From Pelomyxa schiedti (Eukaryota > Protista > Evosea), in the NCBI GenBank assembly GCA_020536535.1, contig JAHLWZ010000627.1, positions 1 through 51,658 of the forward strand: DNA of 51,658 nt. The letters are read 5' to 3'. Below the pieces are notes generated by a model. The model was not told the origin of the DNA. It did not search any database and saw only the letters and a list, made by a program, of their open reading frames with translations. The first letter of the stretch is position 1, and each line of letters starts with the position of its first letter. This document shows positions 1 to 51,658 of the stretch, piece after piece. The translations under genes and the position numbers were made by a program.

Positions 1-47
1 CCCTGGCAACTACCTTCACTGGCACACGTGTCTTTCGCTAGAGCCGG

Positions 48-110
48 TTGTATACAAATTTTTTTCCGTTGTATACAAATTTTTTCTAAGTCGATTTTTG
101 TATACAAAAT
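48..110. repeat. Three copies of the palindrome TTGTATACAA (48-57, 69-78, 98-107), followed by an AT-rich (TAT/TAA)n tract at about 120-160
   Basis: Read directly. The first two copies continue as TTGTATACAAATTTTTT; the third lies inside a 14-bp perfect palindrome TTTTGTATACAAAA. Confidence 0.85.
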
Positions 111-191
111 CCGCCGTCTATTATAATATTATATTATTATTATTATAATATTATTTTATGTCCCAAATTTTAGACGAAAGTATTCAAATCG

Positions 192-1050
192 TCAGGTCAA
201 CATTTGTATTGACAACGCTTCGTCGGCAGCACACATCGCAACAATCTCAGTTGCAGTGGTAACCGTAGCTATTTTATGTTCGCGACAAGGTTGGGGAAGG
301 AGATAGGCACAGAAAGGGTCACAGACTTTTCCCAAGAACCACACACTTGCTTCCCCTGGAACTGCTACTTTCGGAGCTCTATAGTTAGACATGTCTGGAC
401 GGTAATGTATGACTGGGCCTTGAAGTGAGACTGGGGAAGTCCAATGCAAAGATTGCATTCTCATGATGTATACCTGAGGCATGCAACTACCTCTGACGTA
501 TTCTATTTCCAGAGACATTGCGTTGCAATCAATATGGCCTACTGGTTTCTTATCTCCAGTGCCCCAGTATACGAACTTCTCTGTTGTTGCAGCATTGACA
601 ATATCCCCTCTTGCATTAACTGTGATATACATTTGTGCTTGGGAAAATTCACTCGACTGGCAACACCCTGTAAAATCAAGCTGCACCCGGTAGTTACCAG
701 CAGAGACGTGCCACAAAAACAAGCAAACTTGTTTAACTTGGTATCAATCAGTACACAACTAATCTGGATGTGATTTATTATTATTATTATAATGATTACT
801 CACGCAGTTCTTCACAGAGTACACGAGCAGGAGAGCAGACTCCGCACCGTATGTGCAAAGCGGTTGCAAGAGCCAATGCCTCCATTGTGGGAAATTCGAG
901 GACAACGGGGAATGTGCGTCTTCTGTCATCTGGAAACGGCACCACAAGGTTACGTGCTATTTCGAATGGATTTGTCTGCTCAATGAGCTCCAACTGCACC
1001 CGAGGAAGTTGGTTTACCCTCAACCTGTCTTGTTCTTCGTTGGCGTACAT
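192..1050 (-). CDS. Hypothetical protein with an 'ALATALHIRCGVCSPARVL' F-box-like/lineage-expanded motif (spliced)
   Basis: ORFs 796..1068 and 192..722 linked through GT-AG introns; ATG at 1050. The HxRCGxxSPARxL motif resembles one I recall as recurrent in protist hypothetical proteins. Confidence 0.6.
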
Positions 1051-1325
1051 CCGTGATAGAGGAAGCATTTGGCTGAATAAAAAAAAAAACCGGACCGCGT
1101 TTAAGGAAAAGTACAGCGTTCCGGTCTGTTGATTATGTTATTCCGCCATTTGTTGTTTCTCGGTATGGCAAAAAAAGGAAAACGGTATATTTCGGAAGCG
1201 CGGAGCACTCATGCCGGGTCTGTGGCGGTGTGTGAAGGATGGCTTGGTGACCTGCATCAAAGGTACAACCTCCTCCCACAAGTGTGTTTCGGTAGAGTGA
1301 CGTCCACACACCAGGCAACGTGGAC

Positions 1326-3901
1326 ATGCGGTCGCTGCAGAGCCCGACGGCCGAAATCGCACCCGAAGCGCAGCTGCAACTGCGATCGAGCGGTGTCGGA
1401 GTCGCGGCCGGCGTTCAGATGCGCCTCACGCCCGTCGACGACGACGAGGAGTCCCGCGGCCGCGATAGCGATCGCGATCGCGATCGCGACTTGGAAGGAA
1501 TCGCCGACGAAGCCACAGTTGTTGTTTCAAGTGCAAGTGCAACTTCACGCTCACGTTCAAATTCCAATGCAACTGCAAGTGCAAGGAGCGGCCACTACGA
1601 CCGCGACGATGGTGACGGCCCTGCGGAGGGCGCAGGATCGAGACCGGCAGCCGGCGGTGTGGCTTTGAAGGCCGACGATGTCCCGCCGATTCACTATTGT
1701 GTGTTGATGGGGCTGCAGCACTATGTGACTATGTTTGGGGGGACACTCTCTCAGCCTTTTGTGATCGCTGGTATGCTTGTTTTGTATTTGGGTTTTTTTT
1801 TTTCTTCTTCTTCTTTCTTTGCCTTTGTTTTTGGTAAAAATTGAGGCAGATGCTCTTGGGATAGACTCTTCTGGGTTGGCTCTGTTGATTTGCACTGTGT
1901 TTTTTGTAAGTGGCATTTGTACCGTTTTGCAAACTACTTTGGGTAACAGACTTCCAATTGTTCAAGGAGGGTAAGTTCACTATCCTTATTACCCTAACAC
2001 TAACCTTTTCCCTCAGAACTTTCACTTTTCTATCCCCAGCCATTAGTATTTTGAATCTTCCGAGTTTGGCTGGCCAGCCTTGGCAAGTTAAAATGAGGAC
2101 TTTGCAAGGCGCTATTATCTGCGGGGTACCTTACTTTGCCACAACACGGGAAACCCCACAACAACCACTGAGTCTCAACATCTAATCGCGCTTCATCCGT
2201 CGTGCACATACATTGCTTTTCATTCTCAGAATCAATTCCAGGCGATTATGGAGTTCGCGGTTGGGTTTTTGGGCGTCACTTCGCTTCTATTGCAGTAAGC
2301 CTCATCACAAATAATCATTTTGAAAAATCATATTAATAGGCTCTTGAGTCCAGTTAGTGTTGGCCCGGTTATTTGCATGATTGGGCTTGCTATATATCCA
2401 GTAGCTGCCCCTGAAGCTGGTCTTGATTGGTATATTGGCGGGACAACTATTCTACTGATAGTCCTCCTCTGCCAATTCATTCCACGAGTCAAGGTTCCAA
2501 AAATGGTGTTATGAGAAAATCTTATAACCCCAAAAGAGGCTTCAGCGATTCTTTGTGGTCCGACTGATTTCAATGTTCTCAATTCTCATTGCCCTTATCC
2601 TGGTGTGGTTAGTGTGTCTCATTCTTTCTCTAGTCGGTGTTTACAATGAAGGTTACAGACTGACCAGTAATTGTTTTCTCATTATCACCAGGTGATGCTT
2701 CATACACTACTTTTGAGACAATGAAAGAAGCACCATGGTTCAGAATTCCATATCCTTGTCAATGGGGGATTCCTACTTTCCAATTTGTGGCTGCTTGTGC
2801 CATTATTCCTGCATATCTCACTAGTATCGCTGAATCCATGTAAGCAAGGGGTATTGCCATAAGTAACCATCTTAAAAAAACTCAAGCCCATTTTAGTGGG
2901 GACTATTATGCTTGCTCCCAAGTTATTGGTGCCCCTATTCCAAATAGTAAAGTTTCATCCCTTGGAATTGGAATGGAAGGTACCTTCCTCACGGAATTAT
3001 ACTGCTCTAAGCAATACAAGGATTTGGTTGTCTGATTGCAGGGCTAGTTGGCACAGGAAACGGGACTACATCCTATTCAGAGAATATTGCCGCGATATCA
3101 GTCACTCGTGGTAACATCTTGTGTTGTTGGCTTATACATGACATATGCCAAGTTGGAAGCCGAAGAGTCATTCAGGTTGCAGGTTGCGTTATGATCATTC
3201 TAGGAATGTTCGGGAAACTTGGCGGATTCTTTGCTTCACTACCGAAGCCTGTTATTGGAGGCACTCTTTGTTCGATGTTCAGCATTATTGTCTCTGTGGG
3301 TCTTTCCTCTTTACAGGTAAGAAGTTAAACCAAGTTCACCCATTATTAAATTTGGTGCAGCATGTGAACCTGTACTCTCCGAGAAATCAGTTTGTGATTG
3401 GCTTTTCGCTGTTAATGGGATTGTCTGTTCCCAAATACTTCCAAGGTAAGTCTGCATAGGCTCTGAATTCCGAATAACATTCAAAAAGCTTTCCCAGTGG
3501 ATTTCCCCAATGCACCCACGTTAGCCGATTTGATTAACACTCTGTTTTCCACCAGCATGACTGTCACTCTGCTTCTCGGTGTCTTGTTAGATAACTTACT
3601 TCCAGGTAACAGAACCTCACTCAGCCAACAAAACTAACTCCGATAAGGCACAGCCGAGGAGCGCGGGCTTCATACATGGGGAATATCCGCCACCTCCCGC
3701 TCATCGACAACACACCTATGGCACGGCATTGACATAAGCTATTGGCAGTGGGTTTACCATTGCTTTGCGTCACTGCCTACAATTCCAAACAATCTAACTA
3801 TTTGGTTTAATCACACGTTCACTAGCCATACCCCTTCTGCACCACATGAAATGCCCCCTTCCACAGCCCTTGTTTCTAATACTACCAAGAATACACCATA
3901 A
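1326..3901 (+). CDS. Nucleobase/ascorbate permease (NCS2 / SLC23 / xanthine-uracil permease family), multi-exon
   Basis: Spliced translation has GLQHYVTMFGG, LQTTLGNRLPIVQGGTFTF, APWFRIPYPCQWG, ESIGDY, GNGTTSYSENIAAISVTRVGSRRV (NAT signature) and LDNLLPGTAEERG. All introns are GT-AG; TAA at 3899-3901. Confidence 0.95.
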
Positions 3902-3971
3902 AAAAGCAAAATTTTTGTTATGTATTTTCTTTTGTTTACAACACGGCCCAGCCCACAAGAAAAGTTGTGGG

Positions 3972-6618
3972 TCATTTTGAGGCCTCAATAAAGGTAACAG
4001 TCAAATCCAGCTCCCCCATGCCCTGAACTGGAACATTTAGCAATTCAAACCGGGGGTATTCATCAATGTTGGATTTCGCCATTTCTTCCAGAATTTCTAC
4101 GTATTCCTGGTCATTGTGTTTTGCACCACTGGGTCCTTTGGAGGCTGTGTTTGTGTTGGCTGATGATGTAGCTAAGTCAGTGACTATTGTGCACTGCAGT
4201 TGCCCGCCTCCAGAGCATTTTTCTTGTGACAATTCTCTAACTGCTTGCATTTTTCCAATGGACTGACACCGCGCCGCCAAGTTTACCTATAGAATAGGAA
4301 GATAAGGGAAGGGAGATACTTCATTTCTTTGAGAAGCTATTAGTAGTTTTAATTACGAAGAATAAAAAGTGCATACCGCTGATCCCACTACATCGGGACT
4401 AATAAGGTACTCTGTTTTAAACAATCCATGCAGAGCGGGGCCAGTTGTCAGGCCAATTCTCACCACTAATCTCCAACCAGTAGCTCTACCTGCCAGTAAG
4501 TACTGTACTTCTGTATCCATAGCCGACACAGCTTCCCCTATTTTCAAGGCGGCGGCGTATGCTATCACAGGGAGCTGCTTCTTCTCTCTCTCTTTCTCAA
4601 TCTCCAACTTGAATCCCCAAGTCAAAAACACTCCATCTCCAAGTCTCTTGACGAGAACATTGTCATCTAATATTCGTGCTGCACGTTCAGTCGTTGTATA
4701 AAAAACCTCCAGTACTCTGGCCGCAACATCAGGAGGCACTGCCTCGCAAAGTGGGGTAAAATCTATTGAGAAGGGTGAAAAAAAATTGTTGCTGTGTTAA
4801 ACTAGTACTCTCGATATCACAGAACATATAGCAGCCAAGTCTCCTTGATAGCGTTGACTGTAACACTTTTTCATCTTGTAATCCCTTGCCACAGACAGCT
4901 TTTGCCACCACCGGCAAAAATGCGCTTACTATCTTGACTTTGCCTTCAAGCCAATCTAACTTATGAAGTATAAGCCCAATTTCAGTGAGGTGGCTCATGA
5001 AATTGAATCTCCCGTGTATGGGTCTGGCAGAAACTTGTTCTTCATCCGACGGGTGTATCTTGGAATGACCCGGACCCGGTGACACGTGTTCTCCTCCAAT
5101 GTGAGTGCTTATGATTCCTTGTATTTTGGACATAACTTCCCATTGCCCAAGGAAGGTTAGGACAGCAACCAAGCCACCCAGAACTATTGCCAGAACTAAT
5201 CCAATGACAAGGGATTGTGTGACTCCCGCAGTTGCATCTTTGTAAGTCTGATCGAAATAAGGCAAATCTGTGAAAGTGGGGAGTAGGTTGTTCCATTACA
5301 GACTGAACAAGTTAACTATGCAAAAAGTACCAAGAACGAGAACAGCAATACAAGAAAAACCGTCTGCAGAGTGAATTGCGGCAAATGAGACCAAGTATTT
5401 CTCGTTCTTGGTTGTTATTACGGAACGATTCGATGTTGAAAGAACCAGTTCGTCCTCGGTAATATTCAATTCCTGCCACGCATCTTGCACATATCTGACA
5501 CCCTCCAAGGAAGAATTAGATACATTAAGCTGACTCACAGTTCCGTTTGTTATAATAGCATTCTCACAGCTACTAGATATGATTCCAAACGAGTACTGCA
5601 TCAGGAATGCACAAATCACACCAGGCCCCACGGTGTGTGTGAACAGATCTCCCAGTTCGTCAGCGGTTACACTGACCTGAAGTGCACCCCGAAGCACAGA
5701 TGAATCCGAAGGGTCATGCCACCCTGCCTTTAATTCCGCACTGAGCGAAATGGAGCCGTGGGCATTTCGGAGCAAAATGGGCCCCCAAACTGGGTCCTTA
5801 CCGCTAGATACGGCGGAGATTTCGTCCGTAGAAAACCTGTACAAGTACGGTGAAGAACTTGTTTCCGCCGAGAGGGGAGTCCCAGAACTCCAGTCTATTT
5901 CCAGAGTCACATCATCGAACGAGTACATCAGAACAGTCAGATTTGACAGGTCATATCCCCTCTGCACAATCGCAGCAGAGAACAACCCCCCAGTACTTTT
6001 CTTCGAGAGCAGAACGACGATTCCATCCTGGGCGTACATAATCATTGTGTATCCGCAGCTGGTGGTGACTGAGAAGACACCCAGCCCCCGCTCCAAGAAC
6101 ACCTCCACGTCTGTTTTGTTCGCAATCCGAGGCAGGAAATCCACGTTGATAGAGGCACCTCTCATGGCCCTCTCGCACTTGTCCACACTCAAGGAAGCTC
6201 GGTCCTTGAGCCCCCAGGTCAGGGACTCCACGGTCTGGTTCACGTAACGGTTTCTGAGGCTTACCATTCCGCCGGCGACCGATCCTTGCCACATCAAAAC
6301 CGCCGGCACGACCGCCTCTATGCAGGCTATGACGAGCACGGCGGCCGAGAGCGAGCACACGACTTTGGCGGCGACGCCCAGGACGAGGAGCAGGCCCCGG
6401 ACCGGCGCCGAGTGCTTCCTGTACTTGTGGGAGGAGACCACCAGGACGCCCAGGGAGGAGACCGAGGACGCGGCCGAGTTGGACGCGGAGCTGCCAGGGG
6501 TGGTGTCGGGGTTCGGCCCTGACGACGCGGACGAGGAGGTGCCACTTATCCATAGGGAGGAGGCACTGTTGGTGTTTGGGTTTGTGTTGGTTGCTGGGGC
6601 CGTGGTGGTGGCGGCCAT
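3972..6618 (-). CDS. Receptor-type class III nucleotidyl (adenylyl) cyclase: TM - extracellular sensor - TM - cyclase domain
   Basis: Catalytic motifs MFCDIE, VKRLGDG, VRIGLTTGP and DVVGSAV/NLAARCQS. Two hydrophobic segments flank a large luminal region. Lys in VKRLGDG favours ATP as substrate. Confidence 0.88.
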
Positions 6619-7044
6619 ATCTTGTATCGGTGTGTCAGTTTGGTTGTGTTGGGTGGTTCTCTCTTGGGGAGGTAGGAGAAAAAAAACCAAAAGTCTTTAC
6701 TGTGGTAGGCTAAACATGATCTTGTTCGTTGCCGAGAATGGGTTATCTCCGTTTTTCAAAAGTGATCTGGCTACAAATTTGGGCAAAACACCAGGTTGAC
6801 GCCAACGAAACACTTTTCGAGTACCTCTTGACTGCGCGCCGAAAATACCCGTAGTCCTGGAATTTCCCTCGTCCACTCTGTTGGCGGAAGACTGATGAAC
6901 AGTGGCGCTTGGTACTGAAGTACCAACACATCTGGGAGGTCTAAACGCACATACCTCCTGAGATCAAGTTCTGGCCATCCATTTGGAGATTCTCCCAATC
7001 GATCTAAACAAGCGAACCGACACTTTCAACTACAAACCAAACGA

Positions 7045-7302
7045 ATGTCACGAGTACTGACCGAGCAACGGGAGGTAAGCGGCGCGACGTTGGACTATTT
7101 GAGGCGACAGTGGTCCACAGTTGCATCCGACCCTGATTTAACAGTTGCGATCCATTAAGCATTCAAGCTAGTTATAACTGACTTTTTTTTTTCTGACACA
7201 TAGGTTGTGGATGCTAGGCAAATTGTTCCCTGTAATTCTATGCAGGATGCCTTCGAGACATTAAGGACCAACCTAGAGGCAGCTCTAAGTGTGTTCTATT
7301 AA
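7045..7302 (+). CDS. Possible two-exon micro-protein (MSRVLTEQRE/VVDARQIVPCNSMQDAFETLRTNLEAALSVFY)
   Basis: ATG at 7045, strong donor GAG|GTAAGC at 7075, branch/pyrimidine acceptor ending at 7203, in-frame join, TAA at 7300-7302. No recognisable homology. Confidence 0.25.
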
Positions 7303-8064
7303 TTTTATGATATTATCCGTAATGAGACCTATCCTATTAGGAAAAAAATAATTTCATAATAAACCTTTCTGGGGTTTTTCCTTACGTTCTTCACTAGATA
7401 GACGAAGGCAACCTTTGGTAACGAAACAATTATGGTGTTGTCCTGCTGATGAGCACATTGAGAACACTATCGCTTATGGCTTTTCCGGCAACTTTGTGGT
7501 GGAGTACTGCAGCTCTTTTTTTTTAAGATTAGGGAGTTGCTATGCCAAAATTAACTTATACTTAGGGTTATGTGCCAACCTTTTTCGTGGATCCATGCAA
7601 AGCAGCAAGATGGGGTTTCTCACGTGTCAATAAAATGCTTCTATGCAGAGTTGCACTTGGAACGCCAGGCACTTTTCCTTGTCAAACAGACCAATCCCCA
7701 TTAACTTAAAAACGAGTACTCAACAATCACTTGCAGGCCAAGACTATGAAGAAGTGCACGGCCGCTACACCCTTCATTCTCGCACAGCTCTGCCAGCTTT
7801 TGTTGTCACATATGCATCATCCAGACCACCTCCAGAGCTCGCCAACCGTGTGTAACATAATTTCTTCTGGACCTATCTAACACAACACCAAACTCAGCTC
7901 AATCCGATAAAAAAGTGTGCCAGTCTTGTGGAAGTGGTGATAATGAAGCTGATGATAAATTCTGTAGCAACTGTGGCTCAAGAATTGAGTAGTACCACAC
8001 AAAAAGGCTTTTTTCCTTCAATGTTTACATGTTCTCATACTTCTTTTTTTTTTGTTGGTACCCG

Positions 8065-11000
8065 TCAACTGTCAAGAGGTTCGGGAAGGGAGTCAAATCC
8101 AAACTAAATGTGATTAGAAGTAGTCAGTAAAAGGTTCATTGTACTTTGGTGTAGGCAGTCTTCCACCACGAGCGGAATTGAGGCCTGGTGAGCTTCATTT
8201 CTCCTTCAGATACAACTTGCATGGTTTCTCTGAGAAATATGAGTGGGAACAAATGGGGATCAGTCATAGGATACATAATGTCAAAGTGGCTGAGTTTGAT
8301 GTTTGATATGGCAAGGAGGTCTTTAAAGAATAGACAGAATTCGTCCAAATCGAGGTAGTTATTGTGATCCGCGTCATATTTGCTGCCAGTTTGGGTTTAG
8401 AAAATCAGGTGTATGACAGACAATGTTACTCAAAAAGGTTGTTTGCACTGACACTGATCGGGTCTGCAATTGCCGTACTGGCTGCCTTTCTGCAAGCCGA
8501 TACTGTTGGTCTTGTACTGGCATGCCATCCACCTTTTTGAGGTACCTGAGGGGAAGCTGATTCTGTTGGTGATGATGTGGAAGCTGTTGGTGCCTTCGAT
8601 GTGAATGATGAATGAAGACTGATCCCGGGGTTACCTCGTGGTGGAAGTTTAGGAGTGTTGGAGGTGGCTTCTGACTGTGTAGAAGTAAGATCACTTCTTG
8701 TGACTTGTGTCTGTGTTACAGTTGTGTTTGTTGCGGGACTGGAATGCATATTAGGGGAGGGCAGAGGCCGGACCCGTGGTGGTGGTTGTGGCTGAGCTGG
8801 TTCTGATCGCCGCAGCGAAGAAGAGGGAGACGGTCTGGCCGGGGGAACTGGAGGTTGTGGGTGATTTTGCGCAGTCTGGAGTGGTGGTGTGGTAGGAGTA
8901 GGTGGTACTGGGCGGGAGGTTTGTGGTGATTGGGAACCAAATTTTGGAGGTGGCTGTGGCCGATACGGGGGTGGGGAAGTGGATGGGTCTGCAGGTGAAG
9001 ACCTTGGGGGAACAGGCCGGGAAAGCTTTGGAGATGGGTTGGTGAGTGCGACACCAGTGAGGGGTGGAGTGGTGCAAGGTAATGAAGGAGAAGAAATTAT
9101 GGGGGAAGTTAAATTGGCAGTGATTTCAGGGAAAAAAGATTCACACTTCTCAATGATAGCAGCATGAAGTGTAGTGAAAACTGATAGGTGGGAAAGAGTT
9201 GCTGCTGCGTCACTTTTTGTTAAAAAAAAATTAAAATCAGAAAGTATTCTTTAAAGGATTCTTACGCAGTAGGATCCCAAAGAATATTCGGGCCAATAAC
9301 AATGGCTTGATGTGTGGGAGTTATCAGAGATTTTGATGCTGAAGCTTACACACCTAAATTTCCAGGAGTCATCTTATTAACTTCTGATTTATTCTTGATG
9401 AGAACAAGTAGCCGTAATATCTCTAGATAGAGGGCCAAGTTGAAACTAGGGATACTGAAAATATGTCTTCGCACATCTGCACTATTGAGGGGACCAGATT
9501 CTGAAACTCCATAAATGAAAAAAAAAAAAAAGAAATGAAAGGAAACCTACGGCCAATTTGCAGCAAAGGATTGTATAACTGCAAAGTTAGAAGCGGTTCT
9601 GGAAGTTCTCGGAGGAACCTTGAAGTGTAAATTTTTTTTCCTAAGTGGGTGCTCATACTCCTTTAAAACGGTGGCAGAATCGTGCACAGTGACACCCGGT
9701 TGTACTATGGCTTCTCCTTTAGCAAGTCTTTCCTTCATTGCGACAGTAGCACTTTTAGCACCTGATAAACGAAAAATTCCGGGTTCTTCAGTACCTTCTC
9801 TTGCAATGTGATCTAAAATTATCAAAGGATAAAATTATTAATGGATAAATGGTCAAGTAATGGTATACCAATCAGGGACATGATAAAGTCAGGGACACAA
9901 TAACGGTGTGCATCTGTTGTATCTGTTGGGCACAGGCCTGACGTGCACACTTTGTTCTCTCTTTGTGCCAACTCAGAAAGAGCAACACCAAAAAACCGTT
10001 CTTTCATTCCTGACCCAGAGGCAGGTTTAAGCATTTTTGTCAAAGCAAAAGTCTTTTCCCCAAAGGGAGCGGTGACTTGCGGAAAAAACTGAGAAAAGAG
10101 CCTACCCATTTCTCGTAGTCTGATATATTTTCTGCACGAGCAAACAATTCACCACGGTCTTGTGTTACCACAAGAAATGAGAGTTGCTGAGCACATAACT
10201 GATCGGCATTACTAAGAATAGTTGATTCAGAGTTAAACTCGACACGGCCACGAGGATCTGTGGCCTCAGCATCCTATTTTACAATCAAAACAATAATTAA
10301 ACAGTAAAAGTGTTATACAGCATAGTAAGTCAACCCTGTTGGAGAAGCTAGGCAGTATCTTTTCTTCCATGTTCTTCTGCCATTGCCTCTTTTCCAAAGC
10401 CAGCCCTGCAGTGAGATATCACTTTTCCCAAGCCTCAAGCGCACGAGAATGTCACCACAAATCTTTGAGAGCTAAGATGCAACTAATATTTACGTGGAAC
10501 CCACTTGTCCATCGCTCTCTTTACCTCGGGATTCTAGAGGAAACCATTTCTCGTAGGTTGTTACTTCACCCAACTGCGTTTGAAGTTAGACCTGAAGTCC
10601 ACAGTACTCGGTCATACACAAGCAGAAATATCAATGCCAACACGACCCAAAAAGTCGTGTGTTGGTTGAAAAAGATCTCGGTCCCAAACGTCAACAGTTA
10701 AGATATCCCCACTCTTGAACTTGGGGAACATAAATATCGCGCTTTTCCAGGCTGGTGACAGTAAGAATTCGTTTATTACCGTAATAAAATAAAGTACTCA
10801 CTGGGCTCTGTCGTTTCTAAACATGCTTTCGTGCGGCACTTTCTCTTCCTCAACTAATGAAGATAAATTTCAACAAGGAAAAAAAAAAGGGAAAGAGTAC
10901 CTGCAGAGTAACGTAGGGATCTCTGGTTCCGGAGTCGTGTTTGGGGGCCAGGCCACGTGCCTTCACAACCTGGATCTCAACAACGTCACCGCTCGCACTC

Positions 11001-11065
11001 CCACCCCCAGTGGAAAGCGACAATTTATTTATGCCACTTGTTATACCGCTCGTTAGCACGTTCAT
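8065..11065 (-). CDS. C2-PH-RhoGAP protein with Pro/Thr-rich linker and C-terminal EF-hand-like region
   Basis: C2: VEIQVVKARGLAPKHDSGTRDPYV...VDVWDRDLF..HDFLG. PH: LQGWLWKRGNGRRTWKKRY. RhoGAP: FFGVALSEL, PGIFRLSG (Arg finger), FLRELPEPLL. EF-like: DHNNYLDLDEF. Confidence 0.9.
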
Positions 11066-11299
11066 TTCCCGGCGCTCCAATCACACAAAGCAAAAATGTT
11101 TTTAAGATCGCAACGGTTCGAGTTTCCCAAACTGACCACTTGTGAGAATGTCCTGTGACTCAGAAACCCTCAGAAAGAGGAGTGCCTTCCTCTCTCATCG
11201 GACAATGTGATCCACTCCTTGAGACAGTTCAATTCATCCTGGAGAAAGCAGAAGCAAGGAAAAGGACCCTGAAGAAAACCGTTCTCTCACCGTTGCTTC

Positions 11300-12871
11300 A
11301 TGTCAACGTCTACGACTACGACTGCGACCACAACGGCCGAGAGCAGACACTCAGCAGGTCACTTTGACCACGTGTCGTCGTGGTACAGCACAGTGTCCGG
11401 GTTCACATGCCAATCCACTTTCGTGCCGATGGACTGGCCCCACGCTGACATTTTGTTGAAAATACGGGCGGCTGCGCGCAATGCAGCCACGATGCTGCGC
11501 TTCGTGACGTCGGACGGCGACGCTGCAACGCAGAAGGCTGAGGAGGCGAAAATCATTGAATCTTGCAGGCCTGAGAAGGTGCTGCTGCCGTCCGAATTGG
11601 AGACTTTGTGTGCGTACTCACTCTGATTCGCGTTGGGCGTACCCATAATCGCCGTCATGCATTTAACTTGGAGTTTCGGTTTTTTTTTTTTTTTTTTTTT
11701 TTTGGCAGCTCAGTTGAAGGCCGGAATTGATGCCGCGATAAGGATATATGGAAATAATGCATTTGTGCGACTTGATACACGGAGCCCTAAAGATGCGGTA
11801 TTTGAAGAGATTCCGCCTACTTTTTTTTTAAAAACGAAAAAATCTTCAGGTATTGGCGGGTCCTATTGTAAAGCAACTGTTGAAATCCGAAATTGAATCA
11901 CATCCACAGTCAAATCCATACTCTTCTGTATGCAGGAAGGGAGTTAGGTTTTATAAGTTCTATCGATGACAGTTCCTAGGAATGCTACACGCAAGATGCC
12001 ATTTTTTATTATATATGTATCAGTAAGGCTCAGATTGTGCACTCGGCTAATGTAATATGTTGGTATCTTTCGGTAGTTTTGATTTGTACTTGAAACAGGA
12101 CGCCATGGAGTTACTGACAAGTTCCAATAGAGTGGAACAAGACCTTACCAACGCCAAACTCCACAATACAGCAGAAGTGCGACCTCCTTGCCTCGTTGTT
12201 AGGGAATGGAAGAACGACATCAGACCAGGCTTGTTGTGTAGGTTTTCCTGCTTTTACTCACTCTTCTTTGAAGAAATGGAGTTTCGGGTGTTTGTCTACA
12301 ACGGGGCCGTTACTGCAATAACGCAATACCATGAAAAGCTTTTTGTTCCAGGTATTTGCATGCATACTTCCAGCAGTGTGTCTCACGCCTAACTATAGAA
12401 ATATTTGCCCACAAAGAAAAGATGACTTCCTTAATTTTGGCAAAGCATAAAGAAATTGCTCCCCTCGTCGTTGCTCCTGGGCACACGTATACATGTGACT
12501 TTGCTATTCTAGGAAGTTCAGAGGAGACATACTCTGCTTTCCTTATCGAGGTTGCAATATGGTGACCTGACATAGCACCAACACTCTGCGAGCCAGATAA
12601 ATGACCCTCCACCAATTGCTGGGACCGCACTTTTCAATTGGGACTTGGATGCTGATCGTAATCTCATAATGAACGGCCCTTTGCAGGTATTCATTTTTCT
12701 GTGACTGCCCTCGATAGTTAAAATGATCTGCAGGTTCGCGTGATAGAGTCGCCAGTTGACTGGAGCCTTCAAACAACACTCCACCCACCATTAAAGCAAT
12801 ACATTGATGAACTGAGACACAGAGGAGCAACAGGGAAACCCCCTGCATCCTCCCCATGCCTCCTCTCATAA
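11300..12871 (+). CDS. CDC123/D123-like (R2K-type) ATP-grasp protein with C-terminal CaaX (CLLS)
   Basis: Motifs AFVRLDTRSPKDA, LLTSSNRV, LVVREW, EFRVFV...TAITQY, CDFAI, LIEIN, GTALFNW..D. The last exon ends ...SSPCLLS-TAA. Confidence 0.88.
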
Positions 12872-12932
12872 AAACAAGGACAAGCAAAGAAATTTTTCTT
12901 TTTTTTTGAAAATAAATTCACTGAGCACTTTA

Positions 12933-15013
12933 TCATGCTTTATACACAGAAAAAGGAATTTCTGCTGTGGTGGTGTGATTTGCTACTTTGTCAGTGACTG
13001 TCACACAGAGGTAGAAATTCCCAGTCCGTGTGTGCTGGAAATTTCCCAAGAAGGATATGACCACCAAGTTGGCCTGTTCAACCATGCTGCTGAGGCTCAT
13101 ACCCTTTTGCGGAAGAATTGGGACTGTATCCTTGATTTCAGTGGTAATGGGTTTCTCAAGTAGCATTTTCGTTGATGTGGCCTCTCGGATGTTGAAGGTC
13201 ATTTCTGGGTGAGAGGTTTTTTTAAATATCATGGGATAGAAGAAATACTCACTTCCATGAAGAACTTTTGAGGGATGGAAGCCAATACAAGACAGCTTAA
13301 ACCATGCACTTTCTCCAACACATCCTGCTAGTAGGCATTATTGAGTGTGGCAATGCATTTCGGGAAAATACAAATTGGCCCGTATGTGGTGCGTCCATGG
13401 TCTGTTTGTAATTAGAGATGGTATGGTTGCTTTGCTACAAAATCAAACCTGAGTTGAACGTAATGCGGGAGATTGTCACTTCGTTTGCTTTCTCAAAATT
13501 GAACGGTCTGTGAAAGGAAATTATTAGAGATGTTATGAGTGAAGCCAACCTTGAAAAATATGCTCTGTTGCCATTGCTGAGGTCCGTAACTTGGCAATAG
13601 AAGAAATAGCTGGAAATACATTAGGCTTCCAATCATTCATAGTAGTTCTTACCTCCCATAATCCATGCGGTCAGCAGAAATATTATAAGTTACATGAGCT
13701 TAAAGTAGGGTTGTTAATTGGGTTTGAGGACCACTTTTTCACATACTAGAATATTCTCCCGACCCCATAAAAAGTGTTGGAGTAGTCGAGTGTGTCGTTT
13801 GCTCAACCACATCACCAGTATCTGCTTCAGTGACTGAAATAACGGTTTCCAGGCGGCTGGCGCCACTGTCATTGCACGTCAGGCCATGCAAAGTAAAGCG
13901 ATAGCATATCTAGAACCAAGTTCAATTAACCGTTACAAGTATGCGGCGTAACCTCCCCGGCATGATTATAGGAGGTATTTGTTCTCAATATCCCATAAGG
14001 CCCCCCAGTTGTACACTCGATATCTGCATTTGTAGGTGAAATCAAATGAATAAAACGGTTAATTTTGAACCAGTAATTGAAAGAGGTGATGCAGTCGAGC
14101 CTACAAACAAAAGTTGGTGAACCGGAATGTGAAATAGAATAGCTAACCTTTAGGTTTCTCTGATTTGGAAAGGACCGTGACATCACTTCCAAGAGGATTT
14201 GGGGCAGTCAACTCAAATAACAGAGCGCCTGAATTAGAATTTACAGCCGGAGCACGCCGGCTCTTAGGTGAGCCAGGAGGAGGTGCACAATCTGTACCAA
14301 GGAATTCCTTGTCAACCCAACTATCTCGAATAATAGGCAGGGGGAAAAAAAAAGAAAGATATAAGGATGAAAAACCATGGCAACAAACCTCTGAATACCA
14401 CAGGAGTCACGGAAGCAGAGGCACCACTGTTAGAGCTCACACCGGAAGTTCCGGTGAGAAAGACAGGAGATACCGGCTGGGCCGCGACGGCCGGGGACGG
14501 GACCGAGGTGGCCGCGGCGAGGCTCGGCGTGGACGCGGAGACCGGGGAGCCCCCCCTGGGCGACGTGTGCGGCGACACGTTGGTGGTGGGGGTGAGCAGC
14601 AGCCCCGGGGTGCCGCCGGGCGTCCCGAGGCTCAGCAGCGTGCACACGCCACCCCCAGAGGTGGTGAGGCCGGACGAGGACGAGGAGGGGGGAGGGGGCG
14701 AGGTGGTGAAGGTGCGGGAGGAGGCCTGCGTGGAGATGGTGAAGGGGGAGACGGGGGGCGGCGACGTGGTGTTGCGCTGCTGCTGCTGCTGCGTGTATTG
14801 GTTGGTGAACATGGAGCCGGTGGGGGAGGTGGTCCCGCCATTCGTGGGGGATAGCGGCCGGCCCCCTCCGCCCGTGGACACGGTGTTGAAGAAGGACGTG
14901 GATGACGAGGAAGATGAGGATGAGGAGTCGTCGGAAAGGAGTTGGAAGGATACTTTGGGGGTGGCGGATCTGCTTCGAGATCGCGTTGCCCCGGACGTGG
15001 GTGGTGCCAACAT
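12933..15013 (-). CDS. Unknown protein: Ser/Thr/Pro-rich N-terminus plus two predicted Ig-like beta-sandwich domains
   Basis: ORFs 14321..15148 (ATG 15013), 13926..14192 and 12933..13232 link through GT-AG introns. Alternating beta-strand patterns include YFFYCQVTDLSNGNRAYFSRPF and GNFYLCVTVTDKVANHTTTAEIPFSV. Confidence 0.7.
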
Positions 15014-15296
15014 CTCTGTGTCTCTAATGTTACTCTGTTGGTTCCCTTTTGTTTGATACTGTGTTCGTTTGGTGACCAAACGGCGAACCGGCGAAACGGT
15101 GAAACCAAAAACTCGCCGGATCTTGGCATCTGCAGACACCCCTTTCAAGCTCTATCCTCATGCTCCATGCTTCCCACAATTTCCTAGTGCGTGGCCGAAC
15201 CTGTACTAGTCCCTCAGGCCCTATCTCCTCTGCTACGGGTCTCACCGGACTTCGCGAAAAACCAAAAAAACCGACACAACACCAGGTGACGTGTGA

Positions 15297-16478
15297 ATGG
15301 GCAAAAAGTTAGACGGTGTGCGGGTTCTTTCTCGTTGGTGGCTTGTTGTCTTTTTGCTCATCCCATGATTAGTATTAAAGGAAGTTGTTGCGGCCATTAT
15401 AGGCGTTGGCGGGTGCTACGGCGGCCGCTTGGCTATTTACATTATTTTGACCTTCAACATCTATGTGTATAACTGGTAAATTTGTTGTTCAGTTTTCACA
15501 CAAGTATTCAGTGTTGTTGTCGTGCAGTAGTGGCCTTTCTTTTTAAGTGTCTTTTTTGCCTTCATGAATGGTTATTAAAAGTAAGGGCAAACTTGCTTTA
15601 TGACCAAGAGGCTACTTATGAACTGATAGAGCACAACTCGTTTGTTCCTCCTTTGTCTGACGACTGCTATGCTTGGTCTGATGTTACTACCCCTTCCTAT
15701 GTGACCATGTGATCACAAATTCTTATCATTTACTAGGTTCACTGCAATAGTACTGATTTCATACTTGAACAAAAGGACGCCTACAACACAGTCACATTGA
15801 CTGGATTATACTCCGTTGTGTTGCTGTGTGTGATGTGCCTACTTGTGGCAATATGCATGGTTCTTGACCTTTACCTCATTCTCAAGCCGCCTGAACCCAT
15901 CTTCATCAATGGAATTTCCTCTCTTGGTGTACCAACACAGGCACTGGAAGTGCTGAAGACACTCAAACGTGAGGGAGTTTCAATTAGGCGAATTGTGATT
16001 CTAGTACTCATGTTCATATTTTGTGCCATTCCCCTCGCTTCAATTGGAGTATTGTATGTAATGTCGACAACTCTTACCAAAGTTACCAAAAAAAAAAAGG
16101 TGGTATATTCTTGTTCACGAATCGTTTCAGATCGATATTTTGAACATCTCTGGTAGATTTTATGTAATTATCACGATGAGCAATAACGCGAGCACAGGAA
16201 TATACCCAGACCACTGTGTTTGTGTATACGCATATAAGGACGATTGGGGCAAGTCCCAATTTCTTAATTCAGTAACTGGGTCCCTAATGCTCTCCTGGTG
16301 CTTTCTATGCTCTTGCCTGTGTTGGGCCACTGGCACTATTTATTCCAAAACATCCTTCATGGCTTGTGTTCGCCCACCTATTTTCCTCCAAGTGATCACC
16401 AGGCCACCCATAAAAATTGGTTCAGGAGCAACCACAGCCCCTCCAACAGAAGACACACCTTTAACAGGCCAAATATGA
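15297..16478 (+). CDS. Multi-pass membrane protein, tandem paralog A
   Basis: Spliced ORF with about 4 hydrophobic helices and Cys-containing loops (YDQEATY, CYAWSD/VHCNSTD, CVCVYAYKDDWGKSQFLNS). Homologous to 16598-17641. Confidence 0.8.
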
Positions 16479-16597
16479 CGTCATTCTTTTTCCACGTTTT
16501 GCCGGCTTTCTGCCAGAAAGCACGGGAGTTCCAAGTTGGCCAAACTTGATTTTTTTGTTGTTTTCTTCTTTTGAGAACGAAACAAAGGAAGAAAAAA

Positions 16598-17641
16598 ATG
16601 GTGCCACTCAAGGAGCAGGCTGTTGTGTGTCGTAGGTTTTGTTTCTTTAACTTTCTGCTAACAATAACGTAGTGCGCAAATTGAAACTACTTATTCCAGC
16701 TGCCATTTCTGCTGGGTCCTGTTATGGTAGCCGCATGGCTGTTTATGTGGTTTTGATGTGGAATGTTGGGCATTCTGCCTGGTAACGTAATTTTTTGCAA
16801 TTGGTTTCTGAGGAAAAATCAGGTTACATGCACAGTATGACCAGGAGGTTACTTACAGACTTATTGCGAAAAGTGAGGATCCCCATTTTTCTGAGTGCTA
16901 TGCCTGGGCAGATGTAAGTACTCCGTGCTTTAAAGAAAATTCACATAATTTTCTAGGTTCACTGCAACAGCACAGACTATCTCCGTGGACAGAAGGAGTC
17001 GAAGAACATTCTTTTAGAGCCGGAGAATGATCTTGGTGCTGTGTGGGCAGTGGTGGCATGCTTTGGTGGCGCTGCCTTTTGCTTGGACTGTTATCTTGCT
17101 TTGAAACAACCTATCTTTATCGCCGGAGTTTCCTCCCTTAGTCTTCCCACACAAGCTTGGAAGGTGCTGATGGAATTTAAAGGCGGAGGAAAGCGAATCT
17201 GGAAAGTTGCTACTATCTTGCTATTTAGTTCCATTCCACTTCTGGCAATTGGAGCATTGTATGTGTCATCTCACATTCCCTAGACCCACCCCCCCCCCAA
17301 AAAAAAAAGGTGGTATGTTCTTGTTCGGAAGTCCCCACAGATTATTGTCCACAAAGCACTGCCAGGTAATTGGGCCTGCCGATTTTTCCCCCAAACAACA
17401 ACCCACGATACATTCAGGAACAGGCGGCAGTTGTATCTGTGCCTTTCAGTACGAAGAGGATTGGGGCAGAGCCCAGTTTCTCAACTCAATAGCTGGATCT
17501 ATCCTACTCTCCCTGTGCTTCTTGCGTTGCACGTTGTGCTGGGTCACCGGCACAATTTACTCCAACACCTGCTTCCTGTCCTACAAGACAAAGGAAAACA
17601 CCCCTCTTACACCGGATATTCAGTTGGGCGGCTTGCTGTGA
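16598..17641 (+). CDS. Multi-pass membrane protein, tandem paralog B
   Basis: Same motifs (YDQEVTY, CYAWAD/VHCNSTD, CICAFQYEEDWGRAQFLNS, CWVTGTIYS) and the same intron positions as paralog A. Confidence 0.8.
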
Positions 17642-17807
17642 CTAGTGATAAAAGTCTCGAGGCAGATTAGTCACTTCGGTGAACAATCTCACCACCAGAC
17701 CATCACTGCTGGCGATCAGAACGAATTTAATTCTTGTGATACAGAAATTAATAGAGTTCTGGTCTGGTGGTTGACTTGAAAAAGTTTATTTCTTTTGCTT
17801 TTACATT

Positions 17808-20800
17808 TTACATACTCTCTGCCTTGACTTGCATGCAAACAAGTAGGCGAGGGCCTTGTGATGTTGCACACCACACAACCAAGTCGCTACCCACACCACC
17901 AAGGCATTTGCTCACATTGGCCGGTGTGTAGCAGGGTAGTATTTGCCCAAGCACTAGTTTGCCCAGGCCAGTCAATCGGGCGCTTGGGTGCATAACCCGG
18001 GATATTGGGGTCATGTCAGCAACATGTGTCACATGAAGCTGCAGCTCCCCGCCTTGCTGCGTGTGTGTGATTGCTATCAGGTTTCCCGAAGTATCTCCAG
18101 CCCAGACAATAGCCAGTCCCGGAGCTGTGCTCATACAGGTGAGGGATATGTTTACGGGTATTGAGTGGGATGCGGAAGGAGTCGCCGGCGGGGAACGAGG
18201 AGGGATCGGTGTTGTTGGGGGTGTGCGGGGAGGAGCCGGGGAGGTCGGGGGTACAGCTATTGAGAGGGAGGGTGGTGGCGATGATGATGGGGGTGTCTCG
18301 AATAGGCACGAGGGTGAGGTGGTGGATGAAGGCCGCAGGGGCGACGGCGAGGAGGGAGGGGTATATGGCACTGGGGACGTCAGAGAGTCCATCAATGCCG
18401 ATGCTAACGGGGGTGCTGTTGGAATGTTGGCAAACCCTAGTAGATGTGAACGGCTTGTATCGCACGCTACTATGTAGGGGCCAGCGTTGAAAAAAACGAT
18501 TTTGCCCTTGGAACAAGAGCATGTCACTGGTATATCCACTCCACAACCAGGAAGAATGCTCTCTGACAGGCTTATTGTGCTCATAACCATGAGGCGTTCA
18601 GCATTGACGAGGAGGATGCTACCGCGGGATCCAACGCAGACAAGATGGGAGCCTTCAGACTGCACGAGACAAAGTGGTGCGTGCTCTTTGTCCAGGAGTA
18701 CCTATGTTTTTAAGAAAAAGATTGGAGAACTACTCCAAAAAGCCTTACCTTCCCAGAGAGTGTTCCACTTTTCGTATCACAGACGCTTATTGCCGGTTCA
18801 GTCTCAGATGCACTCCACACAGAAGTGAAGTCGCCAACCTTTGTAACATGAGCGGGACAAAAATCATGAGCAGTTACCTGAACAGTAGCAAGGGCTTTGC
18901 ATCCATGCTTTGGGGGGTGGACTGGAAGTTCACTTCCCACAGTTCTCAACCCTGGGTGCACACAAGAAAGAATTGGAGAAACAGTCGAACCACACCACAC
19001 CAGTCCTCCTGATAAGGCCATTGATGTTATTTTCGAGGCATGGCCCCTGATAGCAGCACTGTAGTAAGGAGCAAGTGGGGCAAATATTATGATGAAACCA
19101 TCATCGCAGCCACACCACACGCGCTCATCACTTGTATCAAACAGGAGGGCTGTGACACGCCTGCCCTTATCAGGCTCAACGGCTGATTTTCCTGACAGTA
19201 GAATTTCTTGGGGTGTGGGTTCTGGAATTCCACAAAGAAGATGATTTGCGGTAGGTCCAACAACCCCAGCACCAAGTGACAAAGAAGCTCTTGAAGTCTC
19301 AGCAGAAGACTCCAAAGTAGTTTCAGAGCTCGGGCCACTATTGCCAAGATTGGCTGCTGCAGAAATTTGCAGTCCGCGTTTATTTGCAACAATCGTGGCC
19401 AGAACAGCAACGGCCTGTGATGCTGGAGGTCTGATTCGGGGCTCATGTGCCCACAGCTGCTGGGCAAGGGTGGTGAATTCATGTGGAGTGCTGGGTGGAA
19501 ATGTAGGTCTCAGTCCTTCTAACACCCGACTACGGATTTTCAACTCATTCAAGCCTTCACCCTTGCGCATTTCTTTGACTTCCCAGAGCTCATCATAAGG
19601 TTTACATCTTGCTGCAATTTCATACATCACCATTCCCTACAATATGTTTGGCTTAATTATGGTGTCAATTAACATGTACTTAGGGGACTGGGAGTAAGCA
19701 AACCAAGGAATACATGTCAGAGTTTAGTGTATAAGTCAGAGCGCCAGGTTTATTTGTTTCTGGAGCCATCCATTGCCAAGCACCAACTGTTCCGGCTACA
19801 TCTGGAAGTACCCAAGTCGCAAGACCAAACTTAATAATATTAGCATTGTTTAAAGCTTTTCCAGGCTTCATTCATACATCTGCTAGTTTGGCATGAATAG
19901 GTGCCTCAAGATCGAGTGAAAACAGAAAAATATTTGGACTTCTCAAATCTCTGAAAACGAATAAGGTGGTAGAAAGGTGGGGATTAGGAACCTGTGTAAG
20001 ATAGGGTGAGGTTTTAGTTGGTGCAAGTACTGCAGGCCTTTGGCAACTTCAAGAGTTATCAAAAATCGCAAATCCCAGCTCACCTAACAAATTTTTGTTA
20101 AGGTTTACCCGGCTGTTTTGAAATTTGTTGGAAGTACCTGAAAAGTAAAATCTTCTTCTTCTGGGTGTGTGTTACTTAGGTCTTTTCTTTGTGTGAGGAT
20201 TTTATATAAATCTCCTAACTCAGCAAGCTCTAGTATCATCCGCAGAGGCTTTTGAAGGCAGACCCCATACAATTTCAAGAGATAGTCACATTTCAAACTA
20301 CACATGATGCTAGCTTCAGAGTAGAAGGAATCAAAATCTTCTGTATCTGTTTCTTGTATGAGTTCCTTGACGGCAATTTTGTGTTCCTTCCAGGTGCCTC
20401 TGTAGACCTCTTTTATTAAGATCAGCCTAAAACGAAAGAAAAACGAATATGTTGATGCCTACTTCCAAATCCACCTTGCCCAATTAGACCTTCAATAACA
20501 AGCTCTTCCACAGGGATTAACTGTTGTTTTTGTAACTCAAGTTCGGGTAAAAGCTCGTAGATGAGAATGGCATGTTGTCGTGTGGAACATTGAAGCACAG
20601 ATTCACCATTTGTAAGGGAAATGACTATTTCTTCCCTGGAGAATACCGATTGAGGTGTATCTGTTGCACGAACTGGTGCAGGGCACTCAGGACAGGCAAC
20701 TAGTTGATGAATTGAACTTTTCATGGTGGAATAAAAGCAGTTGAGAGAATTTTCGAGGGCATGAAGGACAGAAACGAGAAGTGCCGGCTTTTGGCCTTTG

Positions 20801-23800
20801 GGTACACGGCACAAGATAGTGAGTTCATGTGTGCTTCCTGTGATTATCCAAAATTAGTGAAGTACATTTGCTTTTAAAAGTTGTTACCTGCAAGTTGCTT
20901 GAAAGTTACCTTAACGAGTTGAGTTGATTCTGACTTGCTGCTCAATACTATACCATTCCTCCAGTAGATGGTCCGACCAATTTGTGGAAGGTGCAAAATT
21001 CTTGCTAATAGTCTCCCCATCAGCCCCATTGGCACTGATTGGAAGAGGAATCTTCTGGAATGTTGCTGAAAGCTATGCGGGGATACGGTAGCTGGCCACA
21101 AGGCATCTGATTCCACTGAGGGTTCGTTGATGGGCAAAAGGCAGGGAACCAAGTACTCTGCTGCCATATTCTTTCCCTCTGCTAGGCTGCGATCAAGTGG
21201 ATACAGAATATTGAATTTCTCCAGTAAGGATAGCATGGTGGCATGTGAAGCAGGTGGAAAAGACTTCCACAGTAATGGGAGTGCTGCAGCAACTAATCTG
21301 CCGTCTCGGACAAGGTTTGACTTGAAGGTTACGATTGTACTGCAAACTGAGGCAAGATAATTTGGGTCAATGACAACCAGTGAAGCAAGATCTGAAGTAG
21401 CATCATCAAAATGAAGAAGTGAGCCAACTTCATGGAGAAATTTGACAGCATCTTTGGCTTTACTGGGGTCTTCAACACCACATGAAGAAGCTAGAGACAA
21501 ATAGTCTTTCCAAGAAAGTACTTTGTGGCCTTGTTGCCTTCTGTCTGATATCACTTGAGAGATTGATACCCATCGAGAGGGCACCTGCGCAAAGTGGGCC
21601 GTGAGTTCGCAGGGAGGGAACTGTCAAGAAAGTTACCTGCATTCTAAGCATATTATAGGTTGTGGCAATTCCAATCAGTTTGGTTATTAGAGGATCTGAT
21701 GACCCTGGTGGCTGTACGGCACTCAGAAGAAGCACTCCTTCGATCTTCAAATCTTTGCGGTTTTTGTATTCAGCAAGAAGACGGTTCTGCAATTCCTCTT
21801 GTGGAATGGATGAAGGTAGTTTATCTGCATGTGTTCCTACAAGCAAAATAGGAGGTTTCAGTAATCCTCGGCAATTAGCGATTTGCTGCAGCCAATGTTC
21901 AATAGAGTTCCGATAATCCTCTGTAGTGCAGTTGAAGATAACCTTAGGAGGAAAGTGTATATCATTTTGATGGGAGCTAGGACTAATTACCATGTACAAG
22001 GATCTTCCAGTCAAGAAAAATTGATGGGTTTCAAAAAAAATGCCTTCATTGACTTTAATGTAGTAAAAGAAATCCTTAATATGTACTTTGTCCTCCAAAA
22101 TCAAATGCAGAGAAGGAAATATCTTGAAGTACAAGATTTGAAACTTCCACGCCATCTGCCCAGATAAAAGTGAATGACTGGTTGTCAATGAGAGTGAAAA
22201 TACCAGTTGAATAACCGTCGTGTCGCTTGCCTTGCAGACGACGAAGGATTGTTGTCTTCCCAACATTTTCCTGAATATTGCCATTAATTTCACATGAAAC
22301 CACGAACAGGAATTACCTTCCCAACCAGAACCAACTTTATTGTCGTCCATCGCACTGTACTATTGGTTGCCTGCTCTTCCAGATAGCTTTTTTACATATA
22401 TGAGTGGTTGGACAACAGAGGAAGTAAATTAAAACCGGCAAAGTGCATCAGTATCATGTAGTACTGTTTCAGGGATAACATAGCGGTTGTTCAAAAAAAT
22501 TATTTCAACCTAATTTTGTTTGGAAATTACTAGAATGCAAGAGGAGGCTACCTTCGGATTTCGAAACAAAGTCACCAGTGTGTATGGAAGCCGTTCAAGC
22601 TGTAGAATAGTTATTCATTCCTTTTTCTTGAGGATGCACCTCAAACCTCGTTGTGTGAAAAATTGAGCATGGTAATTGAAGGAAGACTTCCAAACTCCAA
22701 TGGCAATTGTGTTATAACGTTGTTTTGAAGCTACGTATTTGGGATAAGTTTATTGTTTTTCCTGTGGTAACAAGTAAAATACACACGTTGAGGGAAGTGA
22801 GACTGACTAACTTCAAGATGGAGTCTGGGATCACCGGGATATGGTTGTCTGAGAAGTATATATTGTTCAGGTCCGTGTTGTATTAGGGGAGTGAATACAT
22901 GAAAGGTCCAATGAATTCAGGCAAGTAAGTTCGGTTAATTCAATAGGGAAGGCACAAAGAAGATTGTGAGACAGGTGCAACTTTGTGAGACCCTTAACTT
23001 TGAAAATTTCTAGTTTTGAGTTAAATTGAGAATCGAAGAAATATGTCAACCAGGGGGAACAACACTAAGTAGGCACTTTTTCATTTCACAGACATATGGG
23101 GGACTTTGTACTTTGGATAATTCTTCAGCAACACACTTTTTGGCCGCTATTAATGCCGTCATATAGTGTAACTTCTGAGTGAAAAAACAAACTTGTTGGC
23201 AAAGCACTGTTCTGTTCCACAATGTTGCTAATTGATATCCAATCAGAAGCAGCCAATAAACTTGTTACATTGTTCTTAATAGTTTTGATTACGGTGTTAT
23301 GCTTCATGGCTTTGGAGAGGGCAGAAACACCAACGTCACCAATGCGAGTGTCTATTTTGTGACTTCAGTTTTTCTTTTGTTAAAAAAACCAAAAGACCAG
23401 AAATGTCTAGATAGGTCAGAGTAACATTGTGACGTATGGCATCAGCAAGGGCAATAGCACCAGCAGAGGCAAATTGGTTGTCTGGTGGGAATAAAATGCG
23501 GGTTCATTATTAACAAAGGCAATTCTCCTTTCCCTAAAGTAGTAATACTCACAGGAGAGTTCAAGGGTTTTCAGAGAAGTATTGTATTTTAGTGCGTCAG
23601 AAATTTTAACAATTCCCGTGTCTCCAAAAAAGTTTCCTTTGTGCATGTCAGTCAGTATCATCGAGAGTATGGAGGAAGAAATCATACTGGAAATATCCAA
23701 TACTTGAACTGTCTTATTGACAGAAATCAATGTTGCCACAGCTTGAGCTGCTTCTGAATCCATTTTGTTAACTTATTGAATAAGTTTTCAGTAAACCATG

Positions 23801-25089
23801 TTGGTTTTTTCTTTTTGGATGTAGAAATAGATGGAGGAATGTACATGCTAGATTTAGAGCAGTGATAGAAACATTGTGAGCCATTGCATCTGCCAGTACC
23901 TCTACACTCGGTTTGGTGAATTCATTGCCTACAGAAAATAGATGAGATGACTGCAAATTCAAACACGTGGAAACCTGCTACGTGTAATATTTTTAGAGAG
24001 TTATTTCGTTTTAGGACTTCAGCAATTGCAGATAAACCAGTGTCATTTATGTTGTTGTCTGAATAGTATTTAGCTCTCAAAAACAGAGTGCTTGTAATAA
24101 CTTGAAAGGTCCAGGCCATGGAGTGTCGGAAGTGATGAAATGGCGTCACAAATTGCCATCACATTTGTAAAGCAATTTCCTTGTTTGCAGCGATCACTAC
24201 TAATGGCTTGGGGACTGATGAAGAGTGTTGTGGTGGTGGAAGAGACGCAAGGGAGAAGGCACTGCCACCATACCAGAGAGATCCAAGGCAGCAATCTTAT
24301 TGTAAATCTTGAGCCCCTGTACGAGGGCTTCCATACTTTCGTTATCAAGTGATGTTCCTTGAAACATTCCATTAAGAGCGTTGAAGGATTTCCATGTCAC
24401 ACATGCCTGATAGGCACAAAGTCGTGACCGCAAAATAAGGTTGCCTCATTGCTGTGGTAATGGCCACCACCCCAGCAGTGCCCAATTTGATATCTGGATT
24501 GTCACACAACAAAGCTTGTGTTAAAAAGGAGATACAAAATCAAAGCACTCAAAAACCCACTTGAAAAAGAAATGCTCTTCATTCCACGCAAGTACTTGAG
24601 CACAGCCAACACATTTACAGCCCCAGTGACTGTAAGTTGCGTTTCTGCAAGCAATACCAGTTAACAATCAACAATTATCCCCCAAGAGAAAAGGAGTGGA
24701 GGCAGAGAAATAATATGGCAAACTGGATAAATCCAAAGCTGTCAAAGTAGGCACTGCTTTCAACTTGTCAATCAAATCAGAGACACACTCATCACCGAAT
24801 TTCATGGCGGAGAGGTTGCACGTGATCGGAGAAGAGGCGATTTTTTGTTTGACATCCTGGGAGCACGTGGGGTTAAAAAGCAGAACCCAAATGAATGTAA
24901 GTAACAATTGCCAGTGGGGGGGAGAGGCGAGCAAATGGGGGGGTTCCCAGGAGGGTTGTCTACACACGGGAGGCAACCGTGACGACATGAGTGAGATCTC
25001 TCGTTACTTCTGTCTGTTAACTGGCCTGATCGATGATCACGAAGTGCCAAAGGGCGAGATTCTGCCTGCTTGCGTGTGGCCCTGTCCAT
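17808..25089 (-). CDS. ROCO family protein kinase (RI-like LRRs - LRRs - Roc GTPase - COR - TKL kinase - WD40-like); start approximate
   Basis: Roc: KLVLVGK/ENVGKTT, FDFGGQ, THQFFLT, LVGTHAD. COR: AVKFLHEVGSLLHF...VVIDP. Kinase: GQGGFG/KVY, AVKEL, H/RDLRSPN, DFG, WMAPE. C-terminal beta-propeller-like VWCGCDDG and VWAGDTSG. Confidence 0.93.
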
Positions 25090-25287
25090 GCTCAATCTAC
25101 TCGAGGATTGGTGGCTGCGGACTCACAACAAGTTCTAATGGAGAGTCTGTGAGTCGATTGGAAGGGGAGTTCTCAGAGTGGTGAGAGATAATAGATCTGC
25201 CCCTGTCGCGGAAGCATCGGAGAAGAAGCATAAAAAATCGAGGCAATCCAATCACAGAAGTAATAATTGTAACAAAAAGAAGGCGCA

Positions 25288-27773
25288 ATGTCGTCCAGCA
25301 CTGGATCTACGACCGGAGGGGGGAGGGAGTCGGTGATACGGCTGCGGGGGATCGGGCCAGATGACTGTCGCAGACGTCGCGAGGCCCAGCAGACCATAAT
25401 GCGGAAATCGCTGCGCGACGAGCGGGTGCTAAAAAAGCGCAACATCGCGATCCCGCCCAGGAGATCTGCGTCCTCGTCTTCGTCTGGTTGCGACGGCGAT
25501 ACGACGACCTCAGTGCTTAGCTTCGGCGCTTCGTTAGACGACAGTGCGAACGCGGCGACTTGTGCAACGGCCGCAGTATCTCCGACCACGACTTTTATGC
25601 CCACTCTGGAAATGCCTGGAGGTTCGCTTTCATCGTTCGACGTGAACGCGATCATTGCCGCCGCGAATGCTAGCAAAACGGATTCAACCAACGTCACCAC
25701 AACTCAACAACAACAACTACAACAGCACAGGAACTCACACAGCCACACGAGAAACATGGACTCGGTTTCTCTGTTTGATGATTCGAGAAAGGTTCGTGTC
25801 ATGTGCATTTGGTTAGGCCATATACTTTTTTTTTGTTGTTGTTGTTCCTTCCCAGCCAATGCAACTTAACCACCCTTCCCAAGGTATCATTAACACACCA
25901 GCTTTCTCAAATCGTTTCCATGCTCAACAGCACCGATCCCAACACACAACACGACGCAGCATCTTGGATTAGAGTTCTTATCTCTCTGGGTTTGTACACA
26001 GTATGAATGTAAAAATTCCCTGACATTACCAAATAAAATAAAATAACAGAAGAGAACGCTCCCCCACTTGCGGAGGTTGTTAACAGTGGGGCCGTTCCAA
26101 AACTAGTTGAATTTCTGGAGAGAGATGACTTTCCACAACTTCAGCTTGAAGCTGCTTGGGCCCTCACCAACATTGGTATGTTTTCCTTATTTCCTTCTCA
26201 ACTCATGTGTCTTGCAGCGGCAGGAACATCCGAACAAACAGAGGTTTCCTTTTTGGTCATTTGGACTTTAAATTAATATTTGTCAGTACCTCATTCACCT
26301 GGGCATTGTACCATTATTTATTAAAATACTTCAGACAGCATCAGTGGAACTTCGTGAACAAGTACCAATTATTACTTTCATTTTTCAAACATTTCATTTC
26401 CCCGTTTAAAAGGTTGCATGGGGGCTAGGAAATATAGCCGGGGACTCCCCTACAGCCCGAAACCTTATCATTTCCTCTGGTGGCGTTCAAGTTTTAGCAA
26501 GTCAATTCACAACACTCTCCACAACATTTCCACTCAACGCACCTCCACAATTACAGTACGCAAATAAAACGATACTTTATCGCAACACGGCTTGGACGTT
26601 ATCAAATCTTTCTAGAGGCAAACCACCTCCTCCGTTTGAGCCGGTGTGTAACTATAAATGTCCGGGACTTCAAACAGTAACCATGCCTACAGTTCAAGGA
26701 GATTCTTCCTATACTGGCAACACTTGTTTACAACACCGACAGTACTGTACTAGAGGATATATGTTGGACTCTAGCATTCATCACAGAAGGGTCGAATGAT
26801 AAAGTGCAAGCAGTGGTGGAGTCTGGTGTTTGCTCACGAGTCGTTGAACTATTGATGTAAGCTTAGCTACAACACTGACTGAAGTCACTGTAACTAGGCA
26901 CCCACTCCCCCGGGTACAGGCCCCAGCATTACGGATTGTTGGAAATGTTGTGGCAGGCAGCGATGTACACACACAAGTTATTATTAACCTTGCTGCATTA
27001 CCTTGTCTCCATGCACTTCTTGGCAGCTCGAAACCAGGTGGGTAACCCCTTCAAACAAAACAAGTTCTGATCACACCAAGTTATCCGGAAAGAAGCTTGC
27101 TGGGCTCTAAGTAATATTTTAGCTGGACCTCCAAACCATGTGGCTGCTGTAATCAATGCAGGGATAGTTCCCACCTTAATTGGGCTCATGCAAACTGGGA
27201 GTCCGGAAATAAAAGTAGAAGCAACATGGTGTGTGTCCAATGCGGCATCTGCTGGCGATTTGCAGCAAGTAAGGTATTAATACCGCATTCCATTTGCACC
27301 TCCATTCCGCTGTCTCTTTCCCTTTGAAGTTTTGGAAGTATTAATTCGTAACACAGATATTTTGTGAAGCAAGGATGCATACCACTCCTATGTGACATGC
27401 TTCTACTGCAGGACTCGTCATGTATTTGCGTGGCCCTCAACGCACTTGAAAAAATCCTGAAGGTTTGTATCTCACTAAGGGTTTTTTGCGTTAAGCTGGC
27501 TAACTTGGTGCGGCGTAGTGCGGACAAGTTGGGGAAAACGAATTTGTGCAGCCCATAGTTGACGCTGGAGGTGCAGAGCAAATGGAAGTACTGCAAGGCC
27601 ACGGCAACAATCACATATACGAGCTCACTATAAAGATTCTTGAGACCTACTTCGGCGCCGAATCATCACCAGACTCTGAGGATAACAACTTGAAGTTGCT
27701 GCAGGCACAGAATGATAGCAACAACAGCACCCGAGGCACACAGCAACAACCCCCCACGTTCCACTTCCCTTGA
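25288..27773 (+). CDS. Importin subunit alpha (karyopherin alpha)
   Basis: IBB-like [28 protein letters not shown] repeats with [54 protein letters not shown] and EATWCVSNA. Ends ...FHFP. Confidence 0.96.
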
Positions 27774-28138
27774 CACACCCTTTTCGTGTTCTAATTTGGC
27801 AGCAAATTCCTTCAGAAAGTCTTTTACACTAGTGGGCCCACTCCCCTGAAGGATATTTTTTCGACTCCTGCATACGCAAATGGCATTTGGTTTCACTATT
27901 CCACTGCGCTCAGTTTGTTCAGGCCTTGCCCTTTGATGGGACACATGGCTTTGACACCCGAAGAGATCTGAAGGCTGATTAAAAATAACGTCATCCTGAT
28001 TTTGAAAGCGAAAAAAAAAAGTTTTTTTTGTTTTTTCTTAAAGGAAGACAACCCCGCCGTGCTGTATTTGTTAATACTTAGTTCGCCGGACGTGGGGAAG
28101 AAAGAACAACCAGAGTAGATCCCAGATCTTCTACAAAT

Positions 28139-29545
28139 ATGTCAAACACGAGTGCGAAGGCGAAGGTTGTGGGTGGGACACCAACACGCGCGTCTACTAC
28201 TACTACGACAACGGCTACTACTCCTGCAACAGCATCGTCAAAAGCCGTAAAACCGAGCCATACGGAGAAGGCAGATGTGTCATCGTCGGAATCGGAAGAC
28301 GAGAAGACAGAGAAGCGTAACTTTTGGTCTGTTCTCCCTGGGACCAGGGAAACTAGAGCCGGGAGGCACATGAGGACGAGATCCAGCCTAAGAATGCCCA
28401 GGCCGATGTTTGTGGATGTTCCTTCTCACGGGCTGCAGGCGCTGAAGGTCTGGCGCTATTCCTTTAATGCACAGTTACTGACATTTTAGTAGCGTGGAAC
28501 AAGTCGTCCTAAGCAATACCTCTGTATGGTAAGGGAAGCTATGAGACACATCCTCAAACAAAGGCCTGCGGTAAGATTTTGAAGTTTCGTACAAGGCCCA
28601 ACTAAGCACAGGATGATGATAGAAAAGGCTATGTGAGCATTGTTTCTATTCAGCATTACATCTATTCGAACTATAAAGTCAAAAGTAATTTCAAGTATGT
28701 GAGGTAACAGTAAAAACTTGTTGAGATTTATTCTACTTTAGGCAACAAGTTCTTGCAACAATCAAAACTGCTGTCGAAAACAAAAAATTGCAGCAGAAGA
28801 ATCGCTCTGTTCGATTTCCCCTAAAGGTGCCACTATCACAAGGATTCAATCAGCCTTATTTTTCCTGCAGAAGAAAAAAACTGCAAAAGCTCCAAGTCCT
28901 AAGAAGAGGAAAGTTTCAACTGCCAAGGATGCCAAGACAGAACCAAAGAAAGCAAGAAAATCCACTACCACAGGGAAGACTAAGACTGACAAGACTACTG
29001 AGAAGAAAAAGCCCACCGAAAAATCGCGTCAAAAATCTGTGGCACAGAAAGACACAAAGAAGCGAGAAAAGAAAGAGCCCGCAAAGAAAACCAAGGCCAA
29101 AAAGACTGTGGCTAAGAAATCCACCACTGAGCGCAAGAAGACGAGCAAGTCCAAAGTCGCTAAGGTCCAACAAGTATTGTACTTCTAAGAACCAGTGTCT
29201 AAGCAACTGCAGAATCTCCTTGGGGATCTCAACGCTGTGGCAGTAGGAAGCTCTGACATCCACTGGCAGTATCTTGATGGCACCTGGAAGCCATATTCGG
29301 CCGAGGCTGATGCCACTCTCGAGAAGTATTACTCGGAATACCAAAAGAACCAGGGCATGTATGACGTACCTGCTGTTCACAGTGGTGAATGGGACTATTG
29401 TGTTGACTTTGCCACAGTATCTCTTCCTAAATTATCCACTTCTTATGAAACTCAAATTACAACACAGATGAAGCAAACGAACATTCAACACCACAGCCAC
29501 ACTTCACGCAATATCCGTCGCCTACCAGACAAAAGCTCTAGTTGA
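28139..29545 (+). CDS. Linker histone H1/H15-domain protein with Lys-rich tail and C-terminal WWE domain
   Basis: Spliced: PKQYLCMVREAMRHIL...DRKGYVSIVSIQHYIYSNYKV...VLATIKTAVENKKLQQKNRSVRF (winged helix). Then a K/T/A-rich tail with SPKKRKV, then HWQYLDGTWKPYS...LEKYY...YCVDFATMKQTN...RNIRR (WWE). Confidence 0.8.
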
Positions 29546-29634
29546 ATATTTGTTGGTGATGTTACTTGTAAAAAAGGGTCTTTTTTTTGAGAATCCACTT
29601 TATGCAACACAAAAACCCAACTACCAAATTTCCT

Positions 29635-30926
29635 TCAAGATTTTTTTGAAGTGCCAAATCCAGTCGGCAGTCCCAGAGCAGCCATTTCAGGGTCCACTTC
29701 GGCAATGAGGTCAGGAAGGAGCCTGCCCTTTGTGTTTGGTTTATTTGTGGAGCTGGGTGTAGTAGCAGAGGCAGCGGGCGTAGGAGCTGTATTCGTAGTG
29801 CTGGGAGGTGTAGGGGGGGTTGGGGTTGTAGTGGGAGTTGTTGTTGATGAGGATGACGACTCGGGTGTGTTGCTGTTGTTGTTGGAGGCAGTGGCTGTTG
29901 CTTCCGATGCGGTAGCGGATGCAGAGGCAGAGTCGGAAGTGGGTGCTGTTGTTGGATCGGAAGCTTCCGTGGTAGAGGTTTTTGATCTGGAACTGTGTTT
30001 GCTGTCGCGTTTCCTCTGGCCCTCGTCAGCTTTTTCTCGTCTTCTTTTCTCTTCAAGTTCTGGAAAAAGGGGTAAGTTATTTATGGGAATGGTAAGGGAG
30101 GCCGATATCACCTTGAGAAGGGTCTCCATCAGGGTGCTTTTCCTTCAACAGCGAAAAGCGCTTTCGTACTTCATCAACAGATGATCTCTCTGGTCTCATG
30201 CACATTCCTAGTGCTCTGTGGTCTGGCAGATGTTAGGTGAAAAACCAGGGGAAAAAAGATGGAGATACGTTTGACCCCATTTATGTGATCCAAGAAGTTC
30301 GAGGAGTCCTAATTCCATCGGATTAGTTGCAGTGTAAATGTGCTTTCACAACCTTGATAACACAGTCACAGACGTCACAATAAAAGCCACCTTGCTCATT
30401 CAATGGTGTTGTAGCAGTCACAACCTACTGTTGTTTGGCACGTCTTGTCTTTTCAAGAAAGTTGTTGTGGTTTGTGGTGGGTGTCCATTTTGTTTTCAAT
30501 TACTTAGAGGGAGAAGGAGTTAACACACTTGCGTTTTTCCAACTCTCGATTCAAGGTCCAAGATAGATGTTCTGGCTCGCAAAGGTACACGGTTGACTGG
30601 ATTAGGAGTAGCAACTGAAGTTTTCGTTAAAGAAAGAAATAAAAAAAAAAAAAATTAAGTGCATTAAAAAAAAAACCAACCTTTACGAGGAGGTGGCATC
30701 ACGCGATCGTCGTTGGCGTCAGCCTCGGCGGCTCGTTTCGCGTAGTAGTCTTTGTCCCATTTGCGCCTGCCCAGAGAGTCCACAGAGTGCCCGGTGGTTT
30801 TCTTTGTTTTTTTTTGATTAGTGTTGCCGTTGATCTAACATCATCGGTGGTAGCGATAAGTGAGTGCGTTTTGGGTTTCCTCACAACATTGGGTTCGTCT
30901 CGTGCCGCTGTCTTCTTGGATGCCAT
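29635..30926 (-). CDS. ZMAT2: Zinc finger matrin-type protein 2 / Snu23 (U4/U6.U5-associated)
   Basis: Spliced: [69 protein letters not shown], and C-terminal [12 protein letters not shown]. Confidence 0.93.
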
Positions 30927-31146
30927 CACCAGTTGATTTAATTCTTGGAAAGGAGAAAAAATGCCATTCACTCCCGAGTCTCTGGTGTCACTGATGTTGT
31001 TTCGTTGTGAAGTGTTGGTTAATTTTGGTGGGCTTACAAGGATGGTGATAGGTCACCACCAGGAGTTTTTCTTTGTGAGATCGCCCGATCTGGTGGTGAC
31101 ACCAATTTCGCGGCCGAGCGTTTTTTTTCCAGAACCAACGCACCTA

Positions 31147-32860
31147 ATGTCGCGCGATGGAGCACAACCAGTCCAAAAAAAACCAGGACCCTACGGCCAA
31201 ATCATGGGCTGCATCACGCCGCAGGTAGAGTGCTGCTTCACGCGCCAGTACGACGACTCGGGGTACGGGTACGACAACCCCGACACGATCGCCGTCTCCT
31301 CGTACCGAGACCCCGGGTCGATCCAAGACGGCCCTGCGTCGTCGTCTTCTTCTTCGCCGGCGGCGGCGGCCCCGCGCGCGTCGGCGTCGTCGTCGCGCTC
31401 GCTCGTCGCCATGCGAGCCCAGAGGGCGGAGGAGGCCGAGGAGCTGAGGCTCGCGATGAACTCACTTCGCGGGAACGGCAACCTGCTGCGCCACACCCTG
31501 AGGGACAACTTCGTGCCCCCAGCCGAGCCCCCGGCGGCGCGGCCGAGGCTGGCGCTGAGGGTTCCGACCGACAGGAGCTACCAGCATTACGTGATGGAGA
31601 AAATATCCGGCGCCTATCACCAGAGCGACCTCGGCGGCCGCGCTTCGCAGTCGCCGCGCGCGGTGCCGACCATGTGCTCGGCGCGATGCGTGACGACGCA
31701 GACGACTCGGGCGCGGCGCCATTACTTCCGCTGCGATCACCACTTTCGGAATCACCAACACCTGTGCCCTGCCCACCAAAGGGACTCGAACGGGCACTCG
31801 GAGGAATATATTCAGCAACACCAACAGCAAAGCCACTTTTACTGCGGACCTACTTCCGCAGCTCCATTGCCCATGAAAGAAGAACTCACCGAGACAAATT
31901 GTAGTATACTTCCCTCGGATATGAGAAGGTCTGTTACACTAGAGGGATCCACACCATGCCCTAGCTTAAGTCCCAGCAATACAAATAGCAGTGACAGTGA
32001 TGGTGACTTAGAGAGAAGCCGAACCCTCAGCATGAACAGCAGCCAAAAGCAATATAAAAACAACCTCATAAAACGTTATGATTACCGTGCATCTACAGCG
32101 GAGCCTTCTGATAGAGTTAGTGCCCCAAAAAGAACACAGAAAGCTGGCCCCTTCACAGAGTATGGGCCTTCTGCAGAACAAGTTGCAACGGAACTTGGGA
32201 TGCACTATGCTGGATCGTCAGAATATTATTCACAAACCACCGCAAGTACCTCCCCAACACCACAACCAGCAAATTCAAAACTCAAGCAGCAGCTTGTTTG
32301 TGAGGATGAAGACTTGCGCAATTTATTTTTCCATAGATTTGATTGTTTATCCGGAATAATATCGCGGGTTTTTGTATATTCCTGGCTTAGTGACACCCTT
32401 CCAATCGTCGCCTTTACGGAGTCTGGACAATTCAGTTCATACAATGCACCCAAATCTAAGAATGATTGTATGTAGAAGTGCGCTGTCCTCGATACCACTA
32501 ATGCAATCCAAAGTGTTTTTGATTGTCTGCCATTTCCAACTTAAAGTTCCAACTGCGGAAGTGTAAGTACAAAACAATGCAAATCTTTTTCTAACAGCTT
32601 CCAAACAAAGATTCCGTGGTCTACACCCAAGCATCAAGCAGTGCCTTGTTTTGATTCTTGACCGATTGACACTACACTTTATGCACGAAACAACCTACAA
32701 CCCACCAAAGAAACTCCTAGGAAGCTTCTTACGTGGGAGAGTACAATGCTTTGTGCCGGAATGGGCTAACAATGCCAGAAGACAACTAGAAGTCACCAGG
32801 CAAGTAGACAAGGATACGGCGGCACACATAGAAGACCTTCTCACCAAGTCCACGTTCTGA
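31147..32860 (+). CDS. Hypothetical protein (disordered N-terminal half, globular C-terminal region)
   Basis: Long ORF 30961..32475 (likely ATG 31147). A phase-1 GT-AG intron joins it to the ORF ending at 32860. No recognisable family. Confidence 0.65.
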
Positions 32861-33081
32861 TCAGTTGTTACCCCCACAAATCCCACAGAAATGCGGCGCG
32901 ACCTTTCTTTTGATTCTATTTCCGATGTTTCTTGATCTTCTAGACCCCCATTCCACTAACCACGCAAATCGTCAAAAAGATCGTTTTTTTTTTTTTTTTG
33001 AGAAAGGAAAAGGAACGCACTCAACCAAAGGCCCATGTCCAACAACGATAAGGACGTCGATTTTCCTCTGTTGCCAAATGA

Positions 33082-36000
33082 ATGCCAGTAGTTCCCTGCT
33101 CTCCGTTTGAAAACAAACACAAATCACAAAAGATCTTTAATCGAACCACAACACAAAGACAACGGAGATCTCTGTCGCTGGTGTACGCGTCTAATACTGT
33201 TCTGCATGCTTTTGCATCGTTGGTTGGACTCAGTAAGGGCATTCTCGTGGGCGTGATTGTTTGGTTTATCACCGGCCGCGTGTGGCTCGCATGTACAGCG
33301 GTGTTCGTGGGAGTTCTCTCGATGACGGCAAATGGCTGCTTGGCCCTCATTTCCTCAAAACCGAGCAGAGTGTACCTCGGCGAACACGAGGGAGGAAGCC
33401 GAGCCACAGCACCCAAGAAGGGCTTCAACACATTGCGTGATGATTTCCCTACTGCGAAGGATGCCTATGAGTTAGAGGTGGAAGGGAGCTCACCCAGAGT
33501 CGGTTCATTCCTATCTCCATATGTGGGTGCTGCCACTGTGACTTTTTCTGTAATTTGGGGCACATTGGACTTCATATTGTCTGGCACGATGGCTTTCTTT
33601 TCTTTTTTTATGGCTGCGTCACTTACGCGGGAGCCAGACAAGGAAGTGAGCGAAGACTGGGCAGTGTTCCATTCCCTATGTATTGGATCTTTTTCAGTAT
33701 GCATATTTGCAGGCACGGTGCAGTTCGCCGCTCTGACGATGTGCGTTGTTGCCTGGGCATTCTCTTATTCACTCAGAAAATGCCCAGCTGTACACTATGG
33801 GAAACGAAGATGCTGTAAATCCCTTCGCGACTACTGCTGTGCTCGTTCACGTGGGCACTGCTGCTTAAGCGCTTCATTTGCATTTTTGATTGTGGCTTCT
33901 ATCTGTACTGTGGTAGTCCTCACTGTCGGTCCCTTAGTCGGAACATTTACAAATTCTGGAAGTTGTTCAGATGAAGACCAAGATTGTTTCTCCTCCTGCA
34001 ACGAGATTAACCCAGGTGTTTGCTTACTTCCATTTCCCTCAACATTTTACATGAGACCCGATAACACACCGACTGGCTGGCGGGTTGCCCTGGGTAATAA
34101 ATCAACTCCCCTTATCAGGGGTCTTCACAATGTGCATGTCGATGTTGGTATATTCAATGAAATGGATGGATTTTCTGTGACAGCTCCAGCCCTTTGCTTT
34201 TTCGATGATTTAAGCCTAGATGGCACAATACCAGTCACAAACCCGGAATATTACCTCAACCCAGATGCAAGAACAGTATTGATAGATACCACAACTGGCT
34301 CAAGAGTTGCACATTGGGTGGAGCTGGATGGAATGGATCAGAAATCTCCCCTTCTTATTATACAACCAGCTCAGACCCTCCACCATGGCACAAGGTTAAG
34401 ACGTCACACAAACTTACAATAGAACAAACTCTCATTAAGGTACATTATTGGAATTCGCGGGCTCCTGTCTAACTCTGGAGAACCAATTCCGAGAGCTCCA
34501 CATTTCAATGCTGTTGTTTCCAATCAGACTGGGGAAGAGTCTGAGTATTTCTATTCACAAATTTTTGGCTACTTGGAAGGTGACGGATGGAAACTAGAAG
34601 AAGTGCTCCTTTCGTGGGATTTCGTCACGGTATGAAGTTTGGTCAGGTGGATATAAAAATGATATGTATAGATAAGCGAGGAATACAGTCTTGGAAGAGC
34701 CAAGCTAATGCTGGCAGCCTCGGCTCCGTACTATGGTTCTATCCAATACCACGTTGAACATGTCGACATTCATAATTGTGATTCCAATTCTTCATTTACT
34801 GCAAAATCGATCTGGGGTGTGTCCACCCACTTTTTCCCACATCTTAATCACAGTGCAAAGGTTACTTCTATGCTCCAATGTTTGTAACTGACAATAGAGG
34901 AGGAAGACTACTTTCCAGGCCGGGTGCCCAAACAATCCAGACCCTTCAAGAACTGCTCAAAGTTCAGTTCCTCATCGAAGTACCGTGCAGCCTTATTTTG
35001 GATCCTTCTCCATCCTTTACCATGCAATACGGACACCGCATGTTCAGTAAGCTCCCCGTTTCCTATGTTATCTGTAATTTAAATTTGATTTCAGGGGACA
35101 GATCAGAGATTCAGCTATCTTGGATAAGAGAACTTGCTAATAAGTCGACCCGCATTGCCAATATTCACCTTAAAATAATTTACAGAAATAAGTGGGTAAC
35201 TTATGCAGTTGACTGGTATGGATCCTCCCGACTTGATCTACTGGTGCTATGGAACGTATTGTTCAATGACCCAGATAACTTTGTATCAATCCCGGAGTGC
35301 ACACAGCAAGGATTTATTAATGCGAACTTAATGGCGCACTTAATGACAAACGAAGTTTGTACAAACGTTTGGGGTAGGAACATCTTTTCACACTATCACA
35401 GATGTTGACAGAACCGGAGCTCCAGGTTCTCCTACGATTGTATTTTTCTAAATTGTTAAGATTTTTCAGGTTTCAGGGATCTCTTTAATTGATCCTTCAA
35501 AGTTTGGCTTTTATGGTTCCATTTTTCTATTGAAATCCTTCATTTAACCTCAACCAAGGAAATTCTGAAGGAGGTATTTTAGGAGGAGCTTATATTGCCC
35601 TCTCAGATATGCTGGAGCGCGGAATCACCAATGTGGCAGGATCACCATTTGCCCTTTGGCTTCCACGAAGTTCATCATTCAGCTTCTTCAACACGATTAT
35701 GATTAACTTCTTGTTTTACAACCAAAGGGACATACGACTCATGCTCAGTCTCTTCCAGGTAAGAGCGAGATTTACCCATTTTCTTCCAAAAGTTCTTAGA
35801 TACTTTGGGATGCTGGGGAAGTAGGCGGGTGGTTGAACGCCCTTGATAAGCCACTCCTCATCCAGGGTCTCACTTTCTATTTCTCTACAACTAATTTACC
35901 CTCCCTAAACAGCTGCTCTCAATGACCCTTCAGTGTCCAATTATGCCACACAATTCTATTCACGTTCTGTCAACGCAACCTTGATAAGTCCGGCTTCCCA

Positions 36001-36312
36001 AGCCGTATGGCCACTACTCGAAAGTGATCCCTCCTGTTGCCCACCCCCTAACAATGGAGCCTGGCTGGTCGAATGGCAGTATGACAACGTTCCCGCACTT
36101 CCCGACTCCAGCGCCCCCCCTCCCGACGGTGCACCCAAAGTAAACGATTGCCCACAGCAGTATGCCTCCCTCCATTTCTCCTCCAAATAATTCATGCTCA
36201 CCATCGCTCAAGAGAACCGGAAGGACAACAACAAGCCGCCGAATTTCTGGAGACTGGCAATGTTGTACAATTCTGTGCTGGTGTATGTCGAAAAACAACG
36301 GCGTGCACCTAA
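33082..36312 (+). CDS. Membrane-anchored protein with a bacterial-type extracellular alpha/beta-hydrolase (lipase-like) domain
   Basis: About 5 N-terminal TM helices, then CLLPFPSTFY...TPTGWRV, FNEMDGFS, RVAHWVELD, WDFVT, QYGH, AVDWYG, nucleophile elbow YGNSEGGILGG, and C-terminal FLETGNVVQFCAGVC. Confidence 0.8.
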
Positions 36313-36391
36313 GGCACTATGGAACGTGATTGAAGTAACAAGTAAACAAGAAAAATAACTCTTATTTACTCTTTTTTTACATGTGCCTTGT

Positions 36392-38329
36392 TTAGGAGCG
36401 GTATTGTTTCAAAGGAGGGTTGTTCAGTGTTCTTGTTGGGTTCTGCTTCTGTGGGGAAAGGTGAGTGGGTGGAGAGAGAAGCGAGGGTGGAACTTTCATG
36501 GTGCTTGTGTGGCTGGACTTTGCCATAGAGGACTGGCGCTCCAAGGGGGGAGTAGATGACACCGGTGCGAAAGACTGGCGGGTGGATCGGAAGTCGCGGG
36601 GATTCGCATTGGGGGGAACTGTGCTGGAGGCGCGGATTTGTGGTGGGGGAGTGGCGCGTGAGTGTCTGGGTGGTGTAAGGACAACAGGGTTGGAAATTGC
36701 GGGAGGAGGTGTATGTGCAGGAGAGGGTGTGCGTTGGTGGCTGTGTTTGTGGCTATGCTTGTGGCTGTGGGATTTGTGAATGGAGCGCGAGGAGGAAGAG
36801 TGGTGCTTGTGTTTGTGACGAGATTCTTCCTTGTGCTTGTGTGTGTGCTTGTGGGAATGGTCATGCTCCTTGTGCTTATGAGAAGATTCCTTATGCCTGT
36901 GCGTTTTTTCTTTGTGCTTGTGGGAACTCTTTTTGAGGTGCACATCCTTTCCACGTGTGGGGGCCTCCTCTTCCTCATGGCGATGCTTATGGCGATGCAC
37001 ATGGGCGGTGGATCGCGACTGCGCACGCAGATGTGTAAGGGGTGACGAGTAGGGGTTGGAAGGAGGGCCTGGTATGAACTGGTAGTCGAATTGCTGCTGT
37101 ATATGATAAGGATGCGCCGAATATTGAGCCCCAGAATATGGGGGAACACCAAACGGGATTTGAGGTGTTCTCGCTTGATGATGCTGGGATACTGCATACA
37201 AGTGACTGGGAGGATACACTTGCGAGGCATTATATTGATGGGTGAGTGGATACTGGACCAAAGGTGAGCCGGACCTATAAGCAGGATATATCACAGGGGA
37301 AGCACTTACCGCCAGACGTGGTCTAATGAGTGCCGGCTGGGGATTGCGGTCTCGGTATCGGTCACGGCGAGGCTGCACTGGAGACGTAGACGGTGAAGTT
37401 GCCGACCGAGAATGTGAACTGCTACTACGGTGTTTGTGGTGGTGACGTTGTTGTTTCTGGCTTCGGCGCGGTGTCTCTGCGTCAGTCCTATGAGCTCCAT
37501 ACGGGGGATCCACAGTCTGCGGGGTCCCTGCTGAAGCACCCTTTGTGGAGGGATCGGCACCAAACCCAAAATCTCCTCTATCTCCAGCCCTCGCATCCAC
37601 ATCAAATTCGACGCCACTCCAAGAGTCGTCAACCTCACTCCCAGTTTGCTCGCTTTGACTTCTGTCATTGCTCCGAGAACGACTTCTGTGGCCGCTTCCA
37701 CTGCCACTCCTACTAAGGCCCCCGCTTTGGTGCCTGCTTACACTCCCACTCGCGCCACTAGCACTCCCGGTCCAACTCCCACTGTTACCTTGACTAGAGG
37801 CCGAACTTCCACCCGCACTCACACCCCTCACGGCCGCCGCTGGTGGGGATTCAACAGGTGGGCTGAAGTTGAAGCTGGAGCTCTTCCCGGAGCTCTTCAG
37901 GTCTCTCGCGGGGGGCTTCGCGTAAGCTCCCTTGTCGTGCGTCGTCGTCGCGCCCTGCTGCGGCGGCGGCGGCGGCGCCGCCTCGTTCCTCGGGGTCTTC
38001 TGGCGAGCGGGAGGAGCCTCGTCGCCGCTCGGGATGCTGACTCTGCTCTTGGCGCTGCCGCTGTGGCTGTTGGACGTGCTCCTGCTGGTGCTCTTGGTGA
38101 CCCGCGAGGCGTCGCTTTGGCTCGCACTCGCGCTGCCGCCGCTGCCGCTGCGGCTTCCGTTATCGTCGCTTTTGCTGCTGCTGGCGCTTCCGCTCCCGCT
38201 ACCGCTGCGACTGCGGCTGTGTCGCGATTTGTTGGGGTCTTCGACGCCGTTTCCGGTGGCGAGGATCTCGGCCACGTTGGCGTCTTTCACTCGCTCGTCG
38301 ACCATGTTCATAAACTGGGAGAACCACAT
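36392..38329 (-). CDS. Intronless 645-aa low-complexity protein (Ser/Gly/Arg-rich, Tyr/Pro/Gln-rich and His/Lys-rich blocks)
   Basis: Uninterrupted 1.9-kb ORF with ATG and stop, GC-rich 5' end like neighbouring genes, and HKHKE-type repeats. Confidence 0.8.
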   Translation of the reverse strand: MWFSQFMNMVDERVKDANVAEILATGNGVEDPNKSRHSRSRSGSGSGSASSSKSDDNGSRSGSGGSASASQSDASRVTKSTSRSTSNSHSGSAKSRVSIPSGDEAPPARQKTPRNEAAPPPPPQQGATTTHDKGAYAKPPARDLKSSGKSSSFNFSPPVESPPAAAVRGVSAGGSSASSQGNSGSWTGSASGASGSVSRHQSGGLSRSGSGSGHRSRSRSNDRSQSEQTGSEVDDSWSGVEFDVDARAGDRGDFGFGADPSTKGASAGTPQTVDPPYGAHRTDAETPRRSQKQQRHHHKHRSSSSHSRSATSPSTSPVQPRRDRYRDRNPQPALIRPRLAVSASPVIYPAYRSGSPLVQYPLTHQYNASQVYPPSHLYAVSQHHQARTPQIPFGVPPYSGAQYSAHPYHIQQQFDYQFIPGPPSNPYSSPLTHLRAQSRSTAHVHRHKHRHEEEEAPTRGKDVHLKKSSHKHKEKTHRHKESSHKHKEHDHSHKHTHKHKEESRHKHKHHSSSSRSIHKSHSHKHSHKHSHQRTPSPAHTPPPAISNPVVLTPPRHSRATPPPQIRASSTVPPNANPRDFRSTRQSFAPVSSTPPLERQSSMAKSSHTSTMKVPPSLLSPPTHLSPQKQNPTRTLNNPPLKQYRS

Positions 38330-39029
38330 CGCTTGACGGCAAGATCTCGCTTTGCTGGGTGCCTGTGCGTGCTTGCCTGCGGTTGTGCCCTGTTTGTTTT
38401 TTTTGTTTTTTTATTTTGGTTTTCATTCTCTTGATTTCACATTCGGCGAAGTTCAGTTCAATCCAACTCGTCAATTCTTGATGTGTTGATGTTTGTAGTT
38501 TGCCCCGCCTGAAGGCCCATAATTACTTTGTGTGGCTGGCTCATCCTCGGGACTACTACTTCTTCTGAGGTTTTGTGAACAAGACTCAGGGCAACAAGGC
38601 TTTGTCCGTGTAGTCCTGTCAATCATGTTCACACAACCTGATGTCTTAAAGATATCGTGTGGTCATTTCAAGCCTCTTTCTCTTTTGATTCAAAGTCTGC
38701 TGTTACAGGCCCCACACAGCACCTTTTTATTCTTTCTCTTCGGCTGTAGAGTTCCCATAATACCAATCCCTTGTAGTTGATTTGGTGACGAGTACGCAAA
38801 CAAATCTTAAATGCCTCAGAGAACTTCTTCATCCGGGGTTGGTGTCCTGTGCTTTCTTCGTCTTCGAGGTTCGTAGATTTGTTGTGCCCAAATGAGACAG
38901 CCCCAATTTTACAATAAGGTTGTTTTCAGTCGGCACCTACATCATGCCTTTGAATTTGTATTTTTGCCTGTTAGCACTTCAAACAAGAGTGAGTGCATTC
39001 CTAACAATGGAAGAGTGTAAACCTACTAA

Positions 39030-42000
39030 TTAATTTTTGGCTGGCTTGTATGCGGGTGACAGTGGGGGTTGTGTGATGTTAATCTGCACGTTTTCATCCT
39101 GTAAAATAATGGAGTTCCAGTCACGTGCAAAGAGCGTAGCAAGGTGGTCAAACGGTGCCGTAATTGGAGCCAGTGGTTGCGGCGGTTGTGATTGCGGTTG
39201 TGGCTGTGGCTGTGCTTGGGGAATTGGAGAGGGTAAGGGTGAGGAGCTTGGGGTATTTGATGGGGAAATAGCGGGTGCTGGGGGAGTCGGCTCAGGAAGT
39301 AATGCCGGTACTTGAGGTGTGACACTAGGGGTTGTTGTAGCATCCGTTTGCATGGGCACTGGTTGAGAGGATTGAGTTGTTGTGGAGACTCCTACAGATG
39401 CAGATGGGGTTGTAGACTCCATCTCTCTGTAAAGTTCTACCACTTTTGTGCTGAGAACTTGGGCAACAACTTGTGCCCACTCGGGAACTAGCGCACTAAC
39501 GTGCTTCACATCCATGAGTATACTTAAATTTAGAGAAGCGCAACCGACCTGGAATACAAAATAGCACAGAATGATACGAACATCCTCCACTCCGCCAACA
39601 AGTGCCGCTTGCATTGCATGTACCACGTGGTGAACGAAACACTTCCACCAATTCTGGAGAGGTAAACCTAAAGAAAGACGAGCGCCAGATTACCTTGCAT
39701 GCCTCAGCAAATGGGAAAGGAGTCTGCTCCGTTGTAGTATAGTTGGCTGCAGCAACATGAAGGAATGAAACAACGTGTTGTGTTGCTATGTTGTTAACAA
39801 CATCAGACAATTTGATTCCTGGTCGTACTCGGGCTACAGCTTCCTAAGATTTATGGAGAAATGGGTAAAAAGGAAAAACATCAGAGTGTTACAGGTGGAA
39901 GAGCTTCTTCTCGGATATAGGTTCGCAATTCTTCTGCAATTTGTTGCCCAAAACGGTTCATGTTTTCGGTAGTTGGTTCTCCCACATTTGACAAAACCCA
40001 CCGTTGCAGTGGTGCATGCAACCTTTGGATTGGTGCGAGCTGTCCTGTCATAATGCTCATTGTGTCTTGAAGTGTCGTGCTATCAAAGATAACTGAGAGT
40101 ACTTCGCCTAGTGCACCTGAAAACTAATTAGATTTGGATGAGCAGGTAGCAAAGAGTCAGTACCTCCTATATCATCGTCCTCGGGGAAAAGGCCACGGAG
40201 GTGGGTAGACATAGATTGAATTGTGTCCGTTATAGTACTGTTCCCAGGTGAAGAAGATGCCGCAGTTGTTGAAGGGGCGGCATTTGACGCACCGAACATC
40301 ATATTGACTAGTTGGCCCATTACTTGTGTTATTGGGGACTGTGAAGGTTGAGCTGGAGAATCGGCCGTTTGTTGAGATGGTTGCTGTGGCTGTGATGGTT
40401 CCGGAGTCTGAGATGGGGCCGCAGAGGGCTCTGTTGCTTGTGTTGCTTGGGTAGCTACACCCATAAACACGTCCATTGCCTGTTGCATCATAGCTGTAAG
40501 GGGATCAAGAGAGTTGGCAGTAGCCTGGAATAGTGTAAAAATAAAAATTACACTTGGGCTGGGTTACGGTTGAGGGTGCTGTCTGCTCTGTCGTCTGAAC
40601 AGTGGTACCTGAACCACCAAAAGACTGGAAGACAGAATTGAAAAAACTTCCCAGGTCTGAGGGTGCAGTTGGAGCATTTGATTGTGACAGTGGAGGGGTT
40701 GGTCCTTGTGTGCTACTTGCAGGTACTTGTGTCGGTGTAGCTTGAACTGGTGGGGCTGTAGGGGTTTGTGTACCAGATTGGGGGTGCTGGTGCACGTGAA
40801 TACGAACATTTGGATGGGGTTGATTGCTGTTAGTATTCTGTGGGGAAGGCTGCAACTCGTTGATAACATTATTAGAGGAAGAAAAATACCTGCAGTCCTG
40901 GTGGAAAAACTCTCCGAGTCCAGTGTGCCTTTTGTCAGAATGAGAGGAAAATAATAACGAAAGGAAAAACCAGAGGTTCTGTGGGTCTTGCTTGCCCAGG
41001 TGCACTCCCGAGATCAACTGTACAAAAGTATGGCAAGAGAAAACTGAGCAAGTTGCTCATAGTTCTTGCTGTCACTGATAACTCCCTTCCAACTCGCAGA
41101 CAGTCGGACCTGTGGTGTTTATTTTTTAGTGAAAAGGTTTTTTTTTGGTTACCTTTCTTGTGGGTTGGTTAGAGAGGCCTCCCTACTCAATAATTGACCC
41201 CAATGGCGGAGGAGATCTGCCATCACTGACATCTGTGCACTCAAGTGGTTAACCGCAGAACCTGAGTGTATGTTATCAAAGGAGAGAAAAAAAGGGGGAG
41301 GAACCAAGTTGTGGAATTATATCAGATGAGGGCATGGGAGGAAGCCGCGGAGGTGGATCCAGAGGCCTGTGAGTGATGGTAGATAATGAATTCAGTTTTG
41401 CGTTGAGAACATCTTGCATGCGGGTCATGTTGTTTAGAGAATCCTTGAGGAGTTAGGCAAAAAAGAAAAGGCATAAGCAGGCACCATGGGTAGTGCGGTT
41501 CTACTTGGTGTTGGTTGCCCCTAATACCAAATTAAGAAAAATGAGTCCACACAAAAGTGTGCTGAAACGTACTTGATTAGGATCACTCGGCATTGGCGAT
41601 GGAGGCATAGCGATTGTTCCAAAGAAGACACGAGGGGCGCTTGACCACCGCATGGCAAAGGGGTCAGACCCGCCAGGGGGTTGTGTTGTTTGAGGCTGTG
41701 CGGTGGCAGGTGGAGGTGGGGGTTGTGGTTGTGCAGGAGTTGAAGGCTGGGGGGCGGGCGACGGCGCGGTGTTGGCACCTAATGTGCAAGAGAATTACTT
41801 TGTTTCATTACACTGACTGCGAGGGAGGGGAGGGTACCGGGAGGTCGCTGGACCAAATGCAGAGTGAAATCGGGTTTGATGTCTTGTAGTGGAGAATTAA
41901 GAGTGGGCGCGAAAGGACAACAATAATTACTGTAGAAAAGCACGGTCTGCGCATCGTGTAAAACTCTTCCTTGGAAAATAATACGCTGCGAGGCCGAGGG

Positions 42001-42194
42001 AATTCCAGAGGACCCTTCCAACTTGGCTTTTACGGCCTCGATCGTGTCCTGGTAAATAAAAAGAATAAAACAATAAAAACAAACGGCAGATCTCAGGAGG
42101 GTTGGACAAAGCGAGTGCATACATTGGGAGATACTGCAATACGATGGACTTTGCCGTCGAGTGTTTTCACGTTGACCTCAAACTCATCGTCCAT
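39030..42194 (-). CDS. BAG6: BAG6/BAT3-like large proline-rich protein (N-terminal ubiquitin-like domain)
   Basis: UBL: FEVNVKTLDG...QRIIFQGRVL...TLHLVQRPP. C-terminal WNSIILQD...QPPLSPAY matches the BAG6 motif WVPIIQQD...QPPLSDAY. Confidence 0.82.
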
Positions 42195-42452
42195 TTTTTT
42201 TTTCTTTTGTTTTGAAAACAACATGAAATTAATTATTACTGCAGCGCAGGCCAGGACACAGTCCTGTGACACTCTGTGCAGCCTCAGTGGTTTGAGATTC
42301 CCTTCCCTTCGATTTCCTTCAGGGACAACCAGATTATCTCAATACTGGGACTGGATCTTTGGAAATCTGGTGCAAAATTCCTTAGTACTGTTAGCTGAAA
42401 CTGCGGTGGCACTTTCATCACGGTTCATCACAAAACAAAAATAAATACAAAA

Positions 42453-47068
<4,616 letters not shown>

Positions 47069-47206
47069 TTGTATTCTAGTATGTCACATTTTGGACAAGT
47101 ACTGTGGCATATTGTATACTTGTCTTAAGTAGTTTTTAAAAACCCAAGGGCAACCCAAAAACGTGGTCCCTCGATTTTTTTTCTTTGCTTTTAGAAATAC
47201 ATGTAG

Positions 47207-47855
47207 CTACAGGTTCACATTTTCAGTTGAAACCTTGAATGAAATGACTTCTTCATTGCCCATTGCTCGCAAGCATGTCACTGTAATATTGTGTCCGTCT
47301 GAAAAGGCGGCAGAGAGGGAAGCACCAAGTTCACCATCAGGTAACAACATCTCCTTAATTGCCCCAACATCATTCAGCAGGGAGATTGTCTTGCCTTCAA
47401 CATTGATAACGTCATAGTCAACAGAGCTCACGTAAGGTACCATCCTGCAGTACAACATCACTATTTTTGCAAATTAATTAGAACAAACTAAAAGTAAGCA
47501 GTCAGTGGGCAATGCCAGAACAATAAAAAAAAAAAAAAAGGAAATACCATGTTGTAGACGGAACGGCACACTTCCTCAAGTTGCCTTCCTGTGAAAATAT
47601 CACGCCCCAGAAATCGCACTTGTGTGCTTCCGGCCCGGTTATACTTAGATGTGTCGGTGTCTAGTATCTTGCACGGCGCGCCTTGGAGTACAACATAGCC
47701 ACCCTTGCGTAGAGAAGAGCACGGCACTCGGTAAACGATGGTGTTCTTTTTATTTTCCCAGTGGTTAACAACCGAGGGGCATCAAACGGTTTCGTTTTGA
47801 GATTCCAGGCGCGTACCTCGCCCTCGTCACGTTCATGCTCCTGCGAAGTCGACAT
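47207..47855 (-). CDS. Divergent eIF5A paralog lacking the hypusine Lys; possible pseudogene (1-nt frame anomaly)
   Basis: CSSLRKGGYVVLQGAPCKI..TSKYNRAGSTQV.F.GRDIFTGR..EEVCRSVYNM and the C-terminal OB-fold (VTCLRAMGNEEVISFK) align with eIF5A. See findings for the anomalies. Confidence 0.85.
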
Positions 47856-47891
47856 CGCAAGCGATTGCAGGAGTTTGTGTCGGTTTTGGTG

Positions 47892-49314
47892 ATGGAAACT
47901 GACCCGCTGAAGAAAGAAGTTGGGTGCAGCTTCCCCTACTTTTTTGTTCATCAATTTCCACATTCAACTCGAACAGTTGAAGCTGCACCAATTGCTGCAG
48001 TTCCAAGAGAAGAAAAAGGTAAAACAAAACAACGGTGACCAGAATGCACAGTATAATAATTCAAACAGAATGGTCGAGACAGCAAAGCTGAAGTTCACAA
48101 CACTAAATGTTTTTGACGAACAGAGAGAAGCACAACTGAATGTAATCGCCAGTGCCTCGGAGGTTGGTGGGAATTTGGTTTTTGGCTTGGAGTTGGTAAC
48201 TTTTGCCCTAGTCCATGAATGATGTGGAAGGGTTTCCTAGGCTTTGGTCAACCGCAAACTTCACTCTGAACCTGCCGTCACCAGATTTCAGTATGAAAAT
48301 AATCTAATACCCGTTTTCCCATAGTGTAATGATAAATCTCAGTTCCTCAGTTTGTGAATTACTATGAGGATATTCAAGAAAGCCTTCCCTGGCCTCTTAA
48401 GTATGATTCCTGGGAGGGCCTGTCATTTCTTCCCACAAGATTTTTCCTTGTCCCAACTTCAGGTAGACAACTCCCAAGCTTTCCTTCGGCCTAATATAAT
48501 TTCAGGTGACGGTAATTGCCTATGCAATGCAATGAGCTTGAGTCTATGGAGAGCCAATGACAGTAATAAGATGCTCAGGAACACTCTGGGAAATGCCTTG
48601 GCTAAAAACAATGAAGCGGTCCATGAAAGATTCATGCATAACACAAAGCTACCGTATGTTAGGGACTTGCCTTGCAATTATACTTAATAGAGGTCTCAGT
48701 TGGGGAATTGCCGAGGAAGAGTGGCAACTTGACCTGAATTCCATCTTGGTTGACCCTGGATTCTATCTTAGTGACACACACATCTTCATGCTGGCAAACT
48801 TTCTTCATAGGTTTGTTGGCTTCCGTAATAACTGGTTCCTTATATTATCACTCCCACAGACCAATTGTCGTTTTCGGTGGCAAAGGTTCTACCCCTGTGA
48901 TATCTGGAATATACCTACCATTACTGTGTCCTCCAGAGTCATGTTTTCCAGTTCCAATACCCATGGTTTACTTCCATGCACACTTCATCACTGTAGGGTT
49001 CCTTCAGTATGCTATCAGGGTATGTTCCCACACAATCACAGCTCAAGTCAACCACTTCCACACAGAGCTTTTATGCCCTACCACTGTGTTCAGCCAATAA
49101 GCAGCCACTCAAGTTACATTTCTTGACAGCAGAGGAGGAAAGGAAGCTACAAGAGATTGGACAGAAGGCATTCCTGGGAAGGTGGATGTGCCTTATAGAA
49201 GAGGGTACAGTTTCATTTGCTGTGATGTCACCTCCATCACTACCTCTACCTGCACTGCAACAGGCCAATACTCGGTACCAACAACTGCAGGAAGAAATAA
49301 GAAGAAATCTGTAA
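47892..49314 (+). CDS. A20/OTUD7/TRABID-type OTU deubiquitinase
   Basis: Spliced LVPTSGDGNCLCNAMSLSLW (catalytic Cys), HIFMLANFLHRPIVVF, GIYLPLLCPPESCFPVPIPMVYFHAHF (catalytic His) and LPL...PLKLHFL. Confidence 0.92.
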
Positions 49315-49429
49315 AATAGATAGTATGCTGGTTGGCTAAGCCTAAGAGAATGTAAAAATAACAATGAAAAACTAAAAAAAAACTGTGTTATCTTTTTAAG
49401 AGAGGCTTTGGCATAGCATTATCCACCTA

Positions 49430-50675
<1,246 letters not shown>

Positions 50676-50940
50676 GGGACGATGATAGGGGAAGTTATGT
50701 GACTCTGAGCTTGCAATAAAACTTAAACGAAACCATTCGCCATTCGTTTGGCAGGGTGGGTGCAGGGGTTGCAAAGCAGCTGGCCAGCTCCTGGAGGGCG
50801 CTGAAAGATCTGTGAGACGTTTGATGGCTCCAGATTCCATCGAACTTCAACGAGGAATCTGCCGAAAGGGAATTAGAAAAAGCAGAGAACCACTCCTGGA
50901 AACGGGTTTTTCCAATAAAACAGACACAGCACCAGGGTGC

Positions 50941-51658
50941 ATGTCGTGGGCTAGCGAGTTCCTGGTGGCGGAAGAGTGGTGGGCGTGCTACATCGGCGTC
51001 TCGGCGTGGGCGATCCTCACCTCTCTGGCCCTCCTGTTCCCATCGTCGGCCTCGTCCATCTCGTGGACGCCCCGGGCGTGGTCGGGCGCGGCGGACCTCG
51101 CGGCGGACATGTCGGCGCCGAGCGTGGCGTGGCTGGCGTGCGTGGGCGTGTTCGTGGTCGGGTCGCTGACGCTCGCGCGGATGGCGACGGCGACCCTGGC
51201 GAGCGACGCGAGGTGCCGCCCGTTGGCCTCCTACGCGTGGGGCGTGTGCGTGGTGTTCGTGCTGTCCGCTTTGAGCAGTTTTCTTGGCTCCTGTACTTGG
51301 TTGTCACGGTATGAGCTGGGCTACTCGGCGGTTTTTTTTTTTTCCCTCCCACAAAAATCTGCATCTGATGGTGTCTGCATCCCATCATCTGATTGGTTTT
51401 TTCGTTGGTCTTTTTTTTTTTTTTCCCTTTCTTTTCTTCCCTTCTCTTTAATGTGTTGAACGACTTGGAGACCGCAACCACACATGGAAAAACCCTCACA
51501 CAAAAGACCCCAAACAAACAATCAAAAAAAAAAAAAAAAAAAAAAAGATTTGGGCTAGATAGTACCGTGTGGGCACTTGCCTTTGGAATTGTACTCAGTA
51601 ATACTATGGGAGTGAACCTTCCAGAATTCTTGCAATTAGTGTCCACAAAGGCAGACTT
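50941..51658 (+). CDS. YeiH / putative sulfate exporter (PSE) family membrane transporter, 5' part (runs off the window)
   Basis: N-terminal EEWWACYIG motif, multiple TM helices, and a downstream exon FGLDSTVWALAFGIVLSNTMGVNLPEFL, as recalled for YeiH-like transporters. Confidence 0.65.

Follow-up and report, generated by a model that had tools for sequence, protein, structure and literature searches.

A predicted non-hypusinatable eIF5A paralog with an arginine-tipped loop and a break in its reading frame in Pelomyxa schiedti

The genome of the amoebozoan Pelomyxa schiedti contains an eIF5A-like gene in which an arginine occupies the place of the hypusine lysine, within a loop that is almost entirely rewritten, and in which the second and third exons are out of frame as assembled. 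The gene, referred to below as C627, lies on the minus strand of the window, that is, the whole stretch of 51,658 nucleotides that was analyzed (contig JAHLWZ010000627.1). We read it as a non-hypusinatable paralog that has become a freshly broken or truncated relic, an interpretation that we regard as evenly poised between being right and being wrong. More broadly, C627 is likely to be either a relic or a copy put to another use, and not a novel type of translation factor.

The gene consists of three exons (Table 1), none of which contains an internal stop codon. Its start and stop codons are intact, as are the donor and acceptor of intron 1 and, in intron 2, the conserved donor. Exon 1 is similar to its counterparts in C496 (MSTFQESQSGE...) and C937 (MSTCSEG...), both paralogs, and the predicted protein terminates in ...STENVNL. 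The Pfam search revealed an IF5A-like_N domain (PF21485) in exon 2 (2.7e-19, 69.2 bits, cut-off 27.1) and an eIF-5a OB fold (PF01287) in exon 3 (3.2e-14, 53.3 bits, cut-off 24.2). Since both matches exceed the curated cut-offs, they are not due to chance, and they substantiate the earlier claim that the loop is embedded in an eIF5A-type domain followed by an OB-fold. A match to EFP_N (6.7e-07) was secondary and less significant than the one to IF5A-like_N. The third domain of EF-P-type proteins was absent in the Pfam search, and the C-terminal part corresponds to the eukaryotic eIF-5a OB. The domain composition and the loop length are as in canonical eIF5A (C496, C1166 and Entamoeba), and in the canonical P. 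schiedti copies the gene is interrupted by introns at the two positions found in C627. The searches, the fold model of the N-domain and the tree of the C-domain were all run on single exons or on the public protein model.

Table 1. Features of the Arg-loop gene in the window and eIF5A-like copies in the P. schiedti genome
Feature	Contig	Position	Strand	Description
Arg-loop eIF5A-like gene	C627	47855-47207	minus	Three exons; loop SKYNRAGSTQ; Arg
Exon 1	C627	47817-47855	minus	ATG and 12 codons (MSTSQEHERDEGE; by translation), then GT donor at 47816-47815
Intron 1	C627	47746-47816	minus	71 nt, canonical GT...AG, keeps exons 1 and 2 in frame (by direct reading)
Exon 2	C627	47548-47745	minus	66 codons, eIF5A N-terminal SH3-like/KOW domain
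Rewritten hypusine loop	C627	47617-47655	minus	DTSKYNRAGSTQV, within exon 2
Arg codon	C627	47635-47637	minus	CGG, hypusine-lysine column
Intron 2	C627	47445-47547	minus	103 nt, GT...AG, T-run inside; position common to C1166, C496 and C937
Frame problem	C627	47440-47444	minus	Exon 3 opens GATGG-TA, versus GAT-GTC in C496; one extra G
Exon 3, homologous frame	C627	47210-47443	minus	78 codons, eIF5A OB-fold; stop codon at 47209-47207
eIF5A copy	C1166			Loop KTGKHGHAK; canonical
eIF5A copy	C496			Loop KTGKHGHAK; canonical
eIF5A-like copy	C937			Loop SKSGKHGHTN; divergent, Lys present
eIF5A-like copy	C178	30703-31903	plus	Loop SKTGKHGHAKM; within a 360-aa open frame
eIF5A-like copy	C4	288350-289200	minus	Loop SKQGKQGRAK; divergent, Lys present
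eIF5A-like copy	C796	24012-25012	plus	Loop KRPGKHGHVK; local GC 60%
eIF5A-like copy	C1163	10250-11200	minus	No recognizable loop; Lys lost

The preliminary description of this DNA, made from the sequence alone, had reported the rewritten loop and its CGG arginine codon, and every detail proved correct. A HMMER search of 1.84 billion representative proteins with exon 2 returned 742 matches, and in the 156 eIF5A domains aligned from the best 150 of these, lysine occupies the hypusine column in 148. The canonical TGKHGHAK reads YNRAGSTQ in C627, which leaves the loop length unchanged and retains only the central glycine, seven of the eight residues being altered. Across the 156 domains, 38 positions of the N-domain are near-invariant (at least 85% conserved). 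C627 keeps 23 of these and has lost 15, of which 7 fall within the eight-residue loop, whereas the canonical P. schiedti copies keep 35 and 37 (3 and 1 lost). Six basic or histidine residues of the N-domain are replaced (K21Q, K37R, H38A, H40S, K42Q, and K55Q).

Deoxyhypusine synthase (DHS) modifies the lysine at the hypusine position of eIF5A, and eIF5A with arginine at this site is unmodified and does not support the growth of yeast. Given this established requirement of DHS, the K-to-R change indicates that C627 is not hypusinatable and cannot serve as a DHS substrate. C627 has likewise lost the residues that serve canonical eIF5A close to the peptidyl-transferase center. The preliminary description had envisaged a decoy of canonical eIF5A; for a decoy of DHS, we infer from the rewriting of the DHS-contacting loop that this role is to be rejected. 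It had also envisaged that the arginine might itself be modified, for example glycosylated as by EarP, and so replace hypusine. We consider this extremely unlikely. A positional analogy with Arg-type EF-P is all that would speak for it, whereas the loop context is unlike that of rhamnosylated EF-P, and the EarP family (PF10093) had no match in the P. schiedti genome, in a search that lacked a positive control as the control genomes gave no match either. We know of no eukaryotic precedent for a glycosylated arginine in place of hypusine.

An AlphaFold2 model of exon 2 alone reached a pLDDT of 87.5. Foldseek matched this model best to eIF5A chains (TMq 0.75-0.82), and HEX-1 chains scored lower (TMq ~0.6). 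The N-domain is accordingly predicted to retain the eIF5A fold, by a model that is biased toward this fold because it was built on an alignment of canonical eIF5As. In filamentous ascomycetes, the Woronin-body protein HEX-1 (PDB 1KHI and others) is derived from eIF5A, has lost hypusination and has left translation. C627 resembles it in combining the eIF5A fold with the loss of the hypusine lysine. However, HEX-1 is fungal and C627 amoebozoan, the sequence of C627 is much nearer to canonical eIF5A, and the C-terminal PTS1 of HEX-1 (SRL-type) is absent from C627.

A second comparison is offered by bacteria, in which the homolog EfpL has an arginine at the loop tip that is unmodified and required (PMC11611912). 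Both EfpL/YeiP and EarP-type EF-P are like C627 in that a superfamily paralog with an Arg tip exists alongside a Lys-type factor, a likeness of positional homology only. The loop of EfpL is two residues longer and contains a conserved proline, whereas the length of the C627 loop is unchanged, and bacterial EF-P has three domains, in contrast to the eukaryotic two-domain form of C627.

As to the origin of the gene, DNA similarity to C627 elsewhere in the genome was detected in C496 only (73% in exon 3 and 67% in exon 2). The proteins are identical at 34 of 66 residues encoded by exon 2 (52%) and at 43 of 72 encoded by exon 3 (60%). Both introns of C627 are at the positions of introns in C1166, C496, and C937. 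In the OB-domain tree, the six P. schiedti copies included group together with the long-branch row P0035, with weak support (SH-aLRT 81), and the row nearest to C627 is C496. The similarity to C496 at the DNA and protein levels, the alike exons 1, the common introns and the OB-domain tree indicate that C627 is a lineage-specific, intron-retaining duplicate from the C496 lineage. The duplicate is apparently old, since the synonymous divergence (dS) from C496 is about 1.2.

Three other origins were considered and rejected. A processed pseudogene is at odds with the two ancestral introns, which are still present. A contaminant is at odds with the intron positions and the GC content, which are as in the other Pelomyxa copies, and with the position among them in the C-domain tree. 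The preliminary description had raised the possibility of an assembly artefact of a canonical gene, which did not hold, as 37% of the exon 2 bases differ from C496 and the canonical copies are found elsewhere.

A six-frame domain search of the whole P. schiedti assembly (52.4 Mb, 5,337 contigs) retrieved seven N-domain and six OB-domain matches. With C627 counted, the family comprises at least six divergent eIF5A-like genes besides the two canonical ones, and among the copies listed in Table 1 the lysine is missing in C627 and C1163 only. The genome contains one DHS gene, on C579, so that both the canonical KTGKHG-type eIF5A and the modifying enzyme, which the preliminary description had proposed to look for, are present in addition to C627. 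Deoxyhypusine hydroxylase (DOHH) is an oxygen-dependent enzyme, and it was not found in the anaerobe P. schiedti when the HEAT_2 family was used as a crude proxy. The one strong HEAT_2 match genome-wide, a 489-aa open reading frame (ORF) at C427:21900-25082, was taken, by eye only, to be TAF2-like and not DOHH.

A feature of C627 that the preliminary description had not mentioned is the junction of its second and third exons, which the conserved GT...AG intron does not join in the homologous frame because of one extra base. Exon 3 opens with GATGGTACCT, whereas its counterpart in C496 opens with GATGTCCCT. The signals of intron 2 are present, with the donor AACATG/GTATTT at 47547 and the acceptor CTGCAG/ at 47445. 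Owing to the extra G, the conserved GT...AG intron yields the N-domain followed by only eight out-of-frame codons (DGTLRELC) and a stop. As assembled, C627 therefore encodes no two-domain protein via normal splicing, in contrast to canonical eIF5A.

Three routes would restore the frame. The first is a GT...GG intron (equivalently GG...AG), which would give N-M-M-V-P; the second pairs a poor GT donor at 47564-47563 (GCC/GTTCCG) with an AG at 47462-47461; and in the third, the extra G was introduced in error by assembly or amplification. The P. schiedti genome was obtained from MDA-amplified single cells and assembled with SPAdes from Illumina and Nanopore data. GT-AG accounts for 98.4% and GC-AG for 1.6% of the 148,348 introns annotated in it, and a single one is GT-GG (PMC8887013).

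Were the frame break an error of the assembly or of whole-genome amplification, C627 would be an intact Arg-loop paralog (D-V-P) spliced by GT-AG. The amplification of single cells by MDA and the co-assembly with Nanopore reads are compatible with such an error, as is the location of the extra base in a GG dinucleotide of an otherwise intact gene. However, the SPAdes bases derive from Illumina reads, in which one-base indels in a 2-mer are rare, and a DNA search of the whole assembly revealed no second copy of the locus and no further contig with a different version. We consider an error at this site improbable.

A further reading is provided by the public annotation, which was generated with Augustus, PASA, and EVM (PMC8887013). 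The sole database protein that is near-identical to the C627 gene is KAH3760204.1 (P0018; hypothetical protein Pelo_7989, 138 aa), and a word search with this protein, which does not demonstrate absence, retrieved the C627 gene itself only. The Pelo_7989 model uses the start in exon 1 of C627 but introduces an additional GT-AG intron of ~70 nt within exon 2, by which the loop and two barrel strands are lost, and it includes part of intron 2 and a stretch from another frame as coding sequence. If the model were correct, the gene would encode a loop-less eIF5A-like protein. The model makes use of GT-AG sites only, results in a single ORF, and its extra intron has a typical length. Nevertheless, this is very improbable, as the excised stretch is homologous in frame, with 11 of 26 residues identical to C496 (GxDIFTGR included), and as two strands of the barrel are removed while residues from an unrelated frame and an intron are added. 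Since the homology of the excised stretch to eIF5A remains obvious, Pelo_7989 looks like the rescue of the one-base frameshift by an ab initio predictor. The practical consequence is that the public protein is best regarded as an artefact around the frame break.

Since pairwise dS is saturated for most pairs of paralogs, branch-specific changes were counted with three taxa, namely, C627, C496, and, as the third taxon, C1166. Over both exons, changes specific to C627 affected 28%, 23%, and 50% of the comparable codon positions 1, 2, and 3, respectively (p = 4e-4 against equal rates at positions 1+2 and 3), whereas the changes specific to C496 amounted to 5%, 2%, and 43%. The two exons of C627 differed in this respect, with rates by codon position of 0.20, 0.16, and 0.58 in exon 3 and of 0.35, 0.30, and 0.44, which is near neutral, in exon 2. 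In exon 2, the branch omega of C627, estimated with a parsimony ancestor, was ~0.62, and in exon 3 it was ~0.48. Owing to saturation at third positions, these values are upper limits; they are about ten times higher than in canonical eIF5A (0.06-0.07 for C496). Under neutrality, the chance of a stop-free exon is ~0.12 per exon and 0.015 for both. Constraint on C627 is relaxed yet non-zero; it rests mostly on the OB exon, and for exon 3 it is clear. C627 is not an old pseudogene, since its exons are free of stops, exon 3 is constrained and the other gene signals are intact.

No Arg-type ortholog of C627 was found in the HMMER search of the 1.84 billion representative proteins, which is weak evidence given the very thin sampling of pelomyxids. 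The best matches other than C627 itself were canonical in type and at most 54% identical to exon 2. Of the 742 matches, the best 150 contained an arginine in the hypusine column, apart from the row of the query, in one repeat of P0005, a tandem mite protein in which the loop is heavily gapped, and in two uncharacterized predictions, from Aspergillus parasiticus (KJK67857.1) and the mite Panonychus citri (XP_053205824.1). The latter two retain most of the loop (e.g., SKAGRHGQAKV), unlike C627. Such sporadic predictions of eIF5A-like proteins with a tip other than lysine (R, in others Q or E) resemble C627 in being lineage-specific extra copies; those with an Arg tip come from unrelated lineages, and none has been characterized. 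A word search with exon 2 among proteins of 36-115 aa gave no candidates, which does not demonstrate absence, an exact look-up of the exon 3 ORF, in a collection from which records of the P. schiedti genome may be missing, gave no match, a Protein Atlas search with exon 3 returned generic eIF5A clusters only, and a literature search found no paper on an Arg-type eIF5A paralog. Three tandem eIF5A-like units were observed in two predicted proteins, P0001 of Mugilogobius chulae (417 aa) and P0005 of Halotydeus destructor (403 aa); in the latter, the hypusine loop is lost in all three units.

The frame break, the loss of 15 of the 38 near-invariant N-domain positions, the near-neutral evolution of exon 2 and the lack of any ortholog found all count for the interpretation of C627 as a relic. 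So do the need of the public model to excise the loop in order to keep an ORF, the origin of the assembled bases from Illumina reads and the predominance of GT-AG introns in this genome. Several results count against it, namely, stop-free exons at a dS of about 1.2, a constrained exon 3, intact gene signals and the three conceivable routes to a restored frame. Moreover, the sole lesion is located at the splice acceptor; a random first lesion would fall there with a chance of ~5%, whereas compensation by a shifted or unusual splice would predict this location. Among the four options that the preliminary description had listed (a hypusine-independent factor, an Arg-modified one, a regulator or decoy, and a decaying copy), it is thus the decaying copy that gains most, in the form of a true paralog, whereas Arg modification is left unsupported.

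The location of the lesion, together with the open and homologous exons, the purifying selection on exon 3 and the predicted retention of the eIF5A fold by the N-domain, is also what favors a working, full-length, hypusine-independent eIF5A-like protein, produced via a GT...GG intron or the weak GT-AG pair, or else by normal splicing if the extra G is unreal. By analogy, such a protein may act at the E-site with an unmodified Arg tip, like EfpL, or may have a role outside translation, like HEX-1. The single GT-GG intron reported in the P. schiedti genome (PMC8887013), the functional, unmodified Arg tip of EfpL in bacteria (PMC11611912) and the radiation of the family in P. schiedti, in which other loops have been remodeled too, are in agreement with this possibility. 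On the other hand, GT-GG is represented by only 1 of 148,348 annotated introns, which, together with the almost neutral evolution of the N-domain, argues against compensation by splicing. The alternative donor is poor, four basic or histidine residues are gone from the loop, which lacks the extension of EfpL, and no ortholog was found. We therefore view a working protein as possible but doubtful. The more specific version, in which an unusual GT...GG intron allows P. schiedti to express an Arg-tipped eIF5A-like factor independent of both hypusine and polyamine, appears unlikely. If true, this factor would be a eukaryotic counterpart of EfpL within an eight-gene family of repeatedly remodeled hypusine loops, and this in an anaerobe.

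The relic interpretation, which we prefer, would imply the following history. C627, a lineage-specific duplicate of a canonical eIF5A of the C496 lineage, kept the two-domain fold but lost the DHS-modified lysine, together with almost every basic and histidine residue in the loop that extends to the peptidyl-transferase center. Long ago, it would have ceased to be a hypusinated factor, a role left to the two canonical copies and the one DHS, and for a time it may have persisted in a non-canonical capacity, under selection that was weaker and acted mainly on the OB domain. It would now be freshly disabled or shrunk to an N-domain stub.

To our knowledge, eukaryotic eIF5A is generally taken to depend on an invariant, indispensable hypusine lysine, no other protein contains hypusine, and the only uses of the fold without the modification so far are bacterial EfpL and fungal HEX-1. 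A hypusine-free eIF5A paralog under selection, if true, would show that the fold works, or is re-used, without the modification. C627, out of frame as assembled and known from a single species, does not yet carry that weight. The sturdier point is the family itself, with two canonical and at least six divergent copies, two of which are without the lysine.

Several of these copies have features of their own. The gene on C1163 has two exons, and its N-domain (...TNATRTGGARASR...) has neither a recognizable hypusine loop nor the lysine; its OB exon is nearest to the C4 copy (SH-aLRT 99), a divergent gene that has the lysine in a remodeled loop. On C178, the eIF5A N-domain, with an intact KTGKHGHAK, follows a Ser-rich linker and a ...FVSRYTSLVAVE... 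stretch, which suggests a fusion to a larger protein. The copy on C796 is apparently a single-exon ORF with the loop STKRPGKHGHVKV, and the GC content around it is higher than around the other copies (~45%).

In the window, the frame of exon 1 of C627 remains open for 36 codons further upstream (47856-47963, minus strand), beginning with another ATG (MWKLMNKK...); this stretch may correspond to 5' UTR or extend the N-terminus. An N run, which marks an assembly gap, breaks a long (GT/CA)n microsatellite at ~49990-50370. Two neighboring exons have no evident tie to eIF5A. A phosphatase-like exon at 49433-49639 (minus strand) has a weak PTP-SAK match (3.4e-4, 21.1 bits) that is under the curated cut-off of 27, and an exon of an OTU-type cysteine protease (PF02338, 6.7e-05) is located at 48364-48687 on the plus strand, divergent from the eIF5A-like gene and ~500 bp from its start.
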